A stretch of 64,000 nt of DNA from Roseomonas sp. (GCA_020249925.1 JADCER010000001.1:81953-145952); one strand, 5' to 3'; shown: positions 1 to 64,000, numbered from the stretch's first letter. The notes: generated by a model not told the origin, from the sequence alone. Numbers and translations: made by a program.

Positions 1-488
1 CCGGCCGCGCGCGTGGCCGCCAGCATCGGTTCCAGATCGCAAGCCTGGCCATAGATATGCACCGGGATCACGGCGCGCAAAGGCGGCAGGCCGGGCGGCG
101 GATGATCAATCACGCTCAGCAATTCATCCGCATCCATGGTGTAGGTATCGGGGTCAATATCCAGCAACAGCGGCGTCGCGCCAACCATTTCAATCGCGGA
201 GACGGTGGCAACCGCAGTGTGGGACACGGTGGCGACACTCATTCCCGGCCCGATGCCAAGCCCGCGCAGGATCAGCGCGAGCGCATCCGTGCCATTGGCG
301 CAGCCAATTGCGCGGCGCGTGCCAAGCCAGGCCGCGTATTCTTCCTCAAACGCCGCGCCCTCCTTACCCAGGATATACCAACCGCTGGCCAGCGCGCGCG
401 CGACCGCCGCGTCAATTTCGGCCTTCTGGGCGCGATAGCCGGCGCCGGGATCGGCCTGGGGGATCATGGTGATGATGGGCGCATTCAT
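1..488 (-). CDS. DegT/DnrJ/EryC1/StrS-family PLP sugar aminotransferase (N-terminal part; continues beyond window edge)
   Basis: My own translation of the minus strand from the ATG at 488-486 gives MNAPIITMIPQADPGAGYRAQKAEIDAAVARALASGWYILGKEGAAFEEEYAAWLGTRRAIGCANGTDALALILRGLGIGPG... This is the typical N-terminus of the family. It is absent from the ORF track because it is truncated at the window edge. Confidence 0.7.
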   Translation of the reverse strand, partial: MNAPIITMIPQADPGAGYRAQKAEIDAAVARALASGWYILGKEGAAFEEEYAAWLGTRRAIGCANGTDALALILRGLGIGPGMSVATVSHTAVATVSAIEMVGATPLLLDIDPDTYTMDADELLSVIDHPPPGLPPLRAVIPVHIYGQACDLEPMLAATRAA

Positions 489-510
489 GTTGCGGACCTT
501 CAATTGCAGT

Positions 511-1545
511 TCACAGATAATCGGCAAGTCGCTGGCGATACCAGTCAAGGGAAAGCTTCAGCCCCTGATCGAGGTCAATCGCCGGCGCCCAGCCGGTCGC
601 GTGGCGGAAGGCGCGATCATCCGCGGCATAGGAACCGATATCAATCGGCGCCCGATCCGCAGGAAATTCGCGTGTCTCAAAACGACCCTCACCGCCATTG
701 GCGGCGATCAGCTTGGCCGCCAGATCCAGCAGAGAAATTGGCGGGCTGCCGCCGATATTGAACACCTGGCCGGATACCTCGGACTTCCCTGACTGCTCTG
801 CCGCCATCAGAAAGGCGCTGGTGACATCATCCACGTAAGTCAGGTCGCGTAGCTGCGCGCCGCCCCAGACTTCGAAGGGCTCGCTTTCCAACACGCGTCG
901 GATCCAAATGCCCAAAAAAGTCTGGCGCGCATCCCTGATCCGCAGCCTTGGCCCGTAGCAATTGGTGAGGCGCAGAGACACCACCGGGCGATGCAGCACG
1001 CGGTTTTCCAAAAGCCAATATTGCTCGCCCGCCCATTTTGAGACGCCATTGGCATCGGGCGGGTTCACCGGGTGTAATTCATCCACCGGCAGGCTGCGCG
1101 GGCGGCCATAGAATTGCCGGGTGGAGGCATGCACCACAATCGCTTTCGGCGCCGCTTCACGCATCACCCCAATCAGGCGCACCTGTGCCACCGCATTGAT
1201 GGCAATATCTGCAACGGGGTCCTTCTGCCCGCCCATATGGCTTGTCTGCGCCGCCATATTGAACAGCACATCAATGCCTTCACACAACGAATGCAATTCC
1301 GTGTCGCGAATATCGCCGCGCACCAGCAAAACACCCGCCCCTTCAAGATTGCGCGCGGAAGCGCCCCCATCCGGCATCATGGCATCAAGCGCCGTCACAC
1401 GCGCCCCCATGCCGGCCAAGGCGTGACACAGGTTGGACCCCAGGAAGCCCGCCCCCCCGGTCACCAGAACCCGTTTTCCCTGCCAATAGGCCGGCGTCAC
1501 CATGCGCGCATATCCTGAAACCACTTGCTTGATGTCATACCCCAA
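511..1545 (-). CDS. NAD-dependent epimerase/dehydratase (extended SDR, UDP-sugar decarboxylase/epimerase-like)
   Basis: Rossmann motif VLVTGGAGFLGSNLCHAL. The ORF is 344 aa and sits directly upstream of the DegT aminotransferase on the same strand. An alternative start at M15 is possible. Confidence 0.85.
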   Translation of the reverse strand: MGYDIKQVVSGYARMVTPAYWQGKRVLVTGGAGFLGSNLCHALAGMGARVTALDAMMPDGGASARNLEGAGVLLVRGDIRDTELHSLCEGIDVLFNMAAQTSHMGGQKDPVADIAINAVAQVRLIGVMREAAPKAIVVHASTRQFYGRPRSLPVDELHPVNPPDANGVSKWAGEQYWLLENRVLHRPVVSLRLTNCYGPRLRIRDARQTFLGIWIRRVLESEPFEVWGGAQLRDLTYVDDVTSAFLMAAEQSGKSEVSGQVFNIGGSPPISLLDLAAKLIAANGGEGRFETREFPADRAPIDIGSYAADDRAFRHATGWAPAIDLDQGLKLSLDWYRQRLADYL

Positions 1546-1664
1546 TTACGGCGGAATGGCGCCTGTCGCGTGGCGGATTTGCATCCGCTCATCCGCCACG
1601 CGCCAGATTCCCTGTTTTGTCGCATTTTCCGAGCCGCCAACTGTGCCACTTGGCTTGAAAATGC

Positions 1665-2621
1665 TTAATGGCTGGCGGATCGGGGGCGTTTTTCCTCGCC
1701 TTCCGTCATTTGCACGCGGCGGCTCCGCATAATCTCAGCAAAGCCAAACAGCAGCAGGATCTGCCCTGCCAGCACCTGCACCCCGGTCAGCAGCCGGATG
1801 CCATCATCATGCGGTGTCAGATCGCCAAAGCCGACGGTTGCTTGCGTGACCAGGCTGAAATAGAGCGCATCAGGAAAACTGAGCCGGATCGGCCCTCCCG
1901 GCCCATGAAATAGCGGCAGGCGCGAAACCCCATCGGCGATGCGGTAAAAACAGGCAAAGGCAATCACCAGCAGGCTATAGAGCGTCAGGAAGGCAATCAC
2001 CGGCACGGTGATGCGATGGAGCCTTTGCGCCAATTCCTCGGTAACCAGAGTCAAATCGCTCAGCAGCAGCACGACCGGACGGACCGAGGCCGCGACAATC
2101 ACGGCAATGGCCGCCATGGCGGCGACCAAAGCCAGCCCCTGATCAATAGGGGATAGGCGATTGAGCGGCAGGGACAGGCTGAAGCCCCCCACCACCCAAA
2201 CCGGGATCAGCCAGCGGGCCATGCGGGGCAAATGGCCATGATCAAAAGGGGCATCGGCCAGGGCGGCCCGGCGCAGGCTATCCCGCCGCCACCAGACTGA
2301 GCCCAAAAAGGCCAGCACCGGCAGCAAAAAGGCGATGGTATAGGGCAGGGCGGTAGCCTCAGGGAAAGCCGCGCGGCCAATGACCACGAAAAGGCAGGCA
2401 TAAACCGCAAGCCCGGCGCTGGCGCCGAAGCCGAAATGCATGCCTTGTGGAAACAGCAGGTGGAAAAAGCCAATGGCGAGCGCAGCCACCGCAATCAGCA
2501 GCAGCGGCAATAGCGCGCCCTGATCCGCAAGCCCGCCCGCCACCAAAAGGCCAAAGCCAAGGGTCAGGGCGGCAGCGCGTAACCAAGCCCTAGGTGCGCG
2601 CGGGGAAGGGGGCGCGTTCAC
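1665..2621 (-). CDS. Multi-pass membrane protein with C-terminal K+-channel pore (ion transport 2 family)
   Basis: Several hydrophobic helices are followed by the pore-helix/selectivity-filter-like sequence YFSLVTQATVGFGDLTP. The GTG start overlaps the ridA stop (GTGA). Confidence 0.7.
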   Translation of the reverse strand: MNAPPSPRAPRAWLRAAALTLGFGLLVAGGLADQGALLPLLLIAVAALAIGFFHLLFPQGMHFGFGASAGLAVYACLFVVIGRAAFPEATALPYTIAFLLPVLAFLGSVWWRRDSLRRAALADAPFDHGHLPRMARWLIPVWVVGGFSLSLPLNRLSPIDQGLALVAAMAAIAVIVAASVRPVVLLLSDLTLVTEELAQRLHRITVPVIAFLTLYSLLVIAFACFYRIADGVSRLPLFHGPGGPIRLSFPDALYFSLVTQATVGFGDLTPHDDGIRLLTGVQVLAGQILLLFGFAEIMRSRRVQMTEGEEKRPRSASH

Positions 2622-2986
2622 GGCGCCAGGGCGACCCCGGTGATTTCCACCTTCCAGGCCGGGTCAACCAGCGCGGCTTCAATCGTCATGCGCGCGGGCT
2701 TATGCGCGCGGTCCAGCCAGCGATCCCAGGCGCGGTTCATGGCCGGCGCATCGCGGATATCGGCCAGGATGATGGTGGCGGACAGCACGGCGCGCTTATC
2801 CGTACCCGCTTCGGCCAGCAGCGCATCTATCTGTTTCAGGATATCGGCGGTCTGGCCTTCCGCATCCAGGGTCACGTCATCGGCGACCTGGCCGGCAAGC
2901 CAAATCAGGCCGCCGCCGATCACGGCGCCGGAAAGGCGTTCTTCCGGGGCAAGGCGGGTGATGGGCATGGGCGCTTTCCTTTCCAT
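2618..2986 (-). CDS. RidA/YjgF/Endoribonuclease L-PSP family protein
   Basis: 122 aa with the N-terminal pattern ...AVIGGGLIWLAGQV. Size and sequence are typical of RidA-family proteins. Confidence 0.75.
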   Translation of the reverse strand: MERKAPMPITRLAPEERLSGAVIGGGLIWLAGQVADDVTLDAEGQTADILKQIDALLAEAGTDKRAVLSATIILADIRDAPAMNRAWDRWLDRAHKPARMTIEAALVDPAWKVEITGVALAP

Positions 2987-3094
2987 TCAAGCTGATCGGC
3001 GCGGCGGCCGCTGAGGCGTTTTTGGTTCTCAGGATACTCTAGAAGGGATTTGGCATGCCGGAAATGATGGCGCATGCCTTGCTGGGCCTTGCGC

Positions 3095-3365
3095 GACAGG
3101 AACAAAACAAATACAAATAATCCAAGCAACTTAAAATACATCTTATGGTTGTAATTTTATGATCAAGACTCCTTTTTTCTGCGAATTTCTAACCGTGAAT
3201 CTATAGAATCAGTTACTTGACGCTTTTAAAGTTAGAAATAAAAAAACCTTTCTTAAGCTCCAATTTGACTCGAAGTTTTGGCGTTTTCGTCGCCAAATTT
3301 CCCTTGCTTTGCGGAGCACGATTCATATTATTTTAACCCTAGGTTGTATTGATGAGAGGTAGTTC
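3095..3365. other. Strongly AT-rich intergenic island
   Basis: By eye, roughly one third G+C inside a genome that is otherwise around two thirds G+C. It has runs such as ttaaaatacatcttatggttgtaattttatgatc and aagttagaaataaaaaaacc. Confidence 0.8.
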
Positions 3366-3370
3366 GTGTT

Positions 3371-4018
3371 ATGAGTGAAGCCCTGCGTAGCGACCGCAAA
3401 ACCATCCGCCTGGACAATATCGTCCGTGCACGGCTCAAGACCTGGCCACAGCGCCCCCCGGGCGCGACTTCCAGTGCGGGGGCATCCTGGCTGCGCGCCC
3501 GCCCGAGTGAGGGGGAGCCAATTGCCCAGCCCTATCTGAAGGTGCCTGGGTCTGACCGGATGCGCACCATCCCGGATGGGCTTTGGCTGCATTTTGGCGG
3601 CACGCCGGAAGACCCCTATGCGGATATCCTCTGCATCGAAGCCTGCTCCACCTTTCAGAATTTGTTGGATAAGCGCTCCCGCTTCGCGCCTTCCACCACC
3701 TCCTTGCTCGCCTTTTGCCCCTTGCCCTGGCTGCTCGCACCCATTCAGCCGGGGGATGAAACACCGCGCTGGCGCCTGATCCCGGCTTGTGTCGCGGAAC
3801 CCCTGGCGGGCTTGACTCTGCCGGTGCGCGATATCCGCGTGCTCTATGGCCTGCAGCGGGAACATTACACCGGCTTTGCGCGCAACCAGGTGCCCCAGCC
3901 GCATGAGTATTTCTGCCCGATGGAGGCTTTGACCGCGCATGAGGGGCACGAAAACCCCTCCATGCGGTCCCTGATTGCGCGCGCTTCCATGTCCTCGGCC
4001 TTCATGGACCCGCCTTAA
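3371..4018 (+). CDS. Hypothetical protein (orphan, no recognisable family)
   Basis: The 215-aa ORF has a balanced amino-acid composition (D/E/F/Y/W present). The overlapping minus-strand ORF is G/R/A-rich and shadow-like. The stop overlaps the gntK stop convergently (TTAA). Confidence 0.45.
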   Translation: MSEALRSDRKTIRLDNIVRARLKTWPQRPPGATSSAGASWLRARPSEGEPIAQPYLKVPGSDRMRTIPDGLWLHFGGTPEDPYADILCIEACSTFQNLLDKRSRFAPSTTSLLAFCPLPWLLAPIQPGDETPRWRLIPACVAEPLAGLTLPVRDIRVLYGLQREHYTGFARNQVPQPHEYFCPMEALTAHEGHENPSMRSLIARASMSSAFMDPP

Positions 4019-4539
4019 GGCGCTGATATCGCACCGGCGGCGACAAGCTGACCGAGGGCGAACGCCACCACCTCATGCGGGGAGGCCTGCACCGAAACCG
4101 TCACGGCATCGGCCTCCGCACCAGGGTCTTCCAGGGTGGCGAATTGGCTCGCCATCAGGGAAGGCGGCATGAAATGGCCCTGCCGCGCGGCCTGGCGGCT
4201 GGCAATCAGCCCCGCGTCCCCCGCCAAATGCAGAAAAACCAGATCCTTATGCCCGGCGCGCAGCCTGTCCCGATAAGCGCGCCGGAGCGCCGAACAGGCC
4301 ACCACCACGGGCTGTCCTGCTGCCCGTGCCGCTTCGATATGTGCGGCAATTGCATCCAGCCAGGGCCAGCGATCCTCATCCGTCAGTGGCTGGCCCGAGG
4401 CCATTTTCGCGACATTCGCCGCCGGGTGAAAGCCATCCGCATCGGCAAAGGGCCAGCCGAGCGCCTCGGCCAGCAGGGCGCCAATGGTGGATTTGCCCGA
4501 CCCCGATACCCCCATGACGATGATCGCGGCGGCGCGCAT
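4015..4539 (-). CDS. gntK: Gluconokinase
   Basis: P-loop MGVSGSGKSTIG followed by FADADGFHPAANVAKMASGQPLTDEDRWPWL, the signature of the gluconate kinase family. Confidence 0.85.
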   Translation of the reverse strand: MRAAAIIVMGVSGSGKSTIGALLAEALGWPFADADGFHPAANVAKMASGQPLTDEDRWPWLDAIAAHIEAARAAGQPVVVACSALRRAYRDRLRAGHKDLVFLHLAGDAGLIASRQAARQGHFMPPSLMASQFATLEDPGAEADAVTVSVQASPHEVVAFALGQLVAAGAISAP

Positions 4540-4541
4540 GT

Positions 4542-5516
4542 CTATTTGGGCTCGAGGTGTCCGCCAAAGCCATGCCGCATGGCTGAAAGCGCGCGGTCCC
4601 CGAAATTGACCTGATCGCGCGACCGGAAGCGGGCGTAAAGCGCGGCCGTCAGCACAGGTGCGGCGACCGCCGTTTCCACCGCCTGCTGCACCGTCCAGCG
4701 CCCTTCACCGGAATCCCCCACCTTGCCGGAGTATTTCGCAAGATCAGGGTCTTCGGCCAAGGCATTCGCGGTCAGGTCCAATAGCCAGGAGGTAATGACC
4801 GACCCGCGCCGCCAGGCTTCCGTCACATCGGCGATATCCACGCTAAGGCGCTGATCTTCCGGCAATTCAGGGCTATCGGCGTGGCGCAGCAGGTCCAAGC
4901 CTTCAGCCAGTGCCTGCATCATGCCGTATTCAATGCCGTTATGGACCATCTTGACCAGATGTCCCGCGCCGTGATCACCGCAATGAATCCAACCTTCTTC
5001 GATATTTGTGGGCCGTCCTTCACGCCGTGGCGTGGCTGGAATATCGCCCCTTCCAGGCGCCAGCGCGGTGAAAATCGGCGCCAAGCGCGCGACCGGCGCT
5101 GCCTTGCCACCAATCATCAGGCAATAGCCGCGCTTCAGCCCCCAAACCCCGCCCGAGGTGCCGATATCAAGGTAATCAATCCCCCGGGCGCCCAGCACCT
5201 TGGCGCGGCGGATATCATCCTTCCAATGGGTATTGCCGCCATCTATCGCGGTATCGCCGGGGGCGAGCAGCCCGCCCAGTTGTTCCAGCGCGTCTTCCGT
5301 TGGCGCGCCATGCGGCAGCATGACCCAAACCGCGCGCGGCGGGGTCAGGGCCGCGACCAGCCCGGCGAGGTCCGCGACACCCACCGCGCCCTCGGCCGCC
5401 AAGGCGGCCACGGCGGCGGCATCCTTGTCCCAAACCACGGCGCGATGCCCCGCCTGCATCAGGCGGCGCGCGATATTGCCGCCCATGCGGCCCAGACCGA
5501 CAATGCCGATTTCCAT
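4542..5516 (-). CDS. gnd: 6-phosphogluconate dehydrogenase (decarboxylating), short form
   Basis: MEIGIVGLGRMGGNIARRL NAD(P)-binding N-terminus, GHLVKMVHNGIEYGMMQ motif, 324 aa. It lies 2 bp upstream of gntK. Confidence 0.9.
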   Translation of the reverse strand: MEIGIVGLGRMGGNIARRLMQAGHRAVVWDKDAAAVAALAAEGAVGVADLAGLVAALTPPRAVWVMLPHGAPTEDALEQLGGLLAPGDTAIDGGNTHWKDDIRRAKVLGARGIDYLDIGTSGGVWGLKRGYCLMIGGKAAPVARLAPIFTALAPGRGDIPATPRREGRPTNIEEGWIHCGDHGAGHLVKMVHNGIEYGMMQALAEGLDLLRHADSPELPEDQRLSVDIADVTEAWRRGSVITSWLLDLTANALAEDPDLAKYSGKVGDSGEGRWTVQQAVETAVAAPVLTAALYARFRSRDQVNFGDRALSAMRHGFGGHLEPK

Positions 5517-5531
5517 GATTTGCGCCCCCTG

Positions 5532-6653
5532 TCAGACCAAAGCCGCGCGCACGCGACCGATAAAACCATCCATCGCCTTGGGATCGGTCCAGCGCAGCAC
5601 CGCGACAATGCCGCTGCCCGGGTCCACCCAGGTCAGATTACCCCCGGCACCGGAAGCGAAGAAGGCATCCCGCGCGGCAGACGGAAAACGCTCCCCGGAG
5701 GTGTTCAGCCACCATAGAAAGCCATAGGAAGGATTGAGCGCGCAGGCTTCGGTGGACCATTCAAACCATTGTGCCGGCAGGATTTCACTGCCCGCCCAAC
5801 GCCCCCGATTGAGCGCGAGTAGCCCGATCCGCGCCTGATCCTCCGCGTGTATCGCAACGCCCCCGCCCCAATGCGTGCCGCCAGGGACGGATTGCACGCG
5901 CTTCCCATCCTCCAGCGTGACCCAGGAGGTGCGATAGCCATCCCAGCGCCAATCCCGGCTGCCGCCGATCGGGTTCAGGATGCGTTCGGCGAAAACCTCC
6001 GGCAAGGGCCTGCCAAAGCGGCGGAGCAGCGCCAGCGAAAGCCGGTTCACCCGGACATCATTATATTCCCAATGCGTGCCGGGCGCCTGCAATTGCCGCA
6101 TTCCCTTCTTGCCCTGGCCTTCGGCGCCAAGGTCGCGGCCACGGTCAATGGTGTCGGCTTTGCCAAACAGCGTGCCTTCCCATTCCGACATGTTTTGCAG
6201 CAAATGCCGCCAGGTGATCGGGGTGTTTTGGGGCGAATCAAAGCCGCCATCCTTGACGGTCTGCCCGACGCGCTGGTCGAGGTCCGGGATCAGCCCATCG
6301 GCCCAGGCAATGCCGGCCAGCATTGATAGGTAGGATTTGGCGACGCTGAAGGTCTGGCTGACCTCGCGCGTATCGCCCCAACTGGTCACCAGCGCGCCAT
6401 GGCGCGTGATGAGCCCGCCAGGCGCACCGCGTGGGCTGAGCGGGCCCAGCACCTCATTATCGGGCGGCGCTTCGAAAAAGCCGCGGCCGATATGGCCGGC
6501 CAGATCATAGGGCCAGGGGGTTTCATGCGCCGCGGCGAAAGCGACAGCGCTTTGCAATTTCGCGGCATCGAAACCGGCTTCAGCGGCGGTGGTCGCGGGC
6601 CATGCGGCCGGGGCGGGGGCAGGGAAGATCATGCTGGTCATGTGCCGGACCAT
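5532..6653 (-). CDS. Serine hydrolase (beta-lactamase/transpeptidase-like family)
   Basis: SxxK motif (FSVAKSY). I placed the start at the ATG at 6653 (MVRHMTSMIFPAP...). The 509-aa track ORF extends upstream into the dsbA-like gene region and that extension looks non-coding. Confidence 0.7.
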   Translation of the reverse strand: MVRHMTSMIFPAPAPAAWPATTAAEAGFDAAKLQSAVAFAAAHETPWPYDLAGHIGRGFFEAPPDNEVLGPLSPRGAPGGLITRHGALVTSWGDTREVSQTFSVAKSYLSMLAGIAWADGLIPDLDQRVGQTVKDGGFDSPQNTPITWRHLLQNMSEWEGTLFGKADTIDRGRDLGAEGQGKKGMRQLQAPGTHWEYNDVRVNRLSLALLRRFGRPLPEVFAERILNPIGGSRDWRWDGYRTSWVTLEDGKRVQSVPGGTHWGGGVAIHAEDQARIGLLALNRGRWAGSEILPAQWFEWSTEACALNPSYGFLWWLNTSGERFPSAARDAFFASGAGGNLTWVDPGSGIVAVLRWTDPKAMDGFIGRVRAALV

Positions 6654-6744
6654 GCGGCTTTCCGCGCCACTCTCCAAGAGGGGGCGTGCTGGACCGGGGC
6701 GCGGCAAAGCGGCATGGTGGGTTGCCCTTGCAGGAGGTAGCCCC

Positions 6745-7437
6745 ATGGATAGCGCGACTGAAGCCAATGCCGGCACTTTGGATGTGATTTCGGATGCGAT
6801 CTGCCCCTGGTGCTGGATCGGCAAGCGCAATCTGGACGCCGCTTTGGAAATGCTGGCGGAGGAGGGGCTGACGTTCAAGGTCCGTTTCCGGCCCTTCCAA
6901 TTGAACCCCGAAATGCCGGCGGAAGGCGTGGATCGGCGGGAATATCGCAGCGCCAAATTCGGCTCGCTCGAAAAATCCCAGGAATTGGACCGGCGCGTGG
7001 CCGATGCCGGGCGCGTCGCCGGGCTCGATTTTCGCCATGATCTGATGGCGCGCACGCCCAATACCTTGGAAGCGCATCGCCTGATCCGGCTCGCTGGCGC
7101 GGATGGCCGGCAGCGCGCGGTGGCCGAGGCGATTTTCCAGGCCTATTTCCAGGAGGGCAGGGATATTGGCGATGCCGCAACTCTGGCTGGGCTGGGTGCG
7201 GCGGCGGGCATGTCAGCGGAAAGCCTGGCCGCCTTCAGTGCCGGCGATGCCGGGCGGCATGAGGTGCTGGCCGAGGATGAGGGCTATCGCCGTGCGGGGA
7301 TTTCCGGCGTGCCATCCTTTGTGCTGGACCGGCATTTGCTGTTCTCCGGCGCCATGCCGCCGGAGAATATCGCCGATGGGCTGCGCCGGGCGGTGGCGAT
7401 TTTGCGCGAAAGGGCGCGCGAAGCCGCCGCGGAATAG
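6745..7437 (+). CDS. DsbA-family oxidoreductase (FrnE/2-hydroxychromene-2-carboxylate isomerase-like)
   Basis: CPWC thioredoxin-fold motif (DVISDAICPWCWIGKRNL). The ATG at 6745 is preceded by AGGAGG at 6732-6737. Confidence 0.8.
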   Translation: MDSATEANAGTLDVISDAICPWCWIGKRNLDAALEMLAEEGLTFKVRFRPFQLNPEMPAEGVDRREYRSAKFGSLEKSQELDRRVADAGRVAGLDFRHDLMARTPNTLEAHRLIRLAGADGRQRAVAEAIFQAYFQEGRDIGDAATLAGLGAAAGMSAESLAAFSAGDAGRHEVLAEDEGYRRAGISGVPSFVLDRHLLFSGAMPPENIADGLRRAVAILRERAREAAAE

Positions 7438-7705
7438 GGGGCTTCAGCCCCCGCTCAGCCAAAGCGCCATTTCGGCCGCGCCCCAGGCGAGCGCCAGCAA
7501 TAGCGTGAAATCACGCATGGCGCTGCGCGCCGCCTTGAACCCTGCACGGTGCGGCCGAAAGCGCACGCGCACCGGGCGTTGCGGGATGATGAGGGAGGGG
7601 TCTTGGTAAAGGGTGCTGCTCATGGGAAAGATAAGAACAAAACAAGAACATTTTGGCAAGCAAAAAATGACGCGGAGCGCGAAATTTTTTTAACCTATTG
7701 TTTTA
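7438..7705. repeat. Direct repeat copy A (~268 bp), paired with 11632-11899
   Basis: Manual alignment with copy B shows near-identity across the small ORF, its upstream AT-rich leader (gataagaacaaaacaagaac ... ttttttaacctattgtttt) and the GGGGCTTCAGCCCCC hairpin. Confidence 0.85.
7444..7623 (-). CDS. Small (59 aa) putative membrane protein, paralog A
   Basis: MSSTLYQDPSLIIPQRPVRVRFRPHRAGFKAARSAMRDFTLLLALAWGAAEMALWLSGG has a basic N-terminus and one C-terminal hydrophobic helix. The second copy at 11638-11817 differs at 9 nt, of which 6 are synonymous. Confidence 0.55.
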   Translation of the reverse strand: MSSTLYQDPSLIIPQRPVRVRFRPHRAGFKAARSAMRDFTLLLALAWGAAEMALWLSGG

Positions 7706-7784
7706 AATTGAATTTTATGGGTCGCCCGAGACCGCGCCAGGACGCAGGCGTTTCGCAGCATGGATAGAAGTCTTGCAGCATAAA

Positions 7785-7809
7785 GTAAGCAGTGATAACA
7801 CTCGCTTAC
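7785..7809. promoter_or_regulatory. Imperfect palindrome, candidate TetR operator
   Basis: GTAAGCAGTG-ATAA-CACTCGCTTAC lies 14 bp upstream of the TetR ATG. Confidence 0.3.
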
Positions 7810-7822
7810 CCTTCAGGTAGAC

Positions 7823-8455
7823 ATGTCGCACCGAGCGATGACCTCAAAGCCGCAACCCGCCCCCGCGCGAAGCTTCCATCATGGCAATCTCCGCCAGGCG
7901 TTGATTGATGCGGCGCTATGCGCCCCGGACATTGAGCGCCTGTCCCTGCGGCAACTTGCATCCGGTCTTGGCGTCACCGCTGCCGCTGCCTATCGCCACT
8001 TCGCCAACCGAGAGGATTTGTTGTTCGAGGTCGCCAGGATCGGATTTGCTCTCCTGGAACAACGGTTTGCCGGTGCCTTTAACCCCTCTGTCCCGCCTTC
8101 CGATGCCGCGGCAGCGCGTCAAAGGCTGATCCGACTGGGCCAGGCCTATCTTCAATTTGCGGATGATATGCCGGCCTTGTGGCGGCTGATGTTTGGCTCT
8201 CAGGCGGAGGCCTATCGCGATTCGGAGAATCTCCGCGGCGTCCCCAAGAGCTACGAATTTTTGTTGGTGGCGCTCATGGGGCTGCGCCAAAAGGGCGTGA
8301 TCACCGCTGAGCCCAATGAACAGAATGCGCTCTTCGCCTGGAGTGCCATTCACGGGTCGGCAGCCCTAAGGAGCGGGCGGGTCCCGGACGCGCTGATGCC
8401 GGTCCCCGATCTCGCGCTCGTTATCGGTGACCGCATTATTCTTGCGTTGAGATAA
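7823..8455 (+). CDS. TetR/AcrR family transcriptional regulator
   Basis: N-terminal HTH: FHHGNLRQALIDAAL...LSLRQLASGLGVTAAAAYRHFANREDLLFEVA. Confidence 0.85.
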   Translation: MSHRAMTSKPQPAPARSFHHGNLRQALIDAALCAPDIERLSLRQLASGLGVTAAAAYRHFANREDLLFEVARIGFALLEQRFAGAFNPSVPPSDAAAARQRLIRLGQAYLQFADDMPALWRLMFGSQAEAYRDSENLRGVPKSYEFLLVALMGLRQKGVITAEPNEQNALFAWSAIHGSAALRSGRVPDALMPVPDLALVIGDRIILALR

Positions 8456-8647
8456 TCGCTTCCCGTAAACCTCAATTATCCTGTGTCATTCAAGCTGTGG
8501 CTGCCGCCAGTCTGCGCCGAATTCCTTGATGATCGCGCGCAGCGCACCACCCAAGCCGGAGAAGGCACACCGGCTCCCGCGCTTCACAAGGCACACGCAG
8601 ATCGATGCATGCCCCCCTGAGGTGTCCGGCCCGCAGCCCCGCCGCTT

Positions 8648-9530
8648 CTACCGTGGCGGCACCAATTCCCGCACCAGCCGGGCCGTGATTTCCGGTTGTT
8701 CAAGCGGTGTCAGATGCGCTGAATCCTCTACGGTGAAAAAACGCGCCCTGGGGATGCGGCGCGTAATTTTCTGGGTCTCCGCCGGAGGGTAACGCGTATC
8801 CTCAGCGCCCGACACCACCAGGACCGGCACTTCGAGCTTTGGCAGCAGCGGGAGCATCGACTCACGTTCGATAAGCGCCGCACGCGCGGCCGCCTGCAGG
8901 GCGCGCGGCGCACGCCCGGGAAAGGCCGCCACAAACTCTTCGATCACTTCAGGATTCTGCGCGCGGGTCCGCCGGCTGAAGAAACCTGCGGCCACGCGGC
9001 GTCCGAAGAACGCCGTATTGCCAAGCAAACCCGTCAGCCAAACGATGGTGCGCGTATCGAAATCGCTGGTACCTGGCCCGAAGGGTGTATTGAAGGCCGC
9101 CACGGCCGAAATACGACGCGGCGCCTGCAAGGCCGCCTGCAAGCCCGCCCCAGGAACAGCCCAATACCGCGGCACGTTCAAGGCCGAAGGCATCGAGCAC
9201 CGCGAGCACCGCCGCGCCGCTCATTGCAATGCTAAGCGGCAATGCCGGTAGGCCGCTCTCGCCATGGCCCGGGGCGCTGATCAGAAGCAGCCGATAATCC
9301 GGCGCCAGGTGCTTCACCAGGGGGTCGAACATCGAAGCCTCGGCATAGAGGCCGTGCCAAAGCAGCAGGGGAACGGTGCCCTGGCCTGCATCCCGAACCG
9401 CCAACTCGCCGGCGGGGGTGGTCACGCGGCGGCCAGTACCGGCCTGGGCGCCGGCGGTTAGACTGGCCGCCATGGTGAGGGCGTTGCCGACAAGGGCTGG
9501 CGTTAGTGGCAGCGGGACGGCGCGGTTCAT
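8648..9530 (-). pseudogene. Alpha/beta hydrolase interrupted by a frameshift (or a sequencing error)
   Basis: Track ORF 8949-9530 carries the HG oxyanion motif (LLLWHG) and the nucleophile elbow GCSWGG, then becomes nonsense. Track ORF 8648-9193, in another frame, carries the rest of the fold (AGLQAALQAPRRISAVAAFNTPF..., VVSGAEDTRYP, EDSAHLTPLEQPE). The frames switch near 9140-9150 in a G/C run. Confidence 0.6.
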
Positions 9531-9570
9531 GGGGTGAACTCCCTTTCACATGGTGGTGTGAAGCAATAAA

Positions 9571-9599
9571 CCTAAAAGTGAATAGCAATCACTTTAGGG
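9571..9599. promoter_or_regulatory. Inverted repeat in divergent intergenic region (candidate TetR/MarR operator)
   Basis: CCTAAAAGTGA-atagcaa-TCACTTTAGG lies between the hydrolase pseudogene start (9530) and the nitroreductase-like gene (9789). Confidence 0.3.
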
Positions 9600-9788
9600 T
9601 TGTGAGGGATAAAGTCAACAGATTTAACATTCATGGCTGATCCTTTCCGCAAGGCTGACCATGGCCCGAAGCGCGCCTCTCAAGGCATGGGTGTGGGCTA
9701 TTTTCATCTTGCAGTTGGTTCGATGTTATACTATTTAGTTTTATGTCGAACAATACCGTTCGCGCCATTCCGAAAGGCCTCTTGCCCC

Positions 9789-10919
9789 ATGACAATCCAA
9801 AGACGCCAAATCCTCACCGCCGCCGGCGCCATGCTTGTCCTGTCGGACGGGATGCTGCGCATGGCGAAAGCCCAGCCCGCACCGGAAGCCGATCCGGCAA
9901 CGCGCCATGCCGATCCGCGTATCCGTGCCGCCGGCCACGCCATCCGCGCCCCAAACCCGCATAATCGGCAGCCCTGGCTGGTGCAGTTGGCGGGCGCTGA
10001 TCGCGTGTTGCTCCGTTGCGACCTTGATCGCCGCCTGCCCGAAACCGACCCATTCGATCGACAGATCGTGATCGGCCTTGGCGGTTTCCTTGAGCTTTAT
10101 CGGATGGCACTGGCGCAGGAAGGCATCGGCGCCGATATCACCCTTTTCCCTGAAGGGCTGCCGGGACGGCGGCTCGATCAGCGGCCGATTGCGGCAATCA
10201 CGCTCCGCCCCGGCACAGGCATGCGCGATCCGCTCTTTGCCGCGGTGCCGACGCGCCGGTCGGCCAAGCAGCCCTATGACATGGCGCGGGTGCCGGATCC
10301 GGCACCGCTCGCCGGCGCGCTCGCTGATCCAAAGCGCCTTGGCTTCACGACCGACCCGGCACGGGTCGCGGCATTGCGTGACATCGCGCAGGAAGGCTTC
10401 CGGGTTGAGGCCAGCACGCCGCATACGTTGCAGGAAAGCGTGGACCTGTTTCGCCTCGGCCGGGCCGAGATGGCGGCGAACCCGGATGGGATCGGCATTG
10501 GCGGACCACAGGTCGAAGAAATGGTCGCCCGCGGGCAGCTGACCCGCGCCGCCTTCACAGACCGCAACGGCCAGGCCTTCGGGCTGATGATGCAAGCGCA
10601 GCTTTCCGTCATTGCGGCTTCGCCCTGCTTTGTCTGGACCACGACACCGGGCAATGGACGCGTGGCGCAGCTTGAGGCCGGGCGCGACTGGCTGCGGCTT
10701 GATCTGGCGGCGAATGCCGCTGGCCTTGGCATCCAGCCATTGAGTCAGACGCTGCAGGAATTCCCGGAAATGGAGCCGCTGCATGAGGCGATGCGCCGCG
10801 CGACGGGTGTGGCATCGGGAGAAAGGCTGCAAATGTTCGGGCGGCTTGGCCATCCGGCATCGCCGGGTATCCGCACCGCTCTACGCTGGCCAGCGGAATC
10901 GCGTATACTGCGCGCGTGA
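9789..10919 (+). CDS. Tat-signal nitroreductase-family (Acg-like FMN-binding) protein
   Basis: Start chosen at MTIQRRQILTAAGAMLVLS (twin-arginine signal). The motif HAIRAPNPHNRQPWLVQL is typical of the nitroreductase-like fold. Confidence 0.7.
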   Translation: MTIQRRQILTAAGAMLVLSDGMLRMAKAQPAPEADPATRHADPRIRAAGHAIRAPNPHNRQPWLVQLAGADRVLLRCDLDRRLPETDPFDRQIVIGLGGFLELYRMALAQEGIGADITLFPEGLPGRRLDQRPIAAITLRPGTGMRDPLFAAVPTRRSAKQPYDMARVPDPAPLAGALADPKRLGFTTDPARVAALRDIAQEGFRVEASTPHTLQESVDLFRLGRAEMAANPDGIGIGGPQVEEMVARGQLTRAAFTDRNGQAFGLMMQAQLSVIAASPCFVWTTTPGNGRVAQLEAGRDWLRLDLAANAAGLGIQPLSQTLQEFPEMEPLHEAMRRATGVASGERLQMFGRLGHPASPGIRTALRWPAESRILRA

Positions 10920-11359
10920 CCCCCACCGACCCGCCCACCTTCCAATTGCTCAATGAGATCGCGATCATTGAGCAATTGGCCCGCAATACCCTGGAACGCG
11001 CGCTGCCGGATCGGCTTCGGCAGCCGCATTTCGCCGTGCTCAATCACCTGGTGCGGCGCGGGGATGGCGCGTCGCCGGGCGCCCTGGCGCGCGCTTTTCA
11101 GACGGCCAAGGCAGCGATGACCAATACCCTGCACCGGCTGGAAGCGCGCGGCCTGATCCGGGTGGAAGCGGACCCAAAGGATGGGCGGGGCAAACGCGTC
11201 TTTCTGACCGATGCCGGGCGCGAGATGCGTGAACGCGCGATTGCCGCTGTTGGGCCGCAGATGGCCGCCATCGGGGGGGTGCTGTCGGAGGCTGAGATCG
11301 CCGAAATTCTGCCGCACCTCAGGCGGCTGCGCGCGCATCTCGACGCCGCGCGGGATTGA
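10916..11359 (+). CDS. MarR family transcriptional regulator
   Basis: Winged-helix core LRQPHFAVLNHLVRRGDG..LARAFQTAKAAMTNTLHRLEARGLIRVEADPKDGRGKRVFLTDAG. The GTG start overlaps the upstream stop (GTGA). Confidence 0.85.
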   Translation: MTPTDPPTFQLLNEIAIIEQLARNTLERALPDRLRQPHFAVLNHLVRRGDGASPGALARAFQTAKAAMTNTLHRLEARGLIRVEADPKDGRGKRVFLTDAGREMRERAIAAVGPQMAAIGGVLSEAEIAEILPHLRRLRAHLDAARD

Positions 11360-11370
11360 TCGGGCGCGGC

Positions 11371-11576
11371 GCTAGAGCGTGTTGCGTTCACATGGGTTCA
11401 CACAACCCGCTCTAGCTCGTTGTTTTTCGAGCATCTTCACACGTTCAGATGATTCCATCTGAACGTGATCTGCTCTAGAGCATGTTGCGTTCACATGGGT
11501 TCACGCAACTCGCTTTAGAGCTTTGTTTTTCGAGCATCTTAACGCGTTCAGATGATTCCATCTGAACGCGATCTGC
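11371..11576. repeat. Tandem duplication of a ~103-bp structured element (two hairpins per unit)
   Basis: Unit 1 is 11371-11471 and unit 2 is 11472-11574. Each has a long stem (GCTAGAGCGTGTTG...CAACCCGCTCTAGC) enclosing GTTCACA-tgg-GTTCACA. A T-rich tract (ttgttttt) follows, then a perfect 12-bp stem with a 4-nt loop (CACGTTCAGATG attc CATCTGAACGTG). Confidence 0.85.
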
Positions 11577-11631
11577 TTGTCTTATGACTCTGGCTCAAAT
11601 ACGGTTTCAAGCCAGGAAGCTGCCAAGCTTT

Positions 11632-11899
11632 GGGGCTTCAGCCCCCGCTCAGCCAAAGTGCCACTTCCGCCGCGCCCCAGGCAAGTGCCAGCAATAGCGT
11701 GAAATCGCGCATGGCGCCGCGCGCCGCCTTGAACCCTGCGCGGCGCGGCCGAAAGCGCACGCGCACCGGGCGTTGCGGGATGATGAGGGAGGGGTCTTGG
11801 TAAAGGGTGCTGCTCATGCGCGGGATAAGAACAAAACAAGAACGATTTGGCAAGCGAAAAATGCGACTGAGAGGCAAAATTTTTTAACCTATTGTTTTC
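11632..11899. repeat. Direct repeat copy B (~268 bp), paired with 7438-7705
   Basis: See copy A. Same orientation, spacing about 4.19 kb. Confidence 0.85.
11638..11817 (-). CDS. Small (59 aa) putative membrane protein, paralog B
   Basis: MSSTLYQDPSLIIPQRPVRVRFRPRRAGFKAARGAMRDFTLLLALAWGAAEVALWLSGG has 3 aa differences from paralog A. Confidence 0.55.
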   Translation of the reverse strand: MSSTLYQDPSLIIPQRPVRVRFRPRRAGFKAARGAMRDFTLLLALAWGAAEVALWLSGG

Positions 11900-12431
11900 A
11901 GACGGTTTCTGGCGGTTTGGCTGAACCATCCCCAAGCGGGCGCTGCATCAGCACGCTATCCACCCAGCGCCCATGCTTCCAGCCTGCTGCCTTAAGGATC
12001 CCGGCCGGGCTGAAGCCTGCGCGGCGATGGAGCGCTATGGACGCCGCATTGCCGCTATCGCCAATCACCGCAATCATTTGCCGAAACCCGGCCGCCGTGC
12101 AGCGCGTGATCACTTCCTCCATCAGGGCCAAGCCAACCCCGCGCCGTCCCGCGCCCGGCGCGACATAGACCGAGTTTTCGACCGAAAAGCGATAGGCCGG
12201 GCGAGTGCGATAGGCGCTGGCATAGGCATAGCCGAGCACACCCTCCGGCGCCTCGGCCACCAGAAAGGGAAAGCCCGCCGCCAGCACGGCGTCCCGACGG
12301 CGGGCCATTTCGCTGTCTTCGGGCGGTTCAATCTCAAAGCTCGCCAAGCCATGCGTCACCCAATGGGCATAAATGGCAGTAATGGTCGGGACATCGCCCG
12401 CCCGGCTGTCGCGGATCAGGAAAGGCTTCAT
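11898..12431 (-). CDS. GNAT N-acetyltransferase (phosphinothricin/methionine-sulfoximine acetyltransferase-like)
   Basis: IRDSRAGDVPTITAIYAHWVTHGLASFEIEPP...SVYVAPGAGRRGVGLALM...HRRAGF matches the PAT-type GNAT pattern. Confidence 0.8.
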   Translation of the reverse strand: MKPFLIRDSRAGDVPTITAIYAHWVTHGLASFEIEPPEDSEMARRRDAVLAAGFPFLVAEAPEGVLGYAYASAYRTRPAYRFSVENSVYVAPGAGRRGVGLALMEEVITRCTAAGFRQMIAVIGDSGNAASIALHRRAGFSPAGILKAAGWKHGRWVDSVLMQRPLGDGSAKPPETV

Positions 12432-12583
12432 GCTTTGGGCCTAAAGGTGAAACGAGGGTACGGCGCAGTCAGCCGCGCATCCCGCATGCCTGATCCATGG
12501 CGCCGAATCGGGCTATGATACCCCGGCATTGGAACCAGCCGTACGCAGCCCCAGATAAGCCGCGCCTGAGGAAGGAGAGCTTC

Positions 12584-13042
12584 GTGTCGCAGCCCCCCGA
12601 TTCGCCCTTGCGGCGCCGTCTGCTCGTGTTGCGCCTGGCCGGAACTGGGCTGGCCCTGCCGGCGGGCAGCGCCTTGGCGCAGGGGCGGAAGGCGCCGGCG
12701 CCCGCAGAACCTGATTTGCCGGGCAAGAACCAAGCGCCCGCGCCGCCGCGACGCAGTGGCGAAACCGATGCCGATCCGGGGGATGAACCGGGCAATGGGC
12801 GCGGCGCGGCGCGCGGTGGGCGCTCGCTTGAAGCAACTGATGCGGACCCGAGCGATGAGCCAGGGCGCGGAAGGGGTGGCAGTGGTGTGACTGACGCCGA
12901 CCCTGGCGATATGCCGGGCAGTGGGCGTGGCGGTGGGCGCCAGCTTGGCCCGAGCGATGCCGATCCGGGTGACCCGGCAGGGCGGGGACGCGGCGCCGCA
13001 CCACCGCAACTCAGAACCGGCAGGATCGCAAAAAAAGCCTGA
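12584..13042 (+). CDS. Secreted (Tat-like signal) repeat protein with 4x [ST]DADP[GS]D-x-PG-x-GRG
   Basis: The GTG at 12584 is preceded by GAAGGAGA at 12571-12578. The signal is SPLRRRLLVLRLAGTGLALPAGSALAQG. The repeats are ETDADPGDEPGNGRG, ATDADPSDEPGRGRG, TDADPGDMPGSGRG and SDADPGDPAGRGRG. Confidence 0.55.
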   Translation: MSQPPDSPLRRRLLVLRLAGTGLALPAGSALAQGRKAPAPAEPDLPGKNQAPAPPRRSGETDADPGDEPGNGRGAARGGRSLEATDADPSDEPGRGRGGSGVTDADPGDMPGSGRGGGRQLGPSDADPGDPAGRGRGAAPPQLRTGRIAKKA

Positions 13043-13055
13043 GCCTGACTTGGCT

Positions 13056-13919
13056 TCAGATCTTCAGTTCCTGGAGTGATTCTTCCACTTCCTGGAAGCT
13101 TGGCATCAGATCCGTCGGCACCATCTTGCGTCCGGTTTCCACCGCCACTTGCGGCGCATTGCCATGCAAATGCGCAACCAGCACGGCGCGGATCACTTCA
13201 TAATACTTCGCCTCTTCCTCGATCACGGCCTTGAGGCGCGCGGCGAAGGGGCCAACCAGACCATAGGCCAACAAGACGCCAAGGAAGGTACCCACAAGCG
13301 CGCTGCCGATCATTTTGCCGAGCACCGCCGGCGGTTGGTCAATGGATGCCATGGTCTTGATCACGCCCATCACGGCGGCGACGATCCCAAGCGCGGGCAG
13401 CGCATCGGCCACCTGTTGCAGCGCATGGGCACTGTGCAATTCCTCTTCCTTCATCTTTTTCAATTCGCGCGCCATCACATCTTCGATCTGATGCGGGTCA
13501 TCGGCATTCATGCCGACCATGCGAAGGTAATCGCAAATGATCGCGACCGTGTGCCGATCCTTCAGGATAGTCGGGAATTTCTGAAAAGCGGCGCTTTCCT
13601 CGGGCTTTTCGATATGGGGTTCAATCGCCATCGGCCCCTTGGTCTGCGCCAAGCGCACCAACCAGAACAGCAGGCTCAGCAATTCCATATAGTCCTTGCG
13701 CTTGTACTTGCCGCCCTTCAGGATTTTGCCGATACCGCCGAAGATATGTTTGACCTCCGAAAGACTATTGGCCATCAGCAATGCGCCAAAGGCAGCGCCA
13801 CCGATGATGGCGAATTCGAAGGGCAGCGCCAGCAGGATAATTTCCATCTTGCCGCCAGCGAGCATGTAGCCGCCGAAGACGCAGACAAGGACAAAAATGA
13901 AACCAGCGATCGAAATCAT
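13056..13919 (-). CDS. motA: Flagellar motor stator protein MotA
   Basis: Clear full-length similarity to E. coli MotA, recalled from memory (FGGYMLAGG..., ADALPALGIVAAVMGVI, VGTFLGVLLAYG, NAPQVAVETGRK). Confidence 0.9.
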   Translation of the reverse strand: MISIAGFIFVLVCVFGGYMLAGGKMEIILLALPFEFAIIGGAAFGALLMANSLSEVKHIFGGIGKILKGGKYKRKDYMELLSLLFWLVRLAQTKGPMAIEPHIEKPEESAAFQKFPTILKDRHTVAIICDYLRMVGMNADDPHQIEDVMARELKKMKEEELHSAHALQQVADALPALGIVAAVMGVIKTMASIDQPPAVLGKMIGSALVGTFLGVLLAYGLVGPFAARLKAVIEEEAKYYEVIRAVLVAHLHGNAPQVAVETGRKMVPTDLMPSFQEVEESLQELKI

Positions 13920-14974
13920 GGGCGTGGCGTCTCCGGCGCCTGGCGGATCAGCGTGATGGAAACACGGCGATTGGCAGCGGCGGTTGGTTGTTCCGGGATC
14001 AACAGGTCACGCTCCGCATGGCCTGTCAGGTTTCTGATGCGATTATCGGCAACCCCTGAATCAATCAGCAGGCGCCGCGTGACATTGGCGCGTTCGGTGG
14101 ACAGGTCCCAATTGCTCCGTTCGCCACCGCCGCGGAAGGGTGTGGCATCCGTATGGCCTGCAATGCTGATCGGGTTCGGCAGACGCTGAATCACCTGCGC
14201 CACCCGCAGCAGCAAGGCGCGCGCGCGATCATTGGGCGCGGCACCACCCAGCGCGAACATTGGCTGGCGTTCCGCATCCACCAATTGAATGCGCATGCCT
14301 TCTGGCGTTTGTTCAATCAGCAATTGGCGGCCGAGATCGGCAAGGGCAGGATCGGCACGTACCGCTTCACGAAGTTGCTCGGCGGCGGCTTCAAAAGCCT
14401 CACGCTCGCGCTTGGCCAATTCCTGGCGCAACTCCAATTCGCCCACATTCTCCGGCCGCTGTTCGGGGGAAGGCTCGGCCGCCGGCCCACCGCGCGGTTG
14501 TTCCGGCCCCGCCAAAGCCCCAGGCGGCGTGCGGATCACGAGCCGGGCATTTTCCGCATCTTCCTGGCCCCTTGGGCCTTCGCGCCGGGGCACAGGCTCG
14601 GCCGGTGTGCGGCTATCATCTTCCTCAATATCCATCACCACCGGGCGCTTGCCAGGCTGCACTTCGATCGTGCCTGTGGTGGACATTAGGGACGCATCGT
14701 CATTCGGTGTCTGGCCGCCAAAGGGCCTGCCGGAGCCTGATACGGAACTGGAGAGAATATTGGTCGGGTTGAAGTAATCGGCGATGCCGCGGCGCTGTTC
14801 TTCCGTGGTGGCGTTGATCAGCCACATCAGCAGGAAGAAGGCCATCATCGCCGTCACGAAATCGGCATAGGCCACCTTCCAGGCGCCGCCGTGATGCGCG
14901 TGCCCGCCCCCGTCTTCCCTTTTGACGATGATGAGATCACCGCCGCTTTGCGAGCCTCTTCCCTTGCGCGCCAT
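13916..14974 (-). CDS. motB: Flagellar motor protein MotB (OmpA-like C-terminal domain)
   Basis: WKVAYADFVTAMMAFFLLMWL TM/plug region and C-terminal OmpA-like ISIAGHTDATPF...NWDLSTERANVTRRLL...NRRVSITL. The stop overlaps the motA start (ATGA). Confidence 0.85.
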   Translation of the reverse strand: MARKGRGSQSGGDLIIVKREDGGGHAHHGGAWKVAYADFVTAMMAFFLLMWLINATTEEQRRGIADYFNPTNILSSSVSGSGRPFGGQTPNDDASLMSTTGTIEVQPGKRPVVMDIEEDDSRTPAEPVPRREGPRGQEDAENARLVIRTPPGALAGPEQPRGGPAAEPSPEQRPENVGELELRQELAKREREAFEAAAEQLREAVRADPALADLGRQLLIEQTPEGMRIQLVDAERQPMFALGGAAPNDRARALLLRVAQVIQRLPNPISIAGHTDATPFRGGGERSNWDLSTERANVTRRLLIDSGVADNRIRNLTGHAERDLLIPEQPTAAANRRVSITLIRQAPETPRP

Positions 14975-15083
14975 GACAGACCGTATAGCCCCAAATGCCT
15001 AAAATCAGCTAATGATACTGTCGAACTAGCGGCAAGGCGCCAGGCTGACGGAAGGGACGCGGTGTGGTTTTGAGACTTGTTTC

Positions 15084-15968
15084 ATGAATTCCCCCATTTG
15101 CGCCGCCCGAGACTCGGCTCAGGCTGAACCTTATCTCATCAGGCGGCCGGAGCGTCAGACCATCCCCTTGGTCTTTGCATCCCCGCATTCGGGTCAGCAA
15201 TATCCGGACCAACTTTTGCTGGATGCGCGGATGGACCCCATTGCGCTGCGCCGGAGCGAGGATTCCTTCGTGGATGAGCTCTTTGCCGGCGCGCCCGCCC
15301 TTGGCGCGCCGCTGATCGCCGCTTCCTTCCCCAGGGTCTGGTGCGATGTGAACCGGGAGGCCTGGGAATTGGACCCGGCCATGTTCACCGATCCCCTGCC
15401 GCCCTGGGTGAATAGCGCAAGCCCCCGTGTCGGGGCGGGGCTTGGAACCCTCGCGCGGATCGTCACCGGGGGCGAGCAGATCTATCGCCGCAAACTGAGC
15501 TTTGCCGAGGCCGAGGCGCGCATCCGCGCCTGTTGGGAACCCTATCATGCCGCACTCGCTGGGCTGATCGCAGAAACCAGGGCAAAGTTCGGCTTTTGCC
15601 TGCTGATTGATTGCCATTCCATGCCCGCCCACCCGGCGCATCTGGCCAATCCACCACATTTTGTGTTGGGCGATGCGCATGGCACAGCATGTAGCCCGCG
15701 CGCCACCCGCCTGATGGAGGAAGCCCTGATCGGCCTTGGCTATAAGGTCAGGCGCAATGACCCCTATGCGGGGGGGTTCGTCACGCGCCATTACGGGCGC
15801 CCTCGGGAAGCGACCCATGCGCTGCAAGTTGAAGTGGCGCGGAACCTTTACATGGACGAAACCCGGATTGAACGCCTGCCGGGCTTTGGACCGCTCAGGC
15901 GGGACATGACCAACCTGATCGAAAGCCTGACAAGGGTGGATTGGGACTTCCTGGCCCCGGCGGCCTGA
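15084..15968 (+). CDS. N-formylglutamate amidohydrolase family protein
   Basis: PLVFASPHSGQQYP ... WCDVNRE ... LLIDCHSMP motifs of the FGase family. Confidence 0.8.
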   Translation: MNSPICAARDSAQAEPYLIRRPERQTIPLVFASPHSGQQYPDQLLLDARMDPIALRRSEDSFVDELFAGAPALGAPLIAASFPRVWCDVNREAWELDPAMFTDPLPPWVNSASPRVGAGLGTLARIVTGGEQIYRRKLSFAEAEARIRACWEPYHAALAGLIAETRAKFGFCLLIDCHSMPAHPAHLANPPHFVLGDAHGTACSPRATRLMEEALIGLGYKVRRNDPYAGGFVTRHYGRPREATHALQVEVARNLYMDETRIERLPGFGPLRRDMTNLIESLTRVDWDFLAPAA

Positions 15969-15982
15969 CCCGGATAAAAAAA

Positions 15983-16005
15983 GGGCGGTGCCCGAAAGCA
16001 CCGCC
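15983..16005 (+). terminator. Stem-loop downstream of the FGase gene
   Basis: GGGCGGTGC-ccgaaa-GCACCGCC has an A-run upstream but only a weak T-tract downstream. It may act bidirectionally. Confidence 0.4.
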
Positions 16006-16202
16006 AAGTTTAGGGAGGAAACGTCCAAGAATGTACAGCGGAAACCGCCGTACGCGAGGGATATAGGAGCCGGGGTCTCGGTTTGCAAGGTATTTTTTTG
16101 CAGCGCAGCAAAATGGTCTTTTGCAATATCAACCACAGGTTTTCTTGCGTATTTTATGGTCGGCAGGGGTAAATCTGGCACGCGGCTTGCGCTAAGGGCG
16201 TT

Positions 16203-17060
16203 ATGCGTTTTGCCCGATCATTCAGACCGCACCTTTCCGTGAAGCTCACCCTTGCAGCGGCTGCGCTGCTTGGCTTGGCGTTGTTACCCCTTTCCGCGGC
16301 GGCGCAGCTCACGCCCTCCAGGGGTTTCAGCGAAGGGCATTTATGCCGCGCCGCCATTGCCGAAGCCGAGCGCGGCGCCAATCTGCCGCGCGGGTTGTTG
16401 CAGGCCATTGGCCGGGTTGAATCCGGCCGGCGCGACCCCGAAACCGGCCATTTCGCCCCCTGGCCCTGGACCATCAATGCCGAGGGGGAGGGCAAATATT
16501 TCCCAACGCGGGAGGCAGCCATTGCCCATGTCCGGCAATTGCAGGCCCGTGGGGTGCGCATCATTGATGTTGGCTGCATGCAGGTGAATTTGCATCACCA
16601 CCCCAATGCCTTTGCCTCCTTGGAGCAGGCCTTCGACCCGCTGACCAATGCCCGCTACGCGGCGCGCTTCCTGACCGAGCTGAATGCCGGGCGGGCGGAT
16701 TGGCGCCAGGCGGCGGGGCATTACCATTCGCAGACGCCCGAAAGGGCCGGGCCTTACCGGGAAAAAGTGCTGGCCGCCTGGGAACAGGAAGCGCGCAATG
16801 CCGGGGACAGTTCGGCCGAGGCGATGGCGCTGGCGCGGCTGCGCGCCGGCTGGGGCAGTGTGGCGCTGGCGAGTGCCGGCGGGATTTCGCTCAGCAACCG
16901 GGCGGAACGCGCGCAGATCATCCCCATCGCGGGCGGTGGTGGGTTCGCTGGCGGTGGCTCACCGGGGCGGGGGCTTGATGCCTATCGCTCGGCGCCGATC
17001 CATGCCGTCAGCCGGCCGATTGTATTGGCGCAGAACGGGCCGGGGCGAACGCTGCGATAG
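16203..17060 (+). CDS. Lytic transglycosylase (SLT) domain protein with signal peptide
   Basis: Signal LAAAALLGLALLPLSAAAQ. SLT core LLQAIGRVESGRRDP...WPWTINAEG...IDVGCMQVNL. Confidence 0.8.
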   Translation: MRFARSFRPHLSVKLTLAAAALLGLALLPLSAAAQLTPSRGFSEGHLCRAAIAEAERGANLPRGLLQAIGRVESGRRDPETGHFAPWPWTINAEGEGKYFPTREAAIAHVRQLQARGVRIIDVGCMQVNLHHHPNAFASLEQAFDPLTNARYAARFLTELNAGRADWRQAAGHYHSQTPERAGPYREKVLAAWEQEARNAGDSSAEAMALARLRAGWGSVALASAGGISLSNRAERAQIIPIAGGGGFAGGGSPGRGLDAYRSAPIHAVSRPIVLAQNGPGRTLR

Positions 17061-17063
17061 GCG

Positions 17064-17840
17064 TTACGCGTCCCGCAGGGTCGCGATCAGCGGGGTGTGA
17101 TCGGAAGGCTGCGCCTCCGCGCGTGGTGCCACATCAACTTCACAGACTTCGAGACGTTCGGCCAATTCGGGGCTGAGGAGCGCGTGGTCAATGCGCAAGC
17201 CGCGATTGGCTTCAAAGGCCGGGCCGTAATCCCAATAGGTATAGAGCGTCTCGGCGGGGTGCAGCGCACGGAGCGCATCTGTCATGCCAAGGTGCAATAG
17301 CGCACGAAAGCGCGCCCGGCTTTCGGGATGGACCAGCGCATCGGTTGCCGGCAGGGCGCCGGGCGCCAAGTCGGCCTCGGTCGGGCAGACATTGTAATCG
17401 CCCAGCACCGCGAAGGGCTGAAAGGCATCCAGCCGCGCCTGCACCAGCGCGCGCAGCCGATCCATCCAGGCGAGCTTATAGGCAAAGCCGGCATCGCCGC
17501 CGGAATTGCCATTGGGCAGGTAAATCCCCGCCGCGCGCAGCCCCGCCGCCGCAACTTCAATATAGCGGGCCTGGGTATCCTCAGCATCGCCGGGCAGGGC
17601 TTCGGCCAGAACCTCAAACGGAATGCGCGAGAGTACGGCGACACCATTCCGCCCGCCGGCCTGGCCCACCGCATGGGCCTTGTAGCCAAGCCCCGCGAAT
17701 TCCATGGCAGGGACCTGTTCCGCCGTGCAGCGGGTTTCCTGCAAAAACACCAGATCAGGCTTTTGCCGTTCCAGGAAACGCGCGACATGGGCCGCGCGCG
17801 CGCGGATGGAATTGACGTTGAAGGTGCAAAGGCTGAGCAG
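17064..17840 (-). CDS. xthA: Exodeoxyribonuclease III
   Basis: TFNVNSIRARAAHVARFLERQKPDLVFLQETRC... aligns with the ExoIII N-terminus (FNINGLRAR...GLQETK). The conserved part extends upstream of the first canonical start (GTG at 17750). No ATG/GTG/TTG lies in frame up to the stop at 17900-17898, so I placed the start provisionally at the CTG at 17840. Confidence 0.8.
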   Translation of the reverse strand: MLSLCTFNVNSIRARAAHVARFLERQKPDLVFLQETRCTAEQVPAMEFAGLGYKAHAVGQAGGRNGVAVLSRIPFEVLAEALPGDAEDTQARYIEVAAAGLRAAGIYLPNGNSGGDAGFAYKLAWMDRLRALVQARLDAFQPFAVLGDYNVCPTEADLAPGALPATDALVHPESRARFRALLHLGMTDALRALHPAETLYTYWDYGPAFEANRGLRIDHALLSPELAERLEVCEVDVAPRAEAQPSDHTPLIATLRDA

Positions 17841-17845
17841 GGGGA

Positions 17846-18199
17846 TCAGCCGATCGCGAAGGAAGAACCGCAGCCGCAGCCGGAACTGGCTTGCGGGTTA
17901 TTGATGGCGAAATGCGCGCCAATCAGCGCTTCGGCCCAGTCAAGCTCGGCACCCGCCAGCAGATCGAGCGAGACGGGGTCAATGAAAACCCGGCCCTTGC
18001 CTTCGCCGATCACGAGATCATCGGGGGCGGGGGCGTCTTCCAGGCCGAACTTATACTGAAAGCCCGAACAGCCACCCGCTTCCACGGCGAGCCGGAGCCC
18101 CGCATCCGGCCGGCCTTCACGCGCGGCGATATCGGCCACCTGCGCGGCGGCGCGGGCGGTGACGCGAAACGGGGCGGGATTGGTGCTGCCATCCGGCAT
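17846..18199 (-). CDS. erpA: Iron-sulfur cluster insertion protein (HesB/IscA/ErpA family)
   Basis: GGCSGFQYKF ... C-terminal SSGCGCGSSF motif. The ATG at 18199 is preceded by AAGGAG. Confidence 0.8.
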   Translation of the reverse strand: MPDGSTNPAPFRVTARAAAQVADIAAREGRPDAGLRLAVEAGGCSGFQYKFGLEDAPAPDDLVIGEGKGRVFIDPVSLDLLAGAELDWAEALIGAHFAINNPQASSGCGCGSSFAIG

Positions 18200-18380
18200 G
18201 GTGTGGACTCCTTGAGCCGTAACATAGGCATTTTGCGCGCCGCTTCCAATCACCAAAGATTGCGGGGGCCGTGCGGCGGGTGTTACAGCGCTGCGTCACG
18301 CGTTTTTCACGGAAAACCACGATTTCCATGCAAGCCCAGGCCAAAGCCGCGATCAGCCAGCCCAAAGGGCAGGGGGGCGC

Positions 18381-19529
18381 ATGAACCTTGCCCCCTATGC
18401 GGTGCTGCCGGAGACCTCTCGCGGGCGGCTTTATCCGGAACCGGGTGGCGATGCGCGGTCGCCCTTTCAACGGGACCGGGACCGCATCATCCACGCGACG
18501 GCCTTCAGGCGCCTGCAATACAAGACGCAGGTCTTCATTTATCATGAGGGCGATCATTTCCGCACCCGGCTGACCCATTCGATTGAAGTGGCGCAAATCG
18601 CGCGGTCCATCGCGCGGCTGCTGAGGCTGGATGAGGATTTGGCCGAGGCTTTGGCGCTGGCGCATGATCTGGGCCATCCGCCCTTCGGCCATGCCGGGGA
18701 AGATGCGCTGAATGCGGCGATGAAGCCCTATGGCGGGTTTGACCATAACGCGCAGTCCTTGCGCGTCGTGACGCAGTTGGAAGCGCGCTATGCCGGGTTT
18801 GATGGGCTCAATTTGACTTGGGAAACGCTGGAAGGTCTCGCCAAGCATAACGGCCCCTTGCGGAGGCCATCCCCCTATATCGCCGAATATGATGCGCGCC
18901 ATAAGCTGGATTTGACCAGCTATGCGTCCGCCGAGGCGCAGATTGCCGCCATTGCGGATGATATCGCCTATAACAACCACGATCTGGATGATGGGCTGCG
19001 CGCGGGCTTGTTCACCCTGGAAGAAGTGGGCGCCTTGCCCGTGATTGGCGAAGCGCTGGTGGCGGCGCGGGAAGCGGCGCCCGATGCGCCGGTAGAGCGG
19101 CTGGCACCCGAGATGATTAGGCGCGTGATCAGCCGCATGGTGGGCGATGTGGCCGCCGAGGCAATGCGTCGGCTTTCTGTGCTGAGGCCTGAAAGCGTTG
19201 CCGATATTCGCGCGGCGGATCGGCCCATGGTGGTGTTTTCTGAAGACATGGCGCGCGCCAACCTCGCCATTCGTGAATTCCTGTTCCAGCGCATGTATCG
19301 CCATTGGCGCGTCAATCGTACCATGGCGAAATCCAAGCGCGTGGTGCAGGTGTTGTTCAGCCTGCTGCATGGCGGGCCGGCCATGCTGCCGCCGCTTTGG
19401 CGCGCCCGCGCCGGGGAGGCCGGTTCCGCCCAGGCCGCGCTGGTGGTTTGCGATTATATCGCCGGCATGACAGACCGCTTCGCGCTGGAAGAACACCGGC
19501 GCATGACCGACCCCGATATTTCAGGCTGA
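18381..19529 (+). CDS. dgt: dGTP triphosphohydrolase-like HD-domain protein
   Basis: FQRDRDRIIHATAFRRLQYKTQVF..., HFRTRLTHSIEVAQIAR, LAHDLGHPPFGH. Confidence 0.85.
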   Translation: MNLAPYAVLPETSRGRLYPEPGGDARSPFQRDRDRIIHATAFRRLQYKTQVFIYHEGDHFRTRLTHSIEVAQIARSIARLLRLDEDLAEALALAHDLGHPPFGHAGEDALNAAMKPYGGFDHNAQSLRVVTQLEARYAGFDGLNLTWETLEGLAKHNGPLRRPSPYIAEYDARHKLDLTSYASAEAQIAAIADDIAYNNHDLDDGLRAGLFTLEEVGALPVIGEALVAAREAAPDAPVERLAPEMIRRVISRMVGDVAAEAMRRLSVLRPESVADIRAADRPMVVFSEDMARANLAIREFLFQRMYRHWRVNRTMAKSKRVVQVLFSLLHGGPAMLPPLWRARAGEAGSAQAALVVCDYIAGMTDRFALEEHRRMTDPDISG

Positions 19530-19536
19530 GATTTGC

Positions 19537-21393
19537 ATGACCGAGAGCAAAAAGACCGCCAACGTTTTTGTTGAGCACCGTCAGTTGATCATTCAAACCA
19601 TCCGGGACGTTTTCCCCGGTGTTGATGAAGCTGCCCTTGCACGCGTAAATGTTGAGCCTCCCCGCGACCCTTCCCACGGAGATTTGGCCTCAAACGCTGC
19701 TTTTGCGGTTGCCAAATCAGTGGGAAAAGCCAGTAAAGAATTTGCGGCGCTCATTGCGGATCATGTGAAGATAAAAGCTCAAGTCAGCGTTAGTGGCACG
19801 GATGTTGCCGGCGCTGGCTTTCTAAACATCTCCTTGCGAGAAGACTATTTGCAAAAGCAGATAGTTGAGATTTTGAAAGCCGGAGAAGCCTATGGCGATA
19901 GCGCGATTGGCGCTGGGCGGCGCGTGAATGTCGAATATGTCTCGGCCAATCCAACGGGTCCGATGCATGTCGGGCATTGCCGTGGCGCCGTGGTGGGGGA
20001 TGCGCTGGCCAATCTTCTTGCCAAGGCGGGCTTTGCCGTCACCAAGGAATACTATGTGAATGATGCGGGGGCGCAGGTCGCCGCACTCGGCTGGGCTTCC
20101 TATTGGCGCTATTTGCGCGTGATCGAGCCTAATCTTGAAGAATGGACGGCGGAGCAGGTGGAACGCCGCTTTGGCGTGACGCTGCAATATCGCGGCGATT
20201 ATCTGGTCGCGGTTGGTGAGGCCTTGGCAGAGCATCACGGCGCATCCATGGCACCACAACGCGTTGAAGGCGCGCCAAGCGCCGCACAAGCCGCTGCTGG
20301 CGTGGCCAGCGCTTTGGAGCTTGGCTGGTTCGTGGATCGCGCCTGGCTGGATGCGGCGCGCGAGCGCGCGGTGGCGATGATGATGATCGCGATCCGCGAG
20401 GATTTGGCGCTGCTCGGCGTCAATCAGGAAGTGTTCTTGTCCGAACGCGCGCTGGTGGAAGCGAATGCGACCGATGCCGCGATTACAGCACTTGAGGGCA
20501 AGGGTTTGCTTTATGAAGGCGTGCTGGAACCGCCCAAGGGCAAGACGCCGGATGATTGGGAACCGCGCCCGCAATTGCTGTTCCGGTCCACGCAATTCGG
20601 CGATGATGTGGATCGGCCGCTCAAGAAATCCGATGGATCCAACACGTATTTTGCGAACGACATCGCCTGCCATGCGGATAAGCTCAGGCGCGGTTATGAT
20701 CTGCTGATTGATGTCTGGGGCGCGGATCATGGCGGCTATGTTTCGCGCATGGGCGCTGCCGTGAAGGCGCTGTCTGATGGGCGCGTGCCCTTGGAAGTGG
20801 TGCTCTGCCAGATTGTGCATGTGATGAAGGCTGGCGAGCCTGTGCGTATGTCCAAGCGTGCCGGGACCTATGTGACGCTCCGTGATTTGATCGAAGAAGT
20901 GGGCCGCGATGCGGTGCGCTTCACCATGCTGACGCGCAAATCCGACGCGCAGATGGAATTCGACCTGGACAAGGTTGTCGAGCAAACGCGCGAAAACCCG
21001 GTCTTTTACGTGCAATACGCCCATGCGCGCTGCCGGTCCGTACTCCGCCAGGCGGGCGAGCCTGAGGTCGCGAAACTTGCCACCGCGCCGCTTGAGCATT
21101 TGCGCGACAAGGCGGAATTGGACCTGATCCGGCGCCTGATTTCCTGGCCCAGGGTGGTCGAAGCCGCCGCCTTGGCCCGGGAACCGCACCGGGTAGCGTT
21201 TTTCCTTCATGACTTGGCGGCAGATTTCCATGTATTATGGAATCGAGGCCGCGAAGACTCGACACTCCGCTTCATCCGAGAGGATGAGCCGGAGGCCACG
21301 GCCGCCCGGCTTGCGCTGGTGGCGGCCACGGCAAGTGTCATTCGTTCCGGCCTTGGCGTCATGGGGGTGACGCCGGTCGAGGAAATGCGCTGA
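19537..21393 (+). CDS. argS: Arginine--tRNA ligase
   Basis: Class I motif SANPTGPMHVGH, a C-terminal anticodon-binding (DALR) region and an ...EEMR C-terminus. 618 aa. Confidence 0.95.
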   Translation: MTESKKTANVFVEHRQLIIQTIRDVFPGVDEAALARVNVEPPRDPSHGDLASNAAFAVAKSVGKASKEFAALIADHVKIKAQVSVSGTDVAGAGFLNISLREDYLQKQIVEILKAGEAYGDSAIGAGRRVNVEYVSANPTGPMHVGHCRGAVVGDALANLLAKAGFAVTKEYYVNDAGAQVAALGWASYWRYLRVIEPNLEEWTAEQVERRFGVTLQYRGDYLVAVGEALAEHHGASMAPQRVEGAPSAAQAAAGVASALELGWFVDRAWLDAARERAVAMMMIAIREDLALLGVNQEVFLSERALVEANATDAAITALEGKGLLYEGVLEPPKGKTPDDWEPRPQLLFRSTQFGDDVDRPLKKSDGSNTYFANDIACHADKLRRGYDLLIDVWGADHGGYVSRMGAAVKALSDGRVPLEVVLCQIVHVMKAGEPVRMSKRAGTYVTLRDLIEEVGRDAVRFTMLTRKSDAQMEFDLDKVVEQTRENPVFYVQYAHARCRSVLRQAGEPEVAKLATAPLEHLRDKAELDLIRRLISWPRVVEAAALAREPHRVAFFLHDLAADFHVLWNRGREDSTLRFIREDEPEATAARLALVAATASVIRSGLGVMGVTPVEEMR

Positions 21394-21423
21394 CACTATT
21401 CCAGCGCCGATCGGGGGATAGGC

Positions 21424-22224
21424 GTGAGGGAAGTTCCAGTTCCAGCCTATAGGCTGGGTCGCAAGGCGGGTGGGGGCCTGCCTTGGCGAATGATCATCAT
21501 CGCGGGCTCTGTGCTTGCGGCGGGCGCTGTCATTGCGGCCTTGGTCTGGGGGTTTTCGCGCGGGTCAACGCGCAATGCGCCGCTGATCGAAGCGGATGCG
21601 CGCCCCATCAAGGTGCGGCCGGACAATCCGGGCGGGTTGCGCGTGCCCAATCAGGATGAGCTGATTTTTGACCGTAATCGCGGCGCGCGGGCGACAGCAC
21701 CAGGTGCCCTGGCGCCAGAGGCCGAGAAACCGCGCGTGGATCAGTTGCGCCAGCAATTGGCCGAAAGGGCGGCGCAGGAAGCCGCCCGCAGCGCGCCACC
21801 CGCCGCAACACCCGCGCCGGCACAACCGGCCGCGCCGCAAGCCGCAGCGCGCAGCGCACCGCAGGCGGCCGCACCTGCGCCGCCGGCGCCGCCGGCCACG
21901 ACCTCGGCACTCACGGCACCAAGCCTGCCTGCGCCCGTGCCGGCAAATGCCGAGCGTTTTGCGCCGGTCGCTAATGGCCGCGCGCAGGTGCAATTGGGCG
22001 CACTGCCAAGCGAAGCCGCCGCGCGCGGTGAATGGGAAAGGCTGCAAAGGCGTGTGCCTGAATTGCTGAGCAATCGCCGCGTGACCTTGGCGCCCCTGGA
22101 CCGCGAAGGGCAGACCACGATGTTCCGCATCCGCACCGGTGGCTTTGCCGATGCGGCAACCGCGCGCGCCTTTTGTGAGGAAATGAAGACCCGCAGCATC
22201 CCTTGCATGGTCATTGGCGGATAG
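21424..22224 (+). CDS. SPOR domain-containing protein
   Basis: N-terminal TM, a Pro/Ala-rich linker and a C-terminal SPOR-like domain (AQVQLGALPSEAAARGEWERLQRR...MFRIRTGGFADAATARAFCEEM). Confidence 0.75.
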   Translation: MREVPVPAYRLGRKAGGGLPWRMIIIAGSVLAAGAVIAALVWGFSRGSTRNAPLIEADARPIKVRPDNPGGLRVPNQDELIFDRNRGARATAPGALAPEAEKPRVDQLRQQLAERAAQEAARSAPPAATPAPAQPAAPQAAARSAPQAAAPAPPAPPATTSALTAPSLPAPVPANAERFAPVANGRAQVQLGALPSEAAARGEWERLQRRVPELLSNRRVTLAPLDREGQTTMFRIRTGGFADAATARAFCEEMKTRSIPCMVIGG

Positions 22225-22230
22225 GGTCGG

Positions 22231-23262
22231 ATGGCGCCTATTCGGGCTGCGATTCTTGGCCTTTCCGGACCGCGCCTGACCGCGGCGGAAGCAGCGCTTT
22301 GGCGGCTATTCCCGCCGCTTGGCGCCATTTTGTTCGCGCGCAATATCGAAGACTCCGTGCAATTGCGCGCGCTCACCAACGACATTCGCGATGTGCTGGG
22401 TGCCGCCGCGCCGATCCTGATTGACCAGGAAGGCGGGCGCGTGGCGCGGCTTAAGCCTCCGCATTGGGAGGCATTTCCCGCAGCAGCGCGCTTCGAAGCC
22501 CAGCCGGAAGTGGCCCAGCGCGCCAATGCGTATCTGCTTGGCGCCATGTGCCGCGCGGCCGGCTTGGATGTGGTTTGCGCGCCCGTTCTGGATTTGCGCC
22601 TGCCCGGCGCGCATCAGGTGATTGGCGATCGCGCCTTCAGTGCGGCGCCGGAGGAGATTACGCGGCTTGGCGCTGCCTGCATTGCTGGGCTGCAAGCTGC
22701 GGGCTGCATTCCCGTGATCAAGCATATCCCAGGGCATGGCCGCGCCTTGGCCGATAGCCATTACGAATTGCCGCGCGTTGCTGTTGATGTTGAGGCGCTT
22801 GCCGAGGATATCGCCCCGTTTCGCGCCTTGGCCGGCAGCGGTGCCTGGGCGATGACCGCGCATGTGCTGTATGAGGCCTGGGATGCGCGCCTGCCGGCGA
22901 CGATTTCCCCCACTGTGATCCAAAGCATCATCCGGGGAGAGATCGAATTCGATGGCCTGCTGATCACGGATGATTTGGCGATGGGGGCGCTTGCCGGCAT
23001 GGCGAATGACCTGGCCGATGCGGCGCTTTCGGCGGGCTGCGACGTGGTGCTGCATTGCAGCGGCCGGCTTGAGGATGCGGCGGCGCTGCTGCCCGATTGC
23101 CCGGTGCTGAGCGATGATGCGCTGCGGCGCCTGGCGCATGCGGATGGCGCACGGCGGGGCTTTGGCGCAGGGGATGCTGCTGCGCTGCGCGGATTGCGCG
23201 ATGGGGTGCTGGCCGCGCCGATGCTGGAGCTGTGGGAGGAGGACCCGACGGAGCGAGGGTAG
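22231..23262 (+). CDS. nagZ: Beta-N-acetylhexosaminidase (GH3)
   Basis: ILIDQEGGRVARL, KHIPGHGRALADSH and LLITDDLAM motifs of NagZ. Confidence 0.85.
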   Translation: MAPIRAAILGLSGPRLTAAEAALWRLFPPLGAILFARNIEDSVQLRALTNDIRDVLGAAAPILIDQEGGRVARLKPPHWEAFPAAARFEAQPEVAQRANAYLLGAMCRAAGLDVVCAPVLDLRLPGAHQVIGDRAFSAAPEEITRLGAACIAGLQAAGCIPVIKHIPGHGRALADSHYELPRVAVDVEALAEDIAPFRALAGSGAWAMTAHVLYEAWDARLPATISPTVIQSIIRGEIEFDGLLITDDLAMGALAGMANDLADAALSAGCDVVLHCSGRLEDAAALLPDCPVLSDDALRRLAHADGARRGFGAGDAAALRGLRDGVLAAPMLELWEEDPTERG

Positions 23263-23301
23263 GGGTGTCCAACATCGCGCGGTTCTGGCGAGAGAGCCAG
23301 A

Positions 23302-26300
23302 TCAATCGAAAGCCGCGGCAGTAAAGTCTTCGATGCGGTTGTACCTAAGCGTGTCCTGAAAAACGCCGAGTACCTTCATCAAATCGCGGTGCTTGAGACG
23401 TTCGATGAAATCCAATTCATCAAGATCATTGTCGCGCAGCTCTATCTGCTGATGCAAGGCGCTGCGCCTTTGGTGTTCCTGATCCCAATAGTCACGATAG
23501 GCGGCGCGGGCGTAAACATCTGAGATATTGGCATCAGGCAGCTTGAAGACGCGCACCCGCTGCTTCAGTTCCTCGGCATCCTGGCGGCAATAGATCCAGG
23601 TGTCGTAAAGTTCTCGCATGCAATAGGTGGATTTGAGGTATTTGTCGCTCAGGAAGATGAAAATACGCTGGCTGCGCGCGATGTCCAGCATGAAGGAGCG
23701 GATGCTGGCGCCAAATACCATGCTTTGCTTGTCGCGCAATATCTCAATATTTCTGGCACCGGCCGCATCGCACAACAGATTAACAGGCGCTTCCAAATCC
23801 GGGCCGGTGGAATCCGTCTCGTTCCAAGCATAGCTGATGGCGTATTTGGGTCGTTCTCCAGGCGGTCGCGTAGCTTGAATGATCGGGGCTTGCAGCGTTG
23901 GCGCAGGCGCTTCGCGCGCCAGCCTCACCTGGTCCGTGGTAGCGGAGAGGTTCAGCTTGCGGTTTTCCTCACTGACCAATTCGGCCAGCCTTTCCAGTAG
24001 TTTGGCTGCGTCGCCATCCTTGGTTTCAATGCTGACGCTGCCTTGCCATTCCCCCGCTGGCAAATCCTGCGTCACCAGCGCCCGCGCGCGCGTTTGCGCA
24101 TCGTAAAGGCAGACACCACCGCGAAAATAATCGGCGCGGGTTTGCGAGAGCGTCCCCAATTGGCTGATCACATTGCGGATCAGGCCTTCATGCAGAAAGG
24201 CATAGGTGAAGACCTGCCGATGCGTGGCAGGCCCTTCGCCCCAGGTGGCGTCAATCTGTACCTGAATGACCGATTTTTCAGGCAGGAATTCCGGGGCGAG
24301 ATAGAGCGTATTGTCGCCATCCGCCCCGCAGCTTTCGTCCTCGCGGTAGACAAAACAGATGCCGCAGGATGTCATCATGGAAAGGAACAGGCGTTGTTCG
24401 GCTTCCGAATAATCGCGCCAGACCTGCGCCAGATCGGCCCGTTCGAACATCCCACCACGGCGCTTCAAGCGGCCATAGGTTTCATTCCGGTCAAACAGCG
24501 CATAGATCGCGGCCATGGCCCAGTTTTGGTCCAGCACGATGCGATCCTGGAAAAGGCCTTCACAATAAAAAACCGTGCCATTATCATTCAAATAGGCCAG
24601 TGCGTATTCGGCCGAGGCAATGCCGCCTTCTTCCTGATACCAGTTCGCAAAAGTGGATTTTTCCATCAGGCGCCATTCTTCCGGCAGGCTGCCATCTGGC
24701 TGGCGCAGCTTTTCGATCCGCCGCTGCAGCAAAATCCGTGGCTTGCCAATTTCCACGGCGCCGCGGTTTTGGTGCAGCGCCACCACCGCATCCTGCAAGG
24801 CGCCGCGCAGCGTATTGATGCGCGGTGGATCTGAGGTGCTGACCTGCACACAGGTGCTGCTGGCCATTTGGTCCTGATCCAGCGGCGGGGGCAGAACGCC
24901 ATCCTGATCAAGGCGCGTTTGCGCGATGATCAAGGAGCTATCCTTATGGCCGGCATCCTTGGCATAGGCATGCCAATAGCGAAGCGGATGGTTGCGGAAC
25001 GCCATGCCGTGCTGATCGGGCTCAGCTTCCGGCAATTCGGTTTCCCGGCTCCAGACCAGCAGGAAAATGGCGCGGGTGCGGGCGAAAAGCGCATGGGTGC
25101 CATGATAAATCTCCTGCCCGCCAAAATCCCATAGCTTCAGGCGCGTCTCAGGCACTGAATCCTGCGCCGGCAGGGTCACTTGCGTAATGCGAATGCCATG
25201 GGTGGAATCCCATTGCGGCTGGAAGGGCTGACCGGCCAGGCGTCGCGCGATTTGCGTCTTGCCAGCACGACCATTGCCAAGGATGAGCAGCTTCGCTTCG
25301 CTTATGTGCTCGGCTCCGGCTTCAAGTTCTGCCAGATGGGCGCGGAGGCGTTGCAGGCAATTATCGCCGAGGACTTCGTCGGGGATGCCGGGGATGGAGG
25401 TGCTCTTCGCATCCAGCTTCGTCAGCAACGGCCGCCGCCATAGTGAAATAGGTACCGTCGCTAATTTGCATTCAGAGACAGAGAGGAACTGTAGCTGCTC
25501 CAACCCGGCGATGGGGGTTAGATCGCTGACCTGCGTGTGGCTGAAGTCGAGGTACTGTAGCTGCCGAAGCCCGGCGATGGGGGATAGGTCGCTAATCTCC
25601 GTGGCGAAGCAGCTGAGGCGCTGTAACTGCTGCAGCTCCGCGATTGGGGCTAGATCGCTAACTTCTGTGGCGCCGCAACCAAGGGTCTTTAACTGCTTCA
25701 AACCGGCGATCGGCGAAAGGTTGCTGATCTCTGCGTAATGGCAGCCTAGGTACTGAAGCTGCTGTAGCGCAGTCAGATGCGAAAGATTGCTTACCTTTGT
25801 GGCATGGCAGTGAAGCCAATGAAGTTGCTGTAGGCCGGCGATGGGGGATAGGTCACTGACCTGCGTGTGGCTGCAGTCTAGGTGCTGTAGCTGCTTGAGC
25901 CCGGCGATGGGGGATAGATCGCCGACCTGCCTATTACTGCAGTTAAGATACTGTAGCCGCAGCAATCCGTTGATGGGGGATAGGTCGCTGACCTGCGTGC
26001 TGCTGCAGTCCAGTTGCTGTAGCTGGTGTAACCCAGTGATGTGAGAGAGGTCGCTGACCTTTGTGCCGGGGCAGCTAAGGCGCTGTAGGTGCTGCAGCTT
26101 GGCGATGGGGGATAGGTCATCGCATCTCGTGTTTTCCAAATACAATTCCTGTAGCGCGATTAAGCCCGATAACGCGCTTATGTCCGAGAAAGAACTCCGT
26201 TCGGTGGGGCGCACTCGATCATTCACACCCTCGGCAGTCACCTGACAAAAATCGCCAAGACTCAGGCGCTTAAGCTTGGTGAGCTTCGAAAGGGCGTCGG

Positions 26301-26409
26301 GCAACTTCGTCAAAGCCAGACCACCCAAATCCAGCCAATCCTGCCCCGTGCGCGCGGCTTCCGCTATCCGCTCCTCCGCAATCCGTTCGCCATCGGTCAT
26401 GTCAGCCAT
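23302..26409 (-). CDS. ROCO-family protein: LRR (11 x 22 aa) - Roc GTPase - COR - C-terminal TIR domain
   Basis: Track ORF 23302-26448 begins at a TTG. The ATG at 26409 (MADMTDGERIAE...) has an AGGA 7 nt upstream. Residues are numbered from 26448. LRRs are aa 89-330. The P-loop is GNGRAGKT (aa 391-398) and switch II is DFGGQ (aa 441-445). G4 is degenerate: TRLD (aa 511-514). The COR-like region includes LAYLNDNGTVFY...RIVLDQNW and LFLSMMTSCGICF. The TIR-like region is YAISYAWNE...RIFIFLSDKYLKSTYCMRELYD. Confidence 0.8.
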   Translation of the reverse strand: MADMTDGERIAEERIAEAARTGQDWLDLGGLALTKLPDALSKLTKLKRLSLGDFCQVTAEGVNDRVRPTERSSFSDISALSGLIALQELYLENTRCDDLSPIAKLQHLQRLSCPGTKVSDLSHITGLHQLQQLDCSSTQVSDLSPINGLLRLQYLNCSNRQVGDLSPIAGLKQLQHLDCSHTQVSDLSPIAGLQQLHWLHCHATKVSNLSHLTALQQLQYLGCHYAEISNLSPIAGLKQLKTLGCGATEVSDLAPIAELQQLQRLSCFATEISDLSPIAGLRQLQYLDFSHTQVSDLTPIAGLEQLQFLSVSECKLATVPISLWRRPLLTKLDAKSTSIPGIPDEVLGDNCLQRLRAHLAELEAGAEHISEAKLLILGNGRAGKTQIARRLAGQPFQPQWDSTHGIRITQVTLPAQDSVPETRLKLWDFGGQEIYHGTHALFARTRAIFLLVWSRETELPEAEPDQHGMAFRNHPLRYWHAYAKDAGHKDSSLIIAQTRLDQDGVLPPPLDQDQMASSTCVQVSTSDPPRINTLRGALQDAVVALHQNRGAVEIGKPRILLQRRIEKLRQPDGSLPEEWRLMEKSTFANWYQEEGGIASAEYALAYLNDNGTVFYCEGLFQDRIVLDQNWAMAAIYALFDRNETYGRLKRRGGMFERADLAQVWRDYSEAEQRLFLSMMTSCGICFVYREDESCGADGDNTLYLAPEFLPEKSVIQVQIDATWGEGPATHRQVFTYAFLHEGLIRNVISQLGTLSQTRADYFRGGVCLYDAQTRARALVTQDLPAGEWQGSVSIETKDGDAAKLLERLAELVSEENRKLNLSATTDQVRLAREAPAPTLQAPIIQATRPPGERPKYAISYAWNETDSTGPDLEAPVNLLCDAAGARNIEILRDKQSMVFGASIRSFMLDIARSQRIFIFLSDKYLKSTYCMRELYDTWIYCRQDAEELKQRVRVFKLPDANISDVYARAAYRDYWDQEHQRRSALHQQIELRDNDLDELDFIERLKHRDLMKVLGVFQDTLRYNRIEDFTAAAFD
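23305..23853 (-). other. TIR-like effector domain of the ROCO protein
   Basis: A beta-A-like strand KYAISYAW and SDKYLKSTYCMRELYD (SxxYxxSxxCxxEL pattern). The candidate catalytic Glu codon is at 23611-23613. Confidence 0.65.
23959..25299 (-). other. Roc GTPase + COR domain region of the ROCO protein
   Basis: G1, G3 and G4-like motifs plus COR-like hydrophobic patterns, as listed for the CDS. Confidence 0.7.
25459..26184 (-). repeat. Eleven in-frame 66-bp tandem repeats encoding the LRR array
   Basis: Strings such as ccggcgatgggggataggtcgctgacctgcgtg recur with a 66-bp period. The peptide consensus is DLSPIAGLxQLQxLxCSxTxVS. Confidence 0.85.
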
Positions 26410-26494
26410 GCACCAATCCTGCCATATGCCCAACCACGCGCAAACCAAAATCCCCGCCCGCCAAATCGTCCCGCCGGCAGCATGGGGCGCAGCA

Positions 26495-27307
26495 TCACAC
26501 CCACCCCCGCCACCCCGCCCAAATCACCGCAACCCGATCCACCACCCCACGCGGCGCGGGCACCACCTTCCCCGTCGCCAACCGCCGCAAATCCCGCCCC
26601 GCCAGCACCACCGGCAGCGCGGCAGCCATCAGCGCCTTCGGCACATCACGCGGCGCGCTTCGCAGCGCCTCCAACCCCTCAGCCGCCATCTCAGCGCAAA
26701 GCGCGGCAAGCGCGGGCGCCGTGGGCGCGCTGATCACCGCCTCAGCATTCAGCCCAGCCGCCGCCAGCCGATCACCCGGCAGCAGGCAGCGCCCTTGCGC
26801 GGCATGGGCGCCGACAGACCGCAACACCCCCGCCAACCCATAAGCCGCGCCAAGGGCGCGGAGCTTCTCGGCATCCTCTACACTCCCGCCCAAAGCCAGG
26901 CCCGCCGCATAGGCAAAGCCGCCGGCGGTGCCGCGCAGCCAGGCAACGAAATCCACCTCGGTCGGGATGCCGGCTTCCTCGGTCTCCACCTCACGCGCGT
27001 CAATCATGGCGCCGAGTGCCGTCGGGTCCAGGCTGCCGGCGGTGAGCGCCGCGTGAAGGGGCTCGGCCACCTCATGCCGGCGGGCGGGTTTGCCGGCCTG
27101 CGCTTCCTCCAGCGCATCGCGCCACCATTGCAGGCGGATCAGCGCGGCCATGGGGTGGCTCGCGGCTTCGCGGGCGCGGGCCAATTCATGGTTGAAGGCA
27201 ATCAGGGTGAAAATGGCCTCGCGCTTTTCCGGCGGCGCGAAAAGCGCGGCCAGGAAACGATCCGGGTCATGGGCGCGGGCAAAGGCCGCTATCGGGGAAA
27301 GGCTCAC
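26495..27307 (-). CDS. Squalene/phytoene synthase family protein (NDUFAF6-like)
   Basis: DPDRFLAALFAPPEKREAIFTLIAFNHELARAREAAS...IRLQWWRDAL is the typical N-terminus of the alphaproteobacterial SQS_PSY-like family. Confidence 0.7.
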   Translation of the reverse strand: MSLSPIAAFARAHDPDRFLAALFAPPEKREAIFTLIAFNHELARAREAASHPMAALIRLQWWRDALEEAQAGKPARRHEVAEPLHAALTAGSLDPTALGAMIDAREVETEEAGIPTEVDFVAWLRGTAGGFAYAAGLALGGSVEDAEKLRALGAAYGLAGVLRSVGAHAAQGRCLLPGDRLAAAGLNAEAVISAPTAPALAALCAEMAAEGLEALRSAPRDVPKALMAAALPVVLAGRDLRRLATGKVVPAPRGVVDRVAVIWAGWRGWV

Positions 27308-27424
27308 GCGGCCTGATATGCCTGGGCGCGCGCCGCGCGGGAAGGGTGCGGTTGACGCCTGTGCTGGCGCCGCTTACCTCAGCCTCAGCGTTAATCACTC
27401 ACATCTGAGGAACGGAGAAACCCC

Positions 27425-28063
27425 ATGGCTTTCAGCCTGCCCGCGCTGCCCTATTCCACCAATGCGCTTGCCGCCAATGGCATGTGCCAGGAAACCCTGG
27501 AACTGCATCATGGCAAGCATCACAATGCCTATGTCACGGCGCTGAATGGGCTGATCGAAGCCAAGGGCCTGGCCGGCAAGTCTCTGGAAGCGATCTGCGC
27601 CGAAGCCGGCAAGGCGGGCGCGGATGGCCTGCCGGTGCTGAACCAGGCGGGGCAGCATTACAACCATATCCTGTTCTGGCAGGTGATGCAGCCGGGCGGT
27701 GGTGGCGACAAGCTGCCGGGCGCTTTGGCGGCCAAGATTGATAGCGATCTGGGTGGCCTCGCCGCCTTCAAGGAAGCCTTCAAGCAGGCAGGTGTGACGC
27801 AGTTCGGCTCTGGCTGGGCTTGGCTGATCATCGGTGGCGACGGCAAGCTGAAGGTGACCAAGACGCCGAATGGCGCCAACCCAATCTCCACCGGCGAAGG
27901 CAAGCCGATTCTGGGCGTGGATGTGTGGGAACACGCCTATTACCTGGATTTCCGCAATGTGCGCCCGAATTACCTGGATAACTTCCTGAACAAGCTGGTG
28001 AATTGGGAAGTGGTGGCCGATCTGATGGGCAAGGGTGGTCTTGCTTCCGGCCAATCTGCGTAA
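27425..28063 (+). CDS. sodB: Superoxide dismutase (Fe type)
   Basis: LPALPY...LELHHGKHH...AGQHYNH..FGSGWAWL...DVWEHAYYLD. Confidence 0.9.
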   Translation: MAFSLPALPYSTNALAANGMCQETLELHHGKHHNAYVTALNGLIEAKGLAGKSLEAICAEAGKAGADGLPVLNQAGQHYNHILFWQVMQPGGGGDKLPGALAAKIDSDLGGLAAFKEAFKQAGVTQFGSGWAWLIIGGDGKLKVTKTPNGANPISTGEGKPILGVDVWEHAYYLDFRNVRPNYLDNFLNKLVNWEVVADLMGKGGLASGQSA

Positions 28064-28080
28064 TTGGCCGCAGGGCCATG

Positions 28081-28119
28081 AAAAAGGCGCCGGGGGGTGA
28101 CCCTCGGCGCCTTTTTTTT
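28081..28119. terminator. Bidirectional rho-independent terminator between sodB and yajC
   Basis: AAAAA-GGCGCCG-gggggtgaccct-CGGCGCC-TTTTTTTT. Confidence 0.7.
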
Positions 28120-28134
28120 GGCCTGTGGGAAGGC

Positions 28135-28482
28135 TTAGCTTTTCGCCTCATCATTCGCGGCTTCGGGGCGCAGCACGCTGCCAATGGTGCCGCGCACCAC
28201 GGTGACCTTCACATTGGGGGCGATTTCAGCCTCAATCTCGTCAGAGCCGTCCTTGACTTTGGTGATGGTGGCGACAATGCCGCCTGCGGTCACCACGCGA
28301 TCCCCGCGCTTCAATTGGCCGAGCATTTCGCGGTGATCCTTCATCTTCTTTTGCTGCGGGCGAATCAGCAGGAAGTAGAAGACGACAAAAATCAAAACCA
28401 GCGGCAGCAATTGCATGACAACAGCGGCGGTGCCGCCCGCATCCTGGGCATAGGCGGGTGCGATGCCAAAAAGTTTTTCCAT
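28135..28482 (-). CDS. yajC: Preprotein translocase subunit YajC
   Basis: LLPLVLIFVVFYFLLIRPQQKKMKDHREMLGQLKRGDRVVTAGGI. Confidence 0.85.
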   Translation of the reverse strand: MEKLFGIAPAYAQDAGGTAAVVMQLLPLVLIFVVFYFLLIRPQQKKMKDHREMLGQLKRGDRVVTAGGIVATITKVKDGSDEIEAEIAPNVKVTVVRGTIGSVLRPEAANDEAKS

Positions 28483-28570
28483 GGTCCGGCATTCCTTTTG
28501 CGATGATGGGGCCGGAAACTAGCGCCCGCCCCCTTTCCGTCAATAGCGTCCCGGCCTATGCCCCGCGGCC

Positions 28571-29434
28571 ATGGATCATTCTTCGCTTCTCCCCGCCCTG
28601 TCCCGTATTGCCGAGGCGCTTGAACGCCTGGCCCCGCCGCCCGCCGCCGCCCCTGACATGTCCGGGGCCGATGCCTTCATCTGGCACCCGGAACCCGTGG
28701 CGCGGCTTTCCCCGGTGCCCAAGGTGGCGGCGGTGCCGATTGACCTGCTGCAAGGGGTGGATCGGCAGAAGGAGATTCTGATGGAAAACACGCTGCGCTT
28801 CGCGCGCGGCTTCAGCGCCAATAACGCCATGCTTTGGGGCGCGCGGGGGACGGGGAAGTCGTCCCTGGTGAAGGCGGCACATACCGCGGCCAATAAGGAA
28901 GTGCCGGGCAGTCTTGCGCTGATTGAAATCCATCGGGAGGACATCAAGACCCTGCCGGAATTGCTGCGCTTCCTGCGTGCGGGCACGCGCCGCTGCCTGG
29001 TGTTCTGCGATGATTTGTCCTTTGAGCGTGAGGATGCCGATTACAAGGCGCTGAAATCGGTGCTGGATGGCGGCATTGAAGGCCGGCCCGCCAATGTCTT
29101 GTTCTACGCTACGTCCAACCGCCGGCATTTGATGTCGCGCGACATGATCGAAAATGAGCGTAGCACCGCCATTCACGGGTCTGAAGCGATTGAGGAGAAA
29201 GTCTCGCTCTCAGACCGCTTCGGGCTTTGGATTGGTTTCCATAACGCCAATCAGGATACTTTCTTCGCCATGATCGAAGGCTATGCCAAGCATTATGGGC
29301 TGAATGTGTCAGTTGAGGATTTGCAGGCGCAGGCGGTGGAATGGTCCGTCACGCGCGGGTCCAGGTCCGGCCGCGTCGCCTGGCAATTCATTCAGGATCT
29401 GGCGGGGCGGATGGGCGTGAAGATTGAAGGCTGA
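28571..29434 (+). CDS. AAA-type ATP-binding protein (DUF815-like)
   Basis: Walker A LWGARGTGKSSLVKA and Walker B-like LVFCDDLSFE. About 290 aa, typical of the family. Confidence 0.7.
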   Translation: MDHSSLLPALSRIAEALERLAPPPAAAPDMSGADAFIWHPEPVARLSPVPKVAAVPIDLLQGVDRQKEILMENTLRFARGFSANNAMLWGARGTGKSSLVKAAHTAANKEVPGSLALIEIHREDIKTLPELLRFLRAGTRRCLVFCDDLSFEREDADYKALKSVLDGGIEGRPANVLFYATSNRRHLMSRDMIENERSTAIHGSEAIEEKVSLSDRFGLWIGFHNANQDTFFAMIEGYAKHYGLNVSVEDLQAQAVEWSVTRGSRSGRVAWQFIQDLAGRMGVKIEG

Positions 29435-29443
29435 GCGCCGCGG

Positions 29444-31273
29444 TCAGCGCGGCCGGCCGGGCAGGGGGGGCGCGTTGCCAAGCAGTGCCACCACTTCCTG
29501 CGGTGACAGGAAGCGCGGGAATTCGCCCTGCACCAATTGATCAAGGCTTGGCGCAGGCAGCCCAAGCCGAGACGCATAAATCCAGGAATAGGCAAGCACG
29601 CGCTGCACATGGGCGCGGGTTTCATCGAAGGGGATGGCTTCGACGAAAAGCAGGGCGTCCCCGCGGTGCCGCGCCGCAGGCAACCATTTGGCCAGATTGC
29701 CCGGCCCGGCATTATAGGCCGCAAGAAGGCGGATCAGATCGCCGCCCACCGCTTCGCTCCGTGCCAGATAATGCAAATAGCGCTGTCCCAATTCCAGCGA
29801 CAGGCCGGGATTATGCAGGCGTTCCGCGCCTTCCCCAACGAAGGATGGGTCATTGGCCAAATAGGCGGCTGTGGCCGGCATTACCTGCATCAGGCCGCGG
29901 GCGCCGGCGGGGGACACCGCCGCCGAATCAAAATTCGATTCCTGGCGCGCCAGCGCATAAAGCAGCGCAGGTTCCACACGAAAACCCTGGGCCGGATTAA
30001 GCCGGGGCAGGGGGAAGCGTGCCAGATCGCGCGGCCTGCCATCGGCAGTCTGCGCCAGCTCCGCAAGCTGTGCCGAAAGATGCGTGAGGCCACCTTGAGA
30101 GGCGAGCGCCAGCATGGCCCGCAGCAAGGGAAGATTGCCGCGCGCGCGTGGCCAAAGTGCGCGCAATTCGGCTTCTGCCCGGCCCGCCTGTCCAATCTGC
30201 AGCAGGGCGAGGGCGCGCCAGCCGCCGGCGGTTTCCATCAGCGTTGCCATGCCTTCTTCCCCGCCGGCTTCGGCATGCCAGGCAAAGCCGGGCGTCAGGC
30301 CAAGGGCACGGCGGGCCATCAGCCCGTAAAAAGTGCGCGGTTCCTGCGCGGCCTGCAAAAGCCAGGGCACATGCATGCCCGGATGGCGGGCGCGGATGGC
30401 GGCACGGCTGGCCCAATAGGCAGCCGCGGCGCGATTGGCAGCGGATGCCCCGGGTGCACGCGCCGCAACCTCAAAATACGGCAGGGCCACATCGAAATGA
30501 CCTAGTCCCCATGCCGAGAGCCCGGCGGCAAAGGCGGCCCGGCCGCTTGGATCTGCCCGGCTGCGCGCGGCTTCTGCGGCCAAATCAAAGGCGCGCTCAT
30601 CATCCCCACGGCGAAACAGGATCAGGGCGAAATCGGCCCTGAGCGCGGCGGCATAGGCGGGCGTCATGCCGCGCGTGGCTTCCATCTGGCGCAAGGCAGC
30701 TTCCAGATTGCCTTCGCGCACCAGGTCCCTGAGCGCCCGGTCCAGCGCCGGGTTGCGCACAAAGCCTTGGTCCGGGGCTTCGCGTTCTTCCGGGGCGGCG
30801 CCGGCATCTTCAGCAAGGCTTTCCTGCACGGGCGCCGCCGGCAGGCTGGCCCCGCGCGGCGCCATGCGGCGGAGCAAGGCATGGATCGCCGCTGCATCCG
30901 GATGATCGTTAAAGCGCGCCAGCCAGTCGCGCAGCGCTTCCTGATCCGGACGCGGCGCGGCAGGGTTCAGCCAGCGATCGGCAAGGATATGGCCTTCAAG
31001 CCGACGGTCCGAAAGCTGCGCTGTCGCGCGTTCCGCCGCTTCCCATTCCCGCGCGGCGTGTAGGGCGAAAATAGCTTGCAGCGCTGCCGCATCGGCGGGC
31101 GCCAAAGGCTGGTTGATGCTGGCCGAAGCACGCAATGCGGGCATGGGCAAGGCAGCGGTCTGAGTGGCCCTTTGCGCCGCAGCCGGAACAGGGGTTCCGA
31201 ACCACAGAGGCGCCAGCACCAGCGCCATCAAGGGCAGGGTGCGGCTTGGGGCCATGGGGGGGATCGCGCGCAT
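29444..31273 (-). CDS. Soluble lytic murein transglycosylase (Slt70-like)
   Basis: Signal peptide, a long helical repeat region and a C-terminal SLT core LLYALARQESNFDSAAVSPAGARGLMQVMPATA. Confidence 0.8.
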   Translation of the reverse strand: MRAIPPMAPSRTLPLMALVLAPLWFGTPVPAAAQRATQTAALPMPALRASASINQPLAPADAAALQAIFALHAAREWEAAERATAQLSDRRLEGHILADRWLNPAAPRPDQEALRDWLARFNDHPDAAAIHALLRRMAPRGASLPAAPVQESLAEDAGAAPEEREAPDQGFVRNPALDRALRDLVREGNLEAALRQMEATRGMTPAYAAALRADFALILFRRGDDERAFDLAAEAARSRADPSGRAAFAAGLSAWGLGHFDVALPYFEVAARAPGASAANRAAAAYWASRAAIRARHPGMHVPWLLQAAQEPRTFYGLMARRALGLTPGFAWHAEAGGEEGMATLMETAGGWRALALLQIGQAGRAEAELRALWPRARGNLPLLRAMLALASQGGLTHLSAQLAELAQTADGRPRDLARFPLPRLNPAQGFRVEPALLYALARQESNFDSAAVSPAGARGLMQVMPATAAYLANDPSFVGEGAERLHNPGLSLELGQRYLHYLARSEAVGGDLIRLLAAYNAGPGNLAKWLPAARHRGDALLFVEAIPFDETRAHVQRVLAYSWIYASRLGLPAPSLDQLVQGEFPRFLSPQEVVALLGNAPPLPGRPR

Positions 31274-31407
31274 GGCAAAAGGGTTCTAGACGCGAATTGG
31301 TAAAAAATTCAACCACGGGGGGAGTAGGGGGTTTCAAACGAGCGCCCCGCCCAGGTGACAGGCGCCGGATGCGGGGTTAAATCCTTTCTATCAGCAAGGA
31401 GACCCCC

Positions 31408-31890
31408 ATGACGATCAAGATTGGCGATAGCATTCCCGCAATGAAGGTAATGCAGGGCACCTCGGAAGGGCCGAAGGAGCTTGATACGGCGGAATTCTTC
31501 AAGGGCCGGACCGTTGTGCTGTTCGGCGTGCCTGGCGCCTTTACCCCCACCTGCTCAGCCAAGCATCTGCCCGGCTTTACGGAGCATGCGGCAGCGCTGA
31601 AGGCCAAGGGTGTGCATGCCATCGCCTGCATGGCAGTGAACGACGCCTTTGTGATGGGCGCCTGGGCCAAGGATCAGGGCATTACCGACCAGGTCACGAT
31701 GATTGCCGATGGCTCGGCCGCCTTTACCAAGGCGATGGGGCTGGAATTCGACCTGACGGCGCGTGGCCTTGGCGTGCGCTGCCAGCGCTTCGCCCTGGTG
31801 GCGAAGGACGGCAAGGTGACCCATGTGGCCGTGGAAGCCCCGGGAGCCTTTGAAGTGAGCAAGGCCGAAGCGGTTCTGGCCGCGCTTTGA
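31408..31890 (+). CDS. Peroxiredoxin (Prx5/glutathione-dependent type)
   Basis: VVLFGVPGAFTPTCS peroxidatic-Cys motif. 160 aa. Confidence 0.85.
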   Translation: MTIKIGDSIPAMKVMQGTSEGPKELDTAEFFKGRTVVLFGVPGAFTPTCSAKHLPGFTEHAAALKAKGVHAIACMAVNDAFVMGAWAKDQGITDQVTMIADGSAAFTKAMGLEFDLTARGLGVRCQRFALVAKDGKVTHVAVEAPGAFEVSKAEAVLAAL

Positions 31891-31937
31891 TGTGATTGCC
31901 GGGCGCGCCCTTCCCGGCGCGTCGGCTGTTTTGAGGA

Positions 31938-32579
31938 TTGCCGCCCATGAGCATTACCTTCTGGACCTGGAACACGCCCAATGGGCGCAAGATCAGTGTC
32001 GCGCTTGAAGAGATGGGCCTTGCCTATACCGTGCGGCCGGTGAACATTAGCAAGGGCGAGCAATTCAACCCTGAATTCCTGGCCTTCAGCCCAAATAACC
32101 GCATTCCTGCCATCCAGGACCCCGATGGGCCGGATGGCAAGCCGATCACGGTTTTCGAGAGCGGGGCGATTTTGCTCTATTTGGCTGAGAAAACCGGCCG
32201 CTTCCTGCCGCGCGATTTGCGCGCGCGCGTACCGGTTTATGAATGGCTGATGTGGCAGATGGGGGGCTTTGGCCCCATGCCGGGCCAGGTGCATCACTTC
32301 CTGATGCAGCCCGAAGGGCCGGCACGTGACTATGGCTTCAAGCGCTATCATGATGAGACCAAGCGCCTGTACGGCGTTCTGGATCGGCGGCTGGAGGGGC
32401 GGGATTTCGTCGCGACAAGCGGCGAGCCCTCGATCGCTGATTTCACCATTCTAGGCTGGGCCTGGCGGCATGAGCGCCATCAGGTGGACCTTGGGGGCTT
32501 GCCGAATGTGAAGCGCTGGTACGAGGCGATGATGGCGCGGCCTGCCACGAAACGTGGGTTTGAGGTTTCGCTGGGTTGA
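31938..32579 (+). CDS. Glutathione S-transferase family protein (YfcG/Nu-class-like)
   Basis: ITFWTWNTPNGRKISVALEEMGL...FNPEFLAFSPNNRIPAIQDPDG...VFESGAILLYLAEK. Confidence 0.8.
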   Translation: MPPMSITFWTWNTPNGRKISVALEEMGLAYTVRPVNISKGEQFNPEFLAFSPNNRIPAIQDPDGPDGKPITVFESGAILLYLAEKTGRFLPRDLRARVPVYEWLMWQMGGFGPMPGQVHHFLMQPEGPARDYGFKRYHDETKRLYGVLDRRLEGRDFVATSGEPSIADFTILGWAWRHERHQVDLGGLPNVKRWYEAMMARPATKRGFEVSLG

Positions 32580-32660
32580 GATGGCGTTTCGGGTTTGACG
32601 CTGCCCCGCCGCGGCACTAGAAGCGGGGTGTTGCAACGCCGTGTGACTTTCCACTCCTGC

Positions 32661-32753
32661 GGAGGGGTGGCCGAGTGGCCGAAGGCGGCGGTTTGCTAAA
32701 CCGTTATAGGATTAATAGTCCTATCGTGGGTTCGAATCCCATCCCCTCCGCCA
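32661..32753 (+). tRNA. tRNA-Ser (anticodon GCT)
   Basis: Hand-folded. The acceptor is GGAGGGG/CCCCTCC and the anticodon arm is GCGGT-TTGCTAA-ACCGT. It also has a long variable arm, GTTCGAATC in the T-loop and an encoded CCA. Confidence 0.9.
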
Positions 32754-32961
32754 TCAAACTGCCTAAAGAGAAGCTTTTGCCCCCGGAAAGTTTGGGGGCG
32801 TCTGGCTTGTGGACAGCGCAAATCTGCCCGAAGCCCAGGGTGGTTGTGACCGGCTCGCGTGGCGGGTTTCGGTTGTACCTGGGGTAATTTGGGGAACTCC
32901 GGGAAAATTGTGACAGGGCTGGACAGGCAACGGAAACAAGGCGAATAAGCGGGCCTGTAGC

Positions 32962-33052
32962 GGATGGATGGCCGAGCGGTCGAAGGCGCGCGCCTGGAAA
33001 GTGCGTATACGTCAAAAGCGTATCGTGGGTTCGAATCCCACTCCATCCGCCA
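32962..33052 (+). tRNA. tRNA-Ser (anticodon GGA)
   Basis: Hand-folded. The acceptor is GGATGGA/TCCATCC and the anticodon loop is CTGGAAA. It also has a long variable arm, a GTTCGAATC T-loop and an encoded CCA. Confidence 0.9.
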
Positions 33053-33359
33053 GCTTTGCGTCGTGAAATGGTCCCAAGCCTGAAATGGCGCTCTTCCGAT
33101 GCCGATTCTGTTCCTTAAGGGACTAAAAAACGTAAGTTTTGCCGTTCGATCGTTTAAGGCGAAACTGGCTTGGTTTAGGCCGACAAACCCGCGACTGAAA
33201 CGAGATTTACAGCAGCGTCCATTTGCGCATGAAAGTCAGGCAAGTGGCGCCGGGGCAAAGCTGCCAGCGCATTCTCAAGCAGGTTCCTCGCGCGCTTTCA
33301 AGCCAAATGGAATCGCCTGATTCTCCAGAAAATACGTACGGAAAGCGCTTAACCGCGCG

Positions 33360-34322
33360 CTATTCCACCCTGATCTTGCCGGCGCGCGCGATGGCGCCGA
33401 AATCCTCTCGTTCCTGGCGGATGAAGCTCAGCATTTCGGCGGGTGTGGTGATGCGCGGTGCAGCGCCAAGATCACGAATACGCGTTGCAATCGCCTCATC
33501 ACGTAGCGCCTGATTGATCACGCCATTCAGCTTTTGAATGATATCGTCTGGCGTGCCCTTCGGCGCCATGAAGGCGTACCAGGCGACCCATTCACGCGCA
33601 TCCAGGCCGAGTTCCATCATGGTGGGCACGCCGGGTAACCGATCCGATCTCTCACGGCCCGTCATGGCCAAGGCGCGCAGGCGGCCGCCCGCGACATGCC
33701 CTCCGCTGGCGCCAAGGCTATCCACGGTGATCGGCACCTCATTCGCGATCACCGCGGTCAAGGATTGCACGGTGCTGCGATAGGGCACGCCCGGCATGTC
33801 CAGCTTGTGCCGGAGCTTGGTATCTTCCGCGACCAGATGCGGAATGCTGCCCGATGAAGGATTGCCATAGCGCCAAACGCCGGGTTCCGCCTGCACGCGG
33901 GCGATGAATTCCGGCATGGTGCGGAAGGGCTGCGACGGGTTCAGCAACCACACCAAAGGCGAGGTGACGGCGACAGAAATCGAGGCAAATTCCTCCACTG
34001 GATCAAAGGGCATATTGGGATAGATGCTGCTGCCGATGGAAATCGCGCCGATATGGGCGAACATGAAGGTATTGCCATCGGGCCGGCTGCGCTGCAGATC
34101 CTGCATGCCGATAATGCCATTCGCACCGGGCTTGTTTTCCACCACCACCGGCTGGCCGAGCAATTCGCCAAGCCGCGGGGCCAGGATGCGCGCATAAACC
34201 TCATACCCGCCAGCGGCGCTGGGGACGATCAGGCGAAGCGGGCGGTTTGGCCAGTCACGGCTTTGGGCGAGTACGGGTGGCGCTGCTAGAAGGCCGAGCG
34301 CGGCGCGGCGTGTGATGCGCAT
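33360..34322 (-). CDS. Bug/TctC-family tripartite tricarboxylate transporter substrate-binding protein
   Basis: Tat-like signal RRAALGLLAAPPVLAQ, WPNRPLRLIVPSAAGG and VVVENKPGANG motifs. Confidence 0.85.
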   Translation of the reverse strand: MRITRRAALGLLAAPPVLAQSRDWPNRPLRLIVPSAAGGYEVYARILAPRLGELLGQPVVVENKPGANGIIGMQDLQRSRPDGNTFMFAHIGAISIGSSIYPNMPFDPVEEFASISVAVTSPLVWLLNPSQPFRTMPEFIARVQAEPGVWRYGNPSSGSIPHLVAEDTKLRHKLDMPGVPYRSTVQSLTAVIANEVPITVDSLGASGGHVAGGRLRALAMTGRERSDRLPGVPTMMELGLDAREWVAWYAFMAPKGTPDDIIQKLNGVINQALRDEAIATRIRDLGAAPRITTPAEMLSFIRQEREDFGAIARAGKIRVE

Positions 34323-34433
34323 GGTTGTCTACTCCCTCACAGGATACGTCACGGGCCGACTGCCCATGCGTTCTTATGAACAAGGGTATTCACCCTTCGC
34401 CGCCGGCGGCAAGCCTAGCCTCGCCCTATTGCC

Positions 34434-35414
34434 TCATGATGGCGAAAGCCCCGCAAGCCGTGCGGCGCGGCGTGCATTGTTCAATTCATCACGCAAGAAC
34501 TGCGCAAAACCATCCGATGTGCGTTGCTCAGGGCTCGCCAAAATGGCGCCCACTTCGCTGATGCGTGATTGTATCGCGGCTTCATCCAGCACGGCTGCCA
34601 ATGTGGCTTGGAGTTTTCCGACAATGTCAGCCGGCGTTGCAGCCGGCGCCAATACGCCGCCATAGCTACCGGCAGTAAAATTAGGCAGCCCCGCTTCGAT
34701 AAAGGTCTGCACACCGGGCAGATGCGCGGATCGCGCCTGTGTTGCGATGGCGACAATGGGTGCCTTGCCGTCCTGATGCAGCGGCAGGGCAGAGGGTAAT
34801 TCCACCATCCCCGCATCAACCGTGCCGCTGATCAAATCCGGAATCATGGCGCTGCCGCCGCGATAGGGCACATGGGTTGCCTTCACGCCTGCCCCCGCAA
34901 GCAATAACTCCAAGGCAAGATGTGCCGCACTGCCAGTGCCAGGTGTTGCGACAGTCAAGGCGCCATCACGCTGGCGCATCAGCGCAATCAATTCCGTCAA
35001 GCTGCGCGCGGGCAAACGCGCAGTGACTTGGCAGATCATGGGCAGAATACCGACAAGGCCGATGGGGCGGAAATCACGCTCCACGTCATAAGGAATATTT
35101 GCTTGCAGCACAGGATTGGCCGTGAGCGGCCCGCCTGCGCCAAACAGCAGCGTGTATCCATCGGCCGGCGCACGCGCGACCAGTTCCGCCCCAAGGCTTC
35201 CACCAGCACCGGCGCGGTTTTCAATGACGATTGGCCTGCCCAAGCGTTCCGCCATCGGGCCTGCAATCAAGCGCGCCAGGATATCCGTATTGCCACCGGC
35301 AGCGAAGGGCACGATCATGCGTATCGGTCGATCCGGATAGGCCATGGCGCTGCGGATGATGGAAGCCGCCGCCAGCGATGCTGCCGTACCCAGAAGCAAG
35401 CGACGTGAAATCAT
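34434..35414 (-). CDS. Bug/TctC-family substrate-binding protein (second copy)
   Basis: YPDRPIRMIVPFAAGGNTDILARL...IVIENRAGAGG. Confidence 0.85.
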   Translation of the reverse strand: MISRRLLLGTAASLAAASIIRSAMAYPDRPIRMIVPFAAGGNTDILARLIAGPMAERLGRPIVIENRAGAGGSLGAELVARAPADGYTLLFGAGGPLTANPVLQANIPYDVERDFRPIGLVGILPMICQVTARLPARSLTELIALMRQRDGALTVATPGTGSAAHLALELLLAGAGVKATHVPYRGGSAMIPDLISGTVDAGMVELPSALPLHQDGKAPIVAIATQARSAHLPGVQTFIEAGLPNFTAGSYGGVLAPAATPADIVGKLQATLAAVLDEAAIQSRISEVGAILASPEQRTSDGFAQFLRDELNNARRAARLAGLSPS

Positions 35415-35548
35415 CTACGTATCCTCCTATACCGCGTCTATGCGCGTTCGATGGTAGGCTCGCATTGTCGCGCAGGAAGGGCAAGCATGGCTTGCGGTGA
35501 TGGCATCCCTGCCGCAGACTCTGCCCTTGAGCGATAGGAGAGTTACCG

Positions 35549-36526
35549 ATGGAACAGCGCCCCCTAGGCAAAACCGGCCTCAGTGTTTCCGTTTTGGGTT
35601 ATGGTTGTGGCGCCATCGGCGGATTGATGGTGAAAGGCAGCGCGGCAGAACAGGACCGCGCCATTGGGCGCGCGATTGACCAAGGCATTACGTATTTCGA
35701 TACGGCCTCCGCTTATGGTGATGGCGTTTCCGAAAGCAATCTGGGCCGCGCGCTGAAGGCGCTCGGCGCAAAGGTGATTGTCGGCACCAAGGTTCGCATC
35801 CGTGGGCCGCAACGCGCGGATATTGCCGGCACCATCGCGCAATCCATTGATGCCAGCCTGGCCCGGCTTGGGCGCGATAGCGTGGATATCTTTCACCTCC
35901 ATGAACCCATTACCCAAGCAGGTGAGGCACCAAGCTTCACGGCGGATCAGATATTGCAAGAAGCTGTGCCGGCACTCCGCAAACTGCGTGACCAGGGCAA
36001 GATCCGGTTCTATGGCATTACCGGGCTTGGCGATGCGCCCATGCTGCGCCGCGTTTTGGATGAAGGCGGTTTCGCCACGGCGCAAATGCCCTACAATATC
36101 CTGAACCCGAGCGGCGTGATGCCCCTGCCCGCAGGGTCCTCCATGCCTGATCTCGGTGGTGTCATTCATCACGCTGGCAAGGTGCGTGTGGGTGTAATGG
36201 CCATTCGCATCCTTGCAGGTGGTGCCCTGAGTGGTTCGGAAGATCGCAGCCCTCTTGGCGTGCCGAAAGTGGAACCCATCGCATCCGGCGCCAGTTATGC
36301 AGCGGATGTACAGGCGGCGCGGCGCCTGATGCCGCTGATCGCGGCTGGCTACGCCAAGGATTTGGTTGAATTGGCGCTACGCTTTTCCGCCATGCCGCGC
36401 GATATCTGCACCGTATTGGTCGGCACGGCCAGTATCGCGGAACTCGACCACGCTGTGGCGGCGATCAATCAAGGGGCTTTGCCAGCAGAGGCCTTGGCGA
36501 TGATCAGACAGCTACAGCATGGCTGA
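35549..36526 (+). CDS. Aldo/keto reductase
   Basis: LGKTGLSVSVLGYGCGAIGG...GITYFDTASAYGDGVSE...DIFHLHEP. Confidence 0.85.
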   Translation: MEQRPLGKTGLSVSVLGYGCGAIGGLMVKGSAAEQDRAIGRAIDQGITYFDTASAYGDGVSESNLGRALKALGAKVIVGTKVRIRGPQRADIAGTIAQSIDASLARLGRDSVDIFHLHEPITQAGEAPSFTADQILQEAVPALRKLRDQGKIRFYGITGLGDAPMLRRVLDEGGFATAQMPYNILNPSGVMPLPAGSSMPDLGGVIHHAGKVRVGVMAIRILAGGALSGSEDRSPLGVPKVEPIASGASYAADVQAARRLMPLIAAGYAKDLVELALRFSAMPRDICTVLVGTASIAELDHAVAAINQGALPAEALAMIRQLQHG

Positions 36527-36540
36527 CACATAAGGGACGT

Positions 36541-37920
36541 TTACGTCCCCTTCGGTTGGCCCGCAGCGCGGCATTCCGCGGCGCTCGGGCGCTTCAGGCC
36601 CATGATGTCGCGCAAAGTGCTACCCGGATAATCCTTGTGGAATACGCCTCGGCGCTGCAATTCCGGCACGACCAGGCGCACGAAATCCTCATAGGCGCCG
36701 GGGATATGCGTGGCGGCCATCACAAAGCCATCGCAGGCGCCGCCATGGAACCATTCTTCCATCTGATCCGCGACCTGCTTTGGCGTGCCGACAAAGGCGT
36801 GATGTTCATGCACGGTGCCGCGGCCTGACACCTCCACAAAATCGCGCACGCTGGGGTTCTTCTTGCCCGACAGCATGATCACGCGGTCACGAAAACCATG
36901 CCAGGAAAGCCCTGCGAGTTCATCATCCGTCAGCGGTTCATCATAGGGCTTGCTGCCCAAATCCCAGTTCAGCACTTCGGATAGCAGCGTCAGCCCATCA
37001 ATGGGCCGCGCGGTTGCTTCGATCACCGCCTGTTTTTCGGCGGCCATATCGGCGCTTTCGGCAGGGATGGCGTAGCAGGCGGGCAGGATTTTGACGCTAT
37101 CCGGGTCACGCCCTTCTGCGGCGACGGCGGCGCGGAATTCGCGATATTGCTTCTTGCCATTTTCCAGATTGGGATAGATCACGAAAACAGCCTCACCCCA
37201 ACGCGCGGCAAAGCTGCGCCCGCGGCCACTTTGGCCGGCTTGCAACAAAACCGGATGGCCTTGCGGTGAACGCGGCACGGTAAAGGGACCGCGCGATTTG
37301 AAATACTTCCCCTGATGATCGAGCCGCCGCACGCCATCTGGCTTGGCGAAGGCGCCCGATTCCTTATCCACGATCAGCGCGTCATCATCCCAGGCGCCCC
37401 AATGGCCCATCACCACTTCCATGAATTCATCGGCGCGATCGTAACGGAGATCATGTTCCAGATGTTCGCTATGGCCGAAATTCAGTGCCTCGCTGTTATT
37501 CAGTGACGTCACGATATTCCATGCCACGCGCCCGCGCGTCATGAGATCCGCCGTCGCAAAAAGCCGCGCAACGTGATAGGGCTCGTAATAGGTCGTGGAA
37601 TAGGTCGCACCAAGGCCAATGCGCTTGGTGGCGGCGGCCATCATCATCACAATGGTCAACGGATCAAGCTTCACCGCGCGTACGCCATGCGCCACCGTAT
37701 TGCGGAAATCATTGGCATAGATGTCGGGCATTGCCAGCCGATCATCGAAGAAAGCCATATGGAATTTGCCATCTTCCAGAATGCGCGCGATGCGCTGGTA
37801 GTAATCGGGCGTTAGAAAATCACTCATGGAAGCCGGGTGCCGCCAGGAACCCGGCAGGTTTGAGCAATTCTGCGCCTGCAAAAAGGCGACCATGGTCATT
37901 TGGCGATTGGTGTTCGGCAT
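36541..37920 (-). CDS. LLM-class flavin-dependent monooxygenase (NtaA/SnaA/DszA family)
   Basis: 459 aa. The N-terminus is NTNRQMTMVAFLQAQNCSNLPGSWRHP, and AWNIVTSLN and FVGTPKQVADQMEEW match the family pattern. Confidence 0.85.
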   Translation of the reverse strand: MPNTNRQMTMVAFLQAQNCSNLPGSWRHPASMSDFLTPDYYQRIARILEDGKFHMAFFDDRLAMPDIYANDFRNTVAHGVRAVKLDPLTIVMMMAAATKRIGLGATYSTTYYEPYHVARLFATADLMTRGRVAWNIVTSLNNSEALNFGHSEHLEHDLRYDRADEFMEVVMGHWGAWDDDALIVDKESGAFAKPDGVRRLDHQGKYFKSRGPFTVPRSPQGHPVLLQAGQSGRGRSFAARWGEAVFVIYPNLENGKKQYREFRAAVAAEGRDPDSVKILPACYAIPAESADMAAEKQAVIEATARPIDGLTLLSEVLNWDLGSKPYDEPLTDDELAGLSWHGFRDRVIMLSGKKNPSVRDFVEVSGRGTVHEHHAFVGTPKQVADQMEEWFHGGACDGFVMAATHIPGAYEDFVRLVVPELQRRGVFHKDYPGSTLRDIMGLKRPSAAECRAAGQPKGT

Positions 37921-37938
37921 CAGACAAAACCCTTCAGG

Positions 37939-38250
37939 TCAAACGGGAATTTCAACATCAAGCAAAGGCGCATGCTGTTGGCAGCCATAGACATCCGTAT
38001 CGCCAATGCCACCCGCCGGCACCAGACGCGGGAATGTCGCCTTGATCGCCATGGCGGCGTCATAGGGTGTCAGCAGCACATCATCTACCGCAACGCCATA
38101 AAGCCGCGCAAACAAGGCTTCGGTAATCACCCCGGAAGCGCGCACCTTTTGATAGAGCGCGGGATCGTCAAACACGATATCAATCGTCAGATCAAACGGC
38201 CCCGCATTCTTGCTTTTGCAGATTCGCGCCAATTCACGGATGCTTGGCAT
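37939..38250 (-). CDS. Small conserved protein usually paired with AtuA-like proteins (DUF4387-like, from memory)
   Basis: 103 aa, IRELARICKSKNAGPFDLTIDIVFDD..., 8 bp downstream of the AtuA-like gene. Confidence 0.6.
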   Translation of the reverse strand: MPSIRELARICKSKNAGPFDLTIDIVFDDPALYQKVRASGVITEALFARLYGVAVDDVLLTPYDAAMAIKATFPRLVPAGGIGDTDVYGCQQHAPLLDVEIPV

Positions 38251-38258
38251 GATCGTCC

Positions 38259-39620
38259 TCAGATATCTTCATAGGTGATGGGGAAAATCTCGCGCGGGTC
38301 ATCCAGTTCCAGCACGTGATGGATGCTGAAGCGATAGACGGGCCCGACTGGGATATCCGATGGCGAGAAGGGGAAGGCCATATTGCCTTCGCGGCAGAGC
38401 CTGCCTGGGAAATCCGTATGCAGCATATTGGTGCGCGCAATCCCAAGCACGGCTGCGGCGATTTCCGGCGTTTCGGCAATGACTTCAACGACAAAGCCGA
38501 CCTCATGGCCCGCCACCTGCTGCACAGGTTCGCGCGCGCCCATCACGCCATCCAGACCATAGGTGCGAATAATCAGGGAATAGCTTTCCGGCGCCGCACC
38601 AAAGGCTGCCGCCTTTTCCCGCACAATGCCGCGCACTTCTTCCAGGAACAAAGGCAGGCGCGCGATCAGCAGCGGGTCGCGCGTGCCGCAAATGGAAATG
38701 CAACGATGGCCAGCGAATTCCACACCCTCCAGCTTGACCGTGTATTGCGAAGCGGGTGTCCAGCGCATACCGGAAATACGCACGGCACGATCGTTCAGCG
38801 CATCAAAGCGGCAATCGGATGTATCCAGCATGCCGCCAGGTTCAATGTGATGAATGGGGCTGCTGTTTTCATGCAGTGAGTGATTGGCAATGGAAAGCGG
38901 CGTGCAGCGCCGGATGGGGTTCATCGGTTCGCATTCCACGCCGTCCTCGCGCACCGTCACCAGCAGGCAATCATGACCCTTGGGGATGGATGGCGTGGCG
39001 CCGCATTCCAGCATCTTGCCGGCATACCAGGCGGGGGCGGGCGGCAATTGCGCGCGGATGGCGGCAGCGGCCCAGGGCGCGGGATCACTGGCGCGGCCGG
39101 CCAGGATCACCTGCGCGCCATTATCCAAAGCCTCCATGAAGGGCTCAGGCCCCATCATGCCAACCACGCGGCTCGCGCGATCCAAAGCCTCGCTTGTCAA
39201 GGGTGGCTGTTTGCCAAGCGGGCGGATGCGCCCTGCCGCCAGGCGGCGCTGCAATTCCGAGCGCGGTGGTTCGGCTTCAATCAGCGCCAGGCGGAAATGC
39301 AAGCCTTCCTCGGCAGCGATTTCGCGCACCAGCCGCGCGGTCAGTTCCAGATGCGGCGCGCCACCCGCACCGCCCGCTGTGCCGATCATCAGCGGAATGC
39401 GCGCCGCAATCGCCGCACGTAGCATCAGGCGCAGATCGCGCCGGATCGCCATGATGGAACAAAACGGCACGCCGGCGCCAAGGTAATAGGGGCCAGGGTC
39501 AACACTGCCGCCATCAACGCCAATCACATGCGGCGCACGCGCCATGCCGGCTTGAAGACTCGCTTCCGGAAAGCCGTAGCCCAGAATCGCACTGGTGGAG
39601 AGAAGGCGTATTTCCTTCAT
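38259..39620 (-). CDS. Acyclic terpene utilisation AtuA-family (DUF1446-like) protein
   Basis: MKEIRLLSTSAILGYGFPEASL..., 453 aa. The family assignment is from memory of AtuA-like N-termini. Confidence 0.65.
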   Translation of the reverse strand: MKEIRLLSTSAILGYGFPEASLQAGMARAPHVIGVDGGSVDPGPYYLGAGVPFCSIMAIRRDLRLMLRAAIAARIPLMIGTAGGAGGAPHLELTARLVREIAAEEGLHFRLALIEAEPPRSELQRRLAAGRIRPLGKQPPLTSEALDRASRVVGMMGPEPFMEALDNGAQVILAGRASDPAPWAAAAIRAQLPPAPAWYAGKMLECGATPSIPKGHDCLLVTVREDGVECEPMNPIRRCTPLSIANHSLHENSSPIHHIEPGGMLDTSDCRFDALNDRAVRISGMRWTPASQYTVKLEGVEFAGHRCISICGTRDPLLIARLPLFLEEVRGIVREKAAAFGAAPESYSLIIRTYGLDGVMGAREPVQQVAGHEVGFVVEVIAETPEIAAAVLGIARTNMLHTDFPGRLCREGNMAFPFSPSDIPVGPVYRFSIHHVLELDDPREIFPITYEDI

Positions 39621-39713
39621 GCCGTTCCTTGCCCCTTAACTGCGCTGCATCTGCCGCGCTTAGGGCGAAGGCTGCCATGAAGCATGCGGCGCGTATAGCG
39701 CCCGAGGCGCGCG

Positions 39714-40841
39714 TTACAAAAGCACCATATCATCGCGATGGATGATTTCATCCCGCCCGCGCCAGCCGAGAATTTCTTCCAAGGATTCGCTGCGATGCCC
39801 GGCAATCAGCCGCGCCGCATCCGCATCATAGGCGCTCAGTCCACGCGCCACTTCTACACCTTCAGCATCCCGCACACTCACGGGATCGCCCCGCGAAAAC
39901 TCACCTTCCACGGCACGCACACCGGCCGGCAGAAGCGATGAGCCGCGCTTGAGTGCGCGGGCCGCCCCCGCATCCACCACCAGCACACCAAGTGGGGCGA
40001 GGCTGCCCGCAATCCAGCGCTTGCGCGCGCTGCGGCCTTCCGGCAGCGGCAGAAACCAGGTGCAGCGCGCCCCTTCTTCCAAAGCACGCAGCGGATGGTC
40101 GCGCTGGCCAAGCGCAATCGCCATGGCCGTGCCGGCGCCGGTTGCGATCCGCGCCGCGATCAGTTTGGTACGCATGCCGCCGGAGGAATAGCCGGGCGGC
40201 GGTTCGCCACCCATCGCCATGATCTCATCCGTCAGGCGTTCCACCACGGGCAAATGCCGCGCGTCCGGGTCCTTGCGTGGGTCGGCCGTGTAAAGCCCAT
40301 CAATGTCTGAAAGCAGCAGCAGCGCATCGGCCTGGATCATTTCGGCCACACGCGCGGCCAGCCGATCATTATCGCCGAAGCGAATTTCCGCTGTCGCCAC
40401 CGTGTCGTTCTCATTGATGACAGGCACGCAGCCAAGGCTGAGCAGTGTGGCGAGTGTCGCGCGCGCATTCAGATAGCGCCGGCGATCTTCCGAATCTTCT
40501 AAAGTCAGCAGCAATTGCGCGGCATTCAGCCCATGTGCGGCCAGCGCTTCCTGCCAGGCGCCCGCCAAGCGAATCTGCCCCACCGCCGCTGCCGCCTGCT
40601 TTTCCTCAAGTCGCAGCCGCCGCCGTGTCAGCCCAAGCGCCTTCCGCGCCAATGCAATGGCACCGGAAGACACTACCACCACCTCAGCCCCGCGCGCGCG
40701 CAGTGCCGCGATATCGGCAGCGACCGAGGCAAGCCAGGCAGCACGCGGCGCGGCGGTGGCATTATCCACCACCAGCGCAGAGCCGATCTTCACGACAATG
40801 CGCTTGGCATCCTTGAAGCGGGGCTCAGCCGGGTTGATCAT
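39714..40841 (-). CDS. proB: Glutamate 5-kinase
   Basis: [14 protein letters not shown] and a C-terminal PUA domain. The track ORF starts at the TTG at 40862; I prefer the ATG at 40841. Confidence 0.9.
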
Positions 40842-40874
40842 GGATTGGCGCTTACCACGCAAAAGCCCAACCTG

Positions 40875-42225
<1,351 letters not shown>

Positions 42226-42243
42226 GGCTGAGTTCCTTTCCGA

Positions 42244-42561
42244 TCAGGCTGCGTTGATGGAGGCAATGCGCAGCACGGTCTGGTGCTGGCGATGGCCATT
42301 CTTGCGGCGGCTATTCTGCCGGCGGCGCTTCTTGAAGATCAGGATGCGGTCGCCGCGATTCTGTTCAACCACGGTCGCGGTGACGCTGGCGCCAGGCACG
42401 GTCGGCGCGCCAATGGCAAGGCCGGCTTCGGTCGCGATGGCGAGCACATCATGCAATGTCACCGTGGCCCCCGGTTCGGCATCAAGCCGTTCAACGGTAA
42501 GCACGGCGTCAGGCGTGACGCGGTATTGTTTCCCGCCGGTGCGGATTACTGCATAGGTCAT
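42244..42561 (-). CDS. rplU: 50S ribosomal protein L21
   Basis: [15 protein letters not shown] starting at the ATG at 42561. Confidence 0.95.
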
Positions 42562-42769
42562 GGGGATGCCCCGAAAATCTTTCAAAAGCGTGACTGCCCG
42601 GCCCTTGCCCCAGGCAAAAGCCAGCCGCCCCAGGCGCAGAACGCCGGGCCGGAAAGAGCGCGCATATAGACGGGCGGGTCCGGCCCGTCAACGGCGGAGA
42701 TTGCGCCGGCAAGCAGGGGCAATTATAGGGACCCTTCGTTCGCGGGGAAGCCAGCTTCCCCGTTTCGCT

Positions 42770-42860
<91 letters not shown>

Positions 42861-43286
42861 TTTCAAAGTGATCCGCTATCTCCCCCCGCTGAATGGCAGG
42901 ATTAATGGGCTATTTGGGACGGACCTGTTGACCGGCCAGGGCGGGAAAAGCCCGAAAATCGCTCTCCGAGAGCCAATTCTCTGCACTACTCGCAGGCCGC
43001 GTTGTGCGCGGCCTTGAATTGGCGCCGGCCTGTGGAGATTTGGTGATCGCGCGCTGGCGGTGCGCATCTCGGGGCCTAACCAGGCAATAACAGGTGAGGC
43101 TGTCGCACTGCTTTTTGGGCCGAATCGTCCACCGCTTCGATTACGCCACGCAGTCCTTGAATGGCGTGGCTGCCGGACCATCTGACGAACCATTGGTCCG
43201 GGCCCCTCTGGCGATGCTGGGCGCATCGCGATGTCGGACCTCCAAAAGGCGCGCCATGCGCGCCGTGGCAGAGGAGGCGTTGCGCC

Positions 43287-43664
43287 ATGACTGAACCAAA
43301 TCCTTCACGCGTCCCACTTGTGCTGCGCGGCTTCGGTGCCGTGCTGCTGCTGGTGGGCGTGGCGGGTTATTTTCTGCCGGCACCGCCAGTGCATTGGACG
43401 GCGATGATCCCGGCTGGGCTTGGCGTGGTCGCGCTGCTGGTATCGCTGGCCGGTCGATGGCCCGTGGCGGCGGCGGTCGGCGGCGCGCTGGTCGCCATGG
43501 TGGCGTTAGCGGGCGGCGGGTCTGCGCTTGTGCAGTTGCCCGCACTGCTGACCGGGGAGGCTGGCGCGGCGGTCGCTTCGCGTTCCGCCACGGCGGCTGC
43601 GGCGATCCTGGCGCTGGGCGGCCTGGTATGGGCGCTGCGCAGCGGGCGAGGCAGGCCAGCATGA
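43287..43664 (+). CDS. Hypothetical 4-TM membrane protein
   Basis: The ATG at 43287 has GAGGAGG 10 nt upstream. The sequence MTEPNPSRVPLVLRGFGAVLLLVGVAGYFL... contains four hydrophobic segments. Confidence 0.5.
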   Translation: MTEPNPSRVPLVLRGFGAVLLLVGVAGYFLPAPPVHWTAMIPAGLGVVALLVSLAGRWPVAAAVGGALVAMVALAGGGSALVQLPALLTGEAGAAVASRSATAAAAILALGGLVWALRSGRGRPA

Positions 43665-43963
43665 TCGGTGACCTCATCGCCTTTCTCGTCTCGGTCTTTC
43701 TGGTCGGGCCGTTGCAATCGAAGCTGGTCGACCAACTCGCGGATGGGCGTGCGCCGGCAGCGGTGGTGCAGCAGGTTGAAGCCTGCGCGACTGCGGCGCT
43801 GCCAGCGCTGGTGAAACGCGCCACCGATGAGCCCTGGTGGGCAATCACCACGGCCATAGGTGCCTGGGTTGGCACCACCTCGCCAGTCGCGGTGCTGACA
43901 TCTGCCGAACCCTCCTGCGCGCCTGCGCTGGCAGCCGCGCGACCCTTCATCACAAGGTCTTGA
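43661..43963 (+). CDS. Hypothetical small protein (N-terminal hydrophobic helix)
   Basis: ATGA overlap with the preceding ORF. Starts MIGDLIAFLVSVFLVGPLQ... Confidence 0.4.
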   Translation: MIGDLIAFLVSVFLVGPLQSKLVDQLADGRAPAAVVQQVEACATAALPALVKRATDEPWWAITTAIGAWVGTTSPVAVLTSAEPSCAPALAAARPFITRS

Positions 43964-44910
43964 AACCCGCGCTGAAACGGACGACCGCTCAAGCACCGTG
44001 ATTCAGACCCCTTTGTCGCTAGAGAGGCATGCGGCCGTGTTGTCGGTCCTATCGCTGTAATTGGCGCAGCCTCAGGGGAGGGGATTTGCGATGGGCGCGT
44101 CATGACAGCGCAATGGCTCGGCGCGGAATTGGACCAGCTGCCATCAGCCGCCGACGCCGGCATTGATGGCGAGGACGCTGACGAAGCCCCGCCGCTGCGC
44201 CAGTCACGCGCGCAGGCGAACTCTGGCGCTCTGGTGAGCATCGGTTGCTCTGCGGCGATGGAACCAGGCTTGCCGATGTCGATCACGCCCTTGGCGCCGG
44301 GCACCTTGCGAACTTGGCCAACTTAGTGGTGCGCTTCATGCTAACCTTTGCCAATACAAAACCGCCACTGCGCACCGCTAGTTCAGTATTTGGGGGGGGG
44401 CGATTCACGCTGGTGTCGGGAACCGACGGCATCGACCGGACCCCTAGGTTCGCCCCGTAATGTTGCATGTGAAGGCGGCACGGCGGCAAAGATGACTATC
44501 GCGAATGGCCGGCTGGGCCTGGGGTTTCTGGATTTTCGGCTGCTCGGCCCCCGCAAGGGTCTCCAGGACCGGCGCCGCGCCACCCGAAGGTCGGCAGAGG
44601 CAGCTTGTCTGCCGATTATCCTGCTCAGCAACGGCACGCAGGATAACCGGCCTGCTCAGTACCCGTTTGATCACAGCACATCCAAGCGATCTCCAGCCAC
44701 GAAATAACGCTCAATCCTGGTGGGCGCGCACGCCGTTACGGCGCCCATGGTTCCTCCTGCGCCGCCGCAGCATTCAATGATGGCCAAAGGTGCCATGAAA
44801 GGCGTTGTCGCGGATGCGAAAATGCTTGCTTCTGCGCCCGCGTCGGGTGACCTTGGCGTCAAGCGGCAGGCCATTCGGGGATCGCCGCATGAGAGAGGGA
44901 GAAACAAGCT

Positions 44911-46083
44911 ATGAACAGGATGCGCTTTGGCATTTTCCTTGCGCCATTCCACAAGCCGGGGATCAACCCAACCCTGGCGCTGGAACAGGATCTGGAATTG
45001 GTCCAGTGGCTCGATCGCTGCGATTATGATGAGGTCTGGTTCGGCGAACATCATTCGGCAGGCTCCGAAATTTCGGCAGACCCGATGTTGATGATCGCAA
45101 CCGCGTCCCAGCGCACGCGGCACATCAGGCTCGGCACGGGTGTGGTTTCGGTCAGCTACCATAATCCGCTTTGGGTGGCCGAACGTATCGTGCAACTCGA
45201 TCACCTGACCCGCGGGCGGGTGATGCTGGGCGTCGGGCCCGGGTCGCTCCCCACGGATGCGGCGATGGTGGGCCTGACGCAAGAACATACCCGCCGCCTG
45301 CTGGCGGAGGGGCTGGATATCATGACCCGGCTGATCCGAACCGATGATCCGGTGACATTTCAGAATGACCGCTGGATATTGCAGGATGCACGCCTGCATT
45401 TGCGGCCTTATTCCAACTTCGATATCGCAACCGCCGCCGTTGCCTCACCCACTGGGGCAAAGCTGGCGGGCCGGTACGGTACGGGAATGATCTCCATCGG
45501 CGCCACGACGGCGGCCGGGTTCGATGCCTTGGCCCTGCACTGGAATGTGGTGGAGACTGAGGCGAAACATCACGGCCATGTGGCGGATCGCAGCAAGTGG
45601 CGCCTTGTGGGCCTGTGCCATATTGCCGAAACGATGGAACAAGCCAAACGGGACGTGGAATACGGGATTGAGCACTGGTTCCATTATTTCCAGGAAATCG
45701 CGGCCTTCCCGCAGATGTCCATGCCGGGCCAGAACGCGAAGGAGATGATTGATTTCATCAACGATAGCGGCTTCGGCGCCATCGGCACGCCCGAAATGTG
45801 CCGCGCCCAGATTGAACGGTTGTGGAAGCAATCGAATGGTGGCTTTGGCGCCTATCTGACGCTGGCGCATAACTGGGCGAATTTCGAGGCGACGAAGAAA
45901 TCCTATGAGCTGATCGCACGCGAAGTCTTCCCGCATTTCCAGGGTCAGCATCATTCGACCATGCAGGCCGCGATCCGTGCCCAGAAGATGCGCCCCGACC
46001 TGGCGGTTGTGCATGCAAAGGCCGTGGAAACAGCACAGGCCATTTATGATTCGGAAAAGGCCGCCCGAGCCGCGGCGGAGTGA
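44911..46083 (+). CDS. LLM-class flavin-dependent oxidoreductase (luciferase-like monooxygenase)
   Basis: MRFGIFLAPFH...YDEVWFGEHHS...IRLGTGVVSVSYHNP...GRVMLGVGPG. RBS GAGGGAG. Confidence 0.85.
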   Translation: MNRMRFGIFLAPFHKPGINPTLALEQDLELVQWLDRCDYDEVWFGEHHSAGSEISADPMLMIATASQRTRHIRLGTGVVSVSYHNPLWVAERIVQLDHLTRGRVMLGVGPGSLPTDAAMVGLTQEHTRRLLAEGLDIMTRLIRTDDPVTFQNDRWILQDARLHLRPYSNFDIATAAVASPTGAKLAGRYGTGMISIGATTAAGFDALALHWNVVETEAKHHGHVADRSKWRLVGLCHIAETMEQAKRDVEYGIEHWFHYFQEIAAFPQMSMPGQNAKEMIDFINDSGFGAIGTPEMCRAQIERLWKQSNGGFGAYLTLAHNWANFEATKKSYELIAREVFPHFQGQHHSTMQAAIRAQKMRPDLAVVHAKAVETAQAIYDSEKAARAAAE

Positions 46084-46101
46084 CAAGCGCGATACCTTCA
46101 A

Positions 46102-46145
46102 GCCGCCCCGCCCAGAAAGGCCGGGGCGGCAATGGGGTGTTTTTG
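46102..46145 (+). terminator. Stem-loop with a downstream T-run after the LLM gene
   Basis: GCCGCCCCG-cccagaaaggc-CGGGGCGGC then aatggggtgttttt. Confidence 0.45.
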
Positions 46146-46596
46146 AGCAGCTGAAGCTACCTTGCCTGGAAATGGTCTCGGCACCACGCCATCAATGCCC
46201 GGTCGAGCCCAAGGCATAGACCAGAAGCGCGTATCGCAAAGGCCTTTGCCAAACCATTGCAGCGCCGTTGCAGGCAAAACTGTCAAGCCGCCTTGCGCAA
46301 GATGGCAATGTCTGGACTCGCGCTGCGGCGCAGGGGGAAAACGTCCAGCGCGCCCCTGCCAGCGCGCGGCAAGGCAGAGGCTTGCGGTAAAGTCAGCTTG
46401 CCAAATGCTATGCTGCCCGCCGATACTGCACACAAAAGGCTATTCTTTCTAAGCCGCGATTAGGGAATATTCCTTGAGTATGCGCGCTGCTCCCTGAAAG
46501 CTCGATCAATTTGAGTTGAGGTTTTCTGCGCTGATATTCCAAGCTGGCGCCGCAAGAATGCGGTGGCGAAAGCCTTCCCTGGCCCAAGGGGATTGC

Positions 46597-47694
46597 TCAC
46601 CGCAACACAAAATCCTTCCGCACTTCCGGCTTGAATTCCAACCCATGCCCCGGCGCTTCCGGCGCGGTGATCAGGCCATTGGCGATTTTCGGCAGGTTGA
46701 TGAAGGCATCATCCAAAAGCCCCATCTGCTCCGCCCAAATGCCATTCGGAATGCTCGCCAGCAGATGCACATTCAATTCCGGAAAAAGATGCGGCGCAAT
46801 GGTGACGCCCCAGGTATCGGCAACGGTGGCGATCTTGCGGAGTTCCGTGAGTCCACCGCGCATTGGATCAGGTTGCAGAATGGGCAGGCGCGGATTTTCC
46901 AAAAAGGGCTTCAGATCAGCGCGGCCGAAATGCGTCTCCCCACCCACCACGCGCATATCAAGCGCCTCGGCACAGCGGAGGTAGCCGGCGTAATCATCCG
47001 CGAGTACCGGTTCTTCCAGCCAGTAGATATCATATTCCTCGAATTTGCGGCCCATGGTGATGGCAATATCCGCACTCCAGCCCATATTCACATCAATCAT
47101 GATATCAATATCGGGCCCGACGGCTTCACGCATGCGCCGCACATTATCAAGATCGGTGTTGAGATCACCAATATGCGCGACCTGCATCTTGATGGCGCGG
47201 TAGCCTTGTTCGATGTAGTGCTTGGCTTTCGCGATCATGCCATCGCCGCGCGCGCCACGAAAGCATCCACTGCCATAGATCGGGATGTCGGAACGGAAAT
47301 GCCCCCATAGCCGATGCAAGGGCAGCCCCGCTGCCTTGCCCAGAATATCCCAAAGCGCGATGTCAATCGCCGATTGCGCCATCATCGCAACCCCGCCGCG
47401 TCCGCCGGTCAGTGTTGCACGCCACAAATCGTGCCAGATCGCTTCAATCGCCGTTGCATCGCGCCCGATGATGCGTGGCGCCATCGCTTCCGCGATGCAG
47501 GCGCCAATGGTGCGTTGCAAGGGCAGGTTCAGCAAGTGCAGATAGCCCATGCCGGTGATGCCCGATTGCGTGGTGATATCCACCACCACCAGATCACGCA
47601 TCGGCCCCAAGGCATGGCCGGCCAGCCAGGGATCATCCGCCCAGGGCATTTGCAGGAGCGTGGTCTTCACTTCCCGTATCGTGAGATCGGCCAT
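46597..47694 (-). CDS. Mandelate racemase/muconate lactonizing enzyme (enolase superfamily) protein
   Basis: The ATG at 47694 follows GAGGAAAGGAAA. Sequence MADLTIREVKTTLLQMPW..., IDVNMGW and YWLEEP metal-ligand motifs. Confidence 0.85.
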   Translation of the reverse strand: MADLTIREVKTTLLQMPWADDPWLAGHALGPMRDLVVVDITTQSGITGMGYLHLLNLPLQRTIGACIAEAMAPRIIGRDATAIEAIWHDLWRATLTGGRGGVAMMAQSAIDIALWDILGKAAGLPLHRLWGHFRSDIPIYGSGCFRGARGDGMIAKAKHYIEQGYRAIKMQVAHIGDLNTDLDNVRRMREAVGPDIDIMIDVNMGWSADIAITMGRKFEEYDIYWLEEPVLADDYAGYLRCAEALDMRVVGGETHFGRADLKPFLENPRLPILQPDPMRGGLTELRKIATVADTWGVTIAPHLFPELNVHLLASIPNGIWAEQMGLLDDAFINLPKIANGLITAPEAPGHGLEFKPEVRKDFVLR

Positions 47695-47786
47695 GGCGTT
47701 TCCTTTCCTCGCTGTGCCAGCATCATGCTGTCTTGGCCTTATGGTCAATCGCCTGATCCGCCGAAGCCGGGCTAGACTGATCCACG

Positions 47787-48638
47787 ATGTCGCTGCGATT
47801 CGCCCTGACCCATGAAAGCCACTACCGCTATGCGCGGCCGGTGCCGCTTGGTCCGCAACTGATCCGCCTGCATCCCGCACCCCATGCGCGCACGGCCATC
47901 ACGGGCTATCGGCTTCAGATTGCACCAACCCCCGTGCGGCTTGATTGGTTTCTTGATCCTGCCGGCAATCATTCGGCCCGCGCCTTGTTCGATGGCGCGA
48001 CCAGTGAATTGAGCGTCATGGTCTCATTTGAAGCGATCCTGACGCCGATCAACCCTTTTGCTTTCCTGCTTGATGCCTGCGCCACTGAATGGCCCTTCAC
48101 GCTGGAACCCTGGCTCGCGCGCCAGCTTGCGCCTTACAGGGAAGCGCCCCCGCAAGGCCCGCTATTGGCCGCGCTGATCGCAAGCCTGCCGCAATCCCCG
48201 CAAGCAACGCTTGATCTGCTTGTCGCGGCGAATGGCCTGATCCATCAGCGCATCCGTTATGAAAAGCGCGAAACGCACGGCATTTGGGATGCGGAGCGCG
48301 TATTGACCGAGGGGCGCGGCGCTTGCCGAGACATGGCCTGGCTGTTGGTGCATGTGCTGCGCGCGCTTGGCTTCGCGGCGCGTTTCGTTTCGGGTTATTT
48401 GATTGAAGCGGAACAGGATGCCTCGGACCACGCTGAATTGCATGCCTGGGCGGAAGCCTATCTGCCGGGCGCCGGTTGGATTGGGTTTGATCCCACGTCT
48501 GGCCTGCTGGCGGCAGAAGGCCATATTCCACTCGCCGCCGCGCCGGACCCCGAAGCCGCCGCGCCCATCACCGGCACGCATGAAGCCGTGGCGGTCACGC
48601 CGCGCTTTGGCATTTCCGTCCGGCGCCTCACGCCATGA
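47787..48638 (+). CDS. Transglutaminase-family protein
   Basis: Catalytic-core pattern GRGACRDMAWLLVHVLRALGFAARFVSGYL ... HAWAEAYLPGAGWIGFDPT (Cys-His-Asp). Confidence 0.8.
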   Translation: MSLRFALTHESHYRYARPVPLGPQLIRLHPAPHARTAITGYRLQIAPTPVRLDWFLDPAGNHSARALFDGATSELSVMVSFEAILTPINPFAFLLDACATEWPFTLEPWLARQLAPYREAPPQGPLLAALIASLPQSPQATLDLLVAANGLIHQRIRYEKRETHGIWDAERVLTEGRGACRDMAWLLVHVLRALGFAARFVSGYLIEAEQDASDHAELHAWAEAYLPGAGWIGFDPTSGLLAAEGHIPLAAAPDPEAAAPITGTHEAVAVTPRFGISVRRLTP

Positions 48639-49270
48639 AGCGCGCCGCCATTCCGCCTTTTTTCGGCCAATGGGAAACGCCAAGCCTGATCGGCGCCATC
48701 ATCACCGGTGCGTGTCGGGCGGAGGATGATCCCGCCTGGGCAGCTTCGGGCGCCGAAAACCCGCTGGATTATGCGCGCTGGGCGGAGCATTTGTGCGGTG
48801 TGGCGTGTCTCCGCATGGCACTCGCCGCGCGCGGCATAACGCCCCCCCGCGCGCGGGACCTCGCAAGGGTGCTGACCCGCTACGGCGCCTATGTGGAAGA
48901 ACCGGATGGCCATATTCGCGGCCTGATCTATGCGCCGGCGATCACCTGGCTCGCGGAAACCCACGCCATAGCGGGCGAAATCATCCTGGACCGCGCGGCT
49001 GAGGCTATTGCGCCCTTGCTTGCCGATGGCGGGCTTTTCATAGCTTCTGTCCATCCCGCCATTCGCCGTCCGGCGGAACCTGCCCCCGGCCAGGGCGGGC
49101 ATCTGGTATTGGTTTTCGGAGCAGGGGAGGGCGCGCTTCGGCTCCACAACCCCTCCGGCCATGATGCGCCTGCCCAGGCTGATGCGCGCGTGCACATTGC
49201 CGATTTTGCGCGGTTTTTCGCCGGCCGCGGCATTTGGCTGCCCGGCGCACCATTGGCGCAAGGCGCCTGA
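48635..49270 (+). CDS. Papain-like cysteine peptidase (C39-like)
   Basis: FGQWETP (oxyanion Gln), HLCGVACLRMAL (Cys) and GGHLVLVFG (His). ATGA overlap with the transglutaminase gene. Confidence 0.5.
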   Translation: MKRAAIPPFFGQWETPSLIGAIITGACRAEDDPAWAASGAENPLDYARWAEHLCGVACLRMALAARGITPPRARDLARVLTRYGAYVEEPDGHIRGLIYAPAITWLAETHAIAGEIILDRAAEAIAPLLADGGLFIASVHPAIRRPAEPAPGQGGHLVLVFGAGEGALRLHNPSGHDAPAQADARVHIADFARFFAGRGIWLPGAPLAQGA

Positions 49271-49287
49271 GGGCCTAACAACAACCG

Positions 49288-50259
49288 ATGCGAAGCCTGC
49301 GCCTTCTTCTGCTGACGCTGCTATGCTGCCCCCTGCTTGCGCAGCGGGCCGAAGCGCAGAGCACGGGCCGCGTCATCACCGGCATCCCCGGCTATTCGCT
49401 GCAACAGACCGCGAATGGGGTGCTTGGCCTGCTTGCCTATAATGTGGTGCCGGATGTTACGGCTTCCTCGCTCAGCATTAGTCGCGGTGATCAGAGCGAT
49501 ACCGGGCTTCAAACCACGCAGTTCGGCCTGGGTTTCACGGTGGACCCCGATTTCCCGCTCTATCTCGAAGGATTTTTGGGCTATTCGCGCTATGATCCAC
49601 GCTTCGTTTTTTCAGAAGGTACTGAGAAAACCACTCTGCCCACGCGTTGGAACAATGTCTCCGGTACCATCGGGGTTGGCTGGGATTTTCCGATCATCGA
49701 AGGCTTGGTGTTTCGTCCCATCCTGAATGCTGCGCTTGGCCATGTGGAAACCGATGCTTCCGTATTGGCGCGCTTGCTGGAATCGAAATACAATCGGGAA
49801 CTAGCTTTCCTCAAGCGCGGCCGGATGAATGCCTATGGGCTTGGCGGTTCGCTGATGCTTGATCTGAACATCCCGCGCCCTGGCTACGAGATCGATCTGG
49901 AATTGCGCTACACTGATATTCGGCTTTCCACCTATGGCGATACGACTACCCTTGTCCGTGGTGAGGCAGAGGCGAAAACCTTCAACATCTGGGGCCGCGT
50001 GCGTTGGCCGATGGAGGCCGAGATGTTCGGCCGCCCGCTGCGCTGGGTGGTGGATTTTTCCCATTCGCGCTTCCTTGGTGATCAGGTGGCGCTTGGCTTC
50101 GATCACCTGACCAAGGTGGGCGGCGGGATTGAGATGAATGTCGGGCGCTATGAATTGGGGGTTTGGGATTTCAACATGCAAAGCATCCGGATCGTTGGCC
50201 GCTACCTGTTCGGCCAGAATGTCTCCGGCGCCTCGGTCGGGCTTGCGGTGTCCTTCTAA
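49288..50259 (+). CDS. Outer-membrane beta-barrel protein
   Basis: Signal peptide LLLLTLLCCPLLAQRAEAQ, alternating amphipathic strands and a C-terminal ...GLAVSF (terminal Phe). Confidence 0.6.
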   Translation: MRSLRLLLLTLLCCPLLAQRAEAQSTGRVITGIPGYSLQQTANGVLGLLAYNVVPDVTASSLSISRGDQSDTGLQTTQFGLGFTVDPDFPLYLEGFLGYSRYDPRFVFSEGTEKTTLPTRWNNVSGTIGVGWDFPIIEGLVFRPILNAALGHVETDASVLARLLESKYNRELAFLKRGRMNAYGLGGSLMLDLNIPRPGYEIDLELRYTDIRLSTYGDTTTLVRGEAEAKTFNIWGRVRWPMEAEMFGRPLRWVVDFSHSRFLGDQVALGFDHLTKVGGGIEMNVGRYELGVWDFNMQSIRIVGRYLFGQNVSGASVGLAVSF

Positions 50260-50297
50260 GCCTTGCGTCTGCGGCCCCCTTCGCCCATCTGCTCCCC

Positions 50298-51185
50298 ATG
50301 CCCGATAGCCTGATCATCCGCCCCGATCCCGCCGACCCGCGCCTGACGCGCCGTGTTTCCGGGCGCGACCATACGGGGGCCACGATTGAAGCCAGCGTCA
50401 CCGTCGAACGCCCGCTCACACTATTTCTGAACGGTCAGGAAATCGTCACCATGATGACGATTGGCGACCGGCCAGAGGATTTGGCGCTCGGCTATCTGCT
50501 CAATCAGGGCATGCTGCATGCCGATGATGACGTGACCGGCGTTGATTATGATGATGATCTGGCTGTCGTGATTGTGCGCACGGCGCGGCGGACGGATTAT
50601 GAGGAAAAGCTACGGAAGAAAACCCTCACATCAGGCTGCGCCCAGGGCACGGCCTTTGGCGATCTGATGGAAGGTTTTGCGGAAGCGAAACTGCCGCGCG
50701 CGGAACTCCGCACATCCTGGCTCTATCGTCTGCTGCATCGGATCAATTCGCTGCCGACACTCTATCTGGAAGCCGGCGCCATTCATGGCTGTGCGCTGTG
50801 TCGGCAGGATGAACCGCTGGTTTATATGGAAGATGTTGGGCGGCATAATGCGGTGGATAAGATCGCCGGCTGGATGTTCCGCAACAAGGAAGCGCCTGGC
50901 GACAAGATTTTCTACACCACCGGGCGCCTGACGTCCGAGATGGTGATCAAGACCGTGCGCATGGGCATTCCCATTCTGGTGTCGCGTTCCGGCTTCACCG
51001 CCTGGGGGGTGGAGCTTGCGCGCGAAGCGGGCGTGATGCTGATTGGGCGCTGCAAGGGCAAGCGCTTTGTGGCATTGGCGGGCGAGGATCGCATTATCTT
51101 CGATGCCGATCTCCGTTACGTGGAAGAAGAAAGTGCCAAGCATTGGCGGAAGAACAGTGCTGAGGCGGAACGCGATGGCGGCTGA
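50298..51185 (+). CDS. fdhD: Formate dehydrogenase accessory sulfurtransferase FdhD
   Basis: [35 protein letters not shown]...SGCAQG...[10 protein letters not shown]. Confidence 0.9.
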
Positions 51186-51807
51186 AACGCTGGGGCTTGT
51201 GCTGGCGGGGGGGCTCGCGCGGCGCATGGGGGGCGGGGATAAGCCGCTGCGCCTGCTGGGTGGGCGGCCCTTGCTGGATCATGTGCTGGCGCGCATCACG
51301 CCGCAGGTCGCCGCGGTGGTCCTGAATGCCAATGGTGATCCCGCGCGCTTCGCTGGTTTTGGCCTGCCTGTGGTGGCGGACCCGCTGCCGGATCACCCCG
51401 GGCCACTCGCGGGGATTCTGGCCGGGCTTGAATGGGCGGCCGCGCATCGGCCTGATCTGGCCTGGGTGTCCTCAATCCCCGGGGATTGCCCCTTCATCCC
51501 AGGCGATTTCGTGGCGCGGTTGCATGCCGCGCGGGCGGCAGCGGGGGTGCCCATGGCTGCTGCGTCCTCGGGCGGGCAAAGCCACCCGCCGGCGGCGCTT
51601 TGGCCCGTGGCACTCCGCGGCGAATTGCGCGCCGCCCTTTTGGCCGGGGAGCGCAAGATAGACCGTTGGACCGCGCGATTCGGCTGTGCGGAGGCCGCCT
51701 GGCCGGCCACCCCCTATGACCCGTTTTTCAACGCCAATGCGCCCGAGGATTTGGCGGAGGCCGAGGAAATCTTGCAAATCAGCCTATCCCAAGGCATAAG
51801 CCTCTAA
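51175..51807 (+). CDS. mobA: Molybdenum cofactor guanylyltransferase
   Basis: [20 protein letters not shown]...[13 protein letters not shown].. The start at 51175 overlaps the fdhD end by 11 nt. Confidence 0.85.
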
Positions 51808-51832
51808 AGGCTAAGTTCCGGGGAGAACAGCA

Positions 51833-51958
51833 ATGAACGGCATCATCAGCGGCGTCTGCATAGCCATCGTCATCGCCATTGGCGCGGCGATTTATTTGGA
51901 CCGCAACGTCCAGCAAACGGCAGACGTCGCTTTCGCCACCACCGGCGTCCGGTTGTGA
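51833..51958 (+). CDS. Possible 41-aa single-TM peptide
   Basis: My own translation is MNGIISGVCIAIVIAIGAAIYLDRNVQQTADVAFATTGVRL. GGGGAGA lies 7 nt upstream and the stop overlaps the next ORF start (GTGA). It is below the track size cutoff. Confidence 0.35.
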   Translation: MNGIISGVCIAIVIAIGAAIYLDRNVQQTADVAFATTGVRL

Positions 51959-52266
51959 TCATCCGGCGCGGGGTTTTGTTCATCGCCTTGGCGCTGGCTG
52001 CCTGCGCCGAAGCCCCAGCCCCCGCGCCCAGCACGCCTTCAGCGCCGCGCGCCACTTCAACCCCCGCGCCAACCCCTTCCAACCTGCCCGTGACGGGTCA
52101 GGCGGGGACTGAGCGTGCCATGTCCACACTGCAGCAGGATTTGGACCGCGACCGCGCTGACGAAAGGCTGCGCAGCTATGACCCCCATGCGCAGCATCAG
52201 GACCTTTCCCCACCGCGTACCCCTTATGAGATTGGCGGGAATACGCGGCTGCCGACGCGGCGTTAG
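51955..52266 (+). CDS. Small lipoprotein (paralog 1)
   Basis: Lipobox MIIRRGVLFIALALAAC followed by a Pro/Ala/Ser/Thr-rich linker. Confidence 0.5.
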   Translation: MIIRRGVLFIALALAACAEAPAPAPSTPSAPRATSTPAPTPSNLPVTGQAGTERAMSTLQQDLDRDRADERLRSYDPHAQHQDLSPPRTPYEIGGNTRLPTRR

Positions 52267-52576
52267 CTAGACATTATCGCAACGCCCGGCTGCATCCTGG
52301 CGCCTTTACAAATTCACAATCATGCCACGCCTTGCTTCAATTCGGTCATCTTGCTGACGCGGTTTTTGGGCAAGCATTACGCATCAAAGCCAATGCAGAA
52401 ACAGCTTGTACTGTTCTGGGAATGGCGGGTGCAGAATGGCTCCTCTGGCCGGCAGCGTATTGACCAAAAGAAACGCCTCTGCAGCGGCGGGGGGTGAGGC
52501 GCGCGGGGCCAATTTTTGCGGAACTGACCTTCTGGCACTGAGGTGCCCTTGCGCCACGGTTTTCAGTTTGGCGGTC

Positions 52577-52921
52577 ATGGGCGGTTTCCTGCTTCTCGCG
52601 GCCTGCGCCAAGGCGCCCGCGCCTGAAACCCAGGCAGCCTTGCCGGCGCAGCGCAACTTGAGCGTCCTGGCACCAACCCCCTGCACCATCCCAAATGCAG
52701 GTCAGACAGACACGCCTAATGTCTTGAATAGCCCGCAACAGTCCACCACTGATCGGTTAAGAGTGGAGTGTCTTCGGGGGGTGCCGCCACCACGCACGAC
52801 TTGGTCTTGGTCCGGGCCGTCTGGGGTAGCGCCGGAGCGCCCACAAGCTGACCGGGCAAGCGCCGAAAGAGCAAGGGAGGAGGCAATAGCATTCCAAAGC
52901 CGTCAAAGAAGTCGCCGCTAA
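52577..52921 (+). CDS. Small lipoprotein (paralog 2; start uncertain)
   Basis: MGGFLLLAAC lipobox, but no basic n-region, so the true start may be upstream or non-canonical. Confidence 0.35.
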   Translation: MGGFLLLAACAKAPAPETQAALPAQRNLSVLAPTPCTIPNAGQTDTPNVLNSPQQSTTDRLRVECLRGVPPPRTTWSWSGPSGVAPERPQADRASAERAREEAIAFQSRQRSRR

Positions 52922-53110
52922 GATGATCGCCGCCTGCCTGATGATGGTGTTTTCTGCGCCGCGAGGGACGTGCGTGAGCCTTTTTTGAACAAATTCGTAT
53001 GCCATGGAATTGTCGGTAGAATATGTCAGAGAGCAATCCGCTCTGCTTCACAAACGAATGGGTGAGACATGCACAAAGCGGTCCTTAGCGCGATGCCTAC
53101 TTCCGCCGTG

Positions 53111-53509
53111 ATGATAAAGCTCGGCATTATGGCTACGCTGCCGCTGCTGCTGCTTGGCGCCTGCGCCGAAACCCAAAGCCCAACGACGATTGCTGCCGCG
53201 CCGAGCCCTGTTTCAAGCCCTGCGCCCACGCCATCCTGCAACGCGCCACTGGGCAGTCAGGCTGATCGGAAAAATCCCCCCACACCGTGGCAGAGCGCGG
53301 TTGACCGGAAGCGTGCGGAAGACTGTCTGCAGGCTCTCGATCCTCGACCGGCACCCATACGGCCTGAGTATTTGGGCAATCCAAGACAGGAAGCCATGGA
53401 TAGGAGAACCCTTGACCTCGCTCCTTTGGGATTGAGAGGCCGCCTAAGCCAGGGCAGTAATTTCCGAGACCGTCTTCCCATTCCGGAATCGTGCCAGCCT
53501 CACTGTTGA
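53111..53509 (+). CDS. Small lipoprotein (paralog 3)
   Basis: MIKLGIMATLPLLLLGAC lipobox. The track ORF starts at 53069. Confidence 0.5.
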   Translation: MIKLGIMATLPLLLLGACAETQSPTTIAAAPSPVSSPAPTPSCNAPLGSQADRKNPPTPWQSAVDRKRAEDCLQALDPRPAPIRPEYLGNPRQEAMDRRTLDLAPLGLRGRLSQGSNFRDRLPIPESCQPHC

Positions 53510-53600
53510 GGCAGCGCCGCCTAAAAGCTTTGGAGATTTTGCAACTGCTTCCGCCCACCCAAACCGCCCGCAAGTGCGGGGAAACAGCTTCACACAACCC

Positions 53601-55649
53601 TCAACTCTCCCCCCGCTTCGCCCGCTCCGCCTCGCGCAAATAATCCTCAGTCGTTTTCGTCACTGGCCTGGGCGCGCCGGCGTAAGGATCAATCCCGCCA
53701 TTCGTCGCTTCCAAAACGCGGCAATCCTCGCATAGGTCCAATACGGCCTGCCGCGCCGGATCGGCGAACATCCAATGCGCCGAAAGCTTCGCCTTCACCC
53801 GCGCAATGGAAGCCTTGGTCCCAAACAGCTTGTTGCAGCGCGGGCAAGCGGCGGGTTCTTCGGCCTTCACCACCTGGGCCTGCGCGGCTTCAGGCGCGAA
53901 ATTCAGCCGCGGTTCCAGCGTAATCACCTTCTCCGGGCAGGTCGCGGCGCAAAGCCCGCATTGCACGCAGGCATCCTCCAAAAAGCGCAACTCCGGCCGA
54001 TCCGGATTGGCGCTGAAGGCACTGGTCGGGCAAACACTTGTGCAGGCAAGGCAAAGCGTGCAGCCCGCCTGATCCACAAGCGCCAGCCCAAAAGGCGCCT
54101 TTTCCGGCAGGGCAACCATCGCAACGCGTGCCCCAGCCGCTTCCCGCAGCGCGCGGAAGCCTTGCTGCGCCATCTCCCGCGGGCTGCCCAAAGCCTCAAA
54201 CCGCGCAGGCGCGAAGCCAGGCGCCATGCGGGGCAGGGCGGCCAAGGCCTCACCCAGCGAAAACGGATCATCGGTTTCAAGCAACGCAGCACGCGGCACG
54301 GGGCCGGCCAGTCCAAGCCCCTCCAGCACTGCCGCAGTGTAATCAATGTTGCGCAGCACGCCTTCCACGCCATGCCCGCGCCTGGCAGGTGCGAGCAGCC
54401 GCACCCCCGCCGCGCCCCAGGCAAAGGCGCCGGCGAACACCGCCAAATCAAGCGATGAAACCTCATTGACGCGCAGCGGCAGCACCCGCGCCGGCAAGCC
54501 ATCGCCATGCCGGGCAAGGGCGTCAATCAAGGCCTCGCCATGGGCCTCATCATGGATCAGCACCACCGGCGCCTCACCGCCCGCATCAGCATAGGTCAGC
54601 AGCAAACGCCGGAGCCGCCGCAACAGCGCCTGGGTCGGCGGCAGCGCATAGGTGGCCGCCCCCGTCGGGCACACGGCGGCACAGGCACCGCAGCCCGCGC
54701 AAATCTCCGCACTGATCACCACCTGGTCCTTGAGCGGACCCACCCCCGGCGTAATCGCCCCGGTAGGGCAAAGGTCCAGGCAGCGCCGGCAACCTTCGCG
54801 CTTATTGCGCGCATGGGCGCAAAGCTTGCCGTCGAAACTCACAAAACGCGGCTTGTCGAAACTGCCGACCAGCTCGCCCGCCGCGACAATGGCGCGCTCC
54901 AGTGCGGCGCCATCGGTGGGATCGGCGCGGAGATACCCCTGCCGCACCTCATGCGCCGGAAATAGCGGCGCGGCGCCGGTCAGATCCAGGATGATATCGG
55001 CGCGGCTGATCGCGCCATCCTTGCCCTTGCCCCAGGCATAGGCGGCGCGCGAGGATGGGCTTGGCGCCGCCGCGCCATCCACGGTCACTTCAAAAGCGCC
55101 GAGATACCCGCTGGCGGAGCGCGCCCGCCCGCGCATCACCGGAAATGCCGCCTGACGCGCCGGCGCCACCGGTACATCGCCGGTCAGCAGCACGGTGATA
55201 TCCAGCTTTTCCTGCAAGCGGGCTGCGGCGGTGATCGCCACCTCATCGCGGCCCAGCACCAGGGCGATGCCGCCGCTTTCCAGGCTGACCAGGGGGATTT
55301 CCGGCATGGGCTCGGCAGCGGCGGCGATCAGCGCGGCCATTTTCGGCCCGGCCTGCTTGCCCTCAGCCGACCAACCGGCGGTCTCACGGATATTGACGAA
55401 AAGCGGGGTGGCGGCGCCGGCGGCCTCGGCCTCCTGCGTGAAAAGCGGGGCCTGGGCGGTGCAGGCGATGGTGAGCGGGCGCCCGGTGGCGAGTGCGGCT
55501 TCAAAACGATCAAGCTGGGCCACGCAAAGCTGCTCGGCGCCACGGATTTCAACGCCAGCGCCGCAGCCGCGCGCAAGCGCCTTGCCATCCAGCAGCATGG
55601 TATCTTCGCAGCTGCACACAAGGGCGATCCGCCCCTTTTCCTCGCCCAT
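53601..55649 (-). CDS. Large (682 aa) multi-cluster 4Fe-4S ferredoxin-domain protein
   Basis: Several CxxCxxCxxxCP motifs (CAGCGACAAVCP, CTLCLACTSVCP, CVQCGLCAATCP). It is divergent from the FDH accessory block. Confidence 0.8.
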   Translation of the reverse strand: MGEEKGRIALVCSCEDTMLLDGKALARGCGAGVEIRGAEQLCVAQLDRFEAALATGRPLTIACTAQAPLFTQEAEAAGAATPLFVNIRETAGWSAEGKQAGPKMAALIAAAAEPMPEIPLVSLESGGIALVLGRDEVAITAAARLQEKLDITVLLTGDVPVAPARQAAFPVMRGRARSASGYLGAFEVTVDGAAAPSPSSRAAYAWGKGKDGAISRADIILDLTGAAPLFPAHEVRQGYLRADPTDGAALERAIVAAGELVGSFDKPRFVSFDGKLCAHARNKREGCRRCLDLCPTGAITPGVGPLKDQVVISAEICAGCGACAAVCPTGAATYALPPTQALLRRLRRLLLTYADAGGEAPVVLIHDEAHGEALIDALARHGDGLPARVLPLRVNEVSSLDLAVFAGAFAWGAAGVRLLAPARRGHGVEGVLRNIDYTAAVLEGLGLAGPVPRAALLETDDPFSLGEALAALPRMAPGFAPARFEALGSPREMAQQGFRALREAAGARVAMVALPEKAPFGLALVDQAGCTLCLACTSVCPTSAFSANPDRPELRFLEDACVQCGLCAATCPEKVITLEPRLNFAPEAAQAQVVKAEEPAACPRCNKLFGTKASIARVKAKLSAHWMFADPARQAVLDLCEDCRVLEATNGGIDPYAGAPRPVTKTTEDYLREAERAKRGES

Positions 55650-55725
55650 GATGTTCTGTCCTACCCCCCGGCTGTGAAGACCGCTTGGCGCGGCTTATAT
55701 GGCACTTAAGACAGGCTGACGAGGG

Positions 55726-56430
55726 ATGAGGCCAGGGGTGGTTGAGGATTTACCCGCATTGCCAAGCGTTTTCACGCCGATCATCGCGCTGCGCGAGGGT
55801 GGCGACGCCTTGGCGCATGCCTGCGCCCTGGCCCCGGAAAAGGGCGCCGGCACCCTGGTTTGGGTCCGGTCTTGGGCGCGGGCGGAAGCCGCCCTGGTGC
55901 TGGAACCGGAAGAAGCCTTGCCCGCCGCCCGGCTGGTGCTCCATGCCGCGAGCATCGCTTTGGCTGATGCGCTTGGCGCCTATGGCCCGCCCGATATCCC
56001 GGTTACTTTCGATTGGCCGCACACCCTGCGCCTCAATGGCGCCGTGGTGGGGCAGACCCGGCTTGGCCTGCCCCCTGGCCTTGCGCCGGATGCCACGCCG
56101 CCCTGGCTCGTGGTCGGGATGGAACTCCGCTTCGCCGAATATGCCGATGGCGAACCCGGTGAAAGCCCGGACCGGACCTCCCTGCTCGGGGAAGGCTATG
56201 ACGATCTGACGCCCGCGCTTCTGGTCGCTGCCTGGGCGCGGCATTTCATGGCGACGGTCGCGGATTGGCAGGCGCGCGGGGTGAAGACGCTGGCGGAACG
56301 CTACCTCGCCCGGCTTGATCCCAAGCTTGGCGCCGGCGCGCGGCGCGGCATTGTGCCGGCCAGCGGCGATCTGGTGCTGGAAGGCGGGGCAGGGCGCGAA
56401 ACCCTGTCGCTCGCGGAGGCTTTGGCATGA
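55726..56430 (+). CDS. Conserved hypothetical, possibly biotin/lipoate-protein-ligase-like fold
   Basis: 234 aa and the first gene of a five-gene ATGA-coupled block. The BPL/LPL-like assignment is from memory of annotations for neighbours of DUF3305/3306 and has not been verified. Confidence 0.45.
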   Translation: MRPGVVEDLPALPSVFTPIIALREGGDALAHACALAPEKGAGTLVWVRSWARAEAALVLEPEEALPAARLVLHAASIALADALGAYGPPDIPVTFDWPHTLRLNGAVVGQTRLGLPPGLAPDATPPWLVVGMELRFAEYADGEPGESPDRTSLLGEGYDDLTPALLVAAWARHFMATVADWQARGVKTLAERYLARLDPKLGAGARRGIVPASGDLVLEGGAGRETLSLAEALA

Positions 56431-56981
56431 CCCGGCTGCCCCGCACCATCCGCCTTGATGCCTCCGATACCGTGATCTTCGACCAGGCGGCCGAGCCCGG
56501 CGAATGGGCCGTGCCGGGGGGCTTTGCCTTTTGGGATGAAGACCCCGCGCAAATGTCCGGCAAGCGTCGCCAGGCCTTTCGCGGCGGCTTCCTTGGCCTT
56601 GGCAGTTTCGGCTGGGCGACATTGGTTGAGGTAGCGGAAGCGAGCGCCGCCGACCGCTCTGCGGCGCTCGCCGCGCTTGCCGCGCATATCCATCTGGTCC
56701 ATGGCGCGCCGGATGAGGCAGCGGCGCGCGCCGCGGCTGAGGAGGAATTGGCCTTTGCCGAACAGCTTTGTGATCACCCGCCGGGCACGGTGCTCGCCTT
56801 GACCCGCAGCATTGAAGGCGGCGAACAGCGCGAACGTTTCCGCACGCTGCATCTGCGCGCCGAACAGCATCGCAGCTTTGAAAGCCTGCCGGTTTTCGCC
56901 AGTGTGGAAACGCATGGTGAGGAGGATGATGAACCCATCCTTCGCCCTGATCTCACAAAAATCGGAAAGCGCGAAGCATGA
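56427..56981 (+). CDS. Conserved hypothetical protein (FDH-associated block)
   Basis: 184 aa, with ATGA overlaps on both sides. Confidence 0.55.
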   Translation: MTRLPRTIRLDASDTVIFDQAAEPGEWAVPGGFAFWDEDPAQMSGKRRQAFRGGFLGLGSFGWATLVEVAEASAADRSAALAALAAHIHLVHGAPDEAAARAAAEEELAFAEQLCDHPPGTVLALTRSIEGGEQRERFRTLHLRAEQHRSFESLPVFASVETHGEEDDEPILRPDLTKIGKREA

Positions 56982-58018
56982 GCGCCATGCTCTCCCCCGG
57001 CGATTTCTGGGTCGCTTCCGGGCATCATTTGTGTGAGGCCGCGCCGCATGGCCGGCTGCGCGCCACGCCCGATTTGTGGCGCGCCTTTCTGGCCCGCCCG
57101 GAATTGGTGCCACCAGATGAAGCCTGCGCGGCGGAAGTGGCGCTGCATGCTGCGCTTTTGGCGGAACCCGAACAGGCAGTGGATGCCGCGCGCATCGCTT
57201 CGCTTGCCGATGCCGATGCGCAGGAAAATTGGCGGCATTTTCTGGGTTTTCGTGATCGCGTTTCTGCCGCGCCCAGCCTGGAAGAAGCTTGGCTGGCGCT
57301 CTATCGCGGTGATGTCGGCGGCATCCCGCCCATATTTCTGCAAATGCTGACGCATCTGGTCGCCCGCGCCGCGATGGAGGGGGAGGGCGATCCCTTCGCG
57401 CTGCGCGCCGCTGAGCTTTTCTATCGCCCGCAGCGTGCTGCCATCAATCAGGGCTCGCTGTTGCTGGCGGATGAGGAAGTGCTGGAAATGCGTGGCCGCG
57501 ATGGCGGGTTCGGCGCGCTTGGCCAATTGCTGGTCGAAGCCGGCGCGCCGCCACGAGAAATTGAGATTGATGTGCTGTCCGACATGAATGCCCATCTCTA
57601 TCACGGGCGGTCTGATGCGCATGATTTCGCGCTGGATATTGCCGAAACCCGCCCCGGCCAGCAGGGGCTCGCGAGTGCCATCACGCGTTTCATCCGGCAT
57701 TTGTTCGGTGAGGAAGTGACGATCCGCGCCGTGCCCACCATCGAAGATCGCGATTGGCGTTGGCATATCGGGCTTGATACGGAAGCGACTGCCATCACCA
57801 ATGATCTATGGCAGGGCAAGAAGGTGGCGCAGGCGCGGCTGGCGCGCATTCTCTGGCTCGGCGTGCTGGAATTCGCCAATCCAGCGCGCGTGCTGCCGCG
57901 CGTGGCGGGCAAGCCGATCTATCTGGCACTCGCCATGGATGCCGCCAATCGGCTGCGCATGAAGCCGCAAAACCTGGTGGCCGGCCTGCCGCTGCTGACG
58001 GCGGAGAAGGGCGCATGA
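56978..58018 (+). CDS. Conserved hypothetical protein (FDH-associated block)
   Basis: 346 aa, with ATGA overlaps on both sides. Confidence 0.55.
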   Translation: MSAMLSPGDFWVASGHHLCEAAPHGRLRATPDLWRAFLARPELVPPDEACAAEVALHAALLAEPEQAVDAARIASLADADAQENWRHFLGFRDRVSAAPSLEEAWLALYRGDVGGIPPIFLQMLTHLVARAAMEGEGDPFALRAAELFYRPQRAAINQGSLLLADEEVLEMRGRDGGFGALGQLLVEAGAPPREIEIDVLSDMNAHLYHGRSDAHDFALDIAETRPGQQGLASAITRFIRHLFGEEVTIRAVPTIEDRDWRWHIGLDTEATAITNDLWQGKKVAQARLARILWLGVLEFANPARVLPRVAGKPIYLALAMDAANRLRMKPQNLVAGLPLLTAEKGA

Positions 58019-58527
58019 ACCTGATCATCCCCGGCACCGTCACCATCCCGGTTGGCGTGGTGGTGGAACGCCGCCCCGGTGTCACGCCCTGGGCGGATTG
58101 GGCCTGGCGCGCGGTGGAAGTTTTGGAAGATGCGCCCGCTTTGCCCGCCTGGACGCTGATGCGCGAAGAAGCCGGGCGCAGCCTGTTCTTTGCGGGCAAT
58201 GCCGAAGTGGCCTTGCACCCAACCGATACGGATAATTACAAGCACAATCTGGAGAGCTCCAACCCCAGCATCTGGGTGGTGCTGCGCCCGGTCGAGACCG
58301 CGCCGGGCTTTGCCCTACAACGCGTGACGGTGGATGCCGGGGAAGCGCATCTCTATGCCGATTCAGGGTCTGACCTGATGGAGGCCGTGCCGCTACCCCC
58401 CGGCATTCGCGCCGCGCTGGAAGCCTTTGTGGCGGAACATCACCGCGACCGCGGCTTTCATAAGCGCAAGCGCGACAAGGCGGAACTTGATGGGCTTGGC
58501 CGGCGCAGCCGGGTGGATGGCCCATGA
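58015..58527 (+). CDS. DUF3305-like protein
   Basis: MNLIIPGTVTIPVGVVVERRPGVTPWADWAWR... Family recalled from memory as FDH-linked. The ATG at 58015 overlaps the upstream stop. Confidence 0.6.
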   Translation: MNLIIPGTVTIPVGVVVERRPGVTPWADWAWRAVEVLEDAPALPAWTLMREEAGRSLFFAGNAEVALHPTDTDNYKHNLESSNPSIWVVLRPVETAPGFALQRVTVDAGEAHLYADSGSDLMEAVPLPPGIRAALEAFVAEHHRDRGFHKRKRDKAELDGLGRRSRVDGP

Positions 58528-59126
58528 GCGAGGAGAATGAGGGCTTCCTCTCCCGCTGGTCGCGCCGCAAGCGCGCCGTGCTGGAAGGCCGCGCGCCCGA
58601 GGAAGCGGCGCCGCCCGCCCCGCTTGAGGCGACGCCCGAGGCGCTGCCGCCCGCCGAGCCCGAGGATGATTTTGACCCGGCCAGCCTGCCGCCAATCGAA
58701 AGCCTGACCCTGGAGAGCGACTTCAAGGCCTTTTTGCACCGCAAGGTGCCCTTGGAACTGCGCTCCGCCGCGCTTCGCCGTGCCTGGAGCCTTGACCCCT
58801 CCATCCGGGATTTCATTGGCCCGGCGGATTACGCCTGGGATTACAATGCGCCGGATGGCGTGCCGGGCTTTGCGCTGGAACTGGGCGGGGATGCGATGAA
58901 GCTGCTGTCGCATGCGCTTGGCCTCGATGCCCCGGCCCCTAAGCCCGATTCGGCCGAGCCTGAGGCAACCCCGGCGGAGCCCGCTGCCCTGGCTGAGGCC
59001 CCGCCAATTGAGGCAGTGCCCGAACCCCCTGGGCCCACCATTGCCGAGGCCATGCCTGAGCCAGAGGCAGCGCCGGAGCCCCTGGCGCCGCGCCCCCGCC
59101 GCCATGGCAGCGCCCTGCCAGTGTAA
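58524..59126 (+). CDS. DUF3306-like protein
   Basis: The N-terminus EGFLSRWSRRKR is the characteristic start of this family, from memory. An acidic/Pro-rich C-terminus follows. Confidence 0.6.
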   Translation: MSEENEGFLSRWSRRKRAVLEGRAPEEAAPPAPLEATPEALPPAEPEDDFDPASLPPIESLTLESDFKAFLHRKVPLELRSAALRRAWSLDPSIRDFIGPADYAWDYNAPDGVPGFALELGGDAMKLLSHALGLDAPAPKPDSAEPEATPAEPAALAEAPPIEAVPEPPGPTIAEAMPEPEAAPEPLAPRPRRHGSALPV

Positions 59127-59340
59127 GCTTTTCTAGACAGAAATACTGTCAATGTCAGGCCATGTAACTCGCCTATTGCATTTTGATACGCAATTTGAGT
59201 ACAAGACTCGGAAATTCGAGATGGCATTTTTCCTTTGTATAACTGGAATGATATCGGTTCGTCACCGTCCTGTCATTTCACTGAACGGGAATCAAGGCCA
59301 CGCCGGGTTATAATTTAGACGTGAGGAGGTAACGGCCGGA

Positions 59341-59943
59341 ATGCGGCCCATGACGCAGCAAGATCAGGCACAAGATGCCATGGCCACCGAAAGGGCGCGG
59401 CTTTTCGCGCTGCTCGGTCGTTTGCTCGTCGCCGCCCCGGACGCCCATCTGCTCGCTGCGCTGGCCGCCCTGCCGGGCGATGCCTCCCCGCTTGGGAAAT
59501 GCTACCGCGCGCTGGCCGAAGCCGCCGCCACCACCGATGCCGTGCGGGTAGAGCGCGAATTCCACGATCTTTTCATCGGGCTTGGCCGCGGCGAATTGCT
59601 GCCCTTCGCTTCCTATTACATCACGGGCTTTTTGCATGAACGCCCGCTTGCGGATTTGCGCGGGGACCTCGCGCGGCTTGGCATTGAACGCGCCGAAGGT
59701 GTTGCCGAGCCCGAGGATCACATCGCATCCGAATGCGAAAGCTTTGCCGGGCTGCTTTCAGGCGTGTTTCCAGGTGGTGCCGCGGCGGCCGAGGCGTTTT
59801 TCGCCCGCCATCTCCGCCCCTGGGCGGGGCGCTTCTTTGCGGATCTGGAAGCGGCGGAGGCCGCAAGCTTTTACCGCGCCGTTGGCGCACTTGGCCGCAT
59901 GGCCATTGAGGTTGAATTGGCGGCGCAGGAACTGCCCGTCTGA
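59341..59943 (+). CDS. TorD/DmsD-family redox-enzyme maturation chaperone
   Basis: About 200 aa, with AGGAGG 10 nt upstream. The pattern ...EFHDLFIGLGRGELLPFASYY...PEDHI..E is typical of TorD-like chaperones. Confidence 0.7.
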   Translation: MRPMTQQDQAQDAMATERARLFALLGRLLVAAPDAHLLAALAALPGDASPLGKCYRALAEAAATTDAVRVEREFHDLFIGLGRGELLPFASYYITGFLHERPLADLRGDLARLGIERAEGVAEPEDHIASECESFAGLLSGVFPGGAAAAEAFFARHLRPWAGRFFADLEAAEAASFYRAVGALGRMAIEVELAAQELPV

Positions 59944-59967
59944 TGTTTTTTGCTGGGAGGGTTGAAC

Positions 59968-60207
59968 ATGAGTGCTGATGACCAACAAGTGGCGCAACGC
60001 CGCGGCTTTTTGAAAACCCTGGGCCTTGCTGCCGGTGGCGCAGTGGCAGCGACAGCGGCTGAGGCCTCAGCGCCGCTCCGCGCCGATGCCGTGCCTGCCG
60101 GCACCGCGCGCAAGGAAAACCAGGCGGATCGCCAGCGCGCGCGCTACCAGGCCAATAGCCCGCATGTGCAGGCCTTCTACCGCACCAATCGTTCCAGCGA
60201 TACATAA
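59968..60207 (+). CDS. Small twin-arginine-signal protein (formate dehydrogenase region TAT target)
   Basis: MSADDQQVAQRRGFLKTLGLAAGGAVAATA..., 79 aa, immediately upstream of the FDH alpha gene. Confidence 0.65.
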   Translation: MSADDQQVAQRRGFLKTLGLAAGGAVAATAAEASAPLRADAVPAGTARKENQADRQRARYQANSPHVQAFYRTNRSSDT

Positions 60208-60221
60208 GAAGGGAAGCACCC

Positions 60222-63149
60222 ATGTTGATCAAACGCACTGATGGCAAGGCCGCGAAGCAGCGCCTTGCTTCCGCCTATCAGGGGCTTTCCGCCGGCGGGC
60301 TCGATCGTCGCGCCTTTTTGCGTCAGGCCGGGCTTGGCGGGGCGGGGCTGGCGGCGCTTGGCGCCATTCCGCTTTCCACCATGCGTCCCGCCGAAGCGGG
60401 GCCGATGGATCATTCAAAGCCCGTGCAGCGCGTGAAGAATATCTGCACGCATTGTTCGGTCGGCTGCACCGTGATTGCCGAAGTGCAGAATGGCGTTTGG
60501 GTCGGGCAGGAACCGGCTTGGGAATCGCCGATCAATCGCGGCACGCATTGCGCCAAGGGCGCTTCGGTGCGCGAATTGGTCCATGGTGACCGGCGCATCA
60601 AATATCCGATGAAGCTGGTGAACGGCCAATGGCAGCGCATGTCCTGGGACAATGCGATGACCGAAATTGCCGACAAGCTGATGGAAACCCGTCAGAAAAG
60701 CGGGCCGGATGCCACCTTCTGGCTGGGCAGCGCGAAATTCTCCAATGAAGGTGCTTATCTGTATCGCAAATTCGCGGCCTTCTGGGGCACGAATAACGTG
60801 GACCACCAGGCGCGCATTTGTCATTCGACGACGGTGGCCGGTGTTGCCAATACCTGGGGTTATGGCGCGCAAACCAATTCCTATAATGACATCCGCAACG
60901 CCAAGACCATGATCATCATGGGCGGCAATCCGGCGGAAGCGCACCCGGTCAGCCTGCAGCATGTTCTTGCCGGCAAGGAACAGAACCGCGCCAATCTGAT
61001 CGTGATTGACCCGCGCTTCACGCGCACGGCCGCGCATGCCAGCGAATATGTGCGCATCCGTCCGGGTACCGATATTCCGGTGATGTGGGGCATGCTGCAC
61101 CACATCTTCGCCAATGGCTGGGAAGACAAGGAATTCATCCGCCAGCGCGTGCATGGCATGGATGAAATCCGCGCCGAGGTCGCGAAATGGACGCCGGCCG
61201 AAGTCGAGCGTGTTTCCGGCGTGCCGGGCGCGCAGCTCCGCAAGGTTGCGGAAATGTTCGCGACACAAAAGCCTGCGACGCTGATCTGGTGCATGGGGGC
61301 CACGCAAAAGACCGTGGGCACCGCCAATGTGCGCGCCTTCTCCATCCTGCTGCTCGCGACCGGCAATGTCGGTTCCGAAGGCACGGGGGCGAATATCTTC
61401 CGCGGCCATTGCAATGTGCAGGGGGCGACTGATTTCGGCCTCGATGTCACGACGCTGCCGGCCTATTATGGCTTGGACGAAAACGCCTGGCGGCATTGGT
61501 CGCGCGTTTGGAATGTGCCCTATGAATCCATGGTCGCGCGGTTTGACAGCCCGGCCCTGATGGGCACGCCCGGCATCCCGACCACGCGGTATTTCGATGC
61601 CGTGACGCTGCCCAAGGATCAGGTGCAGCAGCGCGATAATTTCAAGGCCATGCTGGTGTTCGGCCATGGCGGCAATACCGTCACGCGCATGCCGGAAGCG
61701 GTTAAGGGGCTTGAGGCGCTTGACCTGCTGGTGGTGGCGGACCCGCATCCGACCACCTTCGCGGTCCTCGCGAACCGCAGGGAAAACACCTACCTGCTGC
61801 CGATCTGCACGCAGTTTGAATGCGCGGGCAGCCGCACGGCGTCCAACCGTTCCGTCCAATGGGGCGATCAGGTGGTGAAGCCGATTTTTGAGAGCAAGAA
61901 TGATTATGAGGTGATGTATCGCCTTGCCGGTGCTCTCGATAAGGCCGCCGAGAAGCGCAATATGCCGATCCGCTTCCAGGCTGACCTGTTCAAAGGCATT
62001 GAGGTGAAGGGTCAGGAGCCGGTTGCCGAGAGCATCCTGCGCGAAATCAACCGCGGCGCGATCAGCACGGGCTATACGGGCCAATCGCCGGAACGGCTCA
62101 AGGCGCATATGGCGCATCAGGACAAGTTCGACCTGGTGACGCTGCGCGCCAAGGCGGATGCGCCTGCCGAAATCAAGGGCGATTTCTATGGCCTGCCCTG
62201 GCCCTGCTGGGGCACGCCGGAAATGCGCCATCCGGGCACGCATATCCTCTACAATACCAACCTTCATGTGAAGGAAGGCGGCGGCACTTTCCGTGCGCGC
62301 TTCGGTGTGGAGCGCAATGGCGTGACGCTGCTGGCGGAGGGGTCCTATTCCAAGGGCTCGGAAATCACCGATGGCTATCCGGAATTCACCACCGCGGTGA
62401 TGCAGCGCCTGGGTTGGGATAAGGAATTCACCGAAGCCGAACGCGCTTCCTTGGCGCGCCAGGGTGGCACCGCTTCCTGGGCGACGGATCTGTCCATGGG
62501 GATCATTCGCATCACCATGGAACATGGCGTGGTGGCTTACGGCAACGCAAAAGCGCGCGCGGTGGCCTGGAACCTGCCTGATCCGGTGCCGGTGCATCGC
62601 GAACCAATCTACACGCCGCGCACCGATCTGATCGCGCAATATCCGACGCTGCCTGATCGGCGCGGCTTCCGCCTGCCGCATCTGGGGCAGACGGTGCAGA
62701 ACCGTTCGCATCAGGTGGCACCGAATTTCCCGATCATCCTGTCTTCCGGTCGTCTGGTTGAATATGAAGGCGGCGGGGAAGAAACGCGGTCGAACAAGTG
62801 GCTCGCGGAATTGCAGCAGGATATGTTTGTGGAAATCAATCCGCGCGATGCCGCCGCACGCAATATCCAGGATGGTGCCTGGGTGCTGGTCTCCGGCCCG
62901 GAAATGCCGGCCGGCAAGGCAACCCGCATGAAGGCTTTGGTGACGGAGCGCGTCGGGCCCGGTGTGGCCTGGATGCCCTTCCACTTCGCCGGCTGGTTCA
63001 TGCAGGAAGACCAAAGGCGCAAATACCCAACCGGCACGGACCCGATCGTGCTTGGCGAAAGCGTGAATGCAGTAACCACCTATGGCTATGACCCGGTGAC
63101 CTTCATGCAGGAAACCAAGGTCACGCTTTGTCAAATCCGCGCGGCATAA
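60222..63149 (+). CDS. Formate dehydrogenase alpha subunit (molybdopterin, Tat-exported, Cys-type)
   Basis: Tat signal LDRRAFLRQAGLGGAG and a 4Fe-4S motif CTHCSVGCT. The active-site region is QARICHSTTVAG, with Cys where Sec-type enzymes have U. The 975-aa ORF is uninterrupted. Confidence 0.95.
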   Translation: MLIKRTDGKAAKQRLASAYQGLSAGGLDRRAFLRQAGLGGAGLAALGAIPLSTMRPAEAGPMDHSKPVQRVKNICTHCSVGCTVIAEVQNGVWVGQEPAWESPINRGTHCAKGASVRELVHGDRRIKYPMKLVNGQWQRMSWDNAMTEIADKLMETRQKSGPDATFWLGSAKFSNEGAYLYRKFAAFWGTNNVDHQARICHSTTVAGVANTWGYGAQTNSYNDIRNAKTMIIMGGNPAEAHPVSLQHVLAGKEQNRANLIVIDPRFTRTAAHASEYVRIRPGTDIPVMWGMLHHIFANGWEDKEFIRQRVHGMDEIRAEVAKWTPAEVERVSGVPGAQLRKVAEMFATQKPATLIWCMGATQKTVGTANVRAFSILLLATGNVGSEGTGANIFRGHCNVQGATDFGLDVTTLPAYYGLDENAWRHWSRVWNVPYESMVARFDSPALMGTPGIPTTRYFDAVTLPKDQVQQRDNFKAMLVFGHGGNTVTRMPEAVKGLEALDLLVVADPHPTTFAVLANRRENTYLLPICTQFECAGSRTASNRSVQWGDQVVKPIFESKNDYEVMYRLAGALDKAAEKRNMPIRFQADLFKGIEVKGQEPVAESILREINRGAISTGYTGQSPERLKAHMAHQDKFDLVTLRAKADAPAEIKGDFYGLPWPCWGTPEMRHPGTHILYNTNLHVKEGGGTFRARFGVERNGVTLLAEGSYSKGSEITDGYPEFTTAVMQRLGWDKEFTEAERASLARQGGTASWATDLSMGIIRITMEHGVVAYGNAKARAVAWNLPDPVPVHREPIYTPRTDLIAQYPTLPDRRGFRLPHLGQTVQNRSHQVAPNFPIILSSGRLVEYEGGGEETRSNKWLAELQQDMFVEINPRDAAARNIQDGAWVLVSGPEMPAGKATRMKALVTERVGPGVAWMPFHFAGWFMQEDQRRKYPTGTDPIVLGESVNAVTTYGYDPVTFMQETKVTLCQIRAA

Positions 63150-63164
63150 AGGGGGGCAAGAACA

Positions 63165-63761
63165 ATGGCTCGTATGAAATTCCTGTTGGACGCGGAACGC
63201 TGCATCGAATGCAATGCCTGCGTCACGGCCTGCAAAAACGAACATGAAGTGCCCTGGGGCATCAATCGCCGGCGCGTCGTCACCATCAATGACGGCAAGC
63301 CGGGCGAGCGTTCCATTTCCATGGCTTGCATGCAATGCACGGATGCGCCCTGCGCCGCCGTCTGCCCGGTTTCCTGTTTTTACACCACCGCCGATCAGGT
63401 GGTGCTGCATGACAAGGACCTTTGCATCGGCTGCGGCTATTGCTTCTACGCATGCCCCTTCGGCGCACCGCAATTTCCGCGCCTTGGCAATTTCGGCTCT
63501 CGCGGGAAAATGGATAAGTGCACCTTCTGCGCCGGCGGCCCGCAGGCCGACAATACCCAGGCGGAATATATCCAGTACGGGTCGAACCGTCTGGCGGAAG
63601 GCAAGCTGCCGCTTTGCGCCGAAATGTGCTCGACCAAGGCGCTGCTCGCCGGTGATGGGCAGATCATTGCGTCGATCTATCGGGAGCGTGTGCAGCGCCG
63701 CGGCTATGGCACGGGCGCCTGGGGCTGGCGCACTGCCTATCGCGAAACCGTTGCGATCTGA
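63165..63761 (+). CDS. Formate dehydrogenase iron-sulfur (beta) subunit
   Basis: CIECNACVTACKNEH, CMQCTDAPCAAVCP and CIGCGYCFYACPFGAP ferredoxin motifs. Confidence 0.9.
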   Translation: MARMKFLLDAERCIECNACVTACKNEHEVPWGINRRRVVTINDGKPGERSISMACMQCTDAPCAAVCPVSCFYTTADQVVLHDKDLCIGCGYCFYACPFGAPQFPRLGNFGSRGKMDKCTFCAGGPQADNTQAEYIQYGSNRLAEGKLPLCAEMCSTKALLAGDGQIIASIYRERVQRRGYGTGAWGWRTAYRETVAI

Positions 63762-63776
63762 AGGGCGGGCTGAACC

Positions 63777-64000
63777 ATGAAGCTCCGCATCCTTGCCCTG
63801 CTTGCCGCGCTGCTGATGGGCGCGGCGGCACCCGTATTGGCGCAAACCGCGCCGCGCGCGCCTTCCATGGCGGAAGAAATGGAAGTGCAGGCGCTGCTGC
63901 GCGGCAGCCAGATTCAGGGCCGCATCACCATTCCGGATGATCGGGCCGCGACGCTTATTCAGCCTGTTGGGCGCGAATGGCGTGATTTCCATAACTATAC
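63777..64000 (+). CDS. Formate dehydrogenase gamma subunit (N-terminal part; continues beyond window)
   Basis: My own translation from the ATG at 63777 is MKLRILALLAALLMGAAAPVLAQTAP... The call rests mainly on its position after the alpha/beta genes. Confidence 0.6.
   Translation, partial: MKLRILALLAALLMGAAAPVLAQTAPRAPSMAEEMEVQALLRGSQIQGRITIPDDRAATLIQPVGREWRDFHNY

Follow-up and report, generated by a model that had tools for sequence, protein, structure and literature searches.

A ROCO-TIR gene (LRR-Roc-COR-TIR) as single-gene cargo of a hypervariable nagZ|SQS slot in a freshwater Roseomonas-like clade: a candidate NLR-like counter-invader sensor

Analysis of a 64,000-nucleotide stretch of Roseomonas sp. 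DNA (the window) revealed that a ROCO-TIR gene makes up the whole cargo of a hypervariable slot, flanked by nagZ and a squalene/phytoene-synthase-family gene (SQS), in a freshwater Roseomonas-like clade. It is considered probable, at roughly 0.6, that this gene encodes an NLR-like counter-invader (anti-phage) sensor.

The ROCO-TIR protein of 1035 residues is encoded by a single ORF on the minus strand, with its ATG at 26409 and its stop codon at 23302-23304. The initial annotation had placed one ORF of ~1035-1048 residues at 23302-26448. The ORF is indeed present on the minus strand, and translation likely starts at ATG 26409, since AGGA precedes this codon and the orthologues begin with MADMTDGERIAEERI. 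The motif coordinates given earlier were all exact on the translation, and the full-length AF2 model displays a mean pLDDT of 85.8. The features of the gene are as follows.

23302..26409, minus strand: ROCO-TIR coding sequence, 1035 residues plus stop (ORF listing, translation, orthologue starts at the same Met, AF2 model)
25375..26346, minus strand: N-terminal LRR solenoid with C-terminal cap, about residues 22-345 (Pfam LRR_4 2.7e-43 in 11 stretches, repeat register, tandem array)
24790..25314, minus strand: Roc (Ras-of-complex) GTPase domain, about residues 366-540 (Pfam Roc 3.1e-17, match 373-499)
25255..25278, minus strand: P-loop GNGRAGKT, residues 378-385 (K384 codon 25258-25260)
25114..25128, minus strand: switch II/G3 motif DFGGQ, residues 428-432
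24907..24918, minus strand: G4 motif TRLD, residues 498-501 (family consensus QTxCD)
23929..24789, minus strand: COR region, helical COR-A plus alpha/beta COR-B, about residues 541-827 (Pfam and Foldseek)
23305..23847, minus strand: C-terminal TIR, residues 855-1035, with long helices (965-1033) at its end (profile and fold matches)
23611..23613, minus strand: Glu933 codon, at the TIR catalytic-glutamate position (S-x-x-C-x-x-E-L), invariant in alignments A1 and A2

The eleven exact 22-residue LRRs annotated initially were found to be in register throughout residues 74-315 (25465-26190), and in the underlying DNA a 66-bp unit is repeated in tandem 9.6 times at 25484-26115. With a dN/dS of 0.37-0.49, the LRR region is the fastest-evolving part of the protein; comparison with one relative gives it a dN of 0.17, where the flanking nagZ differs by a dN of 0.005, and whole-repeat indels of 3 and 4 repeats (66 and 88 aa) separate the orthologues. 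Variability is focused on repeat positions 15, 17, 19, 20 and 22; the x positions of LxLxCxxTx have an entropy of 2.4-3.3 bits, whereas most scaffold positions do not exceed 1.7 bits. This pattern resembles the diversification of a sensor, and may lend circumstantial support to an immune-sensor logic. The dN/dS of Roc, COR and TIR is 0.13-0.28 (0.14-0.22 for COR), and purifying selection acts on these three domains.

Agreement of profile, motif positions and structure bears out the previously claimed Roc domain with its P-loop, DFGGQ and degenerate G4. By phmmer the domain matches the Roco protein of C. tepidum at 3.6e-19, a further stretch of the match falling in COR, and Roco2 of M. barkeri at 2e-17. 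Alignment A2 (34 homologues, identity down to 38%) shows no variation in the P-loop (G378, N379, G383, K384 and T385), in switch I or in G3 (W427, D428, F429, G430 and G431), and Q432 is conserved in at least 90%. The G4 motif is non-canonical (TRLD, not NKxD) and keeps its Asp, D501 and Q497 being conserved in at least 90%. G1 GNGxxGKT, G2 STH (switch I Thr), WDFGG(Q), D501 and S524 of G5 are each invariant or at least 90% conserved among the 34 homologues, which leaves the nucleotide-binding motifs intact. By analogy with work on C. tepidum Roco (CtRoco) and LRRK2, the domain would be expected to bind and hydrolyse GTP and to pass through a nucleotide-dependent dimer-monomer cycle.

Pfam, phmmer and Foldseek all place COR directly after Roc in the one polypeptide, the arrangement of a ROCO protein. 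The COR-like region noticed earlier is upheld by a Pfam COR-A match (2.1e-17, residues 599-709) and by Foldseek against 6HLU. COR-B gives a weak Pfam match (E 0.013, residues 733-799); residues 730-825 form an alpha/beta unit in the AF2 model, and the CtRoco structural alignment runs through it. Both COR-A and COR-B are present. The best Foldseek match of the full-length model is 6HLU, the LRR-Roc-COR structure of C. tepidum (E 6e-42, 861 columns), followed by LRRK2 and LRRK1.

In the C-terminal domain, KYAISYAW corresponds to residues 855-862 and FIFLSDKYLKSTYCMRELYD to residues 917-936, the latter containing E933. Pfam TIR_2 scored 26.1 bits on the whole protein, below its 28-bit cut-off, and 28.7 bits on the C-terminus alone, and it matched 29/29 aligned homologues (best 3e-13). 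A profile search against the PDB recovered mainly TIR proteins (Roq1 2.7e-7, SpbK 1.6e-4, AbTir 0.15, and further L6, RUN1, TcpB and Cat1), and in the profile alignment Glu933 falls opposite the motif Glu (WCLxEL) of Roq1 and L6. The C-terminal AF2 model (pLDDT 90.7) has the flavodoxin-like parallel sheet and surrounding helices of a TIR fold; its top Foldseek matches are RUN1, RPS4, SPARTA TIR-APAZ, L7, RPP1, AbTir and MyD88, with a TM of 0.52-0.61 on the best plant TIR targets. E933 occupies the position of the helix C glutamate (S-x-W/Y-C-x-x-E-L). A Glu at this position is catalytic in TIR NADases, and NADase chemistry would be predicted for the domain from its sequence. Profile, fold and the invariance of E933 agree on the C-terminal TIR with a Glu at the WCxxE position that had been read from the sequence; taken together, the profile searches and the AlphaFold and Foldseek comparisons recovered the LRR, Roc, COR and TIR folds alike. 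Residue 901 is Ala in the window protein and Asp in most homologues (the G-D motif after strand B), a difference that may count against the sensor reading. The same TIR subtype occurs elsewhere in fusion with FGE-sulfatase (FGS) domains.

The sequence cannot separate NAD+-depleting from signal-producing TIRs, and conservation of Glu933 is expected under either mode. The domain might thus generate a cADPR-like or other NAD-derived nucleotide for an effector encoded elsewhere, following a Thoeris-like logic, and the plant TNL TIRs among its closest structures and the profile matches to SpbK and Cat1 are consistent with such a role. However, the ROCO-TIR gene is alone in its slot with no SIR2, SLOG or macro-domain partner within ~10 kb, and its distant homologues are stand-alone genes without a conserved partner (their neighbours are VMAP-C/MoxR, an antitoxin, PDDEXK_2, KfrA and CHAT genes); a signal-generating TIR is accordingly judged quite unlikely.

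A secreted or host-targeting effector directed at eukaryotic grazers or hosts, with an internalin-like LRR and a TcpB/TirS-like TIR, is very improbable. The label 'internalin A' that homologues bear in JGI, partial NCBIfam internalin and XopL/XopAC LRR matches far under their cut-offs, and the presence of bacterial TIR proteins such as TcpB among the profile matches speak for it. The internalin matches, however, cover the LRR only (156 bits vs a 1600-bit cut-off), the Roc-COR switch is complete and of intracellular type, no secretion-system genes lie nearby among the scanned window ORFs, and the N-terminus (MADMTDGERIAEERIAEAAR...) lacks a hydrophobic signal-peptide-like stretch. Judged by its sequence, the protein is most likely a cytoplasmic, single-chain, ROCO-family G-protein.

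The locus is delimited by the following features.

22231..23262, plus strand: nagZ (GH3), conserved left flank (Pfam Glyco_hydro_3 1.8e-46; 84-99% identical in clade relatives)
26495..27307, minus strand: squalene/phytoene-synthase-family gene, conserved right flank (Pfam SQS_PSY 1.6e-38; 89-93% identical in relatives)
23263..26494, no strand: segment missing from the empty junction of relative L020, i.e. the single-gene cargo plus the 85-bp upstream spacer (junctions compared by eye)

As described before, argS, a SPOR protein gene and nagZ (plus strand) converge on the ROCO-TIR gene, the Pfam scan having found these neighbours as claimed; SQS lies upstream on the same strand as the ROCO-TIR gene, which follows 85 bp downstream. 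The neighbours within ~10 kb are housekeeping genes. Those scanned (dGTPase-like HD, argS, SPOR, nagZ, SQS, SOD, DUF815 and SLT) and ten further window ORFs, which are metabolic, related to motility or without assignment, include no mobility gene, in line with the initial annotation.

Compared across relatives, the locus downstream of nagZ is polymorphic for presence and absence. In L020 the slot is empty, nagZ and SQS being 9 bp apart. A nagZ|SQS junction holding ROCO-TIR is found in the window, L001, L002, L008 and L009, and in L003/L005 the gene adjoins SQS after rearrangement. The slot is filled in L007, L017, L019, L022 and L032 by an LRR protein that carries another C-terminal module, and in other relatives by TacA/TacT toxin-antitoxin pairs, a haem peroxidase or DUF2806; no PADLOC match was obtained among the alternative slot cargo. 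Variable cargo between conserved flanks, an empty site and toxin-antitoxin genes are the marks of a core-genome hotspot. The slot orthologues share 68-84% identity. The description of the gene as a singleton did not hold, as at least five related MAGs have orthologues at this position, and the same C-terminal TIR is present in 108 of the best 120 homologues, from Alpha-, Beta- and Gammaproteobacteria.

The claim of low GC and A/T-ending codons was correct in relation to the two flanking genes (GC 0.575 for ROCO-TIR, 0.667 for nagZ and 0.712 for SQS; GC3 0.68, 0.72 and 0.79, respectively), but the gene is no outlier, its GC3 being normal among the 53 window ORFs (GC mean 0.637, sd 0.036; GC3 mean 0.711, sd 0.042). 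Most of the GC deficit falls at codon positions 1 and 2 and reflects amino-acid composition. With GC3 inside the normal range of the window, composition is no evidence of recent transfer. Native-like GC3, the absence of mobility genes among the scanned ORFs and co-direction with SQS count against an immune role; on these grounds the gene may be a long-standing resident that serves in housekeeping signalling.

A non-immune regulatory ROCO, acting as a GTP-controlled scaffold or in stress signalling with a TIR for protein-protein interaction, or in metabolism linked to SQS/PSY, would account for this GC3, for the position kept in at least five relatives, for the 85-bp spacer to the co-directional SQS, in which no promoter-like site was found, for purifying selection on all enzymatic domains, and for the lack of fit to any known defence model. 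A core function is nevertheless hard to reconcile with the slot, because close relatives are without the gene or carry unrelated cargo, with one site empty. The LRR diversification pattern also stands against it, and the invariant Glu at the catalytic position argues for an enzymatic TIR, which leaves the regulatory explanation unlikely.

The counter-invader reading has a computational precedent. Kaur, Burroughs, Iyer and Aravind (eLife 2021, PMC8195603) independently proposed, in their text and Fig. 6D, that proteins built in this way are counter-invader systems; their class combines an LRR, an AP-GTPase (Roc) and COR core with a variable C-terminal effector, TIR being one of at least 24 listed, and their source data hold ~580 'COR+TIR' occurrences, e.g. 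Npun_F6039. The domain order of the window protein by Pfam, TIR_2 and Foldseek places it in this class, so the LRR-Roc-COR-TIR architecture is not new, having been catalogued computationally in 2021. Npun_F6039 of Nostoc punctiforme (ACC84329.1, 1109 aa) shares the same order of fast-evolving LRR, Roc, COR and C-terminal TIR, and both are single-gene, predicted counter-invader systems. The published type is a computational prediction only. The window gene adds a new alphaproteobacterial member to it, from a Roseomonas-like clade of freshwater bacteria; the hypervariable nagZ|SQS slot and the allelic exchange with a different LRR-effector gene emerge from the present comparison of relatives. 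Literature searches found no experimental study of any ROCO-TIR protein, in agreement with the initial annotation. Against PADLOC-DB v2.0.0, the expectation of a catalogued defence system failed: no full-length system matched, the sole match being spbK (E 0.001) over 29 residues (912-940).

CtRoco (6HLU, 3DPU, 8R4B) shares the LRR-Roc-COR core (TM 0.63 on target) and is the best sequence match for the window Roc-COR, but its solved LRR-Roc-COR construct is without a TIR and is ~21% identical to the window protein. Human LRRK2, LRRK1 and DAPK1 have the Roc-COR tandem after the LRR in common with it (Foldseek E 1e-25 for LRRK2), as well as a non-canonical G4 that keeps its Asp; instead of a TIR, however, they have a protein kinase as output domain, together with WD40, ankyrin or armadillo repeats, and identity is ~16%. 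We know of no established biological role for CtRoco. A Roc-COR-CHAT protease of Runella, purified and assayed on bacterial gasdermin by Johnson et al. (bioRxiv 10.1101/2021.06.07.447441), likewise fuses Roc-COR to an effector of cell-death type; that system is multi-gene and its CHAT protease cleaves a separate gasdermin, unlike the single-gene TIR protein, and the passage describing it mentions no LRR-TIR arrangement.

The plant TNLs Roq1 and RPP1, whose TIRs are nearest to the window TIR in sequence and fold, and bacterial Avs/bNACHT-type TIR fusions likewise join a repeat sensor to an NTPase switch and a TIR. They switch, however, by a STAND AAA+-type ATPase (NB-ARC or NACHT), to which the Ras-like Roc is not related, and the TNL order is reversed, with TIR N-terminal and LRR C-terminal. 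No STAND-family Pfam match was found in the window protein, its only NTPase being the Ras-like Roc; it is thus not a member of the STAND/NLR proteins but a functional analogue. Thoeris ThsB, SpbK, AbTir and SPARTA TIR-APAZ share the TIR fold and the catalytic-position Glu, but have neither LRR nor Roc-COR and depend on other partners for activation (ThsA, Argonaute, phage portal protein). Thoeris membership was rejected, as no ThsA effector (SIR2/SLOG, macro or TM) occurs among the neighbouring ORFs scanned.

For the proposed sensor, the N-terminal LRR solenoid would bind an invader-derived ligand, and binding would alter the nucleotide state, and hence the dimer or oligomer state, of Roc-COR, a GTPase module in the role that the STAND ATPase plays in NLRs. 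The conformational change would let the C-terminal TIRs self-associate into an active NAD+-cleaving assembly, and NAD+ depletion or an ADPR-derived product would stop growth of the infected cell (abortive infection). NADase chemistry, GTP dependence, the direction of the oligomeric switch, the ligand and the defence role are what we infer. TIR NADases require self-association. In CtRoco, GTP binding drives monomerisation, according to the title of PMC11052575 and the Roco working model in PMC6337361; if the analogy applies, this would sit uneasily with the self-association need of the TIR. The host lineage is uncultured and represented by MAGs only, and therefore no phage is known for it. The immune-sensor logic put forward initially is favoured circumstantially: the four domains stand, and support comes from a slot that is polymorphic for presence and absence, from TacA/TacT and the alternative LRR-effector gene in sibling genomes, and from an LRR that evolves fastest within the protein. 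The conserved nucleotide-binding residues and Glu933, the genes next to distant homologues, the FGS fusions of this TIR subtype, the published prediction and the Runella Roc-COR-CHAT protease also count in its favour.

In a broader reading, held at even odds, ROCO proteins would form an ancient class of innate immune receptors, single-chain and GTPase-switched, alongside the ATPase-switched NLR/STAND proteins, with the window gene as a working example (LRR to Roc-COR to TIR NADase) whose output module is swapped at the slot by recombination between a Roc-COR-TIR cassette and a C-terminal one that contains a hydrophobic, membrane-like segment. If true, this would suggest an ancestral immune function for the LRRK2 family, and would provide a tractable bacterial model of Roc-COR control over an output domain.

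The minus-strand open reading frame that the initial annotation had placed at window 23302..26448 is real according to the ORF listing. Translation probably begins with the ATG at 26409, which has AGGA seven bases upstream and yields a protein of 1035 aa, and an N-terminal start common to the ROCO-TIR orthologues and the window protein (MADMTDGERIAEERI) supports this choice. All of the coordinates proposed for its motifs proved exact, as given here.

23302..26409, minus strand: ROCO-TIR gene, LRR-Roc-COR-TIR protein of 1035 aa
residues 74-315: eleven 22-residue LRRs, in register
K384, codon 25258-25260: Lys of GNGRAGKT
residues 428-432: DFGGQ
residues 498-501: TRLD
residues 855-862: KYAISYAW
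E933, codon 23611-23613: TIR Glu

At the DNA level, the LRR region is a tandem repeat with a 66-bp unit and 9.6 copies. The two strands differ strongly in local composition (AT skew up to +0.33, GC skew -0.29) at window 26100-27000, a stretch covering the 3' part of the gene of the squalene/phytoene-synthase family (SQS/PSY) and the 85-bp spacer. On the minus strand, which is the coding one, this asymmetry takes the form of successive G-rich tracts (GGGGCGGG..GGGGTGGTGG..GGCGGGGTGGCGGGGGTGGG) shortly before the ROCO start. A promoter/terminator scan gave no match in the spacer or after the stop codon.

Pfam analysis of the whole protein revealed LRR_4 (2.7e-43), Roc (3.1e-17) and COR-A (2.1e-17), along with a weak match to COR-B (0.013). 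TIR_2 scored 26.1 bits on the whole protein, just below the curated cut-off of 28 bits, and 28.7 bits on the C-terminal fragment alone. When the last 200 residues were aligned with 28 homologous C-termini, all 29 sequences matched TIR_2 (best 3e-13), and the profile of this alignment retrieved mainly TIR proteins from the PDB sequences, namely Roq1 (2.7e-7), L6, RUN1, SpbK, TcpB, Cat1, SIGIRR, TLR1 and AbTir, with E933 aligned to the Glu of the WCLxEL motif in Roq1 and L6. The AlphaFold2 model of the C-terminal domain (pLDDT 90.7) gave the TIR domains of RUN1, RPS4, SPARTA TIR-APAZ, L7, RPP1, AbTir and MyD88 as top Foldseek matches in the PDB. Absence of a TIR, as the whole-protein score might suggest, is ruled out by this profile and fold evidence. 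The full-length model (pLDDT 85.8; sole long low-confidence stretch, the 828-841 linker) best matched the LRR-Roc-COR crystal structure of Chlorobium tepidum Roco (CtRoco; 6HLU, E 6e-42, 861 aligned columns), followed by LRRK2 and LRRK1, and phmmer with the Roc-COR part retrieved CtRoco (3.6e-19) and M. barkeri Roco2 (2e-17). The Pfam, profile, phmmer and model matches agree, and the LRR-Roc-COR-TIR reading is therefore correct.

Conservation was read from 34 aligned full-length homologues, with identities as low as 38%. Residues invariant or at least 90% conserved are G378, N379, G383, K384 and T385 of the P-loop, S402, T403 and H404 of switch I, W427, D428, F429, G430, G431 and Q432 of G3, the G4 Asp D501 and the G5 Ser S524, as well as S859, Y860, W862, D893, G900, F906, Y924, S927, C930, E933 and L934 of the TIR domain. 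The G4 motif TRLD is non-canonical, the family consensus being QTxCD with the Asp kept; TRLD as the mark of a dead GTPase is ruled out by the family-wide conservation of D501 and the other G motifs, and the Roc GTPase is probably active. Residue 901 (codon 23707-23709), in the G-D motif after TIR strand B, is Ala in the window protein and Asp or Glu in most of the aligned C-termini, a possible blemish of the window protein.

Selection was estimated by Nei-Gojobori dN/dS of the window gene against two syntenic orthologues. The values are 0.13-0.16 for Roc, 0.14-0.22 for COR and 0.14-0.28 for TIR, and 0.37-0.49 for the LRR, which also carries gaps of 66 and 88 residues (three and four repeats) relative to these orthologues. 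Within the 22-residue repeat, entropy reaches 2.4-3.3 bits at positions 15, 17, 19, 20 and 22, the x positions of LxLxCxxTx, and the scaffold positions mostly stay at or below 1.7 bits. In LRR receptors generally, these x positions form the ligand-binding face. Beside this pattern, a ROCO protein with a regulatory, non-immune function appears unlikely.

To the left of the ROCO gene, the plus strand of the window encodes a dGTPase-like HD protein, argS, a SPOR protein and nagZ; the minus strand carries the ROCO gene followed by the SQS/PSY gene, with SOD, DUF815 and SLT beyond. Metabolic and motility genes lie further off, as in ordinary chromosome. The "low-GC island" of the initial annotation holds in so far as the GC of the gene (0.575) is below the window ORF mean (0.637, sd 0.036), and it is weak evidence of transfer: GC3 (0.68 against 0.711, sd 0.042) is 0.8 sd under the mean and the total GC of argS and motA is as low, so recent horizontal transfer on the basis of composition is rejected. 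The scan of window ORFs brought up no integrase, transposase or tRNA, in line with the earlier remark that mobility genes are not adjacent, and the junctions, set against an empty site by eye, have no obvious duplication, which together speak against insertion of a mobile element. That the family is phage- or plasmid-borne is likewise rejected, as no record of the phage collection and only three plasmid records (Niveispirillum, Haliscomenobacter) match it. PADLOC on the locus, a check proposed earlier, returned no system, its sole match being spbK over 29 residues of the ROCO-TIR protein; a defence system known to PADLOC is thus rejected.

A NagZ search of genomes returned 80 loci, of which the closest relatives (84-99% NagZ identity) are mostly freshwater MAGs named Roseomonas sp. 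or Acetobacteraceae. Across this freshwater clade, nagZ and SQS converge, and what lies between their 3' ends differs from locus to locus.

Content of the nagZ|SQS slot in the window and in relatives' loci (L numbers)
L020: empty slot, 9 bp from nagZ to SQS
window, L001, L002, L008, L009: ROCO-TIR orthologue, 68-84% identity
L003/L005: ROCO-TIR orthologue, 68-84% identity, beside SQS after rearrangement
L007:11914-14037 (minus strand), L017:6772-8913, L019:2690-4498, L022:2241-4571, L032:11034-12614: LRR protein with a different C-terminal module
L004, L007, L011, L013, L016, L018, L021, L022, L026, L027: TacA/TacT pair adjoining nagZ
L016:11137-12795, L021:11137-12795: animal-haem-peroxidase-like gene (552 aa, PF03098 1.3e-41)
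L011: DUF2806 gene

As compared to the empty site of L020, the window insert (~23263-26494) consists of the ROCO gene alone, so its description as single-gene accessory cargo was right; the term "singleton" was wrong, given the syntenic orthologues and the large family of homologues. Against L001, dS is 0.06-0.07 for nagZ and SPOR and 0.17-0.25 for SQS, SOD and ROCO (window 21424-28063). This jump across the slot suggests a homologous-recombination breakpoint there, the SQS-side flank having been imported with the cargo. The TacA (DUF1778 antitoxin) and TacT-like (GNAT-family toxin) pair sits at the end of the slot next to nagZ (e.g. L026:11106-11908), and neither the window nor any other carrier of ROCO-TIR has it. 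A gene encoding a hydrophobic protein of 221 aa seemingly interrupts the pair in L013 and L016. PADLOC gave no match for the alternative slot cargo.

The alternative LRR proteins (602-776 aa) nearly share the N-terminus MADMTDGE..AARTGQDWLDL, and their N-terminus and LRR leader are nearly those of ROCO-TIR. Their C-terminal ~380 residues are unrelated to it, with no Roc-COR, Pfam or PADLOC match and with a hydrophobic, membrane-like segment. Only 36 homologues of this module were found, all fused to LRRs and apparently limited to the freshwater Roseomonas-like clade. Judged from the sequences, this looks like a swap of output modules on a shared sensor scaffold, ROCO-TIR versus the LRR-linked other module.

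Among ROCO-TIR orthologues 68-75% identical overall, the last 215 residues fall into two classes, sharing either 76-96% or only 49-55% identity with the window (window 23305-23620, residues ~930-1035, compared with the homologous proteins P0007, P0008, P0009, P0012, P0014, P0016 and P0019-P0021). By eye, divergence starts just past the catalytic helix, and the TIR is nearly identical over its N-terminal half. The two identity classes and the position of the break suggest that the C-terminal half of the TIR is mosaic or recombinant.

The wider family comprises 3908 matches at E < 1e-5 among 8000 candidates scored, and 108 of the 120 best homologues have the C-terminal TIR. A metagenomic protein (P0001) is 97% identical to the window ROCO-TIR. 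The same architecture occurs in Azospirillum, Skermanella, Rhodopseudomonas, Acidisoma, Methylovulum, Undibacterium, Steroidobacteraceae and many metagenomes, under no other names than "COR domain-containing protein", "leucine-rich repeat domain-containing protein" or "internalin A"; that the protein is a secreted LRR/TIR effector directed at a host is nevertheless given very little credence. With the TIR alone as query, a word-indexed search found six fragments only, and an exhaustive search of representatives then gave 647 cluster representatives at E <= 1e-10. Among the matches listed, the TIR is mostly C-terminal and many proteins have 800-1300 residues; the three mid-length proteins scanned (414-579 aa) are all COR-A + TIR fragments, and, of the seven scanned proteins whose TIR is N-terminal or nearly so, two carry a fused FGE-sulfatase (FGS) domain.

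In all three distant contexts retrieved, the homologue is stand-alone, its neighbours being a PDDEXK_2 nuclease, or VMAP-C with a MoxR-type AAA_5 ATPase and an antitoxin, or KfrA and CHAT. Set beside these contexts, a TIR serving as signal generator for a distant effector is considered quite improbable. In the gammaproteobacterium Methylovulum psychrotolerans (L084:1976-11612), a 42%-identical ROCO-TIR likewise lies ~3.6 kb from an argS-SPOR pair and is followed by a PDDEXK_2 gene; this may be a chance resemblance or a neighbourhood of repeated insertion.

The architecture, conserved residues, selection pattern and hotspot location of ROCO-TIR are observed and all of its biochemistry is what we infer; the initial annotation was accurate in observation and reasonable in its idea of a GTPase-switched sensor. 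We favour an NLR-like abortive-infection sensor, with a probability of about 0.6. In such a sensor, the variable LRR face would take up a ligand, Roc-COR would shift its nucleotide and oligomeric state, the TIR domains would come together and the assembled TIR would cut NAD+. This scheme meets a real difficulty, as TIR enzymes require self-association and GTP drives CtRoco towards monomers according to the title of PMC11052575, a direction also found in the Roco working model (PMC6337361). The active state may therefore be a dimeric or GDP-bound form or a ligand-nucleated higher-order assembly, or may be unlike CtRoco.

Prokaryotic "AP-GTPase" (Roc) + COR proteins with fast-evolving N-terminal LRRs were described by Kaur, Burroughs, Iyer and Aravind (eLife 2021, PMC8195603), and the 2019 ROCO review (PMC6337361) still presents every prokaryotic ROCO identified as plain LRR-Roc-COR. 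A Runella Roc-COR-CHAT protease was purified and assayed, according to the bacterial gasdermin preprint (10.1101/2021.06.07.447441). Literature on Roc-COR proteins in phage-defence or NADase contexts yielded no experimental ROCO-TIR study, which agrees with the initial annotation. The window ROCO-TIR joins a class predicted in 2021, and the class itself is not new; new here are the series of natural alleles in the nagZ|SQS slot, the swap of ROCO-TIR and the LRR-linked module, and the mosaic C-terminal half of the TIR. In practical terms the value is moderate. The architecture has been catalogued before, and the host lineage is uncultured and represented by MAGs only; experimental proof of defence would raise the interest of ROCO-TIR. 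The series in one slot (empty; ROCO-TIR with 8 to 14 LRRs; LRR leader with another output module) offers comparisons for dissecting sensor and effector. The idea of Roc-COR as a STAND-like switch was predicted in 2021, and no test of it was found in the literature. If ROCO-TIR is a defence sensor, it would give experimental proof that Ras-like Roc-COR GTPases can stand in for STAND ATPases in NLR-type immunity, and it bears on the long-standing question of the original role of ROCO proteins, including LRRK2.
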